A program made the position numbers and the translations under genes. The notes under the pieces were generated by a model. It searched no databases, was not told the DNA's origin, and worked only from the letters and a program-made list of their open reading frames with translations. A DNA stretch of 64,000 bases, taken from positions 28,282-92,281 of IMG/VR virus record IMGVR_UViG_2974649431_000001; one strand, 5' to 3'. Origin of the DNA: a virus (taxonomy: Duplodnaviria > Heunggongvirae > Uroviricota > Caudoviricetes). Each line of letters begins with the position of its first letter. The stretch's first letter is position 1. Positions 1 through 64,000 of this stretch are shown piece by piece.

Positions 1-318
1 GTCCCCGCACTGACGGGAACGGGCGGCGTGGAGGTCAGCACCTCCGGCACCAACTATGGTCGCGTCCAAATCGTCGCCAACTCCGGCTGGGCGGGTCCCT
101 CGGGCACCAACCAGGAGTACACCAACGCAGCCGACCTGAGCTTCCTGGTGCCGACGGCCAACTGGGGCACGATCACCGGCGCGGGACTCTACGACGCCTC
201 GACGGGTGGCAACCTCACGTGGATCGCAGTGCTGACCACACCCAAGGTCGTGAACAACGGCGACGGTGCACCCCGTATCCTCGCATCCCAGCTTCGTATC
301 TCGCGCGCCGTATGCTAA
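1..318 (+). CDS. virion structural / tail-fibre-associated protein, 5'-truncated
   Basis: Frame is open from base 1 (VPALTGTGGVEVSTSGTNYGRV...). The pattern EVS..NY.RV...FxVPTANWGTITGAGLYDASTGGNL is typical of a phage tail-associated beta-sandwich family. Confidence 0.6.
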   Translation, partial: VPALTGTGGVEVSTSGTNYGRVQIVANSGWAGPSGTNQEYTNAADLSFLVPTANWGTITGAGLYDASTGGNLTWIAVLTTPKVVNNGDGAPRILASQLRISRAVC

Positions 319-334
319 CAACCAGAAAGAGAAA

Positions 335-604
335 ATGACAAGCTTCACAGATTACAGCAAGGGCCTCCTGGAGGCTTCTGACACCAAGGTGCCCTTCCAG
401 CCAGGCAAGACCGTGGCCAACAAAGAATCGGATGCGGGGTACAAACTCAGCGCGCTCAATGCTCTGGTGACCAAAGTCCATCTGGCATACGACAAGATTC
501 CAGAAACGCTGAAAGCCGACCAGATCGACCAAGCGGTGCAGCAACTCGAGAAGCTCTGCACTGCAGCCGACAACGCGATCAAGGCGCTGAAGGCGCACAA
601 GTAA
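335..604 (+). CDS. small hypothetical protein; candidate internal head protein
   Basis: ATG at 335 after a purine-rich RBS. The N-terminus MTSFTDYSKGLLEA matches a motif shared with four other small ORFs. Confidence 0.7.
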   Translation: MTSFTDYSKGLLEASDTKVPFQPGKTVANKESDAGYKLSALNALVTKVHLAYDKIPETLKADQIDQAVQQLEKLCTAADNAIKALKAHK

Positions 605-609
605 AATGG

Positions 610-633
610 ACCCGCTTCGGCGGGTTTCTTTTT
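610..633 (+). terminator. rho-independent terminator (UUCG tetraloop)
   Basis: ACCCGC-TTCG-GCGGGT followed by TTCTTTTT directly after the stop at 604. Confidence 0.9.
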
Positions 634-635
634 GG

Positions 636-665
636 TTGCGAACCATTCTGGAACTGTTCTATAAT
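636..665 (+). promoter_or_regulatory. sigma70-like early promoter
   Basis: TTGCGA (636-641), 18-nt spacer, TATAAT (660-665), then AAGGA RBS and ATG at 689. Confidence 0.65.
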
Positions 666-688
666 TGCATATCGCAACAAGGAACACT

Positions 689-907
689 ATGGCACATTTC
701 ACTTTCGCCGAAGCGGAACGCATCCTCCGGGGCACCGAGCAACGCACCAATGGTGACTTCCCCGAGTTCGTCGAGATCATGATGAAGCACCTGGCGGAAC
801 GCAACCCCGGCAATGCAGCGCTGTTCCGCAACACCACCCACGAGGACTTCGACGACATCATCGCGTTCTACTCGTGGTTCTACAGACACTGGGTGAGTGA
901 CCTGTGA
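689..907 (+). CDS. hypothetical early protein
   Basis: ATG at 689 with AAGGA RBS and phage-like codon usage (MAHFTFAEAERILRG...). Confidence 0.7.
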   Translation: MAHFTFAEAERILRGTEQRTNGDFPEFVEIMMKHLAERNPGNAALFRNTTHEDFDDIIAFYSWFYRHWVSDL

Positions 908-1056
908 AGCACATAGAGAAAATCGCTGCCGAACTGATCCGGCAGCGACTTGAAAGGGATCGGATGAGGGCGCAAGCCCTCTCCAATGCAGCTCGTTTGA
1001 AACGACTTGCTGAGCGGGCTAGCCCTGCATCACAGCCACCAAGCCGGCATCCTTGA
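904..1056 (+). CDS. small basic helical hypothetical protein (50 aa)
   Basis: GTG overlaps the upstream TGA (GTGA). Manual translation: MKHIEKIAAELIRQRLERDRMRAQALSNAARLKRLAERASPASQPPSRHP. Below the ORF-track cutoff. Confidence 0.35.
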   Translation: MKHIEKIAAELIRQRLERDRMRAQALSNAARLKRLAERASPASQPPSRHP

Positions 1057-1333
1057 AAGCCTTCACCGTCGGGGGCTTCTCGATGCCGTTCTCCTGCAGG
1101 AAGGCCTCGAAGGTCTTCTCGTTGGCCTTGCTGAACTCCCTCAGGTTCGCCGCGTACTGCTTGGCGTGCGTGTTCTTCCACTCATCGTAGAGCTCCACGA
1201 TCTGAGATTGCTGTTCAGCGTCCAGACCAGTGAGGTCGATTGCCCGCCAGTTCTGCGCCGGCGGCTTGGAGACGATGTGGAGTTCGCGCTCAGAGGTGCT
1301 GCCGTCGTCTTTGGTGTAGGTGTACTTTGCCAT
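1019..1333 (-). CDS. hypothetical protein (N-terminus loosely WYL/SH3-like)
   Basis: ATG at 1333 (MAKYTYTKDDGSTSERELHIV...) with strong phage codon bias. The YxKxDGxxxxR pattern only loosely resembles WYL-type folds. Confidence 0.6.
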   Translation of the reverse strand: MAKYTYTKDDGSTSERELHIVSKPPAQNWRAIDLTGLDAEQQSQIVELYDEWKNTHAKQYAANLREFSKANEKTFEAFLQENGIEKPPTVKAFKDAGLVAVMQG

Positions 1334-1368
1334 GGGCTCCTTTGTTGAAGAACCCACATTGTAGCAAA

Positions 1369-1695
1369 TCAGCAACGCTCTGCGTCGTGCTCGTAAATTG
1401 AGATTGACGCGCCTTCCGGAGTCTCCCTTATGGTCAGCAGCAACAGCCATTTCCCACGGACGATCCAGTAGGTGTCTCCCCATTCCTTCTTGGGGGTCCA
1501 TCCCTTGGACAGCAGTTCGGCGCGCATGCGTGCACAGAAAGCCCGCCCACCGATGGACTTGGGGACGTGAAGCTCTATGTCGTTCCTGTTGACGCTGTAG
1601 TGCTTACGGAGCCAGGAGCGCTTGATTTCGACGCTGCGACCCCAAGTCGCGTTGACCCAGCAGTAGATCCAGTAGATGACGGATTTGGCTTTCAT
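1369..1695 (-). CDS. hypothetical protein
   Basis: ORF MKAKSVIYWIYCWVNATWGRS... fills the gap divergent from 1733. The start was chosen at the internal ATG at 1695. Confidence 0.5.
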   Translation of the reverse strand: MKAKSVIYWIYCWVNATWGRSVEIKRSWLRKHYSVNRNDIELHVPKSIGGRAFCARMRAELLSKGWTPKKEWGDTYWIVRGKWLLLLTIRETPEGASISIYEHDAERC

Positions 1696-1710
1696 CCGCA
1701 CAGTGTAGCC

Positions 1711-1716
1711 TAAATA
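1711..1716 (+). promoter_or_regulatory. gp55-type late promoter (TAAATA)
   Basis: CCTAAATAC 17 nt before ATG 1733. The same hexamer precedes many structural genes. Confidence 0.65.
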
Positions 1717-1732
1717 CCTGAAAGGATCAATC

Positions 1733-3523
1733 ATGGCCGGCTACAAAAGCAGCGTGCGAGCGCTCAACCCAAAAGTGTTCATCACCTTCGACGGAGACGC
1801 CGTCGATGACTCCACAGCTACGTTCTCCGCAGTGCCCCCTGTCATCCTGGATGAGATGGGCGTGAACAATGCGACTCTCCACATCAGTTCCAGCGTTTAT
1901 CGGGGCTACCGTGCTGGCATGCCCTCCATGATCCGCCTGGAGCCCAGCCAACAGGCTAGTGTCTCCTTTGGCTTCTACGGGAAGCAAGCCGGCCCAAATG
2001 TCTGGGAGAAAGCCTACCTGGAGATTCCGCACAGCACGTCCTTTGTCTTCCCCAACAACGGGGACCTGTCCATCGTCTGGATGATGAACAAGCTGACGGA
2101 CGAGGAAGCATATCGAAGCACCTCCCTGAGCGGCGCCTATAACTATGCCACACTGAGCCGCCCCGTGTTCAGCAAAGCCGGTGTGTTTGGCGTGCGCATC
2201 ATCTACCCTTGGGCAGGCCAGTCCTACATGCAGGTCGAGCTGCCGGGTGGCAAGTTCTTCAATTGGGTGCTCCCCAGCTGGTTCCACGGCGACAACCATC
2301 ACATGGCGCTCACGTGGAAGGTCGTCATCATGGAGAACGGGGACAACGTAGGCAACGCTACGCTCTACGTGGATGGCCAGGAGGTCGCGTCAGAGGCGGC
2401 CAACTACTACGGCTCCTACCCTCCCATGGATGTGAACTCTTCCATCTTCATCGGGGGATCCAACACGCCTCTGCCTGACCATGGGGACCGCAACACCAGT
2501 AGCCTCCAGATCGATCAGTTCGCAGTGTTCGACAAGACGCTCAGCGAGTTCCAGATTTCGCGGCTGTCTCGGAAGATCCTCCCCTTCGAGGAACTCATCC
2601 TGAAGAGCCGCCCCACGGCGCTGTGGACGATGCAGGACATCGAGGATCCAAACACCACCGTAGCCGCCAACTCCATCAGCAGCTACTACACGGGGCGTTA
2701 TGTCGGCGGTCCCACGAGGGTGACACGAGGACTCCCTGGCTTCTCCCAGGTGGTGGGTAGCACGTCTGCGTTCTTCAACAACGGAGGGCAGTTCGTTGTC
2801 AATGTGTCCTCCAGTCCGACCAGCCCTGTCATTGACATCGCGAACCCCTACAGCATCATGTTCTGGTTCAAGGCGACGTCCAACCCGACTGCTACACTCT
2901 TCTCGTTCACGGGCTCCGAGAGTCCCTTTGCTGGCCTGACCGTCAGCTTGAACCTCTACGACAATCAGTACCGCAGCGGCGCCATCCAAGTGCAGGAGAG
3001 CGAGCAGGAGTGGGTGTCTGCAGCCGGCAACTACAACGACGGGCAGGAGCATCACTGCGCAATCGTGAAGCGGGGCACGCGCTTGGAACTCTATCTGGAT
3101 GGCCAGCTGATGGGATCCAAGATTGTCACGACGAGGTCCAGTGGTTCTCCGGGCATTGCCTCCATGTTCTCCGCATCGCCGGGGCGCACATCTGCGAACG
3201 GCAATGCAGCCTACTTGGCGTTTTACAATTACGCCCTGGACGACGCGTTCATCTCCGCTGTAGCGAGCTACCGGAAGACCTACAAGGTGCGGGGTATCGT
3301 GACGCTGCGAGGCACGCCCTACAAAGCCAACGTCCGCATGTACTCGCACTTCAGCGGGGCCTTGCTGCAGGAAGTCCTCAGCGATCCCAACACCGGCGAG
3401 TACCTGGCAGAGATGAACGACAACCGCACCATCGACATCGTGGTGCTGAACACACAAGACCCCAACGTGCGCTACCGTGTCTACGGACCCGTGGTGCCCA
3501 GCGAATACGAGGATGCGCCCTAA
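1733..3523 (+). CDS. tail/virion protein with two LamG (concanavalin A-like) domains and a C-terminal transthyretin-like domain
   Basis: Two units with LamG hallmarks (HHMALTW..ATLYVDG..IDQFAVFDKTLS; HHCAIVK..LELYLDG..LAFYNYAL) and a C-terminal VRGIVTLRGTP..SDPNTGEY. Confidence 0.75.
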   Translation: MAGYKSSVRALNPKVFITFDGDAVDDSTATFSAVPPVILDEMGVNNATLHISSSVYRGYRAGMPSMIRLEPSQQASVSFGFYGKQAGPNVWEKAYLEIPHSTSFVFPNNGDLSIVWMMNKLTDEEAYRSTSLSGAYNYATLSRPVFSKAGVFGVRIIYPWAGQSYMQVELPGGKFFNWVLPSWFHGDNHHMALTWKVVIMENGDNVGNATLYVDGQEVASEAANYYGSYPPMDVNSSIFIGGSNTPLPDHGDRNTSSLQIDQFAVFDKTLSEFQISRLSRKILPFEELILKSRPTALWTMQDIEDPNTTVAANSISSYYTGRYVGGPTRVTRGLPGFSQVVGSTSAFFNNGGQFVVNVSSSPTSPVIDIANPYSIMFWFKATSNPTATLFSFTGSESPFAGLTVSLNLYDNQYRSGAIQVQESEQEWVSAAGNYNDGQEHHCAIVKRGTRLELYLDGQLMGSKIVTTRSSGSPGIASMFSASPGRTSANGNAAYLAFYNYALDDAFISAVASYRKTYKVRGIVTLRGTPYKANVRMYSHFSGALLQEVLSDPNTGEYLAEMNDNRTIDIVVLNTQDPNVRYRVYGPVVPSEYEDAP

Positions 3524-5031
3524 TGGCTCTGGGAAAATTTGAAGGCAACGTGAAGGTTCAAGGGGAGCCGCAAGCAGGCGCCATCGTGAAGGTCTTCCGC
3601 AAGTCCGACGACAAGAAGATGTCTCAGGCCACTACCGACTCTGCCGGGCACTTCGTTGTGCTCGGACTCGACACGGCAATCGAATACTACATGATCATCG
3701 AGGAGCCCTCAGGGAACTGGAATCCTCGCGTGAGTGCGAAACGCTTCCCCGTGGAGAGCGATGCCGATCCCGCACGCGACTACATCCTGGAACGCCAGCC
3801 CTTTGTTTATCTCCGATTCGATGAGGCCGTGGGTACTGCAGTCGTAGACGCCGCAGAAAACGTGAGCGACTTCACCTACATCGGCGGGGATGCTTCCACG
3901 CTGAACACCAATAACCCCCTCGTGCATGGATCCCTGAAGGCGTTGACTACTCCGGTGCAACAGTCGCCGGGCTCCGCTGTCGGGGTGCGCCGAGACAATC
4001 CCCTCTTCAACATGCTGAACGTCAATTGGGCGATCGGAATGGTCTTCAACATGGAGGCCAACGGTCTCCAGGGCGATGGAACCTCAGTGCTTTGCAAGAT
4101 GGCGGGCCTATACTCACCAGAGCTCAGCACGTTCCCTGTGACAGGCGACCCCAGCAAGTTCTACATCCGCGTCCAGTATTCCGGTTACTCCAACCTCATG
4201 CGGAGCCGCAATCTGAACGTGGGACAAACCTACCACATCGCTTTGGTGCAAGATGAAAGCAGGGTCCTGCTCTACATCGACGGCAAGCTGGACGTCAGCT
4301 CACGGAGCCGCTATGCCAGTGGATACGACCAGGGCAATGTCACCATCGGGTTTGGGCTGTACACTGGCAGCTCGATCTTCTACAACTATGGGGGTCGCAT
4401 CGATGACTTCGTCGTCTTCGGCAAAGAACTTGACGACCTGGACGCCAGCAACATCTACACGTTGCAGACCAATCCGGCGGCTTCCCTTTCGAAGACCTAC
4501 TGCCAGTTCGATCCCGCGTTGAAGGTGGGTACTGTAGACGTCGTCAGCCGGCGTCGCATCCGCAACACCACGTCAAGCGGCCATTCCTCAGTGCTCGGTA
4601 ATCAGCCGAAGACGTCAGGCAAGTGGTACTTCGAGGTGACCCGGGAGTCGTGGAACATCATGCCGGGCGTGTCCGCAAGTCTGCCCCCATCGGATGGACA
4701 GCTCTACCCCGGAGGGCGTGCCGACTCCATTGGCCTATGGCAGAACACCGTGTGGAACAATGGATCGCAGATCGGCTCGATGCCCGACAGCCTCCCCGAG
4801 ACTGGAACAATCGGTGTCGCCGTTGACTTGGATGCGCGCAAGCTCTCCTATGTCTACGCTGGACAGACGAGCGTGAGTCAATACAACATCCCCGCGGGTG
4901 CGATGAGGATTGCAGTCGGCAACGGCGGCTCAGACGCTAGCTCTTGGGGCCATCGCCTGAACTCGGGAGGCGCGCCATTTGTGCTGACCGTTCCGGCGGG
5001 CTACAACCCTGGCTGGTACGAGGAGACCTAA
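3523..5031 (+). CDS. tail/virion protein: transthyretin-like + LamG + SPRY domains
   Basis: ATG at 3523 overlaps TAA. LamG motifs YHIALV..LLYIDGKL..GRIDDFVVF and SPRY motifs TSGKWYFEV..GTIGVAVDLDARKL. Confidence 0.75.
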   Translation: MALGKFEGNVKVQGEPQAGAIVKVFRKSDDKKMSQATTDSAGHFVVLGLDTAIEYYMIIEEPSGNWNPRVSAKRFPVESDADPARDYILERQPFVYLRFDEAVGTAVVDAAENVSDFTYIGGDASTLNTNNPLVHGSLKALTTPVQQSPGSAVGVRRDNPLFNMLNVNWAIGMVFNMEANGLQGDGTSVLCKMAGLYSPELSTFPVTGDPSKFYIRVQYSGYSNLMRSRNLNVGQTYHIALVQDESRVLLYIDGKLDVSSRSRYASGYDQGNVTIGFGLYTGSSIFYNYGGRIDDFVVFGKELDDLDASNIYTLQTNPAASLSKTYCQFDPALKVGTVDVVSRRRIRNTTSSGHSSVLGNQPKTSGKWYFEVTRESWNIMPGVSASLPPSDGQLYPGGRADSIGLWQNTVWNNGSQIGSMPDSLPETGTIGVAVDLDARKLSYVYAGQTSVSQYNIPAGAMRIAVGNGGSDASSWGHRLNSGGAPFVLTVPAGYNPGWYEET

Positions 5032-5039
5032 ATAACACC

Positions 5040-6203
5040 ATGATCAAGTTCTACTCCCACGCGATGCCGTCGATCGGCGCATATGACGGCCGTGCTGCAG
5101 GCAGTCTTATCTCTCTCCTGGACCGATGCATTGCGGGCTTCGGCGACTGCACGCCCACTGCATTCTCGGTGACCGCAGGCATCGGCACGCTGACTGTCAG
5201 CGGCCACAGCTTCGTTGATCACTGCGTCGCGCTTGTCACCGTGACAGGACAAGCCGGTATGTCCGGTGAGTTCAAGGTGAAGTCCGCAACGAACACCTCC
5301 GTGACGCTGTACTGCCCGGGTATCCCCGACGGTGCAGCGACTGGCGCGATCTCCGCGAAGGTCGCAGGCATGAACATGCAGAAGGCTTTCTCCTCGGGGA
5401 CAACGAGGGCTGCCTACAAATTCACGAACCCAGAAGCGCTCCAGGCATTCATGTACATCGAGGACAAGGGCTTCGATGGCAACCCGCAGTCGCTCAACGC
5501 GCGCGTGAAGGTGTTCGAGAACATGACCGACATCGACCATGGGTACAATCCCATGCCGCCTCCTTCCCAGAATGCTGATGGGGGCTATTTCCGCAAGGGG
5601 ACTCGTGGCGCCGGCAATCTCCAGTTCTACCTGGTGACCGATGGTCGCTTCATGTACTTCATGAACGACTCCTACCCCGGACAAGTCAACCACATCTGCT
5701 GGGCATTCGGCACTTTCAACGCTTACCGCAGCACCGATCCCTATGCCGTCATGCTCTTTGCACCCGTCCACTCTGAAAACTACGGTGACCAGAGCTTCCA
5801 CTATGCGTCCAACGGGTTCTGCCCACAGTGGGTGTTCCGCGCCGACAATGCTATGGTGGGAAGCATCCCTACCTATGCAATGGGCTGCTTCCCCGGCGGC
5901 AACCAGCATCCTGGTCAGCAAGGCCTCGGCGGCGACATCGTCGATCGCCTCTACACGTTCCCGCGTTTGATCGTCGACAGCAACGCCAGCGGCTGGCAGT
6001 GGGGCAAGATCCGCGGTGAGGTGCCCGGCTACGTCTTCCCCTCCCAACGCCTCTCCGTTTATCCTGCGACAGGTACCGTCTTCGATGGCAACGGTGCGCT
6101 GAGCGGCCGTAAGCTGCTGGTGTGTGCAGGTAGCATGAACGACCCTCAGGGGGATGTGAACCCCAATGCCTACTTCATGATCGACCTGACAGGACCGTGG
6201 TAA
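5040..6203 (+). CDS. tail-associated virion structural protein
   Basis: ATG at 5040. The N-terminal AAGSLISLLDRCIAGFG motif resembles proteobacterial phage tail proteins, and the gene lies in the tail cluster. Confidence 0.6.
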   Translation: MIKFYSHAMPSIGAYDGRAAGSLISLLDRCIAGFGDCTPTAFSVTAGIGTLTVSGHSFVDHCVALVTVTGQAGMSGEFKVKSATNTSVTLYCPGIPDGAATGAISAKVAGMNMQKAFSSGTTRAAYKFTNPEALQAFMYIEDKGFDGNPQSLNARVKVFENMTDIDHGYNPMPPPSQNADGGYFRKGTRGAGNLQFYLVTDGRFMYFMNDSYPGQVNHICWAFGTFNAYRSTDPYAVMLFAPVHSENYGDQSFHYASNGFCPQWVFRADNAMVGSIPTYAMGCFPGGNQHPGQQGLGGDIVDRLYTFPRLIVDSNASGWQWGKIRGEVPGYVFPSQRLSVYPATGTVFDGNGALSGRKLLVCAGSMNDPQGDVNPNAYFMIDLTGPW

Positions 6204-6204
6204 G

Positions 6205-7002
6205 ATGGCGTCCACCACTTGGAGGGTTCGCATTGAAGGTCTAGGAGGTCCGCTGGAGATCAGCGAGATGCGCCTCTGCGACAGCACGGGTGCGCCTCTG
6301 GATGGGTCAGCTACTGTCACTTCATCCCAGGTTCCATTTGTGGGCAGCGCTTCCACGCTGAACGACGGGGACCTCATCACAGCCACCATCTGGACAGAAG
6401 CGCAGTGGAGGAACAACGGCTTCTACCTGGAGGTCGTCTTCCCGACTGCTGTGGATGTTGCGCTCGTGAACTTCGGCGCGACAAACAAGCCCGAGAGGTT
6501 CCCGAAGACTGCTGTGCTCTACGAACGCGTCGATGGGATTGACACCCAGAAGGCCCAGATCGGGGACTATGTCTACCCGGGGAACAACACGATGACGTCG
6601 GTCAACCCAGCTGATGGCACGGGACTGACGACTGCCAGGGCCGTCTACACCTATGTGGAACCGACTGTCTTCACCCAGTTTGAAATCAACGGGGCCGAGT
6701 ACGCCTTCAGGAAGGGAACGGCTGTCATCCGCCCCACTGGCGAGACAGGCAACGCTGTGATCTTCGGCAACGTGAAAGAGAAGCTCCAGACGGGTACCAA
6801 GAACTTCCGGACGCTCGTCATCCTCGTCGAGGAACCCAGGATGCGCATCATCGACCAGGCCTTCAGCGATGCTGTCACCGGCGACTACATCTTCAAGGAT
6901 CTCCTGGAGTATGCTAGGTACTCGGTCATCGCCTACGACCACAAGAAAGAGAATCCGGCGATGATCGCAGACAACGTTTCCCCCGTCGTTCTCCCACCCT
7001 AA
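6205..7002 (+). CDS. tail-associated protein with a discoidin-like N-terminus and transthyretin-like C-terminus
   Basis: TWRVRI..EISEMRL at the N-terminus and GNVKEK..DQAFSDAVTGDYIF..RYSVIAYDH at the C-terminus. Confidence 0.55.
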   Translation: MASTTWRVRIEGLGGPLEISEMRLCDSTGAPLDGSATVTSSQVPFVGSASTLNDGDLITATIWTEAQWRNNGFYLEVVFPTAVDVALVNFGATNKPERFPKTAVLYERVDGIDTQKAQIGDYVYPGNNTMTSVNPADGTGLTTARAVYTYVEPTVFTQFEINGAEYAFRKGTAVIRPTGETGNAVIFGNVKEKLQTGTKNFRTLVILVEEPRMRIIDQAFSDAVTGDYIFKDLLEYARYSVIAYDHKKENPAMIADNVSPVVLPP

Positions 7003-7100
7003 GTATGCCATAAGGCTACTCACGAATGGAGAACTATGGGGTCGAATCAAAAAGCACAGCGGGAGCGCAACCCCATTGACGCCTCAGGACTGACCGCCTG

Positions 7101-9353
7101 ATGAGCAGCAACAACGGAGCATCCACAATCCTCGGCATCACAGCCGGGTTGGGCTCTGTTGACTTTGTTTTCGACAAGAAGGCCCTTCAGATTGTCCCTC
7201 CCGTTGACTTCATCTTCGGGGCGGACAAGTGCTTCCCGGATTGGATGGATCAATCCGGCGGCTCCATCATTGTTGACATCGATGGCTGCTGCTTTGATGT
7301 AGCCAATGACTGGGTTTCCGTTGCCGGAGACTCGATTGTCCTCGACGCCACCAAGGGGTGGCAAGATGCTAGCGGCGACCAGCTCGTCCTAGACAACGGG
7401 AAGTCTGCGGTTTGCCCTCCCGATTGGGAACCCCAGAGCGGCGGTTCGATTGACGTCGACTTCTACTGCTGCACGACCGGCGGAGGCGAAGCCCTCCCCA
7501 TTGACCTGGGTGCAGTGCGCTTCACGGAAGGCTCGGTCTTCGTTGCCGACGCCATCACCGATCCCCGTATCTCGCTGGGTTTCTACGAAGGCGCGACCTT
7601 CGAGGCGGATCTTGTCCGCTATCCCAGCGTCTTGCTCAGTGCAGATGCAGTCGGCGGTGAGTACGTCGAAGCAAGCATCTACACGGACGTCGTCCTCCCC
7701 GCAGATGCAGCAGCAGGCGAGTACCTGGAACTGGCGCTCGCAGTCTTCCCCGCAATCGACCTTCAAGCGGTTGCCGTGGATGGCGCATCCCTGGAAGCTA
7801 AGGTCGAGTTCACCACAGGCTTCCCGCAGACCTACACGCAAGGCGAATGGGCAGTCGCCGATCTGGAGATCACCCCGTACGAGGGCTTGATCCCCGTTGC
7901 CCACACTGGCGAAGTCCTCCAGGTCTCCGTCGAGACGATCACGGGCTTCCAAGTGCCTGTGTACGTCGGCGAGTCCGCAGATGCTAGCCTAGCGTCCACT
8001 ACAACGTTTGATGCTAACGCCCACACTGGCGAAAACGCATCCGCCGATCTCGCCGTCGCCCCGCCGGCTTACCTGACGGCAGAACTCGCGACAGGCGAAT
8101 CCTTCGTCGCTAGCCTTGCGCTGGGCGCATCCAGCTTTGGGGTGAACTTCGCCCATGAGGGAAGCGAAGCCTATGTGTCTCTGGATACGCGCCCCGCAGC
8201 AGATCTGTTCTGGCAGTTCTACGCAGGCGAACAGGGCAGCGTGACGCTCAGCTTGGGTGCAAACCTGGGCGAAGTGGGCTTCTTCGAAGGCGTGCGCGCT
8301 GAGGCATCCCTCGGTGAAGAACCCAACGTCTACGCCTTCCACGGGGAGGTAATGGACTGGGCGCTGCGCACGGAAGACGGCTTCCAGGCTGGTGTCTCCC
8401 AAGGGGAAAGCGCGAGCCTCGAACTGAACGTGCGTGTCAGCGAAGGCCTGGGCGAACTGGCTGCAGCCGATGGCTCCACTGTGTTCGCCAATCTGGGCGC
8501 GCTGAAAGCCATCCCTCTCGCGGTCACTTTCTACAACAGCTATACGGTGCACTCAGGCATCGGCGCGTCTACCTTCCTGGATCTGGACAGCGGCTGTGCC
8601 TCCGGACACAACCCTGGGAAGCAGGACATCCACCGCATTGAGATGAACGATGCGGAGTTCCCCGACCAGCGCTTCGACGGGGACCGGACCTGCGTGAGTC
8701 TCGACCTGTCCGCACAGCCTCGCTTCTCCTTCAACTTCTTCGGCGGCGAGACTTTCCGCACCGTTGACGCCGCCGATCCGAGTCTCCGCACGGTGCTGAG
8801 CAATGAGGGTGCGACCATGCGATTCGCCCTCGAGTCCAACATCAACTTCCGTCTGTGCCCGGGCAACTTTATCCCCGATGGGGATAACGTCTACGTGGAA
8901 CTGGACGTGGAGGATGTGGGGAACTGCCAATCGGACTACGCCTTCCACGGGGTGAACGTCAGCGCTTGGCTGCAGGCCAATCAGAACTTCCAGCCCGTCG
9001 GACACACAGGCGAGACGCTGACGTTCGACCTGACCACCGCTGAGCTCTGGACGCTGGTCGGCCAGGCAGGCGAGACGTTCTCCATGGCCAGCCAGCCGGA
9101 TCCGCAGCCCCGCGCTTACGAAGGCGTGCGCGTCGACGCTACCTTCTATGAGCCTCCTATTGTGGGCGCCGAAGGTGCTACCGCAGAGGCTTCCCTGACC
9201 ATTAAGTACGAAGTGAAATTCGACGAAGTGGGCTGCCTGGACAACGAGTACATCTGGCAGGATGACAACGGTGACCCCATCACGGAACTGTTCAACCCCG
9301 TGGCCGTCGAAATGGATCCTTTCTCCCACGACATCCGGGCGCACTGCGAATAA
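7101..9353 (+). CDS. repeat-rich acidic virion/fibre protein
   Basis: 750-aa ORF with about 18-20 degenerate strand-GE-strand repeats and a duplicated PDW.xQSGGSI.VD..CC motif. Confidence 0.6.
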   Translation: MSSNNGASTILGITAGLGSVDFVFDKKALQIVPPVDFIFGADKCFPDWMDQSGGSIIVDIDGCCFDVANDWVSVAGDSIVLDATKGWQDASGDQLVLDNGKSAVCPPDWEPQSGGSIDVDFYCCTTGGGEALPIDLGAVRFTEGSVFVADAITDPRISLGFYEGATFEADLVRYPSVLLSADAVGGEYVEASIYTDVVLPADAAAGEYLELALAVFPAIDLQAVAVDGASLEAKVEFTTGFPQTYTQGEWAVADLEITPYEGLIPVAHTGEVLQVSVETITGFQVPVYVGESADASLASTTTFDANAHTGENASADLAVAPPAYLTAELATGESFVASLALGASSFGVNFAHEGSEAYVSLDTRPAADLFWQFYAGEQGSVTLSLGANLGEVGFFEGVRAEASLGEEPNVYAFHGEVMDWALRTEDGFQAGVSQGESASLELNVRVSEGLGELAAADGSTVFANLGALKAIPLAVTFYNSYTVHSGIGASTFLDLDSGCASGHNPGKQDIHRIEMNDAEFPDQRFDGDRTCVSLDLSAQPRFSFNFFGGETFRTVDAADPSLRTVLSNEGATMRFALESNINFRLCPGNFIPDGDNVYVELDVEDVGNCQSDYAFHGVNVSAWLQANQNFQPVGHTGETLTFDLTTAELWTLVGQAGETFSMASQPDPQPRAYEGVRVDATFYEPPIVGAEGATAEASLTIKYEVKFDEVGCLDNEYIWQDDNGDPITELFNPVAVEMDPFSHDIRAHCE

Positions 9354-10639
9354 TGGCTACCTGTCTCCAGACTCTCGAAGGCGGGACACCTCCGGAGCTC
9401 TTCCCGGGGACGATCACGCCCTTCTCCATCAACGCGTTGACCAACCAAGTGTTCCTCATCAGGAGCTTGGCTGCGCAGACTGCGTTCTTCAACTTCGTCT
9501 TCAACCCGACGGGCTCCACTGCGAACATCAGCATCGTGGTGACCGCGTTTCAGAAGGTGGGTGGGGCGTATGTCGACTTGGGCAGCGTTACATTCTCTGA
9601 CCTCGTCGCTACGTTCTCCAAGGACTTCGGCGTGGGGGAGTTCTACCTGTGCATCCGCTCCAACCAGGGCTACACGGGCACGGTCGTCGGCAACTTCACA
9701 GGCTTCCCCAGCGAGGCTCGCTTTGCGGGCACAGCGTTCCAGGGTGCTGCTATGGCGGTCGAGCTCTCCACCCCGCGCCCGCCGGTTGCATGCGATGAGC
9801 CGATCTATTACAAGATCATCGAGGGGAGCCTACCTCCGGGGCTTGACTTGACTGCGCTGGGGCGGATCCAAGGCATGCTCCCCAACCTGGATTGCTTGGA
9901 GGACGCGACCTCCTACAGCCCTGCTATGAACTGGTCCTACGAGGACAATTCTGGCGTGATGAATCCTTGGGGTCGCGTCTGGCGCTTCAAGGTGCGCATC
10001 ACGCTTGGCGACATGGAGGACACGGCCTCCGACCAGTGGTTCTGTGTGCGCGTGCACAACAACTGGAATTTCGACAGGGACAACTTCCTCCGCATGGCTC
10101 CCTTCAAGTCGGTGCGTGAGATCGAGGTCGTGGAGACGCCGAAGCTCTTGAAGCCCGTCTGCGAACCCTGCCCCGAGGAGGAAGTCGCGGCGCCCTTCTC
10201 GCCCCAAGCAATCGAAGACCCCTGCCCTGGATGCGATCACCCGGACGTCGTCACTGACATCCAGCTCATCGAAATCCCCAAGGAACTCAGCAGCGTCACG
10301 CCGAACAAGTGGGTGGTGTGGTACCTGGAGAACAAGGACCGCGATTGGGGGTGCTGCTCTGCAATCGCTGCCTTCATTCGTGCGCTGGAGGCCAGCCCTT
10401 ACTTCCAGGCGTTGCTCGCGCAAGCGGGAGTCGGCAAGATCGCCGATGACCCCAGGGTCGCCATCGAAGCAGAAGCCTTCCAGAACTTCTTGATGCTGAC
10501 AGCTTCTTCCCTCATCGACGGGCGCAACTCAGACGACCTCGACGCCATGATGCTCGTCTGGAAGAACCGCGCCAACCAGAAGCTTCCCACAACGGGCAAC
10601 GCACAACACGGAGAAGCCGGAGAGGCCACACTGACATGA
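9353..10639 (+). CDS. virion protein with a putative Ig-like domain and a Cys-rich region
   Basis: YYKIIEGSLPPGLDLTALGRIQG resembles the putative-Ig repeat. The gene is coupled by a TAATG overlap. Confidence 0.6.
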   Translation: MATCLQTLEGGTPPELFPGTITPFSINALTNQVFLIRSLAAQTAFFNFVFNPTGSTANISIVVTAFQKVGGAYVDLGSVTFSDLVATFSKDFGVGEFYLCIRSNQGYTGTVVGNFTGFPSEARFAGTAFQGAAMAVELSTPRPPVACDEPIYYKIIEGSLPPGLDLTALGRIQGMLPNLDCLEDATSYSPAMNWSYEDNSGVMNPWGRVWRFKVRITLGDMEDTASDQWFCVRVHNNWNFDRDNFLRMAPFKSVREIEVVETPKLLKPVCEPCPEEEVAAPFSPQAIEDPCPGCDHPDVVTDIQLIEIPKELSSVTPNKWVVWYLENKDRDWGCCSAIAAFIRALEASPYFQALLAQAGVGKIADDPRVAIEAEAFQNFLMLTASSLIDGRNSDDLDAMMLVWKNRANQKLPTTGNAQHGEAGEATLT

Positions 10640-10851
10640 TCGAAACGAACTGCACACCCTGCGTCAAACCCGAACCCTTCGTGCCCCAGCAGATCAGCGT
10701 GCCATGCGAACCCTGTAAGGTCGAGGAACCCAAGAGCCCGCTGGTGCTGCCCACGCGGCGCCGCGTCACGGTCGAAACTGATTGCTTCCAGTCGATGCTC
10801 TTAAATATGACAACCCAATTCTTCTGCGGGGAAGGTCCCCGCGCCTGCTGA
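10636..10851 (+). CDS. small Cys/Pro-rich hypothetical protein
   Basis: ATGA overlaps at both ends; two CxPC motifs (CTPC, CEPC). Confidence 0.55.
   Translation: MIETNCTPCVKPEPFVPQQISVPCEPCKVEEPKSPLVLPTRRRVTVETDCFQSMLLNMTTQFFCGEGPRAC
10802..10807 (+). promoter_or_regulatory. late promoter (TAAATA)
   Basis: TTAAATAT 44 nt upstream of the PAAR ATG. Confidence 0.5.
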
Positions 10852-11144
10852 TGCCACAAGCCGTTCGACTCCGAGACCTCTGTACGGGCCATGGATGCTT
10901 TCCACCCCGCCCAACTTCCACAGGAAGCCCCGACGTCTTCGTGAACAAGCGGGCGTCACATCGACTCGGCGACTCCTGGGCTGTTCACCGCTGCGGACTC
11001 TCCGATCACGACGGCACCACGATGACGGGAAGCCCCTCAGTGTTCGTGAACGGGATTCCCGCAGCGCGCATTGGGGAGAAAGTGTCTTGCGGCAGTGTCG
11101 CAATGACTGGCAGCGCAAACGTTTTCATGGACGACAATGGCTAA
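10851..11144 (+). CDS. PAAR-domain spike tip protein (T4 gp5.4-like)
   Basis: MPQAVRLRDLCTGHGCFPP...GSPDVFVN..HRLGD..HRC..GSPSVFVNGIPAARIGE..CG...GSANVF is a classic PAAR pattern. Confidence 0.92.
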   Translation: MPQAVRLRDLCTGHGCFPPRPTSTGSPDVFVNKRASHRLGDSWAVHRCGLSDHDGTTMTGSPSVFVNGIPAARIGEKVSCGSVAMTGSANVFMDDNG

Positions 11145-11529
11145 ACGAGACCCCATCTACAGCGACCTCGACTTGAACATGGTCGCTCATCCCCTCACTG
11201 GTGACCTGACGCCCAAGACAGACTTGGACGCCGTGCGCCAGTCCATTCGTTCGCTGTTCTTCCTGGACGCGTTCGATTACCCCTTCGACAGCTACAGGCA
11301 GTCCAATCTGAGGAAGCTCCTGTTTGAGCCGGCAAGTCAGCTGACTGAGTCGCGCATCCGAACCAACTTGGAGTGGCTCATCAAGAAGGTCGAACCCCGC
11401 GTGAACCTGGAACGTATTGACGTCGAAGGCTCCAGCGACGGTTTGGGCTACCACATCACCGTCTGGTATGCAGTGAAGTCCATCATGGCCAGCGACTCCT
11501 ACAAATTCTTCGTCCAAAGGGTACGATGA
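11137..11529 (+). CDS. gp25: baseplate wedge subunit gp25
   Basis: YSDLDLNM..HPLTGD..DAVRQSIRSL..IKKVEPRV; canonical position before gp6. Confidence 0.9.
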   Translation: MAKRDPIYSDLDLNMVAHPLTGDLTPKTDLDAVRQSIRSLFFLDAFDYPFDSYRQSNLRKLLFEPASQLTESRIRTNLEWLIKKVEPRVNLERIDVEGSSDGLGYHITVWYAVKSIMASDSYKFFVQRVR

Positions 11530-12168
11530 ATGGCGTATACCTACCTCATCGGATGGCGGGAACTTGACCGTTGGTACTATGGATACCGATCGGCAAACAA
11601 GAAGTCTCCGCATGACGATCTTTGGATAGACTACTTCACCTCATCCAAGCACGTTAGGGCATTTCGAGAAGCCCACGGAGAACCTGATGTCATTCGTGTG
11701 CACAAATCTTTTGAGTGTAGGGAATCAGCTCGCCGTTTTGAACATAGGTTGCTCACTCGTTTGAAGGTCGTGGGATCTGACCGCTGGCTCAACAGGACGA
11801 ACGGCGGCGGCCGAGACTTCTTCGACGGCAGCAGTCGCACCCCCGAGACATACGCTAAGATAAGCAAGGCCCTGAAAGGCAGGGTGTTCAGATCAGGCTA
11901 CACGCATAGCGCTGAGACCCGCTCCAAGATTGGCGCTAATCGCAGAGGGAAGCCTCATTCTGCCGAGACAAAGGCTAGATACTCGATGATGCGGAAGGGC
12001 AGGGAACCTTGGAACAAAGGTATTCCTTTTACCGATGACGCTAAGGCCAAAATGTCATCGGCTGCTAAGGCGCATGCCCACGTATGCCCACACTGCGGAA
12101 AAGTTGGAGGTAACGTCCTCTTCCGATGGCACTTCGACAACTGCAAACAGAAAGAATCAAATGCTTAA
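11530..12168 (+). mobile_element. free-standing GIY-YIG (Seg-like) homing endonuclease with NUMOD3-like repeats
   Basis: N-terminal YTYLIG..WYYGYR..YFTSS..E..LL..WLN, three HS.ET(R/K).K-type repeats and a C-terminal CPHC..HFDNC. Codon usage is more AT-rich, and the gene is wedged between gp25 and gp6. Confidence 0.82.
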
Positions 12169-13960
12169 CCTGCCCGTCCAGTCCTTGGAATTCGAGGACA
12201 TCAAGCAAAACTACATCGAGTTCCTGAAAGGGGACCCCAACTACCGAGACTTCAACTTCGAGGCATCGGGCATCTCCACGCAGATGAACATTCTGGCGTA
12301 TTCTACTCATATGCTGGGCTTCTACGTGAAGATGCTCCTGGATGAGGCCTTTGTGGACAGCGCGCACACGCGAGAAGCTCTCCTCAGCCACGCAAAGAAG
12401 ACGGGCTACACGCCCCGTGGTCGCCGCAGTGCACGCGCGGAAGTTCAAGTCGCTGTCTCCATGGATGCTGCAGATGAGCCGCTGGGCGCCGCCGTCCTCA
12501 TCCCCCGAGGCACCAGCTTCTCCAGCGCCAACAGCACGCAAGACGCACGCGTCTTCCAGGTGATCGATGACGTCATGGCCAAATCCCGCACTCAGGTGGG
12601 CAATGTCGTGACGTACACAAGCCCTGCGATTGTCGTGTTCGAGGGCCTCGCGCAGGTGTGGCGCTTCGTCGTGGACAACAGCGTGCACAACCAGCGCTTC
12701 GTCATCAAGGACAAGAACGTCGACTTGGACAGCATCCGGGTGAACGTGCGCACCACTGCAGGTAGCAGCGCCGTCCAGGAGTTCAAGCTGGCGAAGTTCA
12801 CGGACAACATCACGGGCACCACGCCGGTGTTCTACGTGACGACCAATGAAGAGGGCTACTACCAGATCTTCTTCGGCAACAATGTCTTTGGCGTGCAGCC
12901 ATCCAACGGCAACAGCGTCGAAGTCCACTACGTCGCGACCAATGGCCTGGGGGGCAACGGCGCCAAGGTGTTCCGCGCCAACCCAACCGTTCCTCCCGTG
13001 GGCACCGACTACTACCTGGGCAACTTCAGCACGATCACCACGACAACGCTCAGCCCTAGCTCCGGCGGCATGGAGCCCGAGACTGTCGACAGCCTCCGCT
13101 TCACAATCCCAAACCACTACCGCCGGCAGAACCGACTGCTGACAGCGTCCGACTTCCGAGGCGTTCTCCTGGAAGAGTTCCGCAACATCGACAGCATGAA
13201 CGTCTGGGGCGGCGAGAAGAACGGGCGACGCCAATACGGCAAGGTGTTCTGCAGCATCAAGCCCAAGAACGCACTCCAGCTGACGGGCGCAGCCAAGTCG
13301 GAGATCCGCACTGCCATCCTGGAGACCTACGGCATCGTCGGCGGCGACATCGTGTTCGTGGACCCCGAGTACATCAGCGCGGACGTCGTGCTCACTGCCA
13401 CCGTCGACCGTCGCAAGACCAACAAGGCGCTGGGTGAGATCGAGGCCGACATCGTGTCCCGCGTGAACGCCTACAACAGCACGACCCTCAGCAAGTTCGA
13501 GTCCAACCTCAGCGACGTGGACATGCTGAATGCTGCGCGCGCCGACGACAGCTACATCACGAGCATCTTCTCCCAGAAGGTCCTGCGGAAGTCCGTGCAG
13601 GTCATCTACGGAAGCTCCGGCACTTCTGCGCTGGAGTTCGCTAACGCGCTGGCCCCATCCACGCTCGCTAGCTCTGCTTTCCAGTATGGGGGCAAGGCCG
13701 TGAAGTTCATCGACGATGGCAAGGGCTCTCTCTTCATCGTCGAAGCCGGCACGGACACGCTCTTCCTGAATGCTGCGCAGGGCACCGTGGACTACAGCAC
13801 TGGACTGATTCAGTTCCGCTTCCCGCAGTTCGCGCGCATCGCCGCATTCACGGGGACGACTGGCAGTGTGGAGTTCAGCGGGGTACCTTCCACGCCGGAC
13901 GTGATGACCGACCTAAATAACATCGTCCGCATTTCCTCGACACGAGTCGTCTTCAAATGA
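12161..13960 (+). CDS. gp6: baseplate wedge subunit gp6
   Basis: ATG at 12161. LEFEDIKQNY..FL...DFNFEASG...LAY.TH..E.F.DSA...S.AK..GY.P, then E..DS.RF..P..Y..QNR..TA.D. Confidence 0.93.
   Translation: MLNLPVQSLEFEDIKQNYIEFLKGDPNYRDFNFEASGISTQMNILAYSTHMLGFYVKMLLDEAFVDSAHTREALLSHAKKTGYTPRGRRSARAEVQVAVSMDAADEPLGAAVLIPRGTSFSSANSTQDARVFQVIDDVMAKSRTQVGNVVTYTSPAIVVFEGLAQVWRFVVDNSVHNQRFVIKDKNVDLDSIRVNVRTTAGSSAVQEFKLAKFTDNITGTTPVFYVTTNEEGYYQIFFGNNVFGVQPSNGNSVEVHYVATNGLGGNGAKVFRANPTVPPVGTDYYLGNFSTITTTTLSPSSGGMEPETVDSLRFTIPNHYRRQNRLLTASDFRGVLLEEFRNIDSMNVWGGEKNGRRQYGKVFCSIKPKNALQLTGAAKSEIRTAILETYGIVGGDIVFVDPEYISADVVLTATVDRRKTNKALGEIEADIVSRVNAYNSTTLSKFESNLSDVDMLNAARADDSYITSIFSQKVLRKSVQVIYGSSGTSALEFANALAPSTLASSAFQYGGKAVKFIDDGKGSLFIVEAGTDTLFLNAAQGTVDYSTGLIQFRFPQFARIAAFTGTTGSVEFSGVPSTPDVMTDLNNIVRISSTRVVFK
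13914..13919 (+). promoter_or_regulatory. late promoter (TAAATA)
   Basis: CCTAAATAA inside the gp6 3' end, 38 nt before the gp7 ATG. Confidence 0.5.
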
Positions 13961-15405
13961 CCAATCCGATCTCCCCAGTCCAACGAGGCCGCCTCCCCGC
14001 ATTTGTGCGGTCGGAGTACCCTGCCTTCGAGGCATACATGATGAAGTATTTCGAGTGGCTGGGGAGGGACGACAACTTCATCGGCATCATCCAGAGTTGG
14101 AAGGCCAACACGGACGCGTCCAATGAAGTCGAGCCCTACGTGGATGCAATCCTGCGGGACCTGGGATGGACCTGGACCGGCGACATTGCCGTCAGCAAGA
14201 CCGTCCTGCTGTCCACGCTGAAGGACTTCTACCTCAGTCGGGGCACCAAGAAGAGTTTCTCGTGGCTGTTCCACACGCTGTTCAACCAGCCGGTGACGAT
14301 CAGCTATCCCCGCGACCGCATGCTGGTCACGAGCAGCGCGGACTATGCGACCAACTCCCGCATCTTCTTCACAGCAACACAGCGCGCTACGCAGGCATTC
14401 GCCGAGATCCTTGAGGCCGCAGCGCGACGCGACAACGTGGAGGTAGTGGGCCTCGCTTCAGGCACCACCGCTTCGATTGAGTCCGTGCAGATCCTGCTGA
14501 GCGGCGGGAACGCATACGTACAGGCAGAAATCTCGGCGCCCCTCACGGACTTCATCGTTCGCGAAGACGTGCGGCTCCAGGCAGGCTCTGACTTCGTCAT
14601 CGAATCCCTGCTGAACGTCCTCGTCCTGGAAGTCGACGGGGCGGGAAGCCTCCACGAACCTCTCGATGCGGTTACCGTGACAGGCGCCGGACTCCAGGGC
14701 ATCGTGCGCGTGAGCAGCGTGAAGGGCGGAACAGTTGACGGCGTCACCATTGCATCCGCCGGCACAGGGTATGCTGTCGGGGACAAGATCATCGCCGACC
14801 AGGTGAGCGATGGTTTCGGCTTCTTCGCTACGGTCTCCACCGTGGGCAGCGCTGGCGAGATCACAGGCGTGAACGTCTCCAACAGGGGCCGGGGCTACAA
14901 GGTCCTGCCCGAGCTCATCGTGAAGTCCACCGCCGGCACAGGCGCTGCCCTCATTGCAACCACGACGTCGATCGGTGCAGTCCAGCGCCTTGCCGTGCTG
15001 CAGCCCTACGTGGACTTTGACGTCAACGCGGTGACCGCCTCGCTGGGCAATGCTTCCCTGATCTGCAAGGAGACCACGGTGTTTTCCAGCAGGGACTACC
15101 GAGACCGTCGGGGCGTGCTCAGCGAGAACAGCACCCTCACGGACAGCAACCGCTTCCAACAGTTCAGCTACGATGTAGCCTCTGCAGTCCCGTCTAAGTA
15201 CCACGCTGAGATCGTGGATGAGCTGCTGCACCCCGTGGGGTACGTGAGGACGAACGTCCTAGACATCGCAGAAGCCGCCGAGCGCTCCGCCCAAAAATCC
15301 GCATCACAAGAGATTCAGGCAGTTGAAGCAGAGGACTACATCGTGACCCTTTCGGGCGTCTCGATTGTCACGCAGAACTCCCTCTCCAACCTGGTAACGC
15401 TATGA
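13957..15405 (+). CDS. gp7: baseplate wedge subunit gp7-like
   Basis: LPAFVRSEYP.F..Y..WL..KDFY.SRGT..SF..LF..LF and a C-terminal LTDS.RFQQFSY..L.HPVG; follows gp6. Confidence 0.8.
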   Translation: MTNPISPVQRGRLPAFVRSEYPAFEAYMMKYFEWLGRDDNFIGIIQSWKANTDASNEVEPYVDAILRDLGWTWTGDIAVSKTVLLSTLKDFYLSRGTKKSFSWLFHTLFNQPVTISYPRDRMLVTSSADYATNSRIFFTATQRATQAFAEILEAAARRDNVEVVGLASGTTASIESVQILLSGGNAYVQAEISAPLTDFIVREDVRLQAGSDFVIESLLNVLVLEVDGAGSLHEPLDAVTVTGAGLQGIVRVSSVKGGTVDGVTIASAGTGYAVGDKIIADQVSDGFGFFATVSTVGSAGEITGVNVSNRGRGYKVLPELIVKSTAGTGAALIATTTSIGAVQRLAVLQPYVDFDVNAVTASLGNASLICKETTVFSSRDYRDRRGVLSENSTLTDSNRFQQFSYDVASAVPSKYHAEIVDELLHPVGYVRTNVLDIAEAAERSAQKSASQEIQAVEAEDYIVTLSGVSIVTQNSLSNLVTL

Positions 15406-16868
15406 CATCCGATCTGACCAATCACTACATCACCTCGGCCATCGCTGCAATCGCTGCTAGTGCCGATCCGCTGGGTACGCCCTGGGCAGCAAAGACGCGT
15501 TACGTCGAGGGCTCCAAGGTGCGGTCGGGTCCCCGCGTCTACCTCGCAACCACGACAGGCGTGACGTCCACGATTGCTCCTGTGCACAGCAGCGGGCGCG
15601 CACAAGACGGCACCGTGACCTGGGCCTACGTGATGACCGCGGAACCCAACACATCGCTGGCGGCGAACTACTACCTGGGCATCGGCTCAGGCGGCGGGAG
15701 CACTGCGCAAGTCGAGGACACACCGGCGGGCGCCCTTGCTGTACTCGAGTCGCTGAAGACTGTCATCCGCATCAACAGCCGAGACGTCAGCCTGGGCTTT
15801 GCACGGCGCAACTGGACAAGCGGCACCGTGGTTCCCGCGTGGCCTGCGCCCCTGAGCTATGCCATGGTGGGCCGGAGCGTCTATCGTTGCATTGACAACA
15901 ACGGGGGCGCAGCTTCGACGAGTGCACCAGCAGGCACCTCCCTGGAATACTTTGAACTCGTGGACGGCTACGTGTGGAAGTACCTGGGCGACCTGTCCGC
16001 ATCCCAAGAGGACACGTTCGGCACAGCCGAAGTCGCGCCCATCTCCAGCCTCTATGTGAACGACGGGAGCCCTCGGAGCGTTGTGCAGAGCGTTGCCAAG
16101 TCGGGCTCCATCAGCGGGTTTGCACTGCTGGCAGAGACCGGCGTATTCAGCACACCCACCGCGTCAATTGTGGGTGCGGGTACCCAGGCCAGTGCGCGCG
16201 TCGACTTGAACCCCAACGGGACGGTTAAACGCGTGATCGCAACCTCCGGCGGCGTGGGATACAAAACCAACACTTTGGCAGTGATCAGCAACTTTTCTGT
16301 CGGTAGTGGCGCGGCCGCAACAGCTACGGTGACCGCAGGTGCTGTCGCCGGCGTCAACGTCACGAGTCAGGGCAGCGGCTACGTCAACGCGACCGCTGTG
16401 GTCGTTGGCGATGGACAAGACGCAGAGCTGGCTGTCACTGTGACAGGGGGCTACGTCACAGGCATTACGGTTGTGAACCCCGGCACGGGCTACACAAAGG
16501 CCCAGGTCTTCGTTGTGCCAGGCACTGCTGCAGCCGTTGCAGAAGCCGTCCTCTCTCCCATCGGAGGCCACGGTCGCGACATGACCAAGGAGCTTCCCAT
16601 CAACTACCTGCTGGTCAGCCGTCGGCTCACGAGCCTGGACAGCGGCTATATCCCCACAGGGGAGTTCAACCAGCTGAGCATCCTGACCGGCGTGGAGATT
16701 GGCAGCGGGATTGGCGACATCATGGTCGGCCCCGCACACCCCAGCCCTGCAGGTCGCGATGCTGCTGTTCTGTCTTGGGCGCGTCCCATCTACGTGGGCA
16801 ACATTGCCGCAACGGAGCACAGTGACGCACAAGACGAAGAAATCCGCATTGCCCTAAAAGTCGAATAA
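15402..16868 (+). CDS. gp8: baseplate wedge subunit gp8-like with inserted repeat domains
   Basis: ARRNWTSGTV..VYRCIDN..P.GT...E..DGYVWKY and SP.GGHG are gp8 family motifs. Confidence 0.8.
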   Translation: MTSDLTNHYITSAIAAIAASADPLGTPWAAKTRYVEGSKVRSGPRVYLATTTGVTSTIAPVHSSGRAQDGTVTWAYVMTAEPNTSLAANYYLGIGSGGGSTAQVEDTPAGALAVLESLKTVIRINSRDVSLGFARRNWTSGTVVPAWPAPLSYAMVGRSVYRCIDNNGGAASTSAPAGTSLEYFELVDGYVWKYLGDLSASQEDTFGTAEVAPISSLYVNDGSPRSVVQSVAKSGSISGFALLAETGVFSTPTASIVGAGTQASARVDLNPNGTVKRVIATSGGVGYKTNTLAVISNFSVGSGAAATATVTAGAVAGVNVTSQGSGYVNATAVVVGDGQDAELAVTVTGGYVTGITVVNPGTGYTKAQVFVVPGTAAAVAEAVLSPIGGHGRDMTKELPINYLLVSRRLTSLDSGYIPTGEFNQLSILTGVEIGSGIGDIMVGPAHPSPAGRDAAVLSWARPIYVGNIAATEHSDAQDEEIRIALKVE

Positions 16869-16871
16869 ATA
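16866..16871 (+). promoter_or_regulatory. late promoter (TAAATA)
   Basis: ATAAATAG 21 nt before ATG 16892, with an AAGGA RBS in between. Confidence 0.6.
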
Positions 16872-16891
16872 GTGGGAAGCAAGGAACATAG

Positions 16892-19800
16892 ATGACACGA
16901 ACGAATTTCAACCAGGCGCCCTATTACAACAGCTATGAGGCCGGCAAGAACTACCTGATGGTTCTGCATAAGCCCGGCTTCGCAGTGCAAGGACGAGAGC
17001 TGAACGAAGCCCAGTCCATCATGCTGGGGCAGATGGGTGCGTTCGCAGATCACGTCTTCAAGAACGGCTCCAAAGTGAGCAACGCGCGTTCCACGATCCT
17101 GGTGTCCAACTACGCACGCCTGCGCGCACAAACGCCGGGTGGCGAGGTCGTGAACGTCGAGCAGTTCCCCGAAGGCACGATCGTGGAGGGTGCTGCCAGT
17201 GGCCTGCGCGCTCGCATCGTGATGGCAGTGAATGCCGAGAACGCCGACCCTGCGACCCTGTTCCTCTCCTACATCAACACGGCCGTCGACGGCGAGACCA
17301 CAGAGTTCGTGCCGGGCGAAGACCTGCACTTCAAGGACTCCAACGACGTCACGGTCTACACGGCAACAATGCGGTGCCCGGGCTGTGCTGGCTCCGCTGA
17401 AGGTAGCGAAGTCTACCCGACCGGCCGCGGGCATCTGTTCAGCATCGACGAAGGCATCTTCTACTTCGAGTCCATGTTCCTGCGGTCTGCACGCCAGCAA
17501 GTCGTGGTGAGCAAATACAGCTACCCGAAGGGTGAGGCTGCACAGCCTTTCGCAGGCGCCAAGGTGGGCTTCGACTTCGTGCAGTCCATCGTGACCAGCG
17601 ACGACGATCCCAGCCTCGCTGACCCCAGCCTGGGCTATCCCAACGCGACCGCCCCGGGTGCCGATCGCTACAAGGCAGAACTGCTGCTGTCCCGCCGTTC
17701 CTATGACAGCGAAGACGGCGAGAACTTCCTCCTGCTGGGCCGCGTGAACGGCAACTACGTCGCAGAGTTCATGAAGAGCGATGCGGAGTACGCAAGCCTC
17801 TACGACAACCTGGCCAAGGAGCGCTTCGAGACGAATGGCAACTATACCGTCCGACCCTTCAAACTGAGCTTCTACGAGCACAAGAAGAAGAACGCCGCCG
17901 ATCCCCTGGGCTGGGACGTGAACGGCAGCGAAGCCAACATCGTCGGCCTCGTGACGCCGAGCGTCGGCTACGTGCGCGGATACCGTGTGGAGTCCATTGC
18001 TGACACCCCGGTGCTGGTCCCCAAGGCACGCGCCACCCGCAAGCTGCCCTCCTACGTGAAGCTCTTCAACGATCGCTCCTACGTGAGCCTGCGTCCCACC
18101 AGCGACATCGTCTGGCCGGGTCTCTCGGGCGACCAGGGCATCGTGAACGCAGAACGCGTCGCCATGTACGACTCGACGAACGCGGCCGGCGCAATCATCG
18201 GCTACGCTCGCTTCAACGACTTCGAGAAGATTGCTGGGCAGAACTCCGACAAGTCGGCTATCTACAAGTACACCGTAGTGGACCTTGCGTTCACCGTGAC
18301 CGGCAAGACACTCCGCGACGTGAAGAGCTTCGGCCATCTGGCAAGCGGCTTCCGGGCTGACTCCATCGTGACGGCTTCCAGCGGTGACTTCGAGGTGACC
18401 AACCCCAACACCAACGACCTGGTATTCGGCATCGACAAGGCCAACATCAAGAGCCTGCGGGACAGCGACAACGCCCTCAACGGCAGCATGTCCATCACCA
18501 TCCGCAAGAAGATGAAGGCGACGCTGGACAGCGCCGGCAAGTACGAGTTCACGACAGGCACCAACGAGTTCTTCACGAGCCTCAGCGGTCGCACGCTGGC
18601 TTACACGACCTCGGGGTCCAACGTGGTGAAGACGTTCGACCTGAACGGCTCCAACGCGAGCATCACTGCGACATCCATGCTGCTGAACTTCGGCGCTGCA
18701 GAGGCTGGCAAGACCGTTACGGTGTTCGCTGACGTCCTGAAGACCAGCCAGAAGGAAAAGACCAAGACGCTCATCAGCCGGACCTACACGACCAACGTGG
18801 CGCCGGTGAACATCGTGGGCACCAAGATCTTCCTGGGTGTCGCCGACAGCTACGATCTCACGAAGATCGAGCTCTACGACCACACTAACCCATCCAGCCC
18901 GACGCTGCTCGCAGACGTGACGTCGAACTACAAGATGGACACGGGTTCCAACAACTGGTTCTACGGTGAGTCTTCCGTCGTCCTCCAGAAGGCGATGTCG
19001 CAAGCCATCACCGGGGACATGCGCCTCCACGTGACGTTCCGCTACTTCGAGCACAGCGGCAACGAAGGGTTCTTCACGGTGGACAGCTACTCTGACGTGA
19101 TCAACGATCCCGCCAACAGCCTGGGCTACGCAGACATTCCCGTCTTCGTGTCCTCCACAGGTGCGGCCATCCCGCTGATCAACGCGATCGACTTCCGCCC
19201 GATCATGATCGCTGGCGCGACAACAGGTACGGTTCCCTCCGTGGGCACCACCTCCATCTTCGACATGGAGTATTACCTGCCGCGCGCGGACATCATCCAG
19301 ATCAACAAGGACGGCCTGATCTACGCCAAGCTGGGCAACCCCAGCGACACGCCTGCTCTGCCTCAGCCTGACGCTGACGCCATGGTGCTGTACCACGTTT
19401 TCCTGAACCCGTACACGTACTCCATGAACGACGTGTCGATGAAGTTCATCGAAAACAAGCGTTACACCATGCGCGACATCGGCCGCATCGAAGAGCGCCT
19501 GAAGAATGTGGAATACTTCACATCCCTCAGCCTGCTGGAGAAGACGGCGGAGAGCATGTCCATCAAGGACGAGAACGGCCTGGACCGCTACAAGAACGGC
19601 TTCATCGCCGACAACTTCAGCGACTGGCAAGCCGCTGACCTCTCCAACGTGGAGTTCAACGCGGCCGCCGATCGCGGCAAGCGCGTGCTCCGTCCTCGGT
19701 TCAAGGCCAGCAACATCAAGCTGGTTCCCAACAAGGACTCCAGCGTGGGCGTCCAGTGGAAGGGCAACATCGCGATGTTGCCTTACGTGAACGAGGTCTC

Positions 19801-22603
19801 CAGCGAGAACCCGTTCGCGACCAAGCACCTGTCCATCAACCCCTACTTCATCTACAACAAGAAGGGCAGCGTGGTCCTCAGTCCCAACGTGGACACATGG
19901 ACCGATGAGACGCGGCTCCCAGAAGTGGTGACGAACGTGGACACGGGCGTGGAGGGTCTGCGGAAGATCGCCGACGCAGCTGGCTTGCTCGGCACGTCCT
20001 GGGGCAGCTGGACAGCCCAGAACGCGACTGTGGTGGGCTCCTCGACGACGCGCAACTCGACCATCGACATGGCCATGCTGGACCGCCAAGGTGCTATCGT
20101 GACATGGCAGTCGACGACGACCGAGTCCGTGTCCACCGTCGAGACGACGAGCACGACAATGGGTCGCACAGGCCGTCAGACAACCGTGACCGGAGAAGGC
20201 ACGGAGTACACCATCGACGACATCGTGAAGGACGTTCAGATCCTCCCGTATGCGCGCAGCCGGGTGATCCAGTTCTACGCGACCAACCTGCGCCCCAACA
20301 CACGCGTCTACGTGTACTTCGACGGGGAGAAGGTCAGCGAGTTTGCTCGCAACATCGGCACCACGCTGAACACCGATAACGCCAACACCCAGCTGGGTCA
20401 AATTGCGTGGGGTTCCCCGCTCTACACCGACTCGACGGGCTCCATCATCGGTGAGCTGAACCTGCCCGCAGGTCGCTTCTTCACTGGCAAGTCCGAGTTC
20501 CGGATCAGCGATGACAGCATCGGCAAGTTCGACCCCGACATGGAAACGACCAGCGCGGTCGCTACCTACTTCAGCGGCGGCCTGGACATCACGAAGCAGG
20601 ACAGCACCCTGAACATCATCACGCCGACGCTCAGCGAAGTCGACGTCAGCGAGACGCGGGAGAGCGTGAGCACCCGCGTTGTGGGCTCCCAAGTGGTGTC
20701 CCAGCAGGTGGACGTGTTCACGAGCGTGGACCCCGTCGCGCAGCAGTTCTTCGTGGATGAAGACCAACTGCTGACTGGCGTGGACATCTACCTGCAGGCC
20801 ATCGACATGACCAGCGATGTCATCTGGGTGGAACTGCGCTCCATGGTGAACGGCTACCCCAGCAACGCCGCAATGGCGCGCCGGGAGTTCAAGCCCTCGC
20901 AGCTGGTCGCAAGCGATGACAGCAGCGTCGCGCAGCACGTGGAGTTCTTCACCCCGGTGTTCGTGCAAGGCGGTGGCAACTACTGCTTCGTGGTCGGTGG
21001 TGCAAGCCCCAACACGCGTATCTGGCTCGCGAAGCTGGGTGAGGAAGTCGTGAACATGCCCGGCAAGATCGTGGAGACGCAGCCGACGCTGGGCTCCAGC
21101 TTCCGCAGCCAAAACGGTGTGACGTGGAACGCCGAACAGTTCGAGACCATCAAGTACAAACTCTACCGCGCGCGTTGCAGCGCTGACGAGATGACTGTCG
21201 TGATGGAAAGCGAGTACGAAGACGCCGGCGCCTACGTGCTGGAGGCCAACCCGCTGGAGACCCAGGCAGGTTCCGACCTGGTGCGCGTTTACTGGGACTC
21301 CCATGGTTTCACGGAGAACGACCGTGTGACCCTGAGCCTCTACGACAGCGCCCCGCTGAAGATTCGCGCAACGGCTCTTCCGCCTCAGATCGGCCAGTTC
21401 CTGCACACCGACACGGGCAGCGGCTACATCAAGACGATCAAGAAGGACACAGCGGGCACCGCGGACGACTACATCGTGGAGATGGACAAGACGACAGGTC
21501 GGTTCCTCCAGGGTCAGGCCTACACAGCCGATCCGGCGATCACGGAGATCAAGGACAATCTGCTGCTGGCAAACGCCGGCATCGCAGTGCCCCAGGTCGC
21601 GGTGATCAACAAGGCAGTGGGCACGGTCATCGAGAACCCCCTCCTAGGCGCCTACTTCGATGGCAAGGTCAACGGGATTGACATCCAGGAACTCAGCCGC
21701 GAGCATGTGGTGCGCACTGTGGACTCGGCCAACTCGTTCATCATCCAGGTGACGACGCCGGCGACAGCTACAGGTCGGTCGGGTGGTGCGGACATCCGCT
21801 GCTTCGACTTCAACCTGCGGTACGAGACGTTCAACGTGAGCGGCGCTTACCTGCCCTACAGCAGCGTGGAGAACTGGCAGTTCATCGGCACTGGTCACGG
21901 TACGGCGAACAGCATCTTCGCCGGCGACAACTACGTGGCACAGGCCCCGCAGAGCTTCTTCCCTGGCCGGGACTATGCAAGCGTGCGCCCCTTCAAGATG
22001 GCCGGCAAGACCAACGAGGAGCGCGTGTTCGGCACTTCGGGTCAGAAGTCCATCAAGGTGACGGCGACCTTCCGCACCCGCAATGCGCTGCTCATGCCGG
22101 TCGTGGACGTGAACACGTTCAGCACGATTGCTGTGACCAACCGCGTGGACTTCAACACTGCGGAAGAGTTCAACGTGGCGCCCAACGCCACCAACCGCCT
22201 GGTGCCGGAGACGGATCCGCTGAACGGCAGTGCTACCTACAAGTACGTCACGAAGAACGTGCGTCTGGAGAACCCTGCAGCTGACATCTACATCTACCTG
22301 GATTACTTCAAGGACGTGAACAGCGACTTCGAGATCTACGTGAAGAAGATCCCGACGTACAACGCACAGCCGGTGGACAGCATCCCCTGGGTGAAGCTAA
22401 ATATCCCCAGCAAGAAGAACTCGGCAGACATCGCCGAGCGAATCGAAGGAGCTTACCAATGCTCTGAGCTGGTGGCAGGGTGGAACGACGCTGATGGCAA
22501 CCCCATCCCGTTCAGCTCCTACAAGGTGAAGATCGTGGGCTACGCGCGCAACACTGCGCGGCCTCCGCTGTTCGAGAACTTGAGGGCAATCGCGGTGACA
22601 TGA
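16892..22603 (+). CDS. large virion structural protein (VrlC / DUF4815-like)
   Basis: 1903 aa. NFN.APYY..Y...KNY..VL.KPG..VQ.RELNE.QS, APGADRYK, RYTMRDIG.IE.R..N.EY.TSLSLLE, DRYKNGF.ADNF, DPVAQ.F; located between gp8 and gp13 as in T4-like phages of this architecture. Confidence 0.8.
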   Translation: MTRTNFNQAPYYNSYEAGKNYLMVLHKPGFAVQGRELNEAQSIMLGQMGAFADHVFKNGSKVSNARSTILVSNYARLRAQTPGGEVVNVEQFPEGTIVEGAASGLRARIVMAVNAENADPATLFLSYINTAVDGETTEFVPGEDLHFKDSNDVTVYTATMRCPGCAGSAEGSEVYPTGRGHLFSIDEGIFYFESMFLRSARQQVVVSKYSYPKGEAAQPFAGAKVGFDFVQSIVTSDDDPSLADPSLGYPNATAPGADRYKAELLLSRRSYDSEDGENFLLLGRVNGNYVAEFMKSDAEYASLYDNLAKERFETNGNYTVRPFKLSFYEHKKKNAADPLGWDVNGSEANIVGLVTPSVGYVRGYRVESIADTPVLVPKARATRKLPSYVKLFNDRSYVSLRPTSDIVWPGLSGDQGIVNAERVAMYDSTNAAGAIIGYARFNDFEKIAGQNSDKSAIYKYTVVDLAFTVTGKTLRDVKSFGHLASGFRADSIVTASSGDFEVTNPNTNDLVFGIDKANIKSLRDSDNALNGSMSITIRKKMKATLDSAGKYEFTTGTNEFFTSLSGRTLAYTTSGSNVVKTFDLNGSNASITATSMLLNFGAAEAGKTVTVFADVLKTSQKEKTKTLISRTYTTNVAPVNIVGTKIFLGVADSYDLTKIELYDHTNPSSPTLLADVTSNYKMDTGSNNWFYGESSVVLQKAMSQAITGDMRLHVTFRYFEHSGNEGFFTVDSYSDVINDPANSLGYADIPVFVSSTGAAIPLINAIDFRPIMIAGATTGTVPSVGTTSIFDMEYYLPRADIIQINKDGLIYAKLGNPSDTPALPQPDADAMVLYHVFLNPYTYSMNDVSMKFIENKRYTMRDIGRIEERLKNVEYFTSLSLLEKTAESMSIKDENGLDRYKNGFIADNFSDWQAADLSNVEFNAAADRGKRVLRPRFKASNIKLVPNKDSSVGVQWKGNIAMLPYVNEVSSENPFATKHLSINPYFIYNKKGSVVLSPNVDTWTDETRLPEVVTNVDTGVEGLRKIADAAGLLGTSWGSWTAQNATVVGSSTTRNSTIDMAMLDRQGAIVTWQSTTTESVSTVETTSTTMGRTGRQTTVTGEGTEYTIDDIVKDVQILPYARSRVIQFYATNLRPNTRVYVYFDGEKVSEFARNIGTTLNTDNANTQLGQIAWGSPLYTDSTGSIIGELNLPAGRFFTGKSEFRISDDSIGKFDPDMETTSAVATYFSGGLDITKQDSTLNIITPTLSEVDVSETRESVSTRVVGSQVVSQQVDVFTSVDPVAQQFFVDEDQLLTGVDIYLQAIDMTSDVIWVELRSMVNGYPSNAAMARREFKPSQLVASDDSSVAQHVEFFTPVFVQGGGNYCFVVGGASPNTRIWLAKLGEEVVNMPGKIVETQPTLGSSFRSQNGVTWNAEQFETIKYKLYRARCSADEMTVVMESEYEDAGAYVLEANPLETQAGSDLVRVYWDSHGFTENDRVTLSLYDSAPLKIRATALPPQIGQFLHTDTGSGYIKTIKKDTAGTADDYIVEMDKTTGRFLQGQAYTADPAITEIKDNLLLANAGIAVPQVAVINKAVGTVIENPLLGAYFDGKVNGIDIQELSREHVVRTVDSANSFIIQVTTPATATGRSGGADIRCFDFNLRYETFNVSGAYLPYSSVENWQFIGTGHGTANSIFAGDNYVAQAPQSFFPGRDYASVRPFKMAGKTNEERVFGTSGQKSIKVTATFRTRNALLMPVVDVNTFSTIAVTNRVDFNTAEEFNVAPNATNRLVPETDPLNGSATYKYVTKNVRLENPAADIYIYLDYFKDVNSDFEIYVKKIPTYNAQPVDSIPWVKLNIPSKKNSADIAERIEGAYQCSELVAGWNDADGNPIPFSSYKVKIVGYARNTARPPLFENLRAIAVT

Positions 22604-22806
22604 CCGACATCAGGGTAGAAGACCGCGCTGGTCTCGTGAAACGGGACAGCGCTTACATCGTCAACACAGACAGGGACGAGTACGCCCGGGCTTTAGCTCG
22701 GCGCACTCAGTCCGCGAAGAACAAGAAGCTGGAAAAACGGGTCGAAGATCTAGAGGGAAAACTGGACGAGATCATTCATCTTTTGAGGGGCATCAATGGC
22801 AATTAA
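22600..22806 (+). CDS. conserved T4-like small coiled-coil protein upstream of gp13
   Basis: RVE..AGLVKR..AYIVNTD.DEY..(coiled coil)..LL; overlaps both neighbours. Confidence 0.65.
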   Translation: MTDIRVEDRAGLVKRDSAYIVNTDRDEYARALARRTQSAKNKKLEKRVEDLEGKLDEIIHLLRGINGN

Positions 22807-23554
22807 CCGCATCAAGTCACGTATCGCGTTTGCGCAGTATTGCCTGCGCAAGCTCGGCGACCCTGTGGTCGAGATCAACGTCGACGAGGCGCAGATCGAC
22901 GATGCCATCGACGATGCCCTCGACATGTTCTGGGAGTACCACGCGGATGGCAGCACCCAGCTGTTCCTGAAGCACCAGGTGACGCAGGAAGACCTTGACT
23001 CCGGCAGCTTCCAGGTACCAGACAACGTGCTGAACGTGATCCGCGTGCTCAGCTTGGGCGGTGGCGGAGGTTCCCCTGGTATTGCCGGCATGGAGAATCT
23101 GCAGTACGTCGCATACTTCAGCGACCTCATTAGCAGGATCCCAACGGGTGGCATGGCGAGCTACGCGATCAACATGTCCTACCTGAACTCGGTGACGGAC
23201 ATGTTCAACGCCGAGAAGCTCATCCAGTTCAACAAGCACCAGGACAGGCTCATCATCCAAGGGGGCACTCCAGGTCTCGCTGTCGGAGACTTCGTTGTCT
23301 ACGAGGCTGTCGTGATCAACGACCCCAAGGTCCACCCCGAGACCTGGAACAACTGGTGGCTGAAAGCCTACACGACCGCGCTCATCAAGAAGCAATGGGG
23401 TGTGAACCTCGGCAAGTACCGCGACGTCACGCTGCCATCGGGCTTGACCATCAACGGGGAGGCCATCCGGAACGAGGGCATCACCGAAGTCGCCGAGCTG
23501 GAGCAACGCTTGCGCGACGAATTCCAGGAACCTCCTGACTTCTACATCGGCTGA
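22796..23554 (+). CDS. gp13: neck protein gp13
   Basis: YCLRKLG.PV.EINV...QIDD.IDDAL..F.EYH.DG...WLK.Y.TALIK.QWG.NL.K..LP.G.T.NG. Confidence 0.93.
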   Translation: MAINRIKSRIAFAQYCLRKLGDPVVEINVDEAQIDDAIDDALDMFWEYHADGSTQLFLKHQVTQEDLDSGSFQVPDNVLNVIRVLSLGGGGGSPGIAGMENLQYVAYFSDLISRIPTGGMASYAINMSYLNSVTDMFNAEKLIQFNKHQDRLIIQGGTPGLAVGDFVVYEAVVINDPKVHPETWNNWWLKAYTTALIKKQWGVNLGKYRDVTLPSGLTINGEAIRNEGITEVAELEQRLRDEFQEPPDFYIG

Positions 23555-23562
23555 GGGAAGCA

Positions 23563-23829
23563 ATGAACAAGTACCAAATCTATACAGACTCCCTGCTGGA
23601 GTCGACTGTCAGCCTGTCATCCAAGAAGAAGACGAAGGACGCTGATGGCAACAACATCGTGGAAGTGAAGCTCAGCAACGGCAAGACCTTCGAGCTGCTG
23701 AAGCTGAACAGCCAAGAGTCCCAAGGTGTGCCCGGGTGGCACGACAAGAACGTGGACAGGTACAGCTTCCGGGGCGAAACAGTGGACTCGGCCATCGCTG
23801 CGATCATCGCCACGCAGAACAAGCACTGA
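23563..23829 (+). CDS. small hypothetical protein; candidate internal head protein
   Basis: GAGG RBS; the N-terminus MNKYQIYTDSLLES matches the shared motif. Confidence 0.65.
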   Translation: MNKYQIYTDSLLESTVSLSSKKKTKDADGNNIVEVKLSNGKTFELLKLNSQESQGVPGWHDKNVDRYSFRGETVDSAIAAIIATQNKH

Positions 23830-23877
23830 CCTAAAGCTCAGGAGTGCAGTATAGCACTCCTTATCCAGTCTTTCATC

Positions 23878-24282
23878 ATGAAGCAAAAACGCTCCTACGA
23901 TTGCCGACCCATTCAATGGGATGTGGTTAAGAAGAAACTTCATTTTCACAAGCTCGCTGCCATGCGGCGAGGGCTCGACTTCAACTTGTCGGCCATGTCG
24001 GTTTACAACCTCCTACGTGCCCGGCGCTGCTACTACACAGGAATCGAAATGACGGAAGCCCTGCCTCACAAGCATGGGGTTTCTGGCATCAACTTGCTCA
24101 CTGACAGGACGTTTGAGAGGCTCGATGCTTCCAAGGGTTACGTCATAGGCAACGTTGTGTCCTGCTGCCGGGGCGTGAACAGCCTGAAGGGGCAGTTGGA
24201 GCGAGATGGAGAACCCGTCGACCCCGAAGACTTGAAAATCATCATCAAGGAAGTCCGTCGGGTCATTTTGGAAGTGAACTGA
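23878..24282 (+). CDS. HNH-like (His-Me finger) endonuclease-family protein
   Basis: RRGLDFNLS..RCYYTG...T.ER.D.SKGY..GNVV.CC..VN.LKG pattern. Confidence 0.65.
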   Translation: MKQKRSYDCRPIQWDVVKKKLHFHKLAAMRRGLDFNLSAMSVYNLLRARRCYYTGIEMTEALPHKHGVSGINLLTDRTFERLDASKGYVIGNVVSCCRGVNSLKGQLERDGEPVDPEDLKIIIKEVRRVILEVN

Positions 24283-24332
24283 GTTTATAATTGAGACACT
24301 GCAAGACGCAGTGCTACACAGAAAGGTTCATC

Positions 24333-24767
24333 ATGAGCACCGAAGCATTCACCCTCCCCGCCGGTACCTACTACGTCGGTGACCCCTGCTACGCTTTCTC
24401 CCACCAAACGGACACCTGGGACAAGCTCCTCGGCCTCTCAGACACCTTCGAGAAGAACGTAGTCGATCTGGACGGCAAGCACGTCGCTGGCTTCGGCACC
24501 ATGTACGGCGACGGCATCTACAACGGCTTCCCCGTCGATGCCGGTCTCATCGGATGCGTGCACGAAGACCTGATCGAGGACAACTCCACTTTCCGTTCTT
24601 CCCCCAACTGCGGTCGCCTCGTGACCTTCGACGAACCCTTCACGGTGCAGGGCTACCCCAACGGCGACATCCGCATCGGCCACATCACCGTGGAAACCGG
24701 CGATGACGCTTCCGACGAGGACTACGATCCCGACCGCGACGACAACGATTTCACAGGCCCCTGGTAA
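24333..24767 (+). CDS. conserved phage hypothetical protein (GDPCY / YGDG / VDAG motifs)
   Basis: ATG at 24333 with AAAGG RBS, TATAAT at 24286-24291, and its own terminator. Confidence 0.7.
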   Translation: MSTEAFTLPAGTYYVGDPCYAFSHQTDTWDKLLGLSDTFEKNVVDLDGKHVAGFGTMYGDGIYNGFPVDAGLIGCVHEDLIEDNSTFRSSPNCGRLVTFDEPFTVQGYPNGDIRIGHITVETGDDASDEDYDPDRDDNDFTGPW

Positions 24768-24784
24768 CCCGACCGCTCCCCAGC

Positions 24785-24810
24785 AAACCCGCTTCGGCGG
24801 GTTTTCTTTT
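24785..24810 (+). terminator. rho-independent terminator (UUCG tetraloop)
   Basis: AAACCCGC-TTCG-GCGGGTTT followed by TCTTTT. Confidence 0.9.
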
Positions 24811-24815
24811 GGCTG

Positions 24816-24821
24816 TAAATA
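24816..24821 (+). promoter_or_regulatory. late promoter (TAAATA)
   Basis: GTAAATAG immediately after the terminator and 21 nt before the gp14 ATG (AAGGAG RBS). Confidence 0.7.
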
Positions 24822-24841
24822 GTTCCAAGAAAGGAGCGTTC

Positions 24842-25501
24842 ATGGCCACAAGTCCCTACTTCAACAACATCAACCGGAAAAGCGAACAGGACCTCCATGA
24901 GTCGCTTGTCATAGAGAACATCAAAATCTCCGGGGTGGACGTCCTCTACATCCCCATGGAGAACTTCGAGGTGGACCCGATCCTGCAGGAGCCCAAGAAG
25001 GTCACCTTCGAGCGCAGCTTCAAGATCGAAGCATACCTGCCTAACAACGGGGAAACGGACGGCGAGCAGAACCTCATGTCCAAGTTCGGCTTCCGCGTGA
25101 ACAAGACAGTCGAGGTGCTGATCAGTCGGAAGCGCTTCGACCAGCTGGATACCGGCAAGATGCGTCCCCTGGAGGGAGACCTCATCTTCATCGGCGATCC
25201 CGACAGCCCTCGGGGCAGCTTCGTGAACGCACTCTTCCAGATCAACCAGGTGAGCTACCAGAGCCCCGAATGGCCTTACGGCAGCCACTACACCTACAAG
25301 CTGTTCTGTGAGACCTACATCTACAACTTCGAGAAGTTCGAGACGGGCGTGCCAGCCCTCGACCAGTTCGACTTGGTGGGACCGGAAGACAACGATCACC
25401 GCGTCGAGAACCTCCTGGTGAACGGATCCAACTTGGACATCGAGGAAGTCAAGAAGAGCCTCATCAAGTTCGACCGCCATAACCCACTCACGGGCATCTG
25501 A
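24842..25501 (+). CDS. gp14: neck protein gp14
   Basis: ATG at 24842. SPYFN..EQ.L.E.L..E.I...G.DV.Y.P..F..SF.IEAY..SKFG..P.EGDLI..Y.L.CE...Y..E...TG...D. Confidence 0.92.
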   Translation: MATSPYFNNINRKSEQDLHESLVIENIKISGVDVLYIPMENFEVDPILQEPKKVTFERSFKIEAYLPNNGETDGEQNLMSKFGFRVNKTVEVLISRKRFDQLDTGKMRPLEGDLIFIGDPDSPRGSFVNALFQINQVSYQSPEWPYGSHYTYKLFCETYIYNFEKFETGVPALDQFDLVGPEDNDHRVENLLVNGSNLDIEEVKKSLIKFDRHNPLTGI

Positions 25502-25800
25502 TGAGCAAGCTGAACGCGTACCTCCGCAGCCTCTTGAATGAGGCGAGCTACCCCAGCAGGTTTGCCATCGGTGAGCCTGTCATGTTTTCGGCAGATCTGA
25601 ACGACCCCAGCGTGGGCAGCCCTTCGGGGCCTTCCCTGGCGCTGCTGTGCAAAGTCGTTGCAGTCAAATTCGACGGACCCAAGGTGCTGTACGACCTTGC
25701 TGTCGCGGACCCACAATCGGAAACCGGCTTCTACGAGGTTCTCCCTCTGTGCAACGTCGACTCCTACTTCGTCTACCCTTTCAGAACCCCAGGCACCTAA
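25501..25800 (+). CDS. small hypothetical protein; candidate internal head protein
   Basis: TGATG coupling to gp14; N-terminus MSKLNAYLRSLLNEA. Confidence 0.65.
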   Translation: MSKLNAYLRSLLNEASYPSRFAIGEPVMFSADLNDPSVGSPSGPSLALLCKVVAVKFDGPKVLYDLAVADPQSETGFYEVLPLCNVDSYFVYPFRTPGT

Positions 25801-26117
25801 TGAATTTTTTCCAAGCATACGAGACCGTTCTTCTTGAGGCGGTCTACGACCCCAGCGACAAGAACATTCCTCTCAATCAGCGCTCCGAACGCCAGCAGGC
25901 CGCCATCAAGGCTTACAGCAAGAAGGAGAAGCCTCCGAAGGTTCACATTAGTATCAAGCACGCTGACGGCACCGTTTCCAAGCATCAGTTCTTCCACTCC
26001 AAGACAGACGCCCCTGAAGTGATGGCAGACAACCACCTGAAGCATATGCAAGGCATCCACGACAAGTTCAACGTGGGCAGCCGAGCTGAGAGCGTGCACA
26101 AGGTCGAGGTGAAGTAA
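25800..26117 (+). CDS. small hypothetical protein; candidate internal head protein
   Basis: TAATG coupling; N-terminus MNFFQAYETVLLEA. Confidence 0.65.
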   Translation: MNFFQAYETVLLEAVYDPSDKNIPLNQRSERQQAAIKAYSKKEKPPKVHISIKHADGTVSKHQFFHSKTDAPEVMADNHLKHMQGIHDKFNVGSRAESVHKVEVK

Positions 26118-26120
26118 CTC

Positions 26121-26849
26121 ATGCTGGGCTTCAGCCACTACTATTGGGCCACGACGAAGAAGGTCATCGTGGCCTTTGGTTCCATCTTCGACAATCTGAC
26201 GATTGAGGGTGACCACGGCGATGAACTGAGGGTGCCGCTGTACTACAGCCCGCGTGAAAAGTTCATTGACAACCGCAAGCAGAACCCTGACATCGAGAGC
26301 ACTGCTTTCGACCTGACGTTCCCTGCAATGGGCTTCGAGATCACGGGGGTGAACTTCGCTCCCGAACGACACTTGAACCCACTGAGGCGCATCCAGGACA
26401 GGGACGGTGACGAGAAGCTCGCGAGCTTCAACAGGGTGCCTTACGACATCACGTTCAGCTTGACCGTGGGGGCTCGTCGGTTTGAAGAGTCCTTGAGGAT
26501 CGTGGAACAGATCTTCCCATTCTTCACGCCTGAGCTCACCATGACGTTCAAGGATCGTGAGGACTTCGACCTGGACACGAACGTCAGCTTCACCCTGAAC
26601 TCCACGGGGCTGAACATGCCCTACGAAGGCACCTACGACGAACGCAGGACCATCCTCTGGGACCTGCAGTTCACGGCGAAGACCTTCTACTACGCGCCTG
26701 TCCAACGGCTGGAGCGGATCAAGCAAACCGTCATGGACCTCCGTTCGATGGAGTTCGATCGACGCTTTGAAGCACTGCAGTCCACCGTGGTTCCAAGGAC
26801 AGCAAGAGTCAACGACCCACACGTCATCGAGGAAAAGGTACTGGACTGA
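26121..26849 (+). CDS. gp15: tail sheath stabiliser / completion protein gp15
   Basis: HYY..T.KK..VAFG..F.N..I..RVPL.Y.PREKF..P.MGFE..VPY...F.L..EQI.PFF.P..W.L.F..K...Y.P. Confidence 0.92.
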   Translation: MLGFSHYYWATTKKVIVAFGSIFDNLTIEGDHGDELRVPLYYSPREKFIDNRKQNPDIESTAFDLTFPAMGFEITGVNFAPERHLNPLRRIQDRDGDEKLASFNRVPYDITFSLTVGARRFEESLRIVEQIFPFFTPELTMTFKDREDFDLDTNVSFTLNSTGLNMPYEGTYDERRTILWDLQFTAKTFYYAPVQRLERIKQTVMDLRSMEFDRRFEALQSTVVPRTARVNDPHVIEEKVLD

Positions 26850-26851
26850 AC

Positions 26852-27352
26852 ATGGACAAGATTTCAGAACTGCTTGGCACACAGACAGGCATCGATAGCG
26901 CTCCTGGAACAGCCGTTGCTGAGGTCTCCAAGACCTTCGACGACATCTCTGACAACCTCCGTCGCTCCGTGAAGAAGATGGCTGGGGAGGACTACCAGTT
27001 CAGTCGAGATCACATGCGAGACGCCATTGCAAAGTGTGCAGGGATGATGCCTGGTCTCGTTGCGCTCGCGAACATTGCTGAAAGCCCTCTGCTCTACAAC
27101 AGTGCAGCACAGTTCTTCAAAGTGTTCGCTGACATGAACTCCAGTCTGCTTGAAGCCAGTGCGAAGATGGATAAGCTAGCCAACAGTGCACCAAAAGACA
27201 AGCCCAAGGAGCCCGAAAGCGTTCCAGAGCCTACAGCAGCACTCCCAAGCACGCAGGACGACTTCACAGGTACCACTGCGGACTTCCTAGACAAGGCACT
27301 TGAAGAACTGAGGAAGCGCAAAGCTGAGTCCAACGTCGTCATTGACATCTAA
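26852..27352 (+). CDS. gp16: terminase small subunit gp16
   Basis: EDYQFSR.HM motif and a C-terminal F.GTT.D.L; located between gp15 and gp17. Confidence 0.75.
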   Translation: MDKISELLGTQTGIDSAPGTAVAEVSKTFDDISDNLRRSVKKMAGEDYQFSRDHMRDAIAKCAGMMPGLVALANIAESPLLYNSAAQFFKVFADMNSSLLEASAKMDKLANSAPKDKPKEPESVPEPTAALPSTQDDFTGTTADFLDKALEELRKRKAESNVVIDI

Positions 27353-27943
27353 GTCGTGGCACGCCATTTGTGCTAGAGGATGAAGGGAGAGAGGAAGTCG
27401 TCTTCAACTCTTTCTCTTCCTCCCTGCTTTCAATGTCCTTCAAGAAGCTTCAGTCACAATTTGGCTCTTCAGCCAAATGCGTCGTTCGACACAGTCATCA
27501 CACTACCGAGTCAACGGTGGGACCGGCTACGCGGTGAGCCCCTTACGTGTTTGTGGACAAAGTCCAGTAGCGCCCGGCCCGCTGAACCTGATGACTGGCT
27601 ACTCAGCTGGGCCTGTACCTAAATTTTTGGTACATCTTGATTGGTTTTGAGCTTTCCCGCTTGCTCCCAGGCTTTCCATCCAGGCATCGCCCAAACGTAC
27701 TGTGACCTGACCATCAGCGGGTCAATCTTGCATGCTCTTTTACGTGTCGACCCTGAGTCGTTGACCACGTCGCTTCCGATCGATTTACCGTCACACTCCC
27801 GAGAAGGACGGATTAGGACAAGCGAATGACTTCATGACAACCTCAGGCTACACGCCTTGACTGTGAGGGCAACAACGGGCACGGAGCCCAGCGCGCATTA
27901 TAACGCGCAACCGTACTTATAAGTACAGGAAAAAGGACTGATC
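27353..27943. other. 590-nt non-coding, hairpin-rich intergenic region
   Basis: No ORF with phage codon bias; several inverted repeats (see findings). Confidence 0.6.
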
Positions 27944-29527
27944 GTGTCAATCAATATCCAGGACTGCTACCTGGGCAATGTCAAGCTGAAGAAGACCGGC
28001 GTTGCCCAAGAAATGAATGTGTTCGAGAAGCAGGAGTACATGCGATGCATCATCGACATACCCTACTTCGTGCGCACCTACGTCAAGATCGTCAGTCTGG
28101 ACGATGGCCTATGCGCCTTCATGCTGTACCCCTACCAGGAGCGCATGATCGAGCATATGCACGCACATCGCTTCTCCATCTTCATGACCTCGCGTCAGAT
28201 GGGCAAGACGACTGTCGCGGCAGGCTACCTGCTGCACGAAGCCATCTTCAACAAGAGCTTCCGCATCGCAATCCTGGCCAACAAGGGCGACCAAGCGCGG
28301 GAAATCATGTCCCGGATCCAGCTGATGTACGAGGAACTCCCTTGGTTCATGCAGCCCGGCGTCAGCGAGTGGAACAAGGGTAGCATCAAACTCGGCAACG
28401 GGACGACGATGTTCACCGGCGCGACCTCCAGCTCTTCCGTGCGGGGGAAGTCGATCAACATCGTCTACATGGACGAGTTCGCGCACATCGAAAACGACAC
28501 GGAATTCTACCAGTCCACGTACCCCGTTATCACTTCGGGCAAGACGACGAAGGTGATCATCACGTCCACGCCGAACGGGATGAATCTGTTCTACAAAATC
28601 TGGACGGAAGCAGTCAACGGGAGCAACGACTACAAGGCCCTGCAGATTTTCTGGCACGACCATCCCAAGCGGGATGAGTCCTGGCTGGAGGAGCAAGAGC
28701 GGAACATGCCGCCCAAGCAGATCGCACAGGAAATCCACTGCGCCTTCCACGGGTCCAGCGACACGCTGATCAGCGGCTCCAAACTGCAGAAGCTGGTTCA
28801 CAAGAGGCCAGTCAAGACGGACGAAAAGGAAAATCTTCAGATCTACGCTGAGGTTCAGCCGGGGCGCTCCTACGTGATCACCGTCGACACGGCGGAGGGC
28901 GTGGGTGCCGACAGCAGCGTCTGCAGCGTCTTCGATGTGACGCAGCAGCCCTACAAGCATGTCGCGAAGTACCGGAGCAACATCATTCCGCCGCTCATGT
29001 TCGCGAAGGTCGCGTTTGACATGGGCATGCACTACAACAACGCCCTCCTCGTCGTGGAGTCCAACAACAGCAGCGGGGCCATCGTCGTGAACCACCTGTG
29101 GTACGACCTTGAATACGACAACATGCTGACCACTCGCACTAAGGAAGGCGAGAACAAGATCAGCGGCGCTGCGCGCAGCCAGCCCGGCGTCCGCACAACC
29201 GTTCGGACAAAGGCCTTGGGGTGCTCCAACCTGAAGGCCATGATCGAATCGGACATGCTGGAGACCAACGACTTCGACACCATCCAGGAGCTCTCCACGT
29301 TCTGTGCGAAGGGCAAGTCCTACGAGGCATCGACGGGGAAAAACGACGACTGCGTCATGACGCTCGTGCTGTTCGCCTGGTTCTCCAACGAACCCTACTT
29401 CGCGGAAATGGTCGACGCGGACATCAAAGGCATCCTTGCCGACAGGCTTGCGGAGCAGGAAGAATTCCACATGCTGGGCGTCTACTTCGACGATGGAACG
29501 GAACCCGCGCACGTTGAGACTTTCTAA
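27944..29527 (+). CDS. gp17: terminase large subunit gp17
   Basis: GTG start with AAAGGA RBS. YLGN..LKK, Walker A SRQMGKT, Walker B YMDEFAH, ITSTPNG, nuclease VDTAEG and DDCVM. Confidence 0.97.
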   Translation: MSINIQDCYLGNVKLKKTGVAQEMNVFEKQEYMRCIIDIPYFVRTYVKIVSLDDGLCAFMLYPYQERMIEHMHAHRFSIFMTSRQMGKTTVAAGYLLHEAIFNKSFRIAILANKGDQAREIMSRIQLMYEELPWFMQPGVSEWNKGSIKLGNGTTMFTGATSSSSVRGKSINIVYMDEFAHIENDTEFYQSTYPVITSGKTTKVIITSTPNGMNLFYKIWTEAVNGSNDYKALQIFWHDHPKRDESWLEEQERNMPPKQIAQEIHCAFHGSSDTLISGSKLQKLVHKRPVKTDEKENLQIYAEVQPGRSYVITVDTAEGVGADSSVCSVFDVTQQPYKHVAKYRSNIIPPLMFAKVAFDMGMHYNNALLVVESNNSSGAIVVNHLWYDLEYDNMLTTRTKEGENKISGAARSQPGVRTTVRTKALGCSNLKAMIESDMLETNDFDTIQELSTFCAKGKSYEASTGKNDDCVMTLVLFAWFSNEPYFAEMVDADIKGILADRLAEQEEFHMLGVYFDDGTEPAHVETF

Positions 29528-29532
29528 AAAGC

Positions 29533-29538
29533 TAAATA
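29533..29538 (+). promoter_or_regulatory. late promoter (TAAATA)
   Basis: CTAAATAC in the gp17-gp18 gap. Confidence 0.7.
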
Positions 29539-29587
29539 CCTGAGCAAGAAATTCTACGACCAGATTTCATAGATTAGGAGAAAACAT

Positions 29588-31552
29588 ATGGCAAATCAAG
29601 TGAGCCCGGGCGTTGTCATCCGTGAGATTGACCTCACGAACAGCGTGCCGAACGTCGGCACCGCAGGCGGCGCAACCGTCGGTGAGTTCATGTGGGGTCC
29701 TGTCGACCAACTGACTCGTCTGGCGAGCGTTCGCGCGCTGGAAACGCAGTTCGGCAAGCCCACGGACAAGAACCACATCGACTGGTTCAGCGCATCCAAC
29801 TTCCTGTCCTACACGGGTGACCTCACAGTGGTCCGCGTGGTCGACGAAGACTCGGTGAACGCAACAGACGACGGTGCCGGCATCCTCGTGAAGAACAGCG
29901 CCCACTTCCAGATCGTGCAATCCGGTGCTACCACCGTGAAGTACGCTGCCAAGTACCCGGGTTCCCTGGGCAACAGCGTTGCACTGCACATCGCGGACGG
30001 CGCAAGCTTCACGGGCTGGGCATACGCCAACCTGTTTGACGGCGCTCCTGGCACGTCCGACCTGGCTGCTGAGCTCGGCGCGAAGAACGACGAACTCCAC
30101 GCCGTGGTGGTCGACAAGAACGGCCAGTTCACTGGCGTCGTGGGTGCAGTTCTCGAGACCTTCCCCTACATGAGCAAGGCCTCCAACGGCAAGGACGCGA
30201 ACAGCGCTCCCTCGTTCTACCGTGACGTGCTGAACCAGCGCAGCGCCTATGTCTGGGTGCTGGACGGCGAAGTCGGCGACACCGTGAGCGAAGTCTCTGG
30301 CGGTGCAATCGGCGCGGTCACCGTGACTGCCGGCGGCACAGGCTACACCAGCGCAACCGTGACCTTCACGGGCGGCGGCACAGGCGCTACTGGCACAGTC
30401 CAGACCAGCGGCGGCGCAGTGACTGGCGTGACCATCACGAACCCCGGCAAGGGATACGTGAACCCGACGGTCGTGATCGCAGGCCCCGGCAACGGCGCAA
30501 CCGCTACGACGACGGCTACACCCAAGGTGACCAAGACGAGCGTGGCCTTCGGCAGCCCGATGATCGATTCCCTGGGCGTCCCCGCTCTGTTCAACGCACT
30601 GGAAGATCCGGTTGCAGCGGGTCTCCTGGGCGGCAAGGACAGCACGGCCATCACCGCTGCAGAACTGAACCCTGGCTACTCCCTCTTCGGCAACGTGGAA
30701 GAAGTGGACGTTGGGCTGATCTTCGTGGGTCACGCCGGCGGCCAAACATCGCACCAGGCTGTGGTTCAACACGTCATCGACAACGTCGTGACAGTGCGCC
30801 GCGACGCCATGGTGTTCTTCTCGCCCAAGCTGGAAGACATCCTGGACAAGACGCAAAGCGCTGCTTCGACGGCAGTCATCGCTACCCGCAACCAGATCGC
30901 GCGCTCCACGAGCTTCGCGTCCATGGACAGCGGCTGGAAGCTCCAGTATGACGTCTACAACAACAAGACGCGGTACATCCCGCTGAACGCTGACATCGCT
31001 GGCCTGTGCGCGCAAGTGTCCAACACCTTCGATGACTGGTGGAGCCCTGGTGGTTACACCCGCGGTCAGGTCAAGAACGTCAGCTCGCTGGTGTTCAACC
31101 CGGACCAACAGAGCCGTGACGCGATGTACAAGGTGGGCATCAACTCGGTGGTGACCTTCAAGACGGACGGCACGATCCTCTACGGTGACAAGACCCTGCA
31201 GGGCAAGAACTCCGCGTTCTCCTACATCGGTACGCGCCGCCTGTTCATCCTGCTGCAGAAGTCCATCGCAAGCGCTGCCAAGTACAGCCTCTTCGAGTTC
31301 AACGACGACTACACGCGCGCCAACTTCCGCAACATGGTCGAACCCTACCTGCGTGAAGTCAAGGGCCGTCGTGGTCTGGACGACTTCCGCGTGGTTTGCG
31401 ATCGCACCAACAACACCGACCAGGTCATCATGTCCGGCGAGTTCGTGGGCGCGATCTACGTGAAGCCGCAGTACAGCATCCAGTGGGTGCGCCTGGACTT
31501 CGTGGCTGTGCGCCGCGATGTGGAGTTCAGCGAGGCTGTCGGCCAGTTCTAA
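29588..31552 (+). CDS. gp18: tail sheath protein gp18
   Basis: SPGVVIREIDLT..G.F.WGP..FG.P..A.NFL.Y..WWSP.G..RG..GDKT..RRLF..A.Y.LFEFND..TR..V.DRTNN..I.L.FVA.R. Confidence 0.97.
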   Translation: MANQVSPGVVIREIDLTNSVPNVGTAGGATVGEFMWGPVDQLTRLASVRALETQFGKPTDKNHIDWFSASNFLSYTGDLTVVRVVDEDSVNATDDGAGILVKNSAHFQIVQSGATTVKYAAKYPGSLGNSVALHIADGASFTGWAYANLFDGAPGTSDLAAELGAKNDELHAVVVDKNGQFTGVVGAVLETFPYMSKASNGKDANSAPSFYRDVLNQRSAYVWVLDGEVGDTVSEVSGGAIGAVTVTAGGTGYTSATVTFTGGGTGATGTVQTSGGAVTGVTITNPGKGYVNPTVVIAGPGNGATATTTATPKVTKTSVAFGSPMIDSLGVPALFNALEDPVAAGLLGGKDSTAITAAELNPGYSLFGNVEEVDVGLIFVGHAGGQTSHQAVVQHVIDNVVTVRRDAMVFFSPKLEDILDKTQSAASTAVIATRNQIARSTSFASMDSGWKLQYDVYNNKTRYIPLNADIAGLCAQVSNTFDDWWSPGGYTRGQVKNVSSLVFNPDQQSRDAMYKVGINSVVTFKTDGTILYGDKTLQGKNSAFSYIGTRRLFILLQKSIASAAKYSLFEFNDDYTRANFRNMVEPYLREVKGRRGLDDFRVVCDRTNNTDQVIMSGEFVGAIYVKPQYSIQWVRLDFVAVRRDVEFSEAVGQF

Positions 31553-31606
31553 GGGTAAGGGCGAAAGCCCTTCCCTGTTCAACATTCAACAGACAAGGAC
31601 AAAGAA

Positions 31607-32152
31607 ATGACAGCATCCATCGCCGACTTCCTGGCTAACTTCCAAGGCGGCGGCTTCCGCCCGAACCGCTACAACGTCGTCCTGACGTATCCCAACGGCG
31701 TGCCGAACGCCCTCGCAGCAGCCGTGAAGACGGGCTTCACCTGCAAGGCCGCAAGCATCCCCGCATCGAGCGTGGGCGTCGTGGAAATCCCGTACATGGG
31801 CCGCAACGCCAAGGTGCCGGGTGACAAGACCTGGGCCGACTGGACGGTTTCCATCTTCATCGACACCGACTTCGCGACGCGCGACGTGTTCGAGACGTGG
31901 CACGACCTCATCCTGGGCTTCTCCAACAACACGGCAGCCCCTGGCTTCGCGAACCCTGTGAACGCATTCGCTGCTGCACAGGTGCAAGCGCTGGACCGCT
32001 ACGACAACATCATCAAGACCTACAACGTGGAAGGCATGTGGCCGACGGAAGTGGGTGAAGTGACTCTGGGCTTCGACCAGAACGACCAAGTCGCTGAGAT
32101 GCAGGTGACGTTCGCCATCAACGGCTGGTACAGCGAAGCGACGCCTAACTAA
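31607..32152 (+). CDS. gp19: tail tube protein gp19
   Basis: GG.RPNR..V..F.CKAA.IP...G..E.PY.GR..K..GD.T..W.V..D.F..R..FE.W..WP..VG...L. Confidence 0.95.
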   Translation: MTASIADFLANFQGGGFRPNRYNVVLTYPNGVPNALAAAVKTGFTCKAASIPASSVGVVEIPYMGRNAKVPGDKTWADWTVSIFIDTDFATRDVFETWHDLILGFSNNTAAPGFANPVNAFAAAQVQALDRYDNIIKTYNVEGMWPTEVGEVTLGFDQNDQVAEMQVTFAINGWYSEATPN

Positions 32153-32160
32153 GGACTGAC

Positions 32161-32484
32161 GTGAATCGGTACAGTTCTTACATCAGCTCCCTGACCGAGG
32201 CCTTTGAGAATGCGGACCTCGCGGTTCGCGCTGCGAAGGGAAGCTACACGGGAGTCACCATCGATGCGAAGGGCAACGTGACTTCCGATGGCAAGCGCAT
32301 CCTGGAGCTTCCGAACACCGGCGACAAGTACGGTTCGGGCTCCGGCGAAGTGGACATCCAGACCAGCACTGGCACCCACATGGGTGTCAAAGTCGTCTCG
32401 GCGGGCAAGTCGACGGTGAAGGGCAACCAATACAAGGTTGTCGACTCGGGCGGCAAGACCCTCGTGACCTTCTCCGTGCAGTAA
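32161..32484 (+). CDS. small hypothetical protein; candidate internal head protein
   Basis: GTG start with AAGGA RBS; N-terminus MNRYSSYISSLTEA. Confidence 0.65.
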   Translation: MNRYSSYISSLTEAFENADLAVRAAKGSYTGVTIDAKGNVTSDGKRILELPNTGDKYGSGSGEVDIQTSTGTHMGVKVVSAGKSTVKGNQYKVVDSGGKTLVTFSVQ

Positions 32485-32502
32485 CTGCCAGAGGCCTACT
32501 TT

Positions 32503-32528
32503 AGCCCGCCGAGTGCGGGCTTTTCTTT
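32503..32528 (+). terminator. rho-independent terminator
   Basis: AGCCCGC-CGAGT-GCGGGCT followed by TTTCTTT. Confidence 0.8.
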
Positions 32529-32532
32529 GACT

Positions 32533-32538
32533 TAAATA
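32533..32538 (+). promoter_or_regulatory. late promoter (TAAATA)
   Basis: TTAAATAT after the terminator, 18 nt before the portal ATG (GAGGA RBS). Confidence 0.7.
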
Positions 32539-32555
32539 TCTCAAAGAGGATCAAC

Positions 32556-34217
32556 ATGGAAATTTTCGGCATCGAAATCAAGCGCAAGAAGGCCCCGAAA
32601 GAGGAACTTCGGGTACTTGACCTAAACGACGAGCTCGCGGATGCTGGCGTCGTTCTCGACGGCGGGGACGCGGGCATTAGCTCTCAAGGGGGCGTGTTCG
32701 ACGGCATCGGCGAAGGTGCTGCTACGGTTCCTGCTGATGAGGTTGAACTGATCCGGCGCTACCGAGAGATTGCGGTCACCGGCGAAGTAGACGAGGCGCT
32801 GCAAGAAATCCGGAACGAGGTCTTCATCTTCGACGTACCGGGAAAGCGCGCCTTTGACATCGACTTCACGGATGAAGATGGCGCGCCCAGCCCCAGCATC
32901 CAGAAGAAGATTGCAGCAGAGGTCGCAACGCTCTACAACGTCATCGACTTCCACCGCAACGGCACCAAGCTGTTCGACAGCTGGTACATCAACGGGAAGA
33001 TCCACATCCAGAAGGTCGTGGACAAGCGGAACCCCAAGCTGGGCATCCTGCACACGCAAATCCTCGACCCGCTGAACATCCGTCTCGTGAAGTACGTGAA
33101 GAAGGAAGCCGGCGAGATTGGCGTCGACTTGAACAAGATCCAGAGCTGGTACATGTACGGCCGGACCTTCGACGAGAAGATCAAGTATGGCGTGGTCAAC
33201 GTCATCGACTACGGACAGAGTGTCTCGGGGCTTCGCATCCACCCGGATAGCATTGCATACGCTGACAGCGGCATCCGTGACCTGAACACAGGCAAGTCGA
33301 TTGGCTACCTCTACAAGGCGCTGACACCCTACAACAACCTGAAGATGATGGAAGACGCCATGGTGATCTTCCGTGTGGTTCGCGCGCCCCAGCGTCGTGC
33401 GATCTACGTTGACGTGGGTCAGCTGCAGAAGAACAAAGCGGACGGCTACATGAAAGAAATCATGGCGCGGTTCAAGAACAAGATGACCTACGACAGCAAG
33501 ACAGGCACGCTTGCTGACCGTCGCAACATCCTCTCCATGCAAGAGGACTACTGGCTGCCGCGTCGCGAAGGCAGCAAGGGCACGGAGATCACAACGATCG
33601 ACGGCCAGGACACCAGCGGCGTCATCGAAGAAGTTGAATACTACCGGGACAAGCTGTGGCGAGCGCTGGGCGTGCCCCGCAGCCGCTTTGGTGACCAGGC
33701 GCAGAGCTTCGTCTTCGGCAAGGGCATTGAGATCCAGCGCGACGAGTACCGCTTCAAGAAGTTCATCAACAACCTGCGCCGCTACTTCCTGGAGTTCTTC
33801 GCGGACTGCCTGCGCACGCAGCTCATCCTGAAGAACATCATCACGCCGGAAGACTGGCCTGACATCCATCGGACTATGTTCTGGACGTTCGCCGAGGATA
33901 ACGCGTTTGTTGAGTACAAAGAGTCTGAAATCATAAATAACCGTATCAACCTGCTTGACGCCTGCGACAAGTATGTTGGTAAGTATTTCACAGTTGACTG
34001 GGTGCGCAAGAACGTGCTCCGGCAGACTGACCTGGAGATCCAAGCTGAGACTGACCAGATGGATCGAGAAGAAAAAGAAGGCCTGTACGACCGAGAAGTC
34101 GACGATGAAGGAAACGATGTCACCCAACCAAAATTCTTCCCCCGAGAGTCAAACCCAGCTTTTGGAGTCCCGGATCAAGGACCGGGTGGCCCAAGTGCTG
34201 GCGGCCAAGATAGCTGA
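32556..34217 (+). CDS. gp20: portal vertex protein gp20
   Basis: LIRRYRE.A...EVD.A..EI.NE, L.MMEDA.VI.R..RAP.RR..Y.DVG.L...KA..Y, EDYWLPRREG.KGTEITT, I.RDE..F.KFI. Confidence 0.97.
   Translation: MEIFGIEIKRKKAPKEELRVLDLNDELADAGVVLDGGDAGISSQGGVFDGIGEGAATVPADEVELIRRYREIAVTGEVDEALQEIRNEVFIFDVPGKRAFDIDFTDEDGAPSPSIQKKIAAEVATLYNVIDFHRNGTKLFDSWYINGKIHIQKVVDKRNPKLGILHTQILDPLNIRLVKYVKKEAGEIGVDLNKIQSWYMYGRTFDEKIKYGVVNVIDYGQSVSGLRIHPDSIAYADSGIRDLNTGKSIGYLYKALTPYNNLKMMEDAMVIFRVVRAPQRRAIYVDVGQLQKNKADGYMKEIMARFKNKMTYDSKTGTLADRRNILSMQEDYWLPRREGSKGTEITTIDGQDTSGVIEEVEYYRDKLWRALGVPRSRFGDQAQSFVFGKGIEIQRDEYRFKKFINNLRRYFLEFFADCLRTQLILKNIITPEDWPDIHRTMFWTFAEDNAFVEYKESEIINNRINLLDACDKYVGKYFTVDWVRKNVLRQTDLEIQAETDQMDREEKEGLYDREVDDEGNDVTQPKFFPRESNPAFGVPDQGPGGPSAGGQDS
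33934..33939 (+). promoter_or_regulatory. late promoter embedded in gp20 (CATAAATA)
   Basis: CATAAATA, encoded with rare AT-rich codons inside a C/G-ending gene, upstream of ATG 34117. Confidence 0.55.
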
Positions 34218-34845
34218 AAAGCTCCCCTCCGCTCAACTGAAGGAGAGCTCCGAGGGCGGCGCTGACCTGAAGCTGCTGGCGCTCGCGAAGAGCTTCGGCG
34301 GCAAGGACACCGACTACCAAGAGGGCGTTTTTGTCGCTGAGTTTGAGAGCCAAGCTGCCCTCGATCACTTCGCTGACGCACTGGACGACCTGGATTGCGT
34401 GGACTCCTACGAGATCCGTGTGCAAGGTGGCGACGGCGAGGTCGTGTCATACGATGCCCTCCCTCAGGACATCCGCGCAGTCGTGATCGTCTACCTGGGC
34501 GAGGACTACATCGACTATGGTTTCTACGAGACCGAGGACGAAGACCACGAAGCAGCCCAAGTGGAGCCCGACCAGAGCATTGAGCTCAACGAAGTCGCGC
34601 GCCGCATCAAGGTCAACTCCCGTGGCACCAAGCGCATCAAGATGCAGTGCCAGCCGGGCTACAAGTGGGACGCCAACAACCGCGCCTGCGTGAAGATCAC
34701 GGGCAATGAGCTGGCGACCAAGCGCAAGGCCAACCGCCGGGCAGTACTGACGAAGAAATCCATGGGCTCCACGTTCAAGAAGCGTGTGGTCCGCAAAACC
34801 AAGAAGGCAATGCGCTACCGGAAAGCGCTGGGGCTGAACACATGA
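34117..34845 (+). CDS. gp68: prohead core protein (gp67/gp68-like)
   Basis: ATG at 34117 with GAAGGA RBS. Basic C-terminus ..KRKANRRAVLTKK..RKTKKAMRYRKALGL as in gp68; lies between gp20 and gp21. Confidence 0.7.
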   Translation: MSPNQNSSPESQTQLLESRIKDRVAQVLAAKIAEKLPSAQLKESSEGGADLKLLALAKSFGGKDTDYQEGVFVAEFESQAALDHFADALDDLDCVDSYEIRVQGGDGEVVSYDALPQDIRAVVIVYLGEDYIDYGFYETEDEDHEAAQVEPDQSIELNEVARRIKVNSRGTKRIKMQCQPGYKWDANNRACVKITGNELATKRKANRRAVLTKKSMGSTFKKRVVRKTKKAMRYRKALGLNT

Positions 34846-35522
34846 TCCAAGTTCTCACAGAAGAATTCGAAGCGCAGAACATCATCCAGGAGTCCAAGGA
34901 CGAAGCGGGTCGCCCCGCTAAGAACTACTTCCTGGAGGGCATCTGCATCCAGAGCAACATCAAGAACCGCAACGGGCGCCTGTATCCCAAGGCTTTGGTT
35001 GACCGTGAGGTGAACCGCTACATCACAGAGATGGTCGCGACGAACCGAGCAGTCGGCGAGCTGAACCATCCGGAAGCGCGATCCAGCATCGACTACGAGC
35101 GCGTGAGCCACAAGTACGTGAGCCTCACGGAGAGCGGGAACAACTGGATTGGGCGCGCACAAGTCACAACGGGTACCCCGATGGGCTCCATCGTTGCAGG
35201 TCTCATGGACTGCGGTGTCGTGATGGGCACCTCCAGCCGTGCCAATGGCACTACACGCTTGCATGAGGGCGTGAAGGTCGTGCAGAACGACTTCCGTCTG
35301 GTCACGCCCGGCGACATCGTGTCTGACCCCAGCGCTCCCGATGCATTCCTCACAGGGCTCATGGAGAACAAGGAATGGGTCTACGGCAACGGCGTCCTCT
35401 TCGAGCGCGAGGTTGAAATGAAAGACAAGGTAAATACCCTTGCAAGGACAAAGCAACTCAACGAACAGTCGATGAAGAACCTCTTCGGACTGATCATGAC
35501 AATGGTTAAGGAGAAAAACTGA
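34842..35522 (+). CDS. gp21: prohead protease gp21
   Basis: YFLEGI..QS..KNRNGR.YP..A.GEL.HP..SHK..GRA.V..TPMG..G.SSR.G..D.V..PSAPDA. Confidence 0.96.
   Translation: MIQVLTEEFEAQNIIQESKDEAGRPAKNYFLEGICIQSNIKNRNGRLYPKALVDREVNRYITEMVATNRAVGELNHPEARSSIDYERVSHKYVSLTESGNNWIGRAQVTTGTPMGSIVAGLMDCGVVMGTSSRANGTTRLHEGVKVVQNDFRLVTPGDIVSDPSAPDAFLTGLMENKEWVYGNGVLFEREVEMKDKVNTLARTKQLNEQSMKNLFGLIMTMVKEKN
35431..35436 (+). promoter_or_regulatory. late promoter (TAAATA)
   Basis: GTAAATAC inside the gp21 3' end, upstream of gp22. Confidence 0.5.
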
Positions 35523-36346
35523 TGCTGAAAGAGCAAATCACTGCATTCCTGGGTGCCGAAACCGGCCTGACGGAAGCACACATCGAAGCACTCTCGAGCG
35601 CGTTCGGCGCCCAGCTGGCGGAAGCCAAACTGGAGGCTAAGGTAGCCGCTGCCGAGGAACATGCAACTGAGCTGGCTGCACTGAAGGAAGCGCATGAAGC
35701 CGACAAGGCTGCCGCCGTCGAGCTGGCCGCCGCCAAGCTGGAAGAGTGCGTGGACGTCGCCGTCGCCGAGGCCCTGAAGGAACACGAAACCCGCTTCGTG
35801 GATGCCGACACGGTCGCACGCGTGAGCAATGCCATCAACGAGATCAAGGGTGTGTTCGAGAAGAACGGCTTCGTGCTGAACGAGAACGCTCCCCTCCAGG
35901 AAGCCCAAGCCAAGCTGGAAGAGTCCAAGGCCGAGTACAACACGCTCTTCGAACGGAACACCACCCTGAAGGAAGAGCTGGCGAACACGGCACTGGAACT
36001 GGAAATGGCCAAGCGCACCATCATCTTCCAGAGCGTCACGTCCGGCCTCGCCGACACGCTGAAGGAGAAGGTCGGCGCACTGGCTGAAGCCGTCACGTTC
36101 GACAGCACCGAAGAGTTCCGCGAAGGCCTGAAGCTGATCGTCGAGCAAGCCAAGAGCAAGGCCGAAGTCCCTGCCAAGAAGGACAGCGAAGACGACACGA
36201 CGGATGCCGACGACAAGGACAGCAAGGACAAGGACGGCAAGGGTCCGATGAACGAAAGCGTCATCGATGCCTTCGGTCGCCCGACCAAGCGTCTGCAAGA
36301 CATGACGCCCGCTGAGCGTCAAGCCTACTACCGCACAGCCCGCTGA
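35522..36346 (+). CDS. gp22: prohead scaffold protein gp22
   Basis: Acidic Ala-rich coiled coil with T.GL.DT.KEK...LAE.V.F....F...L; between gp21 and gp23. Confidence 0.85.
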   Translation: MLKEQITAFLGAETGLTEAHIEALSSAFGAQLAEAKLEAKVAAAEEHATELAALKEAHEADKAAAVELAAAKLEECVDVAVAEALKEHETRFVDADTVARVSNAINEIKGVFEKNGFVLNENAPLQEAQAKLEESKAEYNTLFERNTTLKEELANTALELEMAKRTIIFQSVTSGLADTLKEKVGALAEAVTFDSTEEFREGLKLIVEQAKSKAEVPAKKDSEDDTTDADDKDSKDKDGKGPMNESVIDAFGRPTKRLQDMTPAERQAYYRTAR

Positions 36347-36391
36347 TCGCACTGAGAGTTTCGGGTTGAAAAGCCTGAAATTTTCAGAACG

Positions 36392-36397
36392 TAAATA
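36392..36397 (+). promoter_or_regulatory. late promoter (TAAATA)
   Basis: GTAAATAC 40 nt before the capsid ATG (AGGAG RBS). Confidence 0.7.
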
Positions 36398-36436
36398 CCA
36401 AGAGAAACAAACAAACCTCGTAATTTAGGAGAAAGC

Positions 36437-37672
36437 ATGACCAAGGAAATCCTGACGGAAAAGTGGGCAGAAGAGCTGAAGGAAGACGCTGCAGCACCGG
36501 CTGACAGCCAAGCCCACAAGCAGAAGACGACAGCCCAGCTGCTGGAAAACCAAGACCACTTCCTGGCTGAGGCCTCCAACGTGGTCGCCGGCGTCGAGAA
36601 CTGGGACCCGATCCTGATGAAGCTGGTGCGCCGCATGGCTCCCAAGCTGATCGCCTATGACCTGTGCGGTGTGCAGGCCATGACTGGCCCGACTGGCCTG
36701 ATGTTCGCGCTGAAGGCTCGCTACGCTGGCCGCAACGGCACGACACCGGGCACTGGCTCCGGTTCCGGCGAAACCCCGCAAGGCGGCGCAGAAGCCCTGG
36801 GCCTGGACGAAGCACGTACCAACTACTCCGGCACTGGCACGCACGCAGGCACCAACCCGTGGGCTGCTGGCTACCAGACCGGCACAGGCAAGTCGACCGC
36901 CGCTGGCGAAACCGACGCCTGGGCAGCAATGGGCGTGACGATCGAGAAGTCCAGCATCGCTGCTGTGACCCGTCAACTGCGCGCTGACTACTCCCTGGAA
37001 CTGGCCCAGGACATGAAGGCCATCCACGGTCTGGACGCCGACACAGAACTGGTGAACATCCTGTCCACCGAGCTGATCGCCGAACTGAACCGCGAAGTGG
37101 TCCGTACGATCTACGGCATCTCCAAGCAAGGTGCGCAGTTCGCAACGACTCCTGGCACGTACGACATGCAGAACGACGCCGACGGCCGCTGGGCTGCTGA
37201 GCGCTACAAGGGCCTGCTGTTCGCGATCGAGCGTGACGCCAACGTCATCGCTACCGAAACGCGCCGCGGCAAGGGCAACCTGCTGATCGTGTCCGCTGAC
37301 GTGGCATCCGCCCTGGTGATGGCCGGCATCCTGGACTACAATCCGGCAGTGCAAGGCATGACCGGCAACCTGCAAGTGGACGTGACGGGCACGAGCTACG
37401 CCGGCCAAGCAGGTCGCTTCAAGGTGTTCGTTGACCCCTACGCTACCGGCAACGGTTACGTGGTCGGCTTCAAGGGCATGAACCAGTACGACGCTGGCAT
37501 GTTCTACTGCCCCTACGTGCCCCTGCAACTGGTGCGCGCTGTCGACCCGACCAACTTCCACCCGGCCCTGGGCTTCAAGACGCGTTACGCACTCGCTGCG
37601 AACCCGTTCACGACGCTGGGCGCTGGCCAAAACGTGTACTACCGCAAGGCGGAGATCATCAACCTGATCTAA
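36437..37672 (+). CDS. gp23: major capsid protein gp23
   Basis: DP.L..LVRR..P.LIAYD.CGVQ.MTGPTG..FAL..RY, IEK..I.A..RQL.A.YS.ELAQD..A.HGLDA..EL..ILS.E...E.NRE, FYCPYVPL, GFKTRY. Confidence 0.98.
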   Translation: MTKEILTEKWAEELKEDAAAPADSQAHKQKTTAQLLENQDHFLAEASNVVAGVENWDPILMKLVRRMAPKLIAYDLCGVQAMTGPTGLMFALKARYAGRNGTTPGTGSGSGETPQGGAEALGLDEARTNYSGTGTHAGTNPWAAGYQTGTGKSTAAGETDAWAAMGVTIEKSSIAAVTRQLRADYSLELAQDMKAIHGLDADTELVNILSTELIAELNREVVRTIYGISKQGAQFATTPGTYDMQNDADGRWAAERYKGLLFAIERDANVIATETRRGKGNLLIVSADVASALVMAGILDYNPAVQGMTGNLQVDVTGTSYAGQAGRFKVFVDPYATGNGYVVGFKGMNQYDAGMFYCPYVPLQLVRAVDPTNFHPALGFKTRYALAANPFTTLGAGQNVYYRKAEIINLI

Positions 37673-37694
37673 TCAGGGAAGGTGGTAGCACAAG

Positions 37695-37720
37695 AAGGAC
37701 CCTTCGGGGTCCTTTTTCTT
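37695..37720 (+). terminator. rho-independent terminator (UUCG tetraloop)
   Basis: AAGGACCC-TTCG-GGGTCCTT followed by TTTCTT after gp23. Confidence 0.92.
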
Positions 37721-37729
37721 TGGTTGCGC

Positions 37730-37738
37730 TGCTATAAT
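37730..37738 (+). promoter_or_regulatory. extended -10 sigma70-type promoter
   Basis: TGCTATAAT (TGn + TATAAT) just after the terminator, upstream of the dNMP kinase. Confidence 0.55.
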
Positions 37739-37763
37739 AGTGGCTTCAACGCAACGGAGCCAA

Positions 37764-38363
37764 ATGTACTTTCCCAGCACCCGACCTTTCATCAATGTTC
37801 CTGTGATCGGCATTACCGGCCGGAAACAAAGCGGTAAAAACTGGTTTGCGGACCAACTTGCGTCCCGCATCCACCAATTCGGCTACGAGTCAGCGCAGGT
37901 GAGCTTCGCGGCTCCTCTCAAGCTCGCATGCCACAGCATCTTCGGCTGGAATCTCTGCGACATGGAAAGCGAGCGCTTCAAGTCGACGGTGGACCCCCGC
38001 ATCGGCAAGACTCCCCGTCAAGTGCTCCAGCTCATTGGCACCGAATTCGGCCGCCAGATGATCTGCGACACCCTCTGGGTGGACATCGCCCGTGAAGCGA
38101 TCAAGAGCAATCACCGTGCAGGCAAGATCTCGATCGTTACGGACCTGCGCTTCGACAACGAGGCCGCGCTGATCAAGGAGCTGGGCGGCAAGATCCTGCG
38201 CGTCGTTCGCCCCGACCAGGCTCCTGCGACGGACACCCACGTGAGCGAAGCCGGCATTACGTGCGCAGTGGATGCTGAGTACGTGAACGACGTCGACTCC
38301 CAGGATATCAACGCCAGGGTAGCAGCCGAGGAAGCGGCCATCCTGACTCTCCTGGGTCTCTGA
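37764..38363 (+). CDS. deoxynucleoside monophosphate kinase (T4 gp1-like)
   Basis: IGITGRKQSGK P-loop, SFAAPLK, TPRQVLQ.IGTE.GR, VTDLRF.NE, H.SE.G. Confidence 0.92.
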   Translation: MYFPSTRPFINVPVIGITGRKQSGKNWFADQLASRIHQFGYESAQVSFAAPLKLACHSIFGWNLCDMESERFKSTVDPRIGKTPRQVLQLIGTEFGRQMICDTLWVDIAREAIKSNHRAGKISIVTDLRFDNEAALIKELGGKILRVVRPDQAPATDTHVSEAGITCAVDAEYVNDVDSQDINARVAAEEAAILTLLGL

Positions 38364-38367
38364 GTCC

Positions 38368-38392
38368 TAAATACTCCTGACAAAGGAGTGTT
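38368..38392 (+). promoter_or_regulatory. late promoter overlapping an RBS-occluding hairpin
   Basis: TAAATA (38368-38373) lies in the 5' arm of the stem (A)ATACTCCT-GACAA-AGGAGTGT(T), whose 3' arm holds the SD AGGAG of the endolysin. Confidence 0.7.
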
Positions 38393-38394
38393 GA

Positions 38395-38859
38395 ATGGAC
38401 TACATCGTATCGGACGCGGGCGCAGCGCTCGCAATGGAATTTGAAGGCTTCGAGCCGGCCGCTTACCTTGACATGGTGGGCGTTCCGACAATCGGCTACG
38501 GTCTGACCCGCTGGTTCGGCCGCCCCGGCAAGCCCCGCGTTCAGATGGGAGAGACCATCGACCGAGAGACGGCGTTCCAGGAACTGGTGTTCACACTCCA
38601 GAGCTTCTGGGACGAAGTTGAGAACCGCGTCATGGTCCCTCTGGAGCAATACCAAGTGGATGCACTCGCCTCGTTCATCTACAACGTGGGGACGACGGCC
38701 TTCCTGGGCTCCACGATGCTGCGCAAGCTGAACAATGGCGACTTCGAAGGCGCTGCAAACGAGTTCCAGCGCTGGAACAAAGCTGGCGGTCAAGTCGTGC
38801 GAGGCCTGACTCGCCGGCGTGCTGCTGAAGAGGCGCTGTTCCGAGGTGCGACACGATGA
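38395..38859 (+). CDS. endolysin, GH24 (phage lysozyme) muramidase
   Basis: FEG....Y.D..GVPTIGYG catalytic E-8aa-D-5aa-T triad; DAL.SF.YNVG..F..ST..RKLN..RW...GL.RRR..E. Confidence 0.93.
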   Translation: MDYIVSDAGAALAMEFEGFEPAAYLDMVGVPTIGYGLTRWFGRPGKPRVQMGETIDRETAFQELVFTLQSFWDEVENRVMVPLEQYQVDALASFIYNVGTTAFLGSTMLRKLNNGDFEGAANEFQRWNKAGGQVVRGLTRRRAAEEALFRGATR

Positions 38860-39317
38860 ACTACAACCAGGCACTAGGCACAAGCTTCTTGCTGGAGATT
38901 CCCTTCCTTGAGGAGGTGAACTACTTCTGCCAGACTGCTGAGGTGCCTGGTCTGACGATGGCCGGCGTTGACACGCCGTTCAAGAACTTTCAGGGCGCAA
39001 TGCCCTCCAACCGCATCGACTTCGACCAGCTGAACATCACGTTCCTGGTCGATGAACAGTGGACCAACTGGTACAGCATTCTCGAGTGGATGAAGAGGAT
39101 CCGGCGCGGCAACGCACCCCTTCCGAAGGAGATGGTGGACATCACGCTCCACCTGCTCAACTCCAACAAGAACTTGAACAAGCAACTGGTGTTCCGAGGC
39201 GCCTTCCCGGTCATGCTGGGCACGCTGCCCCTGGAGAGCTCAGTGGTCGACGTCGACCCGCTTGTCTGCTCACTCGCGTTTCGCTTCCAGGATTATGAGA
39301 TGACAAAGGCTACATGA
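38856..39317 (+). CDS. gp3: tail tube terminator / completion protein gp3
   Basis: F.L.IP....VNYFCQ...VPG...P...I.FD.L.ITFLVDE...NW..I..WM..F.GAFP..L..F.FQ. Confidence 0.85.
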   Translation: MNYNQALGTSFLLEIPFLEEVNYFCQTAEVPGLTMAGVDTPFKNFQGAMPSNRIDFDQLNITFLVDEQWTNWYSILEWMKRIRRGNAPLPKEMVDITLHLLNSNKNLNKQLVFRGAFPVMLGTLPLESSVVDVDPLVCSLAFRFQDYEMTKAT

Positions 39318-39742
39318 AGACTTCTGAGATCCAGGAAATGATTGCTGCAGACTCCGTGCTAGACGAGAACCGTCTGGACTTCGAGAGCTTGCGCATACCC
39401 CAGCTTCACTCCAAGTATTACCGCCTCTTCATGGACGAGGCGCGGACCCTGAAGGAGATGAACTTCGCCTACGCGAAGATGAAGAAGGAGAAGACGGAAT
39501 ACTACCTTGGCAAGGCCCCGGAAGAGGTCTACAAGGAGAAGCCGCTCGATATGAAGGTCTTGAAGACCGACCTGGACCTCTACATGAACGGGGACATGGA
39601 GCTCCACGAGATGGAGACTAAGATGCAGCTACAGAAGCTGAAGACGGAAATGTTGGAGAAGTTCATCACGACGTTGAACCAACGGGGCTTCTCCATCAAG
39701 ACGGCGCTGGACTTCATGAAGTTCAAGGCCGGGGAGTATTGA
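39314..39742 (+). CDS. uvsY: recombination mediator UvsY
   Basis: DS..DE..LD.ES..IP.LHSKY...K.EYY.GK..K..L..Y...D..R.F.IK.A.DF.KF.AG. Confidence 0.9.
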   Translation: MKTSEIQEMIAADSVLDENRLDFESLRIPQLHSKYYRLFMDEARTLKEMNFAYAKMKKEKTEYYLGKAPEEVYKEKPLDMKVLKTDLDLYMNGDMELHEMETKMQLQKLKTEMLEKFITTLNQRGFSIKTALDFMKFKAGEY

Positions 39743-41226
39743 TGGCTGACATTCGCGTTCATTACGTCAACGAGCTTCACTGTCGCATCGACTGCGAGAA
39801 GTCCATCGCATACGAAATCTGGGACCAGGTGTCCTTCTTCGTTCCGGGCTACAAGTTCAGCCCCAAGTTCAAGGCGGGCATCTGGGACGGCAAAATCCGC
39901 TTGCTGAACCTCCGCACTGGACTGGTCTTCAAGAACTTGCTCCCCACAATCTACGCCTGGGCAACGGAAGCGGGCTACAGCATGGAGCTCGTGGAGAAGG
40001 CGAAGTTCAGGCCCCAAGTCGACTTCGACCCCACGTGGCTGGACCGCTGGGCGGAGTACGGCACGATGGAGCCTATGGCGCACCAACGGGAGTACATCAA
40101 GGAAGCGCTGACGCGCAACCAGTGCCTTGCGCTATCCCCAACGTCCTCAGGCAAGTCCTACATCATCTATATGTGCGTGCGATACCTGCTGGAGAACACC
40201 GAGGGGAAGGTCCTCATCACGGTGCCGTCGACTTCCCTCGTCGAGCAGCTCTACAGCGACTTCGAGGAGTACGCGGTGGACTGGGATGTGGGCGCACACG
40301 TACAGAAGCTCTACGGCGGCATGGACAAGGTGATGAAGAACCGAGTGGTCATCTCCACTTGGCAGTCCATCTACAAGAACCCTCCGAAGTGGTTCGCCCC
40401 CTTCACGAGTTACTTCTGCGACGAGGCCCACGGCGCAGACGCCAAGTCCATCAGCGGCATCATCGACAACCTGCCGACGTGCCCCATCCGCATCGGCCTC
40501 ACGGGGACGCTGGACGGCACGCTCATCCACGAGCTGGAAATGCGGGGTCGCTTTGGGAGCGTAGTGAAGAAAATCACTACGCGCCAGCTCATGGACCTGG
40601 GCTTGGTTGCCAAGCTGACGATCAACTGCCACCGCATCAAGTACACGCGCGAGGAGTGCGAGGCGATGTACGCAAGCAAGGACTACGAGAAGGAAGTGGA
40701 CTACGTCATCGGACACGAGGGGCGCAACGACTTCATCGTGGACCTAGCGATGAAGGAGAAGGGCAACACCCTCATCCTCTTCAACTTCATCGAGCGTCAA
40801 GGCGACCTGCTGCACAAGAAGCTCCAGGAGGCTGTAGCGAAGGAAGGCCGGAGCGTCTACTACATCACTGGCAAGATGAAGACGCAGGAGCGGGAGCGCA
40901 TCCGCAAGCTCATGGAGCAGGAAACGGGCGTCGTCCTCTTGGCTACCTATGGGGTGCTGTCCACGGGCGTGTCCATCAAGAACCTGGACCACATCATCTT
41001 CGCGCATCCCTACAAGGCGAAGATCAAGAACCTGCAGTCTATCGGCCGGGGCTTGCGCTTGCGGAAAGGCAAGACGGATGCGCGCCTCAGCGACATTGGC
41101 GATGACTTCAGCTACACGCCCCGCACGAAGGAGTGGACGAACCACTTGATGAAGCACTTCGTCGAGCGGCTCAAGGTTTACAAGTCTGAGGAATTCGACT
41201 ACGAGATTTTTGACACAGTGCTGTAA
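39742..41226 (+). CDS. uvsW: SF2 DNA helicase UvsW
   Basis: PGYKF.PK...G.WDGKI, SPTSSGKS (Walker A), DEAH, GLTGT, ATYG..STG.SIKNL, LQSIGR.LR. Confidence 0.95.
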   Translation: MADIRVHYVNELHCRIDCEKSIAYEIWDQVSFFVPGYKFSPKFKAGIWDGKIRLLNLRTGLVFKNLLPTIYAWATEAGYSMELVEKAKFRPQVDFDPTWLDRWAEYGTMEPMAHQREYIKEALTRNQCLALSPTSSGKSYIIYMCVRYLLENTEGKVLITVPSTSLVEQLYSDFEEYAVDWDVGAHVQKLYGGMDKVMKNRVVISTWQSIYKNPPKWFAPFTSYFCDEAHGADAKSISGIIDNLPTCPIRIGLTGTLDGTLIHELEMRGRFGSVVKKITTRQLMDLGLVAKLTINCHRIKYTREECEAMYASKDYEKEVDYVIGHEGRNDFIVDLAMKEKGNTLILFNFIERQGDLLHKKLQEAVAKEGRSVYYITGKMKTQERERIRKLMEQETGVVLLATYGVLSTGVSIKNLDHIIFAHPYKAKIKNLQSIGRGLRLRKGKTDARLSDIGDDFSYTPRTKEWTNHLMKHFVERLKVYKSEEFDYEIFDTVL

Positions 41227-41252
41227 AATTGAGGGTGTCAAAGAAAGGACAA

Positions 41253-41741
41253 ATGGACACCCCCAACCCAACCAACACTTCATCATCACACTATGTGGAC
41301 AAAGCGCAGCTGATGGTCGACATCTGCGACTGGCAAGACGCATGCCAGGCTGCGCGAGAGGCTGGTCAAGAAGAGCCTCGCATGTATGAGTCAATCGGCA
41401 GGGCCATCCTGGCGATCTCGACCAACATGGGAACCCGATGGAACTTCAGCGGCTACAGCTGGGTGGACGAGATGGTGCTGGACGGCATCGTCGCAGCCAC
41501 CCGTGCTGTGCCCAAGTTCGACCGCGCGCACCCCAAGAAGAATCCCTTCGGCTTCCTGTCGTTCATCATCTGGCGAGCGTTCCTCGCACGGATCAAGTCC
41601 GAGAAGGAAGAGCAAGAAGGCCGCATGTCCATGATGTTGGACGAGACGATCGCGGCCTACAATACGCAGGATGCAGACAGCGATATCGAGCTGTCCAAGT
41701 CAGAGCTCATTGGCACCTACTCTTTCAACTCCGGGGAATGA
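41253..41741 (+). CDS. gp55: late-transcription sigma factor gp55
   Basis: HYVDK..IG..I..I......WNFSGYSW.DEM..DGI......KFD.....NPF......I...AFL.RIK.EK. Confidence 0.92.
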   Translation: MDTPNPTNTSSSHYVDKAQLMVDICDWQDACQAAREAGQEEPRMYESIGRAILAISTNMGTRWNFSGYSWVDEMVLDGIVAATRAVPKFDRAHPKKNPFGFLSFIIWRAFLARIKSEKEEQEGRMSMMLDETIAAYNTQDADSDIELSKSELIGTYSFNSGE

Positions 41742-41900
41742 CTTTCCGGGGGTGTTGAAGACCATGAGGTTGGTGCTGTCGGGGACGCTGAAGCCCCGGC
41801 GCCCTACCTTCCCCTGGGTCGCAATGCTCCTGACGTACCCGCTTTCGTACTTCCTGATTCTCATTGTCGTCCTGCTCGCGCAGAGAAAGATCATACCCCT

Positions 41901-42962
41901 TTGAAGACAGCATTCATTACCGACCAACACTTTGGAGTCCGCAGCGACTCCCTGGTGTTCCTGGACAACTACGAGCGTTTCTACAAGGAGACGTTCTTCC
42001 CCACCATCGACAAGCTGGGCATCACGACTGTCGTGGACCTCGGCGACCTCATGGAGAACCGGCGCGTCACCAACAGCCAAACAATGAAGCGGACCAAGGC
42101 CATGTGGTTCGATGAGCTGCGCAACCGCGGCATCAAGCTCATCAAGATCTATGGCAACCACGACGTGTTCTTCCGCAACCGCAACGATGTCAACAGCGTG
42201 GACATCTTCGGCGAGATCTACGAGAACGTGCACATCATCCAAGCCCATGAGGTCGTGGACCTGGGTGTGCCTGTGGGCTTGATCAGCTGGATCAACAACA
42301 GCAACCTGGAAGAGTCGCTGGAGTGGATCGCTGGCTTGCCCGGCAAGGGCGTGAAGCACCTCGGCGGCCACTTCGAGATCAAGGGCTTCGAAATGACCAA
42401 GGGGCAGGCCGCTACCCATGGTTTCGACAAGGAAGTGTTTGACGGCTTCGACGCAGTGTGGTCGGGCCACTTCCATGTGCGCAGCCAGCAAGGTCAAATC
42501 AAGTACCTCAGCAACCCCAGTCAGACCAACTGGGGTGACGTCGGCTTGGAGAAGGGCTTCCACGTCTTCGACAGCGAGACTGGAGAGATGACGCCCTACA
42601 ACAACCCCTTCGAGATGTACAAGGAGATCACGTGGGGAGTGGACGAAGCCCGTGTGGAAGACTTCCAGGGAAAGTACGGCCGCATCCACGTGCCTGCTTT
42701 CCAGGGGAAGAGCCGCGCAGAAATTGACGTGTTCATCGACGCCGCAAATGAGCGCTGCCTCGGGATCCAGGTCATCGAGGGGACCGTAAAATTGGACGGC
42801 GTTGACGTCGATGACGAAGACGACACCATGAGCACTGCAATGATCGTCGACGCCTACATCGACGACGCTGTCGGCAGCCGCGAAGACCTTGACCCTGAGG
42901 TCCTGAAGAAAATGTTTCGCGAACTCCTAGCCGACGCTACTTCACGAATGGAGATTGAATGA
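41901..42962 (+). CDS. gp47: recombination endonuclease subunit gp47 (Mre11-like)
   Basis: TDQHFG, DLGDL, GNHD, GHFE, SGHFH phosphoesterase motifs. Confidence 0.95.
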   Translation: MKTAFITDQHFGVRSDSLVFLDNYERFYKETFFPTIDKLGITTVVDLGDLMENRRVTNSQTMKRTKAMWFDELRNRGIKLIKIYGNHDVFFRNRNDVNSVDIFGEIYENVHIIQAHEVVDLGVPVGLISWINNSNLEESLEWIAGLPGKGVKHLGGHFEIKGFEMTKGQAATHGFDKEVFDGFDAVWSGHFHVRSQQGQIKYLSNPSQTNWGDVGLEKGFHVFDSETGEMTPYNNPFEMYKEITWGVDEARVEDFQGKYGRIHVPAFQGKSRAEIDVFIDAANERCLGIQVIEGTVKLDGVDVDDEDDTMSTAMIVDAYIDDAVGSREDLDPEVLKKMFRELLADATSRMEIE

Positions 42963-44986
42963 TCCGCTTCACGCGCCTGCGCTGGCGCAACCTTTTCAGC
43001 TACGGCAACACGTGGACGGACATCCAGCTGGACCGCAGCCCTTCGACCATCATCCTGGGGAAGAACGGGGGCGGCAAGTCGGCATTCTTCGAAGCACTGC
43101 ATATCAACCTCTTCGGCCAGTCCATCCGCCCGCTGAAGAAGCAGCAGTGGGTGAACAACAAGAACGCGAAGGGGCTCGAAACTGAATCCTACTTCATGGA
43201 CGGGGAGGACGAGATCGTCATCCGACGTTGCGTGAAGCCAGACGAGTTCACGATCACGCGCAATGGACAGCCCCTCAACCAGGAGGCGAGCGTCCGGGAA
43301 ATGCAAAACATCATCAACCGTGACATCCTGGGCAGTGACAAGGTGGGCTTCCAGATCACCACGCTGATCAGCAAGTCCGGCATCCAGATGTTCATGAGCT
43401 TGAAGGCCGAGGAGCGCCGGCGCTTCATCGACAACATGCTGGGCACGGGCGTCTTCACGGAGATGGCGAAGCTGCAGAAGGTCGAGAATGACAAGCTGAA
43501 GCAGCTCATCGAGGCCACTACTACCAAAGTGACGCGAAGTACAGCCCTTGTGGAGGGCAAGCGTAGCGAAATCGCCACAGCAGTGCAGATGCAGGCCGAC
43601 GCAGCAGCGCAGCGCCAGCGCGAGCATGAAGCGCGTTTGCAAAACCGGCATGCGGGGGTCAAATCAGCGCAGGAAGCGCTGGAAAAGGCTCGGGCAGTAT
43701 CAGACTACGACCAAGACGAAAAAGAGGACGTTTTAAGGGCCCAAAAGAAGCTGGATGAGCTTGATCCATCCGTCACGGTACCCGAACTGTTGATCGAAGA
43801 GCTGCGCGCATGCGAGTTCCGGCTGGATGGAGCAGACGACACGTTCATCGAAGTCGACGCGGAAGAGCACCAGCGCTTGAAAAAGAAGCGGGACGAGCTG
43901 AACAGCATCGTCTTGAAGATGGAAGCGAAGAAGCTGAGCCTGGAGGGCAGCCTCGATAGCTTGAAAGCGGGCTACTGTCAAGCCTGTCGTCAGGATGTCG
44001 GCGAAGACCACATCAAGGCGGAGCGCGCGAAGCTGGCCCCCAAGGTCATGGAGATCGAGGGCATGCTGGACGACGCGCGCAAGAAGATCGAGGGCTTCGA
44101 GACAAAAATCCGCGTGAACGAAGAGTCCATGCGGAACAACGACCTCGCAGCCCGAGAGGCGAAGCAGGCACAGCGCGACATCGACCGCGCCAAGCAAGCC
44201 ATCGAGGACTTCAGGGGTCGCCAGGAAATCGCGCTGAAGAGCGCCCAACAAGCTCTGGAGGGTGCGGAGAAGCGCCTGGCTCAAGCAGGCACCCGCCACC
44301 AGAAGCGTCTGGAAGAACTGGAAGAGGCGGTACGCAAAGCAGAGGAACAGCTGGAGACGGAGCGGGACTTCGACCCCTCGTCCGGCAGCTCAGCAAGTGC
44401 ACAGCGCATCGCGACAGCAGAGGCAGAGCTGGGCACGCTGGAGCAAGAGCTGGCCAAGGTCATGGAAGAACGCAACGAACAGGCCGTGCGTGCCGAGTAC
44501 ATGGCAGTTATGACGTCCATGCTGAAGGATGGGGGCATCAAGGCTGTGGTGGTCAAGAAGTTCATGCCCATCGTGAACCGCCTCGTGAACGAGAAGCTCG
44601 CAGAGCTGGGCTTCTTCGCCAAGTTTGAGATGGACGAGAACTTCGAGGAGCGCATCCTTTACAACGGCGTTCAGGAGATGACCTTCCACCAGTTCAGCGA
44701 GGGCGAAAAGCTGCGCATCAACCTGGCTCTGATCCTTGCATGGCGCGAGATCGCTCGACTGCAGGGGCGCATGCACTCCAACCTCCTCATGTTCGATGAG
44801 TGCCTGGACGGCAGTCTCGACGACGACGGCTATGAGAGCCTCACGGAAATTTTCAAGGTTCTGGGCAACTTGAATGTGTTCATTATTTCCCACAATCCCA
44901 ACAAGATGGAGAACATCGTCAGAACGAAAATGATCATGGAAAAAACAAACGGCTTCAGCAGGCTCGCCGACACCGTGGTTAGCTGA
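42959..44986 (+). CDS. gp46: recombination ATPase subunit gp46 (Rad50-like)
   Basis: GKNGGGKS Walker A, CQAC zinc hook, FSEGEK signature, LLMFDE Walker B, ISH. Confidence 0.95.
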   Translation: MIRFTRLRWRNLFSYGNTWTDIQLDRSPSTIILGKNGGGKSAFFEALHINLFGQSIRPLKKQQWVNNKNAKGLETESYFMDGEDEIVIRRCVKPDEFTITRNGQPLNQEASVREMQNIINRDILGSDKVGFQITTLISKSGIQMFMSLKAEERRRFIDNMLGTGVFTEMAKLQKVENDKLKQLIEATTTKVTRSTALVEGKRSEIATAVQMQADAAAQRQREHEARLQNRHAGVKSAQEALEKARAVSDYDQDEKEDVLRAQKKLDELDPSVTVPELLIEELRACEFRLDGADDTFIEVDAEEHQRLKKKRDELNSIVLKMEAKKLSLEGSLDSLKAGYCQACRQDVGEDHIKAERAKLAPKVMEIEGMLDDARKKIEGFETKIRVNEESMRNNDLAAREAKQAQRDIDRAKQAIEDFRGRQEIALKSAQQALEGAEKRLAQAGTRHQKRLEELEEAVRKAEEQLETERDFDPSSGSSASAQRIATAEAELGTLEQELAKVMEERNEQAVRAEYMAVMTSMLKDGGIKAVVVKKFMPIVNRLVNEKLAELGFFAKFEMDENFEERILYNGVQEMTFHQFSEGEKLRINLALILAWREIARLQGRMHSNLLMFDECLDGSLDDDGYESLTEIFKVLGNLNVFIISHNPNKMENIVRTKMIMEKTNGFSRLADTVVS

Positions 44987-44995
44987 AAGTCACGC

Positions 44996-45001
44996 TATAA
45001 T
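44996..45001 (+). promoter_or_regulatory. -10 element (TATAAT) upstream of gp45
   Basis: GCTATAAT in the gp46-gp45 gap; no clear -35 element. Confidence 0.4.
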
Positions 45002-45034
45002 CAAAGCTCATTAACTAAGGGCACTTTGCAAAAA

Positions 45035-45673
45035 ATGCAACCAAAAACCATCGAAATCCTGAAATCTTTCGCAGCCATCAACCAGGGCATCGTCGTCCGC
45101 GAGGGCAACGTGCTGCGCACCATGTCGCAGTCGAAGAACATCTTCGGCACGGCCACCGTCCCCGACGACTTCCCGCGTGAGTTCGCGATCTACAACCTGA
45201 ACGAGCTGCTGAGCGTGCTGAGCCTGTTCGAGGCACCAGAAATCGGCTACGGCGACGACGCCATCACGATCAAGCAAGGCCGCTCCACCATCCAGTACGT
45301 CTACTCGTCGCCGGCTGTGGTGGTCGCGCCCCCCGCCGACAAGAGCATCCCGGTGAAGGACGTGCAGCTGGAGTTCGACCTGACCAAGGAAGGCCTGACG
45401 GCGCTGCTGAAGGCGGCTGCAGTGATGAAGGCTGCTGACCTGGTGGTGACCAAGAAGGGGCTGTCGGCGATCGACAAGAAGCGCGGCGGCGAGAACAGCT
45501 ACCAAGTGGACCTGGACGTGGAAGGCGACACCAACGACGAGTTCAGCGTGAAGATCGACACGCTGAAGGGCGTGATCCCCGCGAACTACCGCGTGCGCGT
45601 GACGCCCCGCGTGATCAGCTTCGATGCCGAAGGCCTGTCGTATGTGATCGCGCTGGACAAGGACAAGGCGTAA
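45035..45673 (+). CDS. gp45: sliding clamp gp45
   Basis: T.EILK.FA.INQGI....GN..RT.S...NI...A...D.FP.EFAIY.L.E.LS..SLF. Confidence 0.93.
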   Translation: MQPKTIEILKSFAAINQGIVVREGNVLRTMSQSKNIFGTATVPDDFPREFAIYNLNELLSVLSLFEAPEIGYGDDAITIKQGRSTIQYVYSSPAVVVAPPADKSIPVKDVQLEFDLTKEGLTALLKAAAVMKAADLVVTKKGLSAIDKKRGGENSYQVDLDVEGDTNDEFSVKIDTLKGVIPANYRVRVTPRVISFDAEGLSYVIALDKDKA

Positions 45674-45709
45674 ACCCGAGGGCTACGGCCCTCTACTATG
45701 AGGAAATGA

Positions 45710-46657
45710 ATGACAAGTGATGTGAAAAGTCTGGTGTGGGTGGAGGCTTACCGTCCCCGCACCATCGAGGAGTGCATCCTGCCCCCTCGGCTGAAGGAGT
45801 TTTTCCAGCAGCTCGTGGACAAGAACGAGCTGCAGAACATGACCCTGGTGGGTGGGGCTGGTACTGGCAAGACCACCGTGGCGCGTGCGCTGTGTGAGCA
45901 GATGGGCATCGACTACATCGTGATCAACGCGTCTGAGGAGCGGAACATCGACACGATTCGGACAACGGTGCGGCAGTTCGGTTCGACGATGTCGCTGACG
46001 TCCGACAAGAAGTGCATCATCCTGGACGAGGCGGACTACCTGAACGCGAACAGCGCGCAGCCCGCACTCCGTGGGGTGATCGAGGAGTTCGCAGGTACCT
46101 GCTACTTCATCCAGACCTGCAACTTCGGCAACCGCATCATCGAGCCGCTGCTGTCGCGATGCCCTGTGGTCGACTTCTCGTTCTCCAAGCAAGAGCGCGA
46201 AGACCTGGCCATCGCGTTCGCCAAGCGCCTCAAGACCATCTTGAAGCAGAACGAGATCGAGTTCGAGAACGAACAACTCTTCCAGGTGGTCGTGAAGAAC
46301 TTTCCGGACTTCCGTCGCACGCTGAACCTCCTGCAGCGCTACACGACCAGCGGCCGACTGGAGATCAGCAGCATGACTTCTATGGGCGAAGGCGCGATCC
46401 GCGAGCTGGTGAAGCACCTGAAGGCCAAGGAGTTCGGCAAGATGCGCAAGTGGGTGGTGGAGAACCTGGACAACGATGGCGCGGTCATCCGTCGCGGAAT
46501 CTACGACCAGTGCTTCAACATCATCGAAGCGGACAGCATCCCAGAAGTGATCCTGCTGCTGGCGCAGTACGACTACAAGGAGAGCTTCGTGGCCGACCGA
46601 GAAGTCAACATGGTCGCAATGCTCACCGAAATCATGGCAACGGCGAACTTCAAATGA
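45710..46657 (+). CDS. gp44: clamp loader large subunit gp44
   Basis: WVE.YRP..IEECILP, GGAGTGKTT, INAS, ILDEAD, PL.SRC, FPDFRR. Confidence 0.96.
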   Translation: MTSDVKSLVWVEAYRPRTIEECILPPRLKEFFQQLVDKNELQNMTLVGGAGTGKTTVARALCEQMGIDYIVINASEERNIDTIRTTVRQFGSTMSLTSDKKCIILDEADYLNANSAQPALRGVIEEFAGTCYFIQTCNFGNRIIEPLLSRCPVVDFSFSKQEREDLAIAFAKRLKTILKQNEIEFENEQLFQVVVKNFPDFRRTLNLLQRYTTSGRLEISSMTSMGEGAIRELVKHLKAKEFGKMRKWVVENLDNDGAVIRRGIYDQCFNIIEADSIPEVILLLAQYDYKESFVADREVNMVAMLTEIMATANFK

Positions 46658-46893
46658 CCGAAAAGAAAATCTACGAAGTCGAGCTCCATCGGCGCGTCTA
46701 CGACAACGGCAATGGACAGTACATCACGGTACGGCCCTGCACTGACTTCCCGGGCAACGTGCTGCTCTGTGTGGACAAGAGCCAGCAAGAGTACTGGGGT
46801 GACGTCCGCCTCTCGATCCCGTATGGGTTGGCTGCCAAGCTCGGCCAAGCGATGGTCGACGCTGCTTTCGACGAGGAATGCAAGGAAGAATGA
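46654..46893 (+). CDS. hypothetical protein inserted between gp44 and gp62
   Basis: ATGA overlaps at both ends; MTEKKIYEVELHRRVYDNGNG...; phage-like codon usage. Confidence 0.65.
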   Translation: MTEKKIYEVELHRRVYDNGNGQYITVRPCTDFPGNVLLCVDKSQQEYWGDVRLSIPYGLAAKLGQAMVDAAFDEECKEE

Positions 46894-47276
46894 GTGAGAA
46901 GTTGAGCCCCTTCGACATTGCGAAGAACATCAACTCCCACGGTCCGCGGTTGGACACTGACGAGGCAGGCTTTGAGTCGTTCGTCATCGTGAAGATCATG
47001 TCCAACACGCCGGACAGCGTGTTCTTTGCAAACGAGCTGAACCAGTATTGGCAGCTCGACAAACAGCTTCAGTATGACTTCCTGAGGTTCGGGCTGCCCA
47101 AGAACATGCGGCGGTTCGGAAAGTGGGAGAAGAAGTCGAAGGACGACGAGGAGGACCTCGCGGCCATCATGGAGGCATTTGGGTACTCGAGGAACAAGGC
47201 CCTAGAGGTCTACCCGGTAGTGCGTGGAAAAATGGATGAGATCAAGGCCCATCTGAACAAGGGCGGAAGGAAGTAA
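46890..47276 (+). CDS. gp62: clamp loader small subunit gp62
   Basis: SPFD..K.IN..F.....MS...D...FANE.N....L....QYDF...G.P...R..KW.K..AF..S..KA.E. Confidence 0.88.
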   Translation: MSEKLSPFDIAKNINSHGPRLDTDEAGFESFVIVKIMSNTPDSVFFANELNQYWQLDKQLQYDFLRFGLPKNMRRFGKWEKKSKDDEEDLAAIMEAFGYSRNKALEVYPVVRGKMDEIKAHLNKGGRK

Positions 47277-47282
47277 TCGGGT

Positions 47283-47723
47283 ATGAACGAGTATCGTGAA
47301 AATGTGATGGCGGACTTCATCGAAATCGACGCGCTGGACAGCGATCAGTTTCTCAAGCTGAAGGAGACGCTGACGCGCATCGGCTACGCGGAGCCCAGCA
47401 AGGACCCCAACATGAAGCCGACGCTGTGGCAGAGCGTGCATGTCTTCCACAACAAGGGCCGCTACTTCCTGGTTCACTTCAAGCAGATGTTCCTGCTGGA
47501 CGGCCGGGTCAACTCCACCAACATCACGGACGGCGACCTGGACCGTCTGGAAGCCATCGCTGTGCTGGTCGAACGCTGGGGCCTGGCACGCTGCAAAGAG
47601 GTCATGCCGAAGCCCCGCATCAAGGTCACGGTGATCCCTTATGCTGAAAAGGATGCTTGGAATCTTCAAGCGAAATACAACGTCGGCGGACGTGCAAAAC
47701 GAAAGGAAGCAAACGATGAGTGA
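47283..47723 (+). CDS. regA: translational repressor RegA
   Basis: IEI......FLK.KETLTRIG..LWQS.H..H..G.Y..VHFK.MF.LDG..ER.GL..K..W.L..KY.VG. Confidence 0.93.
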   Translation: MNEYRENVMADFIEIDALDSDQFLKLKETLTRIGYAEPSKDPNMKPTLWQSVHVFHNKGRYFLVHFKQMFLLDGRVNSTNITDGDLDRLEAIAVLVERWGLARCKEVMPKPRIKVTVIPYAEKDAWNLQAKYNVGGRAKRKEANDE

Positions 47724-48501
47724 AGAGAACGGCGCACCACTGATGGAAACGGTGGTTCTGAAGGAACGCCGGAAGCCCGGTCCCAAGCCCGGGGCAAAGG
47801 CTGCGCGCGAAGCCGCCGAACGCGCAGCGCAGCAGCTGAAGAACGACACGACCGTCGTCTTCCCCTCCATTGGTACGGCCCTCCCGACGGCAACGGCCGG
47901 TTTCCTCGACCTGGGTCCGATGAACCTCACCCTCGTGGGCGAAGCGCCGCAGGCCCGTGAGCTGTCTTCCTTCGAAAGAGGCCTCCCGCAGCTGGGCCTC
48001 TTCAAGGTGTACGATGACGCCCCCGACCTGGAGTACAAGACGGAGGAGAGTGCTTGCTTCGACCTCCCGGCCTACCTGAACGTGGACAAGGTGCGCGCGT
48101 ACAGCAGCGCCAACCGTGAATGGGAACTGCCGGTGGGTCGCGGCGACAACGGCGTTTCCAACATCGTGGTGCCGCCAGGCGCTCGCGTGCTCATCCCGAC
48201 GGGCTATGTCTTCGGCATCCCCAAGGGCTACAAGCTGGAAATCTACCCGCGCAGTGGCACCGCGCTGAAGCAGGACCTGGGCCTGGCGAACTGCACTGCG
48301 CAGATCGACAGCGACTATGTCGACCAGACCTTCATCCTGCTGGTCAACCGCAGCGAGTCCCGCGTGACGATCGAGCACGGCGACCGCGTTGCACAAGCTG
48401 CACCGAAGGTGGTCACGCGCCTGCCGTTCGCAGCACTCTCCACCAAGCCTCAACAATCTACCGACCGCTCCGGCGGCTTCGGCTCTACGGGAACCAAATG
48501 A
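47716..48501 (+). CDS. dut: trimeric dUTPase with a long N-terminal extension
   Basis: Motifs ACFDL, YPRSG, IDSDY, RVAQ and RSGGFGSTG, preceded by about 90 extra residues. Confidence 0.88.
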   Translation: MSEENGAPLMETVVLKERRKPGPKPGAKAAREAAERAAQQLKNDTTVVFPSIGTALPTATAGFLDLGPMNLTLVGEAPQARELSSFERGLPQLGLFKVYDDAPDLEYKTEESACFDLPAYLNVDKVRAYSSANREWELPVGRGDNGVSNIVVPPGARVLIPTGYVFGIPKGYKLEIYPRSGTALKQDLGLANCTAQIDSDYVDQTFILLVNRSESRVTIEHGDRVAQAAPKVVTRLPFAALSTKPQQSTDRSGGFGSTGTK

Positions 48502-48827
48502 TGGGAAAAGTCGCAGTCTTCTTTACTACGCAAGGCCAGATCGTCGCTGAAATCGTGGATGTCGCAATGGTCATCCACGACAACATGCAACCCCCGACGT
48601 CTTGGACCGTGAAGAATCCCGTGCTGGCGATCCTCAACGGCACCGGCCTCCAGTTCGTCCCTCTCACGCAGACCGTGAAGGAGAAGGAGTTCACGATCCT
48701 GGCAAGGGACCTGATGTTCGGAGGGCACTACACGCCCCTCGACCCGATCGCGAACAAGTACAAGGAAATGTTCGGCGGCGTGCAGACCTACGACGCCTCC
48801 GCCCTGTCCATGCTGGCTGCTCGTTAA
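48498..48827 (+). CDS. conserved T4-like hypothetical protein (Sm-like fold suspected)
   Basis: ATGA coupling to dUTPase; GQIVAEI..VKNPV..F.P..I.NKY.EMFG pattern seen near T4-like polymerases. Confidence 0.55.
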   Translation: MMGKVAVFFTTQGQIVAEIVDVAMVIHDNMQPPTSWTVKNPVLAILNGTGLQFVPLTQTVKEKEFTILARDLMFGGHYTPLDPIANKYKEMFGGVQTYDASALSMLAAR

Positions 48828-49306
48828 TCGGGGTTGTCGACGGGAGGCATCTTTGGGCTGACCTTAGGTGGCAAGCGTCGACCGTGTTCTTCAGGACCCA
48901 TTCCGTACCCCATGTCACGTGGGTAGTTGGAGTAGGGTCCTGAAGGCTTTTGTGGCTGCTCTTCTGTGCGCGTGTACTTCATCGAAATCCATTTGGAAAG
49001 AACTGCGTTTGATGCTACCACACCCAGGTAAATCACCCATACAATCTCAAGGCTGGCGCCAGTGGCCTTGCCAGCAATGTTGATGCTGAGGAACGCCACA
49101 GTCGCGGCACCATACGCGACGTTCTGCCAAAACTTCGTGAGGCTGATGCCTCCTGCCTCATCCTGGCTTGTGAACAGACCGGACAGGTCTGCCCCGCGCA
49201 TGCCACGCCAAAGGATGATCAGCATGATGACCATGAAAGCTGCCGAGAACAGCGTCCCCATGATGGGGAACAGGAACGGCAAAAGAATCGAAAATTCGGC
49301 TATCAC
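48824..49306 (-). CDS. membrane protein, putative holin
   Basis: About three hydrophobic segments, G.ISLTKFWQNVAY..AT motif and a charged/Pro-rich C-tail; lone minus-strand gene. Confidence 0.5.
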   Translation of the reverse strand: MIAEFSILLPFLFPIMGTLFSAAFMVIMLIILWRGMRGADLSGLFTSQDEAGGISLTKFWQNVAYGAATVAFLSINIAGKATGASLEIVWVIYLGVVASNAVLSKWISMKYTRTEEQPQKPSGPYSNYPRDMGYGMGPEEHGRRLPPKVSPKMPPVDNPD

Positions 49307-49320
49307 TTGGAGCCCTTCTA

Positions 49321-51885
49321 TTGAGTAAGACCTACACCTTCGTCGACCGCATCGGGAACCGCATTTTCCACCGTTACGTGGAGAACGGCCGTCACTTCCG
49401 AGAGGTCGTGAGTGAGTACCCTATAGCCTTCTACTTAAAGGCTGAGGGCGGTACGGATCGCAGCCTCTATGGCGACGTACTGAAAAAGAAAGTGTTCGAG
49501 AAAATCAGCGACGCCCGCGACTTCGTGAAGAAGTATGAAGGCGTCAGCGACTTCGAGATTTTCGGACAGGATGACTACGTGCAGCAGTTCATAGCGCACA
49601 CCTACCCTCGGGACTTGGTGTTCGATATGAAGGACTTCACAGTGGCCTCCATCGACATCGAGGTGGAGCACGATGACGGCTTTCCAGAGCCGGAGCGTGC
49701 TGAGAACGAGGTGATGTCGATCGCTATCAAGGTGTTCGGCGGCGCTTCCATCTGCTTTGCGCTGCAACCCAAGCCCGACCACGAAGACTTGAAGGGCGTG
49801 GAATACATCCACTGTGATGATGAGCATGCAATGCTGGCCCTCTTCGTAGCGCGCTTCCGCAGCATCGCACCCCACTTCTTCACCGGCTGGAACGTGTACG
49901 GCTTCGACGTGCCCTACCTGGTGAATCGGATCTCCAAGATCCTAGGCGAGAACGCGGCCAACCAGCTGAGCGTTTTCAGCGAGGAGTGCAAGAACTGCAT
50001 CACGGCTTGCCACAACAAGGAGGGCGTGGACAGCTTCAAGATCCTGGGCTGCACGGTGCTCGACTACATCGAGCTCTACAAGAAGTTCGGCGACAAGCAG
50101 GAAAGCTACCGCCTGGACTACGTGGCAGAGCAGGAGGAAGTGGGCCGCAAGATCAGCTATGAGGAGTATGGGAACAACCTCATGCGCCTCTATCGGGAGA
50201 ACTTCCCCAAGTTCATCGTCTACAACGACGTGGACAACCGGCTGGTCGAACTGCTGGATGGCAAGCTGGACTTCATTCAGCTGGCAGTGGCTATTGCGAT
50301 GCTGACCAAGTCTCGCTTCAGCGATGCAACGGGTACGGTGAAGATTTGGGACAACCTCATCTACCATATGTGCCTGAAGGACAAGCTAGTCATCCCGCCC
50401 AAGCAGCGTGTCGCAGCAGTGGACAACGCTGGGGGTTACGTGCGCGAAGCGAAGCCGGGGCTGTACCGCTGGCCGGTGGTGTTCGACTTGACGTCGCTGT
50501 ACCCATCCATTGCTCGACTGCTGAACCTCAGCCCGGAGACGCAGCTCAGCGAGCCCCTGGGAGGCGTTGAGATGGTGGACCTCATCTTTGCAGGCAAGGT
50601 CGACCCCGCCGACTACATCCGTGATGGGGTGTGCTTCGCGATGAACGGAGCGACCTTCCGCACTGACGTGGAAGGTATCGTGAGCCGGGCGATGACCTTC
50701 GTGTTCTTCGAGCGGAAGCGCTACAAGGACTTGATGAAGGTCGAGAAGAACAAGCTGGAGGCGCTGGAAAAGGCGGGCGTGACCACCACGCAAGCTGCGT
50801 ACGACGAGGAACACGCGCGCTTGAAGCGTGAGGTGGGCAAGTACGATGCCTTCCAGAAGGCTGTGAAGGTCGTGAACAACGGTGGCTATGGGGCGATCGG
50901 CAACATCGCATTCCGCTACTTCCGGCCGGCGATCAGTGAGGCGATCACGGTGACAGGTCAGTACATCATCCGTCACGTTGCGGACGAGCTGAACGCACAC
51001 CTGAACAAGACCTTCAAGACCAAGGGCGTGGACTACATCATCGGCAGCGACACTGACTCCGTGATGGTCACCCTGGAGAAGTTCGTGAACATCATCGACC
51101 CACACCGCAAAGCCGACATCCAGAAGGTCGTGGACGCCGTCGACAAGTTCTGTTCGGAGAACATCGAGGTCTTCCTGGAGAAGCTGTTCGAGAAGCTGGC
51201 CGCGCGCATCAACGCACGCACCAACACACTGGACATGAAGCGGGAAGCAATCTGCGACTTCGGGCTGTTCCGTGCAAAGAAGAACTACGTGATGCGCGTG
51301 TACGACATGGAGCACGTCCGTTACGCAAAGCCCAAGCTGAAGATTGCGGGGCTAGAGACGCAGCGAACCACCACACCCACCGTGGTTCGTGAGAAGCTGA
51401 AGGAGATGATACCCCTCATCTTCGACAGCACAGAAAAAGAGGTGCAAGCTGTCACATCTGCTTTCAAGGCGGAGTTTATGGCGCTTCCGCTTGCTAAAAT
51501 AGCGTTCCCCAAAGGGGTCAGTGAGGTGGACAAATGGACCGCAAAGGACGGAAGCGTTCTCATCGGTCAGGGCACCGTGCCCATCAACAGTCGGGCGGCG
51601 ATCGTCTTCAACGCGCTGCTTGAAAAGCACCCCGACCTCTGGTCTACGTACGAACGAATCAAGCCCAAGAGCAAGATTAAGTACACCTACCTTAAAGAAC
51701 CCAACCCTGCGATGAGCCACGTGGTTGGGTTTACCGACGACCTTCCCTCTGAGTTTGGTCTCGACAAGTACATCGACAAAGAGATGCAGTTTGACAAGGC
51801 CTTCCTTAGTCCGCTGCAGAGTCTCGTGTCTTTGGTTGGCTGGAACGCTATCGAAGTGCCCAGCCTGGACGATCTGTTTGAATAA
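49321..51885 (+). CDS. gp43: family B DNA polymerase gp43
   Basis: Exo I DIEV, Exo II TGWNV..FD.PY, Exo III YN..D; Pol A FDLTSLYPS, Pol B K...N..YG, Pol C DTDS; KKNY; C-terminal clamp-binding SLDDLF. Confidence 0.97.
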   Translation: MSKTYTFVDRIGNRIFHRYVENGRHFREVVSEYPIAFYLKAEGGTDRSLYGDVLKKKVFEKISDARDFVKKYEGVSDFEIFGQDDYVQQFIAHTYPRDLVFDMKDFTVASIDIEVEHDDGFPEPERAENEVMSIAIKVFGGASICFALQPKPDHEDLKGVEYIHCDDEHAMLALFVARFRSIAPHFFTGWNVYGFDVPYLVNRISKILGENAANQLSVFSEECKNCITACHNKEGVDSFKILGCTVLDYIELYKKFGDKQESYRLDYVAEQEEVGRKISYEEYGNNLMRLYRENFPKFIVYNDVDNRLVELLDGKLDFIQLAVAIAMLTKSRFSDATGTVKIWDNLIYHMCLKDKLVIPPKQRVAAVDNAGGYVREAKPGLYRWPVVFDLTSLYPSIARLLNLSPETQLSEPLGGVEMVDLIFAGKVDPADYIRDGVCFAMNGATFRTDVEGIVSRAMTFVFFERKRYKDLMKVEKNKLEALEKAGVTTTQAAYDEEHARLKREVGKYDAFQKAVKVVNNGGYGAIGNIAFRYFRPAISEAITVTGQYIIRHVADELNAHLNKTFKTKGVDYIIGSDTDSVMVTLEKFVNIIDPHRKADIQKVVDAVDKFCSENIEVFLEKLFEKLAARINARTNTLDMKREAICDFGLFRAKKNYVMRVYDMEHVRYAKPKLKIAGLETQRTTTPTVVREKLKEMIPLIFDSTEKEVQAVTSAFKAEFMALPLAKIAFPKGVSEVDKWTAKDGSVLIGQGTVPINSRAAIVFNALLEKHPDLWSTYERIKPKSKIKYTYLKEPNPAMSHVVGFTDDLPSEFGLDKYIDKEMQFDKAFLSPLQSLVSLVGWNAIEVPSLDDLFE

Positions 51886-51894
51886 AGGAACTGA

Positions 51895-52989
51895 ATGAGT
51901 TTGACTGCACGTTTGCTGGCTAAGAGCACTATCAAGATGACCTCTGTGTTCAGCGAATCGAAACTGTTCGACGGCATGGAGCAAGTGCCGACAGCAGTAC
52001 CCCTTCTGAACGTTGCCCTTGGGGGCAGCATCGATTCGGGGCTTCGCAGCGGGCTCGGCGTGATGGCCGGCCCCTCGAAGCACTTCAAGACGAGCTTCAC
52101 GCTACTCATGGTGGCGGCCTACCTGAAGAAGTACAAGGACGCGGTCTGTCTGTTCTACGACAGCGAGTTCGGCGCGCCCCAGAGCTACTTCAAGGCGTTC
52201 GGCATCGATCCCAACCGGGTCATCCACACGCCGATCAACAACATCGAAGAGCTGAAGTTCGACGTCATCCAACAGCTGGAGGAGATCAAGCGGAGCGACA
52301 AGGTGATCATCATCATCGACTCGATCGGCAACCTGGCCTCCAAGAAGGAAGTGGAAGACGCGAAGAACGAGAAGAGCGTCGCCGACATGACGCGCGCCAA
52401 GCAGCTGAAGTCGCTGTTCCGGATGGTCACGCCGTACCTTACGACGAAGGACATTCCGATGATCGCGATCAACCACACGTACCAGACCCAGGAGATGTAC
52501 TCCAAGGCGGTCGTGTCGGGCGGCACCGGCATCTACTACAGCGCCAACTGGATCTTCATCATCGGACGCTCCCAGGAGAAGGACGGTGACGAGCTGGAAG
52601 GCTACAAGTTCACGATCAACATCGAGAAGAGCCGGCTGGTGAAGGAGAAGAGCAAGCTGCCCATCACGGTGAGCTTCGAGAGCGGCATCGAGAAGTGGAG
52701 CGGCATGCTGGACCTCGCTGTCGAAATGGGCTACGTCGTGAAGCCCAAGAACGGCTGGTATACGCGCCCCTGCGTACCCGATGACAAGAGCTGGCGCGCT
52801 GCTGCAGCCGACTCCAACGACTTCTGGAAGCCGGTGTTTGCGAACAGCGACTTCGCAGAGGCCATCGCGAAGAAGTTCCAGCTGAGCGCTGCTGAGATGC
52901 TGGAGAAGGACGCCATCGAGGACGTGGAGACTCTGGATGACGACGGCGTCATCGAGACCACGCCGATCCCCGTCCCGGTAGACGACTAA
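51895..52989 (+). CDS. uvsX: RecA-like recombinase UvsX
   Basis: LN.ALGG, AGPSKHFKT, YDSEFG, DSIGNLASKKE, DMTRAK..KSLFR, GGTG..YSA, KSR.VKEKSK. Confidence 0.97.
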   Translation: MSLTARLLAKSTIKMTSVFSESKLFDGMEQVPTAVPLLNVALGGSIDSGLRSGLGVMAGPSKHFKTSFTLLMVAAYLKKYKDAVCLFYDSEFGAPQSYFKAFGIDPNRVIHTPINNIEELKFDVIQQLEEIKRSDKVIIIIDSIGNLASKKEVEDAKNEKSVADMTRAKQLKSLFRMVTPYLTTKDIPMIAINHTYQTQEMYSKAVVSGGTGIYYSANWIFIIGRSQEKDGDELEGYKFTINIEKSRLVKEKSKLPITVSFESGIEKWSGMLDLAVEMGYVVKPKNGWYTRPCVPDDKSWRAAAADSNDFWKPVFANSDFAEAIAKKFQLSAAEMLEKDAIEDVETLDDDGVIETTPIPVPVDD

Positions 52990-53028
52990 GAAAAATCGAG
53001 GGGCCCGGAAAAACGCTGGGCCCCGCGG

Positions 53029-53034
53029 TATAAT
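53029..53034 (+). promoter_or_regulatory. -10 element (TATAAT) preceded by a GC hairpin
   Basis: GGGGCCC(53000-53006)/GGGCCCC(53018-53024) stem followed by GGTATAAT, upstream of 53054 and the deazaguanine cluster. Confidence 0.45.
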
Positions 53035-53053
53035 CTAGTCTGAAAGGAAGAGC

Positions 53054-53338
53054 TTGCAATACGAAATCTTAGAGTTTGAAGAGAACACAGCAGACAAGAG
53101 CTTCAGCGCATCCGTCGAGTCTGGCGGTTTCGTCTACTGCTTCAACGACCTGCACATCGACGGTCCGAACGCCGAGGGGCGCGTGGACCTGTCCTACGAC
53201 CTCGTGGTCGCAGTGCTGCACACCGCCGACAATGGCTTCGACTGGCTGACGCCGGAGCAATGGCAACACCCCCATGACATCATCGCCGGCGACCTGCTGG
53301 ACGACATCCTCGGAGAAAAAGGAGAGGCTCTTGAGTAA
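53054..53338 (+). CDS. acidic hypothetical protein (position of T4 gp40)
   Basis: TTG start with AAAGGAAG RBS; directly downstream of uvsX. The gp40 similarity is positional only. Confidence 0.5.
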   Translation: MQYEILEFEENTADKSFSASVESGGFVYCFNDLHIDGPNAEGRVDLSYDLVVAVLHTADNGFDWLTPEQWQHPHDIIAGDLLDDILGEKGEALE

Positions 53339-53807
53339 GCGTTTCGTGTCCACCAAGGAGTGGAAAGAGCTGGGCCCCGTGGCCTACCGTCAGTGGCGCG
53401 CTGACAGCCACTGCAACCAGATTCACGGCTACGCGCTGAGCTTCTACTTCGAGTTCGAGAGCGACAGCCTCGACGCGCGGAACTGGGTCGTGGACTATGG
53501 CGGTCTCCGCCCGCTGAAGGACCTGCTGGAGGAATGGTTCGACCACACCCTGCTGGTCGCGCAGGACGACCCTCAACGCGAGCAACTGCTGGCGCTGGGC
53601 ACCGCGGGGCTCGCGAAGATCACCGAAGTCGAAGCAACGGGCTGTGAGGCCATCGCCGACTTCCTCTACCGCTTCATCAATACGGGCTTCCTGAAAGACC
53701 TGGGCTACGGTGACACCGTCTGGTGCTCCAAGGTCGGCGTGCGTGAGACGGGCAGCAACTATGCCTTCCGCCAGGGGCACCGCGAAGACAACGAGGGCCT
53801 GCTATGA
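53331..53807 (+). CDS. queD: 6-carboxy-5,6,7,8-tetrahydropterin synthase QueD
   Basis: TTG at 53331 with GGAGAGG RBS. SHCNQIHGY (CxxxHG), WVVDYGGL..K, FDHTLL, G.E.IA, VRET..N.A. Confidence 0.88.
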   Translation: MSKRFVSTKEWKELGPVAYRQWRADSHCNQIHGYALSFYFEFESDSLDARNWVVDYGGLRPLKDLLEEWFDHTLLVAQDDPQREQLLALGTAGLAKITEVEATGCEAIADFLYRFINTGFLKDLGYGDTVWCSKVGVRETGSNYAFRQGHREDNEGLL

Positions 53808-53947
53808 TGGAAGGGTGGGACGACGTCCACAAGGGCGAAGGCTGGGGTCTCGGCGACCCCCACAAGTCGCACAAGCGGCTGATGAAGTGGCTGTCCATCA
53901 GCCCCTTCCTGCTGGTCGCACTGATGTGCATCGCAGCTCTGGTATGA
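53804..53947 (+). CDS. 47-aa peptide with a C-terminal TM helix
   Basis: Manual translation MMEGWDDVHKGEGWGLGDPHKSHKRLMKWLSISPFLLVALMCIAALV; ATGA overlap with the queD stop. Confidence 0.45.
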   Translation: MMEGWDDVHKGEGWGLGDPHKSHKRLMKWLSISPFLLVALMCIAALV

Positions 53948-54027
53948 AGGCATGGCTCGCAGCGACAGCAGTGCTCTTGATTGCGCTGCTGTCTGCTGCT
54001 GTCTGGGTTGCATTCCCGGCTCACTAA
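53944..54027 (+). CDS. 27-aa single-TM peptide
   Basis: MKAWLAATAVLLIALLSAAVWVAFPAH; ATGA overlap with the preceding peptide. Confidence 0.4.
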   Translation: MKAWLAATAVLLIALLSAAVWVAFPAH

Positions 54028-54100
54028 GTACCGTTTTGGTTATGCCTTGACACCAACGGGTTGCACACAAGGGCGACCACTGAACTAGGATAGGAACACT

Positions 54101-54769
54101 ATGAAAGAAAAGACCAACCCATCTCTGGGCCTGGAAATCCGCGATCACCTTCTGAGCCTCGGCGTAGAGACGCCTATTGCCAGCGTTGCACTCGCTGCAA
54201 ATGACGACGCAAAGATCGCAGTCATCGAAGAGCATATGCACCGCATCATGGAGACCCTGGGTCTCGACATGGGCGATGACAGCCTCTATGACACGCCGAA
54301 GCGCGTCGCCAAGATGTTCGTGAACGAGCTCTACTGGGGCTTGAAGACCGAGAACTTCCCCAAGTGCACGACCGTCGAGAACAAGATGGGTTACGACGAG
54401 ATGGTTCTGGAAAAGAACATCAAGGTGATGAGCGACTGCGAGCATCACCTGCGCACCATCGTGGGGAAAGCTCACGTGGCGTACATCCCCAAGGAAAAGG
54501 TGCTGGGGCTGTCCAAGCTGAACCGCGTGGTGGAATACTTCTCCCGCCGGCCTCAGATCCAGGAGCGCCTCGCCGAACAGATCTACCACGCGCTGTCGTA
54601 CATCCTGGGCACGCCTGACGTGGCCGTGGTCATCGACGCCGAACACTTCTGCGTGAAGCAACGCGGCATCGAGGACGTGGGTAGCTCCACAGTGACGAGC
54701 AAGCTGGGCGGATGCTTCCGCGAAGGCACGGTGCGCGCTGAGTTCCTGAGCCTCATCAAGGGCGTCTAA
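54101..54769 (+). CDS. folE: GTP cyclohydrolase I FolE
   Basis: D.SL.DTPKRVAKM, S.CEHH, G.AHVAYIP...V.GLSKL.R.V..FSRRPQ.QERL, A.H.C...RG. Confidence 0.97.
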   Translation: MKEKTNPSLGLEIRDHLLSLGVETPIASVALAANDDAKIAVIEEHMHRIMETLGLDMGDDSLYDTPKRVAKMFVNELYWGLKTENFPKCTTVENKMGYDEMVLEKNIKVMSDCEHHLRTIVGKAHVAYIPKEKVLGLSKLNRVVEYFSRRPQIQERLAEQIYHALSYILGTPDVAVVIDAEHFCVKQRGIEDVGSSTVTSKLGGCFREGTVRAEFLSLIKGV

Positions 54770-55254
54770 TGGAACGGGCTTACGCCCAAGGATGCAGGGA
54801 CTCAACCCCTGCATTTTTTATTGGCGATGAAGTTGAGCACACCACCCACCACGGTATGCGGACACTGTTTTGCGATGGGGGCCTCGGGGTCGATGAGGTG
54901 ATCGCGAAGGCTGTGGAGACCAGCGTGGGTCACGTCTACCTGAACTCCAACCACAGCTTCCTCGCATACGGGGAGGACAAGATCTCCCAGCTGCTGATGC
55001 GCGGCTACGCTGTCACCTACGAGTACGGCAACCAAGGCGGCTTGCACCCCGAACCCTTCCCCATTGAGCACCCCAACTTGGTTCACTTGCGCAGCGTGGT
55101 GGTAACGAAGGTGCGTCGAGGTGTGGGCCACTACCTGAAGATCGACGACCTCGGTTTTCAAAACACCAACCCGGGCGTCTGGACTTTCAAGCCCGGCAAC
55201 TACGCAGGATTCACCCCCTGGTCTGCATACCTGAAGGACGATATCGTCGAATGA
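54769..55254 (+). CDS. unknown protein within the deazaguanine cluster
   Basis: TAATG-coupled to folE and ATGA-coupled to the TGT-like gene; FFIGDEVEHT..G.RTLF, YLNSNHSF, LKIDD.GF..TNPGVW. Confidence 0.75.
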   Translation: MERAYAQGCRDSTPAFFIGDEVEHTTHHGMRTLFCDGGLGVDEVIAKAVETSVGHVYLNSNHSFLAYGEDKISQLLMRGYAVTYEYGNQGGLHPEPFPIEHPNLVHLRSVVVTKVRRGVGHYLKIDDLGFQNTNPGVWTFKPGNYAGFTPWSAYLKDDIVE

Positions 55255-56525
55255 CCACCAAGTACGAATACGTGATGTCCGGCATGAACTATGCCATGTC
55301 CAAGCGGGGCGTGTTCACGGATGCTTACAATGAGAAGTGCCGGGAAATGTTCCGGCAGCTGAACGGGGCGATCCCCAACCACAGCCAGGCGATCCTCTTC
55401 AACGGCCTCCAGGAGCGCAGCCTGGGGAAGCACCTCTACAACATCTACGGCACGGAGTCGAAATACTACGTGGACTCAGGTGGACTGCAGATGGTGACGC
55501 TGGGCATGGAGGCGACCGACGAGACGCGCGAGGACATCTACAAGACGCAGGGTGAGTTCGGCGACTTCGCGATGAGCTTCGACGAGATTCCCGTGAAGCT
55601 GCTCAGCGACCGCAGCACCTTCCATGACACCAAGTCGCGTGTCGTTGACATGGAAAACTTCGACGAGTTCGCGGTGGCGAGTGGCAAGAACTTGCGCGCG
55701 CAGATCGAGAGCTTCAAACGCCAGAAGACCAAGACGAAGCCCTTCATGATCGTGCAGGGCACCTCCCCCGAGACCTACCAGCGCTGGACCGACTTGGTGC
55801 TGGGCGAAGTGGACCCCAGCGACCACTGCCGCATCGGCGGGCTGTCCGTGGGGGCAGCTAGCTTAGGGCAAGGGCAGATGGAGGACTTTACGCGCGCATT
55901 CCTCGCAGCAACGCTTGAGATGCCGGAGCACATCAAAGCGCACATCCACCTGTTGGGTGTGGGCTCGTTGAAGCGTCTTGCACCGATCGTTGCTCTTAAG
56001 CACGCGGGGCACTTCGAGAACACGCTGATCAGCTATGACTCGACGACGCACACATCCAGCCTCAGCCTGGGGAGCTTCCAGAAGGACCACCGGCTGATGG
56101 GCTTCAAGGTGAAGAGCGGCAACGTGCGAGGCTTCGACGCTGTGGTCGATGAGATCTGTGCGTATGCCAAGAAGGTGTTCAAGATGGACCCCGACCCGGA
56201 ATTCATCCGCTTCGTCTACCTGCACTCGCGCGCGGGCTACTACGAGCGCTGGGGACATGACCGAGAAGAAGAGTACCAGGACGCGAAATTCCTGTCGCTG
56301 TACGCTAACATACTCAACTTCTGCAAGTCGCTGCGCATCATGGACTGGGGTCCCGAAGGTCTGATGGAAGTCTTCCCGGAGAAGACGGGCCCGTACCTGA
56401 CGTTCTGCAAGGTGCAGGATCGCAAGGACTTCGACCAGTGGCAGCGCCTCAACAGCGCCATGCTGGTCAGCAAGGCCATCGCGACCAGCGACAGCGTCAC
56501 AACCCTCGACGAGCTTTTTGAATGA
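55251..56525 (+). CDS. guanine transglycosylase, TGT/DpdA superfamily
   Basis: All six TGT motifs occur in order: VDSGGLQ, SFDEIP, IVQG, GGLSVG, HLLGVG, SYDS. There is no CxCxxC Zn site. The neighbours are folE/queD/queE. Confidence 0.85.
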   Translation: MTTKYEYVMSGMNYAMSKRGVFTDAYNEKCREMFRQLNGAIPNHSQAILFNGLQERSLGKHLYNIYGTESKYYVDSGGLQMVTLGMEATDETREDIYKTQGEFGDFAMSFDEIPVKLLSDRSTFHDTKSRVVDMENFDEFAVASGKNLRAQIESFKRQKTKTKPFMIVQGTSPETYQRWTDLVLGEVDPSDHCRIGGLSVGAASLGQGQMEDFTRAFLAATLEMPEHIKAHIHLLGVGSLKRLAPIVALKHAGHFENTLISYDSTTHTSSLSLGSFQKDHRLMGFKVKSGNVRGFDAVVDEICAYAKKVFKMDPDPEFIRFVYLHSRAGYYERWGHDREEEYQDAKFLSLYANILNFCKSLRIMDWGPEGLMEVFPEKTGPYLTFCKVQDRKDFDQWQRLNSAMLVSKAIATSDSVTTLDELFE

Positions 56526-57550
56526 ACCAACGCACCATCCACCTCTTCGGGCTGGAGCCCATCGAGACCCGCTACACCAAGGAGTGGGCAACACACCTCC
56601 CGGCCGTTCTCAGCAAACACTTCTGGGTCTGCGACTACCAAGGCGACGTCCTGGAAAGTTCGGTGGGTACCTCGGACTTCCTGAACTGGACCTCGACGAA
56701 CTACTTCAAGAGCAGCCAGCTCATGGGTTTCGCGCTTGCTCTGAATGCTGGGCGAGTCAACGATGGAGACATCGTGCTGTTCACCGACTTCTGGAACCCC
56801 GCCGTCATCCAGGTGAAGTACATGCTGGGCATGGCCGGCCTGGACGTGAAGGTAGCAGGCATCGCGCACGCCGGCGCATACGATCCCTGGGACCGCCTCG
56901 CAGAGAAGCTGGGGCACAATGAATGGGTGTACAAGGCAGAGGCCGGCATGTTCGAGTGCTATGACCGGATCTTCTTCGCGACAGATTTCCACCGGGACCT
57001 CTACGCACAGACGCATGGGCACAGCCCGGCGACCTTCGTTGCGGGCTTCCCCATGGAATATATCCGCAACGAGATCGATGAGTCCCTGCCGTTCAAGCGG
57101 AACAAGATTGTCTTCGCACAGCGCAATGCACCGGAGAAGCAGCCCCACCTCTTCCACGAACTCGCTGCATGGGCAAAGGCCGAAGGGCTGGACTATGAGT
57201 TCGTCGACGTCGGTGCAATGGGCCTGAAGAAGCCGGAGTACCATCAGCACCTCCGGGAAGCCAAGCTGGTTGTGAGCTTCGCGCGCCAAGAGACCCTGGG
57301 CATCACGCCCTTCGAAGCGCTTGCGAGGGGATGTGACATCTTGGTGCCCGACCGGCTGAGCTACTCTGAGATGTACAGCCCCATTTTCAAGTACCCCAGC
57401 GGTAACGACCTGGAGCGGGTCAAGGAGCGCCTCGTGGACCGCATTACCAATTTTGAGCCGCGCCAAAACGCCATCGAGGGCGAGTACAATATGCTCGCAG
57501 CGAGCTACTTTTCGTCGGCTCACATGATCGAAAGTTTGAAGGACCTCTGA
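56522..57550 (+). CDS. GT-B fold glycosyltransferase (GT4-like)
   Basis: C-terminal domain with QRNAPEKQP and QETLGITPFE (Ex7E), then ALARGC..LVPDRLSY.EM. Confidence 0.8.
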   Translation: MNQRTIHLFGLEPIETRYTKEWATHLPAVLSKHFWVCDYQGDVLESSVGTSDFLNWTSTNYFKSSQLMGFALALNAGRVNDGDIVLFTDFWNPAVIQVKYMLGMAGLDVKVAGIAHAGAYDPWDRLAEKLGHNEWVYKAEAGMFECYDRIFFATDFHRDLYAQTHGHSPATFVAGFPMEYIRNEIDESLPFKRNKIVFAQRNAPEKQPHLFHELAAWAKAEGLDYEFVDVGAMGLKKPEYHQHLREAKLVVSFARQETLGITPFEALARGCDILVPDRLSYSEMYSPIFKYPSGNDLERVKERLVDRITNFEPRQNAIEGEYNMLAASYFSSAHMIESLKDL

Positions 57551-57934
57551 ATGAAAAAGATCTTCGTCACCTTCCAGAAGGCAGGCATCCACAAATACCC
57601 CGCAGCAGCACACGACCCCAAGCTGAGCGACGTGAGCTACCTGGGCAGCCCCCATCGGCACCTCTTCAAGTTCCGGGTCACCATCCAGGTGTTCCATGAC
57701 GACCGAGAGATCGAGTTCCACCAGTTCCTCAACTACGTGGAAGGCATGTACCACACGGGTACGCTGAGCCTCGATCACCGCTCCTGCGAAATGATCGCCG
57801 ATGAGCTGGCGTTCACGCTGCGCAAACGCTACCCCAACCGCTGGATGCAAATCGAGGTGAGCGAAGACGGCGAATGCGGGGCTGTCATCGACTACGAACC
57901 CGCTACGGCGTGGGACGGCGAGGAGGGAGTCTAA
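57551..57934 (+). CDS. QueD-like T-fold protein, DpdL-like (putative CDG decarboxylase)
   Basis: YLGSPHRHLF matches the LxxxHRHxF signature I recall for DpdL-type proteins; also DREIEF, SCEMIA and V.EDGE.GA. It lacks the QueD catalytic CxxxHG motif. Confidence 0.7.
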   Translation: MKKIFVTFQKAGIHKYPAAAHDPKLSDVSYLGSPHRHLFKFRVTIQVFHDDREIEFHQFLNYVEGMYHTGTLSLDHRSCEMIADELAFTLRKRYPNRWMQIEVSEDGECGAVIDYEPATAWDGEEGV

Positions 57935-57937
57935 CCA

Positions 57938-58747
57938 ATGTTCGGTACCAATGAAGTGGTCGGCAAGAAGTGGTTCAAGGAGGCGGGCGACCGCCTTTTC
58001 GTCACCTCGATTTTCTACAGCATCCAGGGCGAGGGCCCCTTCATGGGGGCGCCTGCGGTCTTCGTGCGCCTTGGGAAGTGCAACCTGGACTGCAGCTTCT
58101 GTGACGCGCTGTTCGACCAGGGCGACTGGATGACACCCGAGCAGGTCGACTCCAAGATCGATGAAGTGCTGGCAGCCAAGGGCATCGATCAGTCGACCGG
58201 CATGCTGCTGGTGATCACCGGCGGCGAGCCTCTGCTACAAGATGCGGCTGTCCCGTGGATGCATGACCGGATGAGCCGAGGCAACCTCGTCCAGATCGAG
58301 ACCAATGGCATCCTCTCCATGGATGAGCTGGATCCCGGCATTCATGTGGTGTGCAGTCCCAAAATCAGCGAGAAGAGCGGGCGCTACCTGAAGCCGAGTG
58401 AGGCAAACATGGGGCGCATCGACTACTTCAAGTTCCTGGTGAGTGCTGACCCTGCATCCCCCTACCACCAGGTGCCGGATTGGGCGCCTCGCACGCTCCG
58501 CACGTTCGTGAGCCCCATCAACGTGTACCTGGATGCGCCCCGTGAGATGAAAATCTTCCTGGTGCGAGACGCCCAGACCAAGGGCATCGACTTCCGCAGC
58601 AGCAAGGGCGAAGTCGCGAGCTTCTGGGAGGAGGGCACGTTCGACATAGCCCAGAACCGTTTGAATCATGAGTATGCGGGCGAGCTCGCAGTGACGGAGG
58701 GCTTCCGGGTAAGCCTGCAGATGCACAACCTGCTGAGCATGGCTTGA
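57938..58747 (+). CDS. queE: 7-carboxy-7-deazaguanine synthase QueE (radical SAM)
   Basis: FYSIQGEG, VFVRL..CNLDCSFCD (CxxxCxxC), VITGGEP, QIETNG, VCSPK, SLQMH. Confidence 0.93.
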   Translation: MFGTNEVVGKKWFKEAGDRLFVTSIFYSIQGEGPFMGAPAVFVRLGKCNLDCSFCDALFDQGDWMTPEQVDSKIDEVLAAKGIDQSTGMLLVITGGEPLLQDAAVPWMHDRMSRGNLVQIETNGILSMDELDPGIHVVCSPKISEKSGRYLKPSEANMGRIDYFKFLVSADPASPYHQVPDWAPRTLRTFVSPINVYLDAPREMKIFLVRDAQTKGIDFRSSKGEVASFWEEGTFDIAQNRLNHEYAGELAVTEGFRVSLQMHNLLSMA

Positions 58748-58755
58748 GGTAACGT

Positions 58756-60174
58756 TTGTCGGAAATCACTAATGAAAGACTGATTTTATCATCCCTGGTT
58801 CAGAACGAAGACTTCGGGCGGCGCGTGAGCGCCTACCTGAAGCGCGACTATTTCGCAAGCGCGGAAGAAGCGACTGTTCTGGGCTACGTGCAAGACTTCG
58901 TTCAGAAGTACGCTGCTCTGCCGAACAAGGCAGATTTGAAGGTCATCGCGACCAACGACGCGGAGATCAGCGAAGCTACGACAGAGGTAGTCCACGAGGT
59001 CATCGAGGACATCTTCGACATTGAACCCAGCCGGAACACAGAGTTCCTCGTGAAGACCGCCGACGAGTTCTGCAAGAGCCGGGCGATGTTCAACGCGATC
59101 CAAGAGGCGATCGAGATCTACAAGGGCGAGTCCAAGAAGACCGTGCATGCCATCGCGGACATCATGCGCGACGCCATGGCGGTCAGCTTCGACCCCAACG
59201 TGGGACACGAGTACCTTGCGGACGCTGAGGCGCGCTGGGACTACTACGAGAACCCGGCAAGCAAGATCCCCTTCGACCTCAAGGCGTTCAACGAGAACAC
59301 CAACGGGGGTGTGGAGCGCAAGACGTTGAACCTGCTAATCGCGGGCATCAACGTGGGCAAGACCATGAGCCTCGTGAGTCTCGCTGCGATGTACATGCGG
59401 ATGGGTTACAACGTGCTCTACTGCTCCAACGAAATGGCGGAGCAGAAGATCATGAACCGCGTGGACGCCAACATGCTTGGCACGTCCATGAACGAGATCC
59501 GTGAGCTGGGCAAAGAGGCCTTCATGGGGCGCATTGAGAAGATGCGCCAGAAGACCTACGGTCGGCTCTTCTGTAAGGCATGGCCAACTGGTACGGCAAC
59601 GGCGAACCACTTCCGGCATGCGGTCAATGAGATTCGCATCAAGAAGCGCGTACAGATCGACATCCTCATCGTGGACTACCTGCAGATCACGACGACGGGT
59701 AACATCAAGCTGGCCGACAACAGTTACCAGAAGTACAAGGCAGTCGCAGAAGAGATTCGCGCGCTGTGCGTTGAAGAGGACATGGTAGGGTGGACAGCCG
59801 CACAGTTCAACCGAGGAGGGCTGGACAACAGCGACCCCGGCATGGGCGAAGTGGGCGAGTCAACGGGCATCCCGGCAACGGTGGACGGTATGTGGGCTTT
59901 GATCCGAACGGAGGAGCTCGACGAGGTTGGCCAACTGCTGGTCAGTGAGTTGAAGTCGCGCTACGGAGACAAGTCCAAGCCGAAGTTCGCGGTGGGGGTA
60001 AATATCAACACCCAGAAGCTGTTCGATGTGAACGACGAAGACCGGGGCAAGTTCATCACGGAGCGCAAGCCCAAGGCGAACGCGAAGCCCAAGGAGGCCC
60101 CTCCCAAGGCTACGGTCCAGTCGACGAACAAAACGATCGGCAAGTTCAAGAACCTGAAAGTGACAGATGACTGA
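58756..60174 (+). CDS. gp41: replicative helicase gp41
   Basis: V.FD..VGH.Y, IPF....FN..T.GG..RKTLN..AG.NVGKT, VDYL, IAEE.R, TA.Q.NR, ES.G.PAT.D, K.RY. Confidence 0.95.
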   Translation: MSEITNERLILSSLVQNEDFGRRVSAYLKRDYFASAEEATVLGYVQDFVQKYAALPNKADLKVIATNDAEISEATTEVVHEVIEDIFDIEPSRNTEFLVKTADEFCKSRAMFNAIQEAIEIYKGESKKTVHAIADIMRDAMAVSFDPNVGHEYLADAEARWDYYENPASKIPFDLKAFNENTNGGVERKTLNLLIAGINVGKTMSLVSLAAMYMRMGYNVLYCSNEMAEQKIMNRVDANMLGTSMNEIRELGKEAFMGRIEKMRQKTYGRLFCKAWPTGTATANHFRHAVNEIRIKKRVQIDILIVDYLQITTTGNIKLADNSYQKYKAVAEEIRALCVEEDMVGWTAAQFNRGGLDNSDPGMGEVGESTGIPATVDGMWALIRTEELDEVGQLLVSELKSRYGDKSKPKFAVGVNINTQKLFDVNDEDRGKFITERKPKANAKPKEAPPKATVQSTNKTIGKFKNLKVTDD

Positions 60175-60355
60175 CGCACTACATGAAGAAACCGCCCCCA
60201 ACGTGACGGGCGGAGTGGACAACAACAGCAACGGCAAGAGCGCTGCACTCTCGACGGAGCGCCGTAAGGAGCTCACCGACTCTATCCGCGCAGCAGCACA
60301 AGCGGCCGCAGCGAAGACGGCAGAACGCGTGGGCCTGAAGAAGGGAGCCCAATGA
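60167..60355 (+). CDS. small hypothetical protein
   Basis: 62-aa ORF overlapping both neighbours; TAAATA at 59999-60004 upstream. Confidence 0.55.
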   Translation: MTDALHEETAPNVTGGVDNNSNGKSAALSTERRKELTDSIRAAAQAAAAKTAERVGLKKGAQ

Positions 60356-61113
60356 GCTTCCCGAAGGTCGAATACGTCACCTACGAGAGCCAAGCGCTTC
60401 CCAGCATCGGCAAGGTAAAGTTCCGCCCCTTCATTGTGGGCGAGCACCGTCGTCTCCTGGAGGCCGCGCAGCTGGGCGACGCAGCAGCAATCCTCGAAAC
60501 GATGGTCTCCATCATCGATGCGTGCTGCTTCCAGAAAGTCAAGGTGGACACCGTCGAGATGTACATCCTGGACATGCTGTACCTCGAGATCTATATGAAG
60601 TCCCGTGGCGCTGTCAGCCCCGCGACCTACACCTGCAAGCACGTCGTGGAGAAGAGCAACGACGGCGGTGAGAAGTTCATGGCGGAGTGCGGCAACCAGG
60701 TCAAGGTGAACGTCCCCCTGGACAAAGCCTACCTGCACATCCCCGAGGGGTACAAGGAATCCAGTGTCGTGTTCATCACGCCGGGCGTGAGCGGCATCAA
60801 GCTTCGTCAGCCTACCATGGCGGAGTACAAGGCGATCAAGGCCAACGGGGGCATCGTGGATGTCACGGACGAGTTCGTCTACTCCAGCATCGACTGCATC
60901 TTCGATGGCGACCGCGTGACCAAGCCCAACGTGGACTTCACGGCGGAAGAGTTCCGTGCCTACATGGACACGCTTCCCGATGAGGTCATGGATCAGATCA
61001 ACCGCTTCTTCGATGACTCGCCGAAGCTGCGCTTGGACTTGCCGATTGCCTGCCCCAAGTGCGGACACAAGGAGACCCTCCACCTGGAAGGCCTCGACGA
61101 TTTTTTCGTATAA
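60352..61113 (+). CDS. gp26: baseplate hub assembly protein gp26-like
   Basis: Y....LPS....VKFRPF.V.E...L..A, D..YL.I..KS.G, CxH..C and CPKC motifs, ending LEGL.DFF. Confidence 0.85.
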   Translation: MSFPKVEYVTYESQALPSIGKVKFRPFIVGEHRRLLEAAQLGDAAAILETMVSIIDACCFQKVKVDTVEMYILDMLYLEIYMKSRGAVSPATYTCKHVVEKSNDGGEKFMAECGNQVKVNVPLDKAYLHIPEGYKESSVVFITPGVSGIKLRQPTMAEYKAIKANGGIVDVTDEFVYSSIDCIFDGDRVTKPNVDFTAEEFRAYMDTLPDEVMDQINRFFDDSPKLRLDLPIACPKCGHKETLHLEGLDDFFV

Positions 61114-61274
61114 CCATCGGTAATGAGGAGCTCGTGGATTTGCTGTCCACTGCCCTCTTACTGCGCGTGAGGCACGGCATCACACAGGCCGAGATTGACG
61201 CGATGGTTCCATACCAGTTTGAGCTGTTCACGATCATGCTCATCAGCCATCTCAGGGAATCTCGGAATGCTTGA
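61101..61274 (+). CDS. gp51: gp51-like baseplate hub assembly protein (-1 frame of gp26, or separate TTG start at 61140)
   Basis: LL...HGITQAEIDAMVPYQFE.F..ML matches the gp51 pattern; the frame is open through the T TTT TTC site at 61101-61107. Confidence 0.65.
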   Translation, partial: FFRITIGNEELVDLLSTALLLRVRHGITQAEIDAMVPYQFELFTIMLISHLRESRNA

Positions 61275-61866
61275 CATCGTAGGTCTCAAAGGAGTGATCA
61301 CAGGGGCAATCCTTGCGTTCGCTCTTGGCGCAGGTGTAGGGGGTGTGTCGGCTCACCGCATCACTAGCAAAACGTTGAACGCGGAGCACACCGCTGCCAT
61401 CGAGAAGATGCGCCGCGAAATCGCGGAGGCCAACAACGTAGAGCTAGAGAAGGGGCTAGCTGTGGAGCGAGCCCAAGCAAAGGCAAATGAAGAATTGCGA
61501 GGAAAGACGGATGCAGCGGTCAAACAACGTGACACGGAGCGCAGGGCGCTTCAAGACCTTCGCGAGCGCGTTGGCCCTTTCATTTCTGCTGGGGGCGTGT
61601 TCGTCGATCCCGGCCGAAAAGCCTCGGGGCCAGTCTGTCGTGACGATTCCGGCGGCACTTCCGAAACCGCCGGAGCTGACACAGCCCATCCAGGAGGAGA
61701 GCTATCTCCAGGAGCTACTCAATTTCTTTTCGCCTACGGAACAAAGGTCGAGCAAACCAGGCAAGACCTGAAGGCCATGAAGGCCTATGCTGACGCCGTC
61801 TACGAGCAGAACGTGAAGCTCCGGGAGGTTCTCAAACAGTACCAAAACCCATCTTCGCATCAGTGA
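61267..61866 (+). CDS. i-spanin (Rz-like)
   Basis: ATG at 61267; N-terminal TM helix (VITGAILAFALGAGVGGV) followed by a coiled coil; contains a nested lipoprotein ORF. Confidence 0.75.
   Translation: MLDIVGLKGVITGAILAFALGAGVGGVSAHRITSKTLNAEHTAAIEKMRREIAEANNVELEKGLAVERAQAKANEELRGKTDAAVKQRDTERRALQDLRERVGPFISAGGVFVDPGRKASGPVCRDDSGGTSETAGADTAHPGGELSPGATQFLFAYGTKVEQTRQDLKAMKAYADAVYEQNVKLREVLKQYQNPSSHQ
61511..61771 (+). CDS. o-spanin (Rz1-like) lipoprotein nested in the i-spanin
   Basis: Signal peptide ending in the lipobox LLGAC, then a Pro-rich segment; fully embedded in the +1 frame. Confidence 0.75.
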   Translation: MQRSNNVTRSAGRFKTFASALALSFLLGACSSIPAEKPRGQSVVTIPAALPKPPELTQPIQEESYLQELLNFFSPTEQRSSKPGKT

Positions 61867-64000
61867 TGCGGCGGATGCTGCTGTCGTCGTTGCGTGTGCC
61901 CATGTGCCCGCCAATGCCAGCAGAGCCGCCCGAAGAGGGTGCCGCAGGAGCTTGCGCAGTCTGAGCCGCAGGAGCTTGCACAACAATCGGGGCCTGGGTG
62001 GCTGCTTTGTCAGTCTCCCGGGCCTCTGTCTTGAGTGCGTCGCTTGTGCGCCGTTCAGGGTCGTTCAGAGCGAACTCCGACTTCTTGCTGGCAGCGACTT
62101 GCGCGCGTGTAGCCTCCAGTGCCTTCGCGGACTCTGCGGCGCTGATGGAAGCGTGGTTGGCACCCGCGCCTGCATCCGCGTAGGTCTTGCCGGTGCGAGG
62201 GTCGGCGAAGCTGCGCCACGTCTTGGCGAGGTCCACCTGAGCGGCCTTGCTGTCGTCGGAGTTCCCGTTGATGTAATCCTTCACGGACTTGGGCAGCAAG
62301 GTCTCCTGGAAGATCTTGTCCTGCAGTTCAGGCGTGAACTTCTCGTCTCCCTTCAGCCCCATCTTCTTCATGGAGTCCTTCAGGGTGGGCGTGATGATCT
62401 GGTAGCGACCCGCAGCGAACACGCGGTCCTTGTCGTTACCATCCTTGGATTCGCTGGAGGCAATGATGTCGTTCAGCGTCATCTCGCTGAGGTTCTTCTT
62501 GCCGCTGTGTACGACCTTTCCGCCGGTACCCTTGGTGCCTGCGTTGTAGCTGTTGTAATCGCCCTCGCCCCGGCTGATGAGGTTGCCCAGGTCGCTCTTC
62601 GCGATGTCCGTCGTAGGCATGACCTTCTCGAACTTGGAGGGCTGGACGGTAGTCGTGTCGCTGCGCCGCCCGACTTGCGCGGCCGTTGGGATGCTGCCTG
62701 CTGTGCTCTTAGGCGCGGGGGTCAGCGTACCCGTCGGGGCAGAACCAGCGGAGGGAGAGTAGCTCGCCTTCTGCATGGGGTTAGCCGAGGGGCTGTCCCG
62801 CAGGGCGTCGTTCGCGGGCTTCACGTAGATGCCCTGCTGCTCATCCAGCGCAGCCGCTACAAACGCCTGCAGCGTAGCCAATCCGGCGGGCACGCTGGGT
62901 GCACTACCATTCAGCGCGGAAACCATGCTCACGGGCTTTGCGGGCTGGATGCTGATAGGTTCCCGCAGCATGTTCTGAACTGCAGGAGCGCTGGCCTTCT
63001 CGACGGACTGCGCATCAGCGGGAGAATCGCTCCTGGTGGCGTCGCGAACTGCGAGCCCAGCGTCAATGCCCAGGCTGGCTGCTGTACCCACGCCCGGAAC
63101 TGTACCAGCAATGCCACTGGCGACTTCCATGCCGGCGCCCGTCCAGTCGCCTTCCACAGCACGCTTCACGCCGAAGCCGATGCCTGCGAGCAGCCCGATG
63201 ACCGGAATCTTCTTCACGAGGCTCTTTAGGCCGGTCTTGCCGGCAATCTTCGCGGTCTCAGCTGTTGCGCTGCCCGCTGCTGCCGCCACGCCCTTACCGA
63301 CAAGCGACTTGCCAGCCTCGACAGTGGTCAAGAGCTTCTTGTTGGTGGCCGCTGCGACTTCACCTGTGCTGTTCAGCACGGACTTGGCACCGCCGACGAT
63401 TGTGGAGCCTGCGTTCGCGATTGCCGAGCCCACCCGGCTGTTTGCGATGCTGGCTGCAGCACCCTTAGCAGCCCCACCCACCGTGGTGAGTACCTTACGG
63501 CCTACCGTAGCAGCGGCAGCGCCAAGACCTGCAGCGCCGAGGCCACCGCCAGCACGGCTGAGCAGCTTCTCCCCGGCGGCCTCCACGAGACCTCCCAGCA
63601 GAGAGCCCGACTTGCCTTGGCCGCCGTTCTTCTTCTGTTCCTCCATGAGACGGCGCATCTCGTGGATGTCTTCCTGCATCTGCTTCGTGAGCTCGGAAGG
63701 CTTGGCGTTTGCTTGGGTGGGCGTAGAAGCTGCGATGGCCGCCTGGTTCGCCTCACGGTTCGCTTCCACCGTGGACTTCTTCTGCGTGCCGTCGGGGCCG
63801 ACGAACTTGCCTTTAGCGTCGCGCTCCCGCTTGGGGCCCTTGCGCTTCTGCTTCTCTTCCTTCTTCACCTCTTCTGGCTCAGGGTCCGAAACAGCCTCCA
63901 GGGCCTTTTTCTTGCTGTCGGGCGTGCGCGAAAAAGCGCCCACGGCGCTGTTGAGGACGGGGACGTTCGCGGCACCGCTATTGTTCCATGTCCACCCGGC
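61832..64000 (-). CDS. tape-measure / baseplate hub (gp29-like) protein, 5'-truncated, with a lambda-R-like lytic transglycosylase domain
   Basis: Frame is open to the window edge. Ala/Gly-rich segments, RDAKGKF, K.PVIGLLAG.GFG..RA.EGDW.GA and a GEGDY..AAGRYQ..F.P..QD..LA..W.S catalytic-type domain. Confidence 0.7.
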   Translation of the reverse strand, partial: AGWTWNNSGAANVPVLNSAVGAFSRTPDSKKKALEAVSDPEPEEVKKEEKQKRKGPKRERDAKGKFVGPDGTQKKSTVEANREANQAAIAASTPTQANAKPSELTKQMQEDIHEMRRLMEEQKKNGGQGKSGSLLGGLVEAAGEKLLSRAGGGLGAAGLGAAAATVGRKVLTTVGGAAKGAAASIANSRVGSAIANAGSTIVGGAKSVLNSTGEVAAATNKKLLTTVEAGKSLVGKGVAAAAGSATAETAKIAGKTGLKSLVKKIPVIGLLAGIGFGVKRAVEGDWTGAGMEVASGIAGTVPGVGTAASLGIDAGLAVRDATRSDSPADAQSVEKASAPAVQNMLREPISIQPAKPVSMVSALNGSAPSVPAGLATLQAFVAAALDEQQGIYVKPANDALRDSPSANPMQKASYSPSAGSAPTGTLTPAPKSTAGSIPTAAQVGRRSDTTTVQPSKFEKVMPTTDIAKSDLGNLISRGEGDYNSYNAGTKGTGGKVVHSGKKNLSEMTLNDIIASSESKDGNDKDRVFAAGRYQIITPTLKDSMKKMGLKGDEKFTPELQDKIFQETLLPKSVKDYINGNSDDSKAAQVDLAKTWRSFADPRTGKTYADAGAGANHASISAAESAKALEATRAQVAASKKSEFALNDPERRTSDALKTEARETDKAATQAPIVVQAPAAQTAQAPAAPSSGGSAGIGGHMGTRNDDSSIRRITDAKMGFGTV

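Follow-up and report, generated by a model that had tools for sequence, protein, structure and literature searches.

A predicted glycosyltransferase in the QueC-less deazaguanine island of Acidovorax phage ACP17 as a candidate for sugar decoration of 7-deazaguanine in DNA

Introduction

Deazaguanine modifications of DNA are a main route by which phages get past restriction and CRISPR. Eight deazaguanine derivatives of DNA are known, and to our knowledge none of them bears a sugar. In Acidovorax phage ACP17, a putative glycosyltransferase gene (GT) is embedded in a block of deazaguanine genes within the window, i.e. the whole stretch of 64,000 nucleotides analysed here, and this raises the question of what a sugar-transferring enzyme does in such a block. 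An earlier note made from the sequence had regarded the entire block as a candidate novel system. This holds for the GT and a 161-aa ORF only, since the base cassette of ACP17 (DpdA, DpdL, FolE, QueD and QueE, no QueC) has already been published, with ACP17 named as a DpdL phage (Cui et al., 2023, PMC10516641).

Results

Layout of the island

The named genes of the deazaguanine block are all co-directional, mostly overlap and lie between UvsX and a gp41-type helicase (Table 1). Family matches and coordinates thus bear out the gene list, the positions and the overlapping junctions proposed previously. From FolE to QueE, the successive junctions are TAATG, ATGA, ATGA, a 0-nt gap and a 3-nt gap. 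The QueD-like gene starts with TTG at 53331, with AGGAG located 6 nt upstream. Between positions 52900 and 58900, no Rfam RNA family was found, and promoter-like and terminator-like sites were not more frequent than in shuffled sequence. A megablast search of phage records returned no close DNA relative of the island. The ACP17 version is the smallest of the system, with seven genes and without sugar-nucleotide or PRTase genes.

Table 1. Features of the ACP17 deazaguanine island and its flanks (positions in the window)
Feature	Position	Strand	Evidence
UvsX recombinase, upstream flank outside the system	51895..52989	+	PF21134 T4_UVSX_C 5.8e-20, PF00154 RecA 7e-11
QueD-like CPH4 synthase	53331..53807	+	PF01242 3e-13, phrog_2389 9e-42
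47-aa ORF, hydrophobic C-terminus, putative gene	53804..53947	+	open frame, ATGA overlap onto QueD stop
27-aa hydrophobic ORF, putative gene	53944..54027 (alternative frame 53952-54050)	+	ATGA overlap with 47-aa ORF
FolE, GTP cyclohydrolase I	54101..54769	+	PF01227 3.6e-60, phrog_2197 1e-74
161-aa accessory protein, no known family	54769..55254	+	265 relatives at E<=1e-3
DpdA-type DNA-guanine transglycosylase (424 aa)	55251..56525	+	phrog_10773 1e-168; TIGR00449 4.6e-7, below cutoff
GT-B / GT4-type glycosyltransferase (GT)	56522..57550	+	GT-B model, EX7E motif
DpdL, QueD-like T-fold protein	57551..57934	+	phrog_17812 6e-53, LxxxHRHxF signature
QueE, radical-SAM CDG synthase	57938..58747	+	phrog_2076 6e-54; PF04055 2.7e-7; TIGR04349 4e-22, below cutoff
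gp41-type replicative helicase, downstream flank	58756..60174	+	PF03796 DnaB_C 1.7e-13

Precursor genes and DpdL

FolE, QueD and QueE, the precursor set of DpdL systems, are all represented in ACP17 by family profile matches and should together yield 7-carboxy-7-deazaguanine (CDG). The QueD-like protein, which matches TIGR03367 below the cutoff (5e-8), has CxxxHGY in place of CxxxHGH, a variant common to all phage homologues aligned. Neither QueC (PF06508; control matches in 13 of 14 genomes) nor QueF (PF14489) was matched in the whole 156,281-bp genome. This profile search of the remaining genome, which the earlier note had called for, is in line with its view that the visible pathway ends at CDG or 7-deazaguanine (DG). 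A dCMP/dUMP hydroxymethylase of the ThyA family (PF00303; control matches in 10 of 14 genomes) was likewise not matched anywhere in the ACP17 genome.

The gene previously described as a DpdL-like T-fold gene encodes a true DpdL, as judged by three lines of evidence: residues 31-39 (L-GSP-HRH-L-F) correspond to the LxxxHRHxF signature (PMC10516641), phrog_17812 is matched, and the DpdL of Cellulophaga phage phiST fits the DpdL HMM at 2.8e-26. Among 46 sequences, H14, H35, H37, F39, H49, S78-C79-E80 and E105-D106 are invariant, and R36 is kept in at least 90%. The DpdL-bearing ORF of MA9V-3 also contains an HNH endonuclease part, which dominated the search with the whole ORF, and the tblastn for this phage was therefore made with the DpdL part alone.

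The transglycosylase

On motif and profile grounds, the 424-aa protein is a DpdA-type transglycosylase that is nearest to the DpdA2 subfamily. Its N-terminal 60% (residues 6-255) is 34-36% identical to the nt-1 and VH7D loci, and the motifs D75-S-G-G-L-Q, F110-D111-E112 and Y-D263-S264, which correspond to the guanine-binding motif and the catalytic aspartates of the TGT superfamily, are invariant in nine sequences. TIGR00449 (NCBIfam tgt) aligns to residues 52-247 at 4.6e-7 with 29 bits, below the cutoff of 47.6. No Pfam match, including PF01702, was obtained for any of the nine members, so that the curated family threshold is not reached, and neither the protein nor its profile had a sequence match in the PDB. 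For phage DpdA2 proteins, the relationship to TGT is known to emerge only with HHpred (PMC6884629). The DpdA2 enzymes of the nt-1 and VH7D loci were shown to insert preQ0/preQ1 (PMC10516641). Because the DpdA2 enzymes tested so far modify less than about 0.1% of G, modification in ACP17 may be sparse.

The glycosyltransferase

The AF2 model of the GT (pLDDT 94.7) has the two-Rossmann GT-B fold of retaining GT4-type enzymes, and its Foldseek matches include BshA, GlgM, MshA, PimB and glycogen synthase (E ~2e-11, TM 0.65-0.71). The C-terminal domain contains E257-x7-E265 (EX7E) and the phosphate-binding pair R201/K206, which are invariant in 59 sequences. With these residues and this model, the enzyme looks catalytically competent. 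Pfam scores stay below gathering (Glycos_transf_1, 21.1 versus 26.4 bits; PF13524, 21.4 versus 25; PF20706, 18.1 versus 26); some relatives do carry PF00534. The family is acidic, with a median pI of 5.1. PADLOC gave no match for the GT, DpdA or the proteins of the bacterial islands described below.

Linkage of the GT with DpdL and DpdA

The GT is encoded by at least 595 IMG/VR loci, and 89 GT loci (80 from IMG/VR and nine others) were examined. DpdL was present in 86 of them and, conversely, the GT in 44 of the 47 DpdL loci that have flanks of 3 kb or more on both sides (median gap 436 bp), but the profiles used to draw both samples came from linked loci, and linkage is thus overstated. A DpdA-type gene was found in 83 of the 89 loci: nine encode the ACP17 type and the other 74 a 514-aa type, for which hhalign gives a probability of 95% in alignment with DpdA. 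FolE, which often directly adjoins the GT, occurred in 69. With respect to cultured phages, the 21 GT matches and 21 DpdL matches among 50,697 phage records had 16 records in common. Many marine phage relatives have an epimerase and a cytidylyltransferase-like gene added beside the module.

Outside phages, in independent lineages, approximately 31 alphaproteobacterial genomes carry the GT beside a DpdA-like gene and no FolE. A Vut_1/YhhQ-like protein is encoded directly upstream in 23 of these genomes, and DpdL is found in only about 14. The earlier note had paired the GT with the TGT and DpdL genes, and stated that a complete lack of co-occurrence would speak against a joint role. Co-occurrence was instead observed in hundreds of loci, and the pairing stands with the correction that it is the DpdA-type transglycosylase, and not DpdL, which constantly accompanies the GT, given the bacterial islands without DpdL. 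We infer from this distribution that the GT is not a passenger and is linked in function to the cassette.

It is also, on the evidence of gene content and phylogeny, an optional add-on to the DpdL core. Positive controls matched in the genomes of the DpdL phages phiST, Roos, RHph_I1_18, Ahp1, Bakedbeans, D479 and MA9V-3, and the GT was absent from these whole genomes; on the tree, the GT-less DpdLs are nested among the GT-linked ones.

The 161-aa protein and two micro-ORFs

The 161-aa protein has 265 relatives at E<=1e-3 among 1.8 billion representative proteins and is encoded in 61 of the 89 GT loci; it is absent from five GT-less DpdL phages. The ORF matched no Pfam, PHROG or NCBIfam family, and none of 61 members had a Pfam match. 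Its AF2 model (pLDDT 91) looks like a small beta/alpha half-barrel. Three QueE structures lead the weak fold matches with Z scores of 6.4, 6.0 and 5.9, where values below 8 are common by chance, and with an atlas TM of 0.56. Comparison with QueE by hhalign was non-significant (probability 16%), and no conserved cysteines were found when the family was searched for the Fe-S site expected of kinship with radical-SAM QueE. The PDB contained neither a sequence match nor a Foldseek match, and AFDB matches were confined to the protein's own family. According to a language model, the protein resembles GH-type TIM barrels (0.87); this resemblance and the one to QueE are leads only. Longer forms of the family (260-290 aa) were considered as fusions to DpdL or another cassette protein, which was ruled out.

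Both micro-ORFs between the QueD-like gene and FolE are unproven as genes, their support being the openness of the frame only. The 47-aa ORF had no Pfam or PHROG match and the 27-aa ORF no Pfam match. In the nearest relative, UvsX is directly followed by FolE and the 47-aa ORF is missing.

Discussion

The best reading of the island is a QueC-less DpdL-type system that is extended by a GT and places a sugar-decorated 7-deazaguanine in DNA; for this reading, which derives from gene content and homology, our belief and our doubt are evenly balanced. Homology predicts conversion of GTP to CDG through FolE, the QueD-like protein and QueE, after which DpdL would strip the carboxyl group to give DG, a step that Cui et al. 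proposed (2023, PMC10516641). The DpdA2-like transglycosylase would then put the deazapurine in the place of guanine in the phage DNA, and the GT4 enzyme may transfer a sugar from a host nucleotide-sugar onto the deazaguanine, either as the free base before insertion or as the base already in DNA. Either level of action is compatible with the acidity of the GT family and with the small-molecule acceptors of the structures closest to it. Virion DNA would consequently carry glycosyl-7-deazaguanine instead of plain dDG, with N2, O6 or C7/C8, freed by decarboxylation, as candidate attachment atoms, and the 161-aa protein could optionally assist the GT reaction. Since the genome has no gene of the ThyA/hydroxymethylase family, the usual GT acceptor is excluded. 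DG has no hydroxyl, and an acceptor atom of this kind is without precedent in DNA.

Several known systems resemble parts of this proposal. Like ACP17, phiST (FolE, QueD, QueE, DpdL, DpdA3; Cui, Hutinet et al., NAR 2023, PMC10516641) combines CDG synthesis without QueC with a DNA transglycosylase, and its DpdL belongs to the same family, with HRH, SCE and EDGEN motifs in both. However, neither the GT nor the 161-aa protein occurs anywhere in its genome, and its DpdA3 (259 aa) has no detectable similarity to ACP17 DpdA. It is the only GT-less DpdL phage with known chemistry, its DNA containing 100% dDG by mass spectrometry (PMC10516641), whereas the base of ACP17 is a prediction. Expression of ACP17 dpdA and dpdL in E. 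coli without the GT gave no dDG, and a possible requirement for further enzymes was put forward in that study (PMC10516641). The phiST pair failed likewise with no GT involved, and the ACP17 result is therefore weak support for a role of the GT.

The nearest characterised transglycosylases to ACP17 DpdA are those of the Vibrio phages nt-1 and VH7D, which are also T4-like (Hutinet 2019, PMC6884629; Cui 2023). In contrast to ACP17, those phages contain QueC together with ArcS, QueF or DpdM, have no DpdL and no GT, and yield dPreQ0, dG+, dPreQ1 or mdPreQ1. The Pseudomonas jumbo phage PA5oct shares the GT (38% identity), DpdL, QueE and the 161-aa protein with ACP17, and its GT-DpdL-QueE genes adjoin a 540-aa DpdA-like gene. 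It differs in this 514/540-aa DpdA-like type and in the position of the 161-aa gene approximately 27 kb away. PA5oct DNA is resistant to enzymes whose sites contain G (END nuclease preprint, PMC12191111).

Precedents for the sugar transfer itself are more distant. In the glucosylation of hydroxymethylcytosine in T4, a phage GT-B enzyme likewise acts on a non-canonical base as a second protection layer, as is proposed for ACP17, another T4-like phage. The predicted base of ACP17 is, however, a purine, no hydroxymethylase is present and the GT is of the GT4 type; T4 AGT and BGT were absent from its top 50 structural matches. The eukaryotic tRNA-queuosine mannosyltransferase QTMAN/GTDC1 (PMC11755703) is a GT-B enzyme that places a sugar on a 7-deazaguanine nucleoside in nucleic acid and is among the fold matches (E 1.8e-10, TM 0.60), but its target is the cyclopentenediol hydroxyl of queuosine, and it is no closer than many generic GT4 enzymes.

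That plain dDG (or dCDG) is the end product, with the GT and the 161-aa protein serving the pathway otherwise than by decoration of the DNA base, appears rather unlikely to us. They might in that case be structural or activating partners of DpdA/DpdL, glycosylate free intermediates for storage or detoxification, or act on queuosine-type bases of tRNA. Complete dDG in phiST with DpdL and without a GT fits this alternative, as do the lack of an obvious acceptor hydroxyl on DG, the acidity of the GT family with small-molecule acceptors in its nearest solved structures, and the existence of a GT4 enzyme that glycosylates tRNA queuosine (Q9VXN0, rank 28 of the fold matches; PMC11755703). An auxiliary role would, however, leave unexplained both the pairing of the GT with DpdA-like genes in bacteria lacking DpdL and the sugar-nucleotide genes that join the module in marine phages, and the invariant catalytic residues of the GT argue for real sugar transfer. 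It is improbable that the enzyme forms a second, independent layer on another DNA base, on deoxyribose or on phosphate, and shares only its regulation with the deazaguanine genes in the replication module. Phages can stack modification systems, as PA5oct with its reported Mom-like enzymes illustrates, and the GT does sit in a replication operon, but a pyrimidine acceptor would call for a gene of the hydroxymethylase family, which the genome lacks, and the linkage is specific to DpdL and DpdA in T4-like phages, in jumbo phages and in bacterial islands alike, with differing gene sets around the module.

Production of a glycosylated pterin by FolE, the T-fold protein and the GT, comparable to cyanobacterial biopterin glucoside and unrelated to DNA, is very improbable: DpdL is devoid of the cysteine that is catalytic in PTPS/QueD (PMC10516641), the genes are joined by QueE and a DpdA-type gene, and the bacterial islands do without FolE. 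The tetrahydrobiopterin glucosyltransferase 9v0l, which would favour a pterin product together with the frequent adjacency of FolE and GT, has rank 49 in the structural matches, which include generic GT4 enzymes by the hundreds. Many phage GT4 genes serve changes of surface polysaccharides, yet a passenger gene unlinked to the cassette, e.g. for remodelling of the host surface, is hardly credible given the 86/89 and 44/47 co-occurrences at sub-kilobase distance, the tight junctions in ACP17 (ATGA overlap upstream, 0-nt gap downstream) and the recurrence of the GT beside DpdA-like genes in bacteria.

Taking sugar-decorated 7-deazaguanine as the preferred reading, we tentatively propose, with slightly more doubt than belief, that ACP17 and hundreds of related phages replace guanine by glycosylated 7-deazaguanine, which would then be the first purine known to bear a sugar in any DNA. 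Together, the GT and the DpdA-like protein would form a portable two-enzyme module that may also mark the own DNA of alphaproteobacteria from chromosomal islands, fed by a YhhQ-like importer. Our literature search, with most subscription journals outside its scope, found no description of glycosylated deazaguanine in DNA.

With the GT almost always present among DpdL-type genes, a new class of hypermodified purine is predicted, and the idea is directly testable, as ACP17 is cultured and its system minimal. If the proposal is true, the failed published reconstitution with ACP17 dpdA and dpdL would be explained, and sugar-bearing purines would occur widely among marine and soil phages, where they would provide new targets and evasion routes with respect to defence enzymes that sense modified G, such as END nucleases and Dag glycosylases.

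Gene content of the ACP17 island

The Acidovorax citrulli phage ACP17 is a cultured T4-like myovirus with a published G+C content of 58.7% (KY979132), and the island region of the window lies at 56-61% G+C. The island genes all lie on the plus strand; UvsX and a family-B DNA polymerase flank them at one end, and a DnaB-type (gp41) helicase flanks them at the opposite end. The genes proposed in the earlier note, mostly overlapping and placed between UvsX and a gp41-type helicase, are present at their coordinates, and the junctions from FolE to QueE read in order TAATG, ATGA, ATGA, 0 nt and 3 nt. A search of the island region detected no Rfam element, and its promoter-like and terminator-like sites are not in excess over shuffled sequences.

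Genes of the deazaguanine island of phage ACP17
Gene	Position	Strand	Evidence
QueD-like	53331-53807	+	TTG start preceded by AGGAG; Pfam, PHROGs, NCBIfam
Two small hydrophobic ORFs	53804-53947 and 53944-54027	+	Open frames only
FolE	54101-54769	+	Pfam, PHROGs, NCBIfam
161-aa protein	54769-55254	+	No family
TGT/DpdA-like, 424 aa	55251-56525	+	TGT motifs; family searches below curated threshold
Glycosyltransferase, 342 aa	56522-57550	+	
T-fold protein (DpdL), 127 aa	57551-57934	+	
QueE	57938-58747	+	Pfam, PHROGs, NCBIfam

The gap between QueD and FolE is mostly filled by two overlapping short ORFs (53804-54050) with hydrophobic, membrane-helix-like tails, ORFs that the nearest relative (L005) lacks, and a TTGACA hexamer is found at about 54046, upstream of FolE. 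A very acidic ORF of 94 aa (53054-53338, pI 4.05), for which no family was matched, shares 8 nt with the start of QueD. The QueD-like protein carries the motif S-H-C-x3-H-G-Y, the bacterial QueD motif being C-x3-H-G-H. Since this tyrosine is kept in all ten aligned phage homologues, the third zinc-ligand position of the phage family differs from that of canonical QueD.

A DpdL-type system with an additional glycosyltransferase

DpdL has been defined as a QueD-like protein with the signature LxxxHRHxF and proposed as a decarboxylase that converts 7-carboxy-7-deazaguanine (CDG) to 7-deazaguanine (DG), with DG reported at 100% substitution in Cellulophaga phage phiST (Cui, Hutinet et al., NAR 2023; PMC10516641). 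The same study lists ACP17 among the DpdL phages and found no DG deoxynucleoside (dDG) upon expression of ACP17 dpdL and dpdA in E. coli, for which the authors considered that other enzymes are perhaps needed; a glycosyltransferase is unmentioned there. The ACP17 protein carries L-GSP-HRH-L-F, the phiST DpdL matches the ACP17-type family HMM (2.8e-26), and an S-C-E motif is common to both. The ACP17 system belongs to the deazaguanine systems of DpdL type, and every defining feature open to computational testing is present. The base cassette is thus known from published work, with the glycosyltransferase and the 161-aa protein as the unexplained remainder. The system carries an extra, conserved glycosyltransferase layer, and such a layer on a DpdL-type system was not found in our literature searches.

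Neither QueC nor QueF nor a gene of the ThyA/hydroxymethylase family was detected in the whole ACP17 genome by profile searches in which the controls for all three matched. Therefore, preQ0 is out of the pathway's reach, and the view of the earlier note that the visible pathway stops at CDG or DG holds across the genome. Likewise, hydroxymethylpyrimidine, the classical acceptor of phage DNA glycosyltransferases, is not made.

The 424-aa transglycosylase did not reach the curated thresholds of Pfam and NCBIfam and had no sequence match in the PDB. It retains the TGT-superfamily motifs D-S-G-G-L-Q, F-D-E and Y-D-S, which are invariant in nine relatives, and its residues 1-255 share 34-36% identity with loci of the Vibrio phages nt-1 and VH7D, for whose DpdA2 insertion of preQ0/preQ1 into DNA has been demonstrated (PMC10516641). 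Its homologues in Pseudomonas phage pf16 and Stenotrophomonas T4-like phages occur without DpdL or the glycosyltransferase.

The glycosyltransferase adopts a GT-B fold in an alignment-based AlphaFold model (pLDDT 94.7), with the GT4-type retaining enzymes BshA, GlgM, MshA, glycogen synthase, PimB and AmsD as best structural matches (E about 1e-11, TM 0.65-0.71). The matches do not single out any particular relative: many are generic, among them the tRNA-queuosine mannosyltransferase at rank 28 and, at rank 49, a tetrahydrobiopterin glucosyltransferase. The family is acidic (median pI 5.1), and because E257-x7-E265, R201 and K206 are invariant across 59 members, the enzyme looks catalytically competent.

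A search of 1.8 billion representative proteins gave 265 relatives of the 161-aa protein at E<=1e-3, a family that shows no Pfam domain and no conserved cysteines. Using the model of this protein (pLDDT 91), Foldseek found nothing in the PDB and only its own family in AFDB. Three QueE structures were among the top five of an exhaustive aligner, at Z scores within noise (5.9-6.4), QueE clusters also appeared in an ESM Atlas shape search (TM 0.56), and language-model features pointed weakly to GH-type TIM barrels (0.87); comparison with QueE by hhalign was not significant. We read the modelled protein as a probable small beta/alpha half-barrel that accompanies the glycosyltransferase but is dispensable, as Xanthomonas phage X1 and Synechococcus phage BUCT-ZZ01, which bear the glycosyltransferase, are without it.

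Linkage of the glycosyltransferase to the cassette

Relatives of the glycosyltransferase occur in at least 595 IMG/VR loci, of which the 80 best were assessed by HMM together with nine further loci (n=89). On the DpdL side, at least 592 loci were obtained, and those flanked by 3 kb or more at either end, 47 in number, were examined. For the earlier note, a glycosyltransferase that never co-occurs with TGT/DpdL in related genomes would count against its proposal, a test that the glycosyltransferase withstands. DpdL was present in 86/89 glycosyltransferase loci and the glycosyltransferase in 44/47 DpdL loci (median gap 436 bp), percentages that are upper estimates because linked loci had supplied the profiles with which the two samples were collected. 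A DpdA-type gene was found in 83 of the 89 loci, the ACP17 type accounting for nine and a 514-aa family, which matches DpdA by hhalign (probability 95%, E 2.5e-8), for 74. FolE was found in 69 of the 89 loci, the 161-aa protein in 61 and QueE in 54-58. The usual gene order is DpdA-like, 161-aa gene, DpdL, glycosyltransferase, FolE, QueE. Among 50,697 phage records, 21 matched the glycosyltransferase and 21 DpdL; the two genes are adjacent in the 16 records in common (PA5oct group, Phosso, X1, BUDD, BCSR5 and BUCT-ZZ01).

The glycosyltransferase is an add-on that DpdL does not require. In seven cultured phages with DpdL, FolE and other CDG-pathway genes nearby (phiST, Roos, RHph_I1_18, Ahp1_CNU-2021, Bakedbeans, D479 and MA9V-3), the whole record contains no glycosyltransferase of the ACP17 family, with PA5oct, X1 and BUCT-ZZ01 as positive controls, and the 161-aa protein is also missing from the first five of them tested. 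In the DpdL tree, the proteins from such phages are nested within glycosyltransferase-linked ones, and three changes are the minimum that the starred branches allow. The one member whose chemistry is known, phiST, is free of the glycosyltransferase and contains plain dDG. For PA5oct, which bears the glycosyltransferase, the reported finding is resistance to enzymes whose sites contain G (PMC12191111).

Several loci show further features. In Chryseobacterium phage MA9V-3 (L095:7428-8306), the DpdL frame bears an N-terminal part matching HNH homing endonucleases of many phages, and in Vibrio phage D479 (L094:7262-7939) DpdL is separated from the FolE region by a gene for a homing endonuclease; the cassette thus seems to be a target of mobile endonucleases. 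In L009:1060-4908 and in PA5oct (L010:1-5045), both of which bear the glycosyltransferase, a gene inserted into the family-B DNA polymerase upstream of the cassette leaves it as two ORFs; in PA5oct the insert is annotated as a Hef-like homing endonuclease. Vibrio phage Bakedbeans gp176 (L093:9212-10363) is a 383-aa ORF with DpdL as its C-terminal third plus a partial second DpdL-like stretch, and may be a bimodular T-fold protein. A conserved 242-251-aa protein without Pfam match (family of L007:3849-4577; 65/90 and 58/80 loci) lies directly upstream of the 514-aa DpdA-like gene in the majority of marine loci; this unexplained module member is missing from ACP17.

Bacterial islands

A scan of one genome per prokaryotic species yielded 45 loci, some of which are phage-like contigs from MAG bins. 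Alphaproteobacterial genomes make up about 31 of them, including Magnetospirillum, Methylobacterium, Devosia, Pelagibacterium, Sulfitobacter, Shimia and Ochrobactrum, some on megabase contigs. Here the glycosyltransferase directly adjoins the 514-aa DpdA-like gene, and only about 14 of these genomes have DpdL. The most constant companion of the glycosyltransferase is thus the DNA transglycosylase, combined with whichever deazapurine there is. A membrane protein is encoded immediately upstream of the glycosyltransferase in 23 of the about 31 genomes; 9/12 of those tested matched Vut_1 (PF02592), the best (E 3e-6) being below cutoff. Vut_1 is the family of the preQ0 transporter YhhQ (PMC6884629). 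The neighbourhood with ABC-3C and AAA_15 proteins tentatively suggests a chromosomal island and not a prophage, and these loci, which had no match in PADLOC, look like a cellular DNA-marking island. Examples among L186-L220 are Shimia ponticola (L188:5649-12315), Magnetospirillum aberrantis (L198) and Devosia naphthalenivorans (L202); a conserved 586-aa protein of no assigned function is often found downstream and a MASE1/HATPase sensor-like gene often upstream.

Proposed pathway and implications

By homology, FolE, the QueD-like protein and QueE would convert GTP to CDG, which DpdL would decarboxylate to DG as proposed in the literature (PMC10516641). The DpdA-type enzyme would exchange the base into DNA, and the competent-looking GT4 enzyme would put a sugar on the deazaguanine. 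Glycosylation may act on the free base, as the acidic enzyme, its small-molecule-type structural neighbours and the tight adjacency to DpdL suggest, or may be coupled to insertion, in keeping with the way the enzyme is constantly paired with DpdA-like genes, also where DpdL is missing. TGT-family pockets tolerate large 7-substituents such as queuine, so that insertion of a pre-glycosylated base is conceivable. As DG has no hydroxyl, the candidate acceptor atoms, all of them speculative, are N2, O6 or the electron-rich C7/C8 that decarboxylation would free. Many marine relatives have additional PRTase, HIT, epimerase, cytidylyltransferase-like and 251-aa genes; ACP17 is without these and would thus draw on a host nucleotide-sugar.

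The window adds a reciprocal census, contrasts without the glycosyltransferase including phiST, and bacterial islands of glycosyltransferase, DpdA-like and YhhQ-like genes. ACP17 is a cultured, minimal seven-gene example of a glycosyltransferase-bearing DpdL system, and the published negative reconstitution with its dpdL and dpdA left out exactly the two unexplained genes, the glycosyltransferase and the 161-aa protein.
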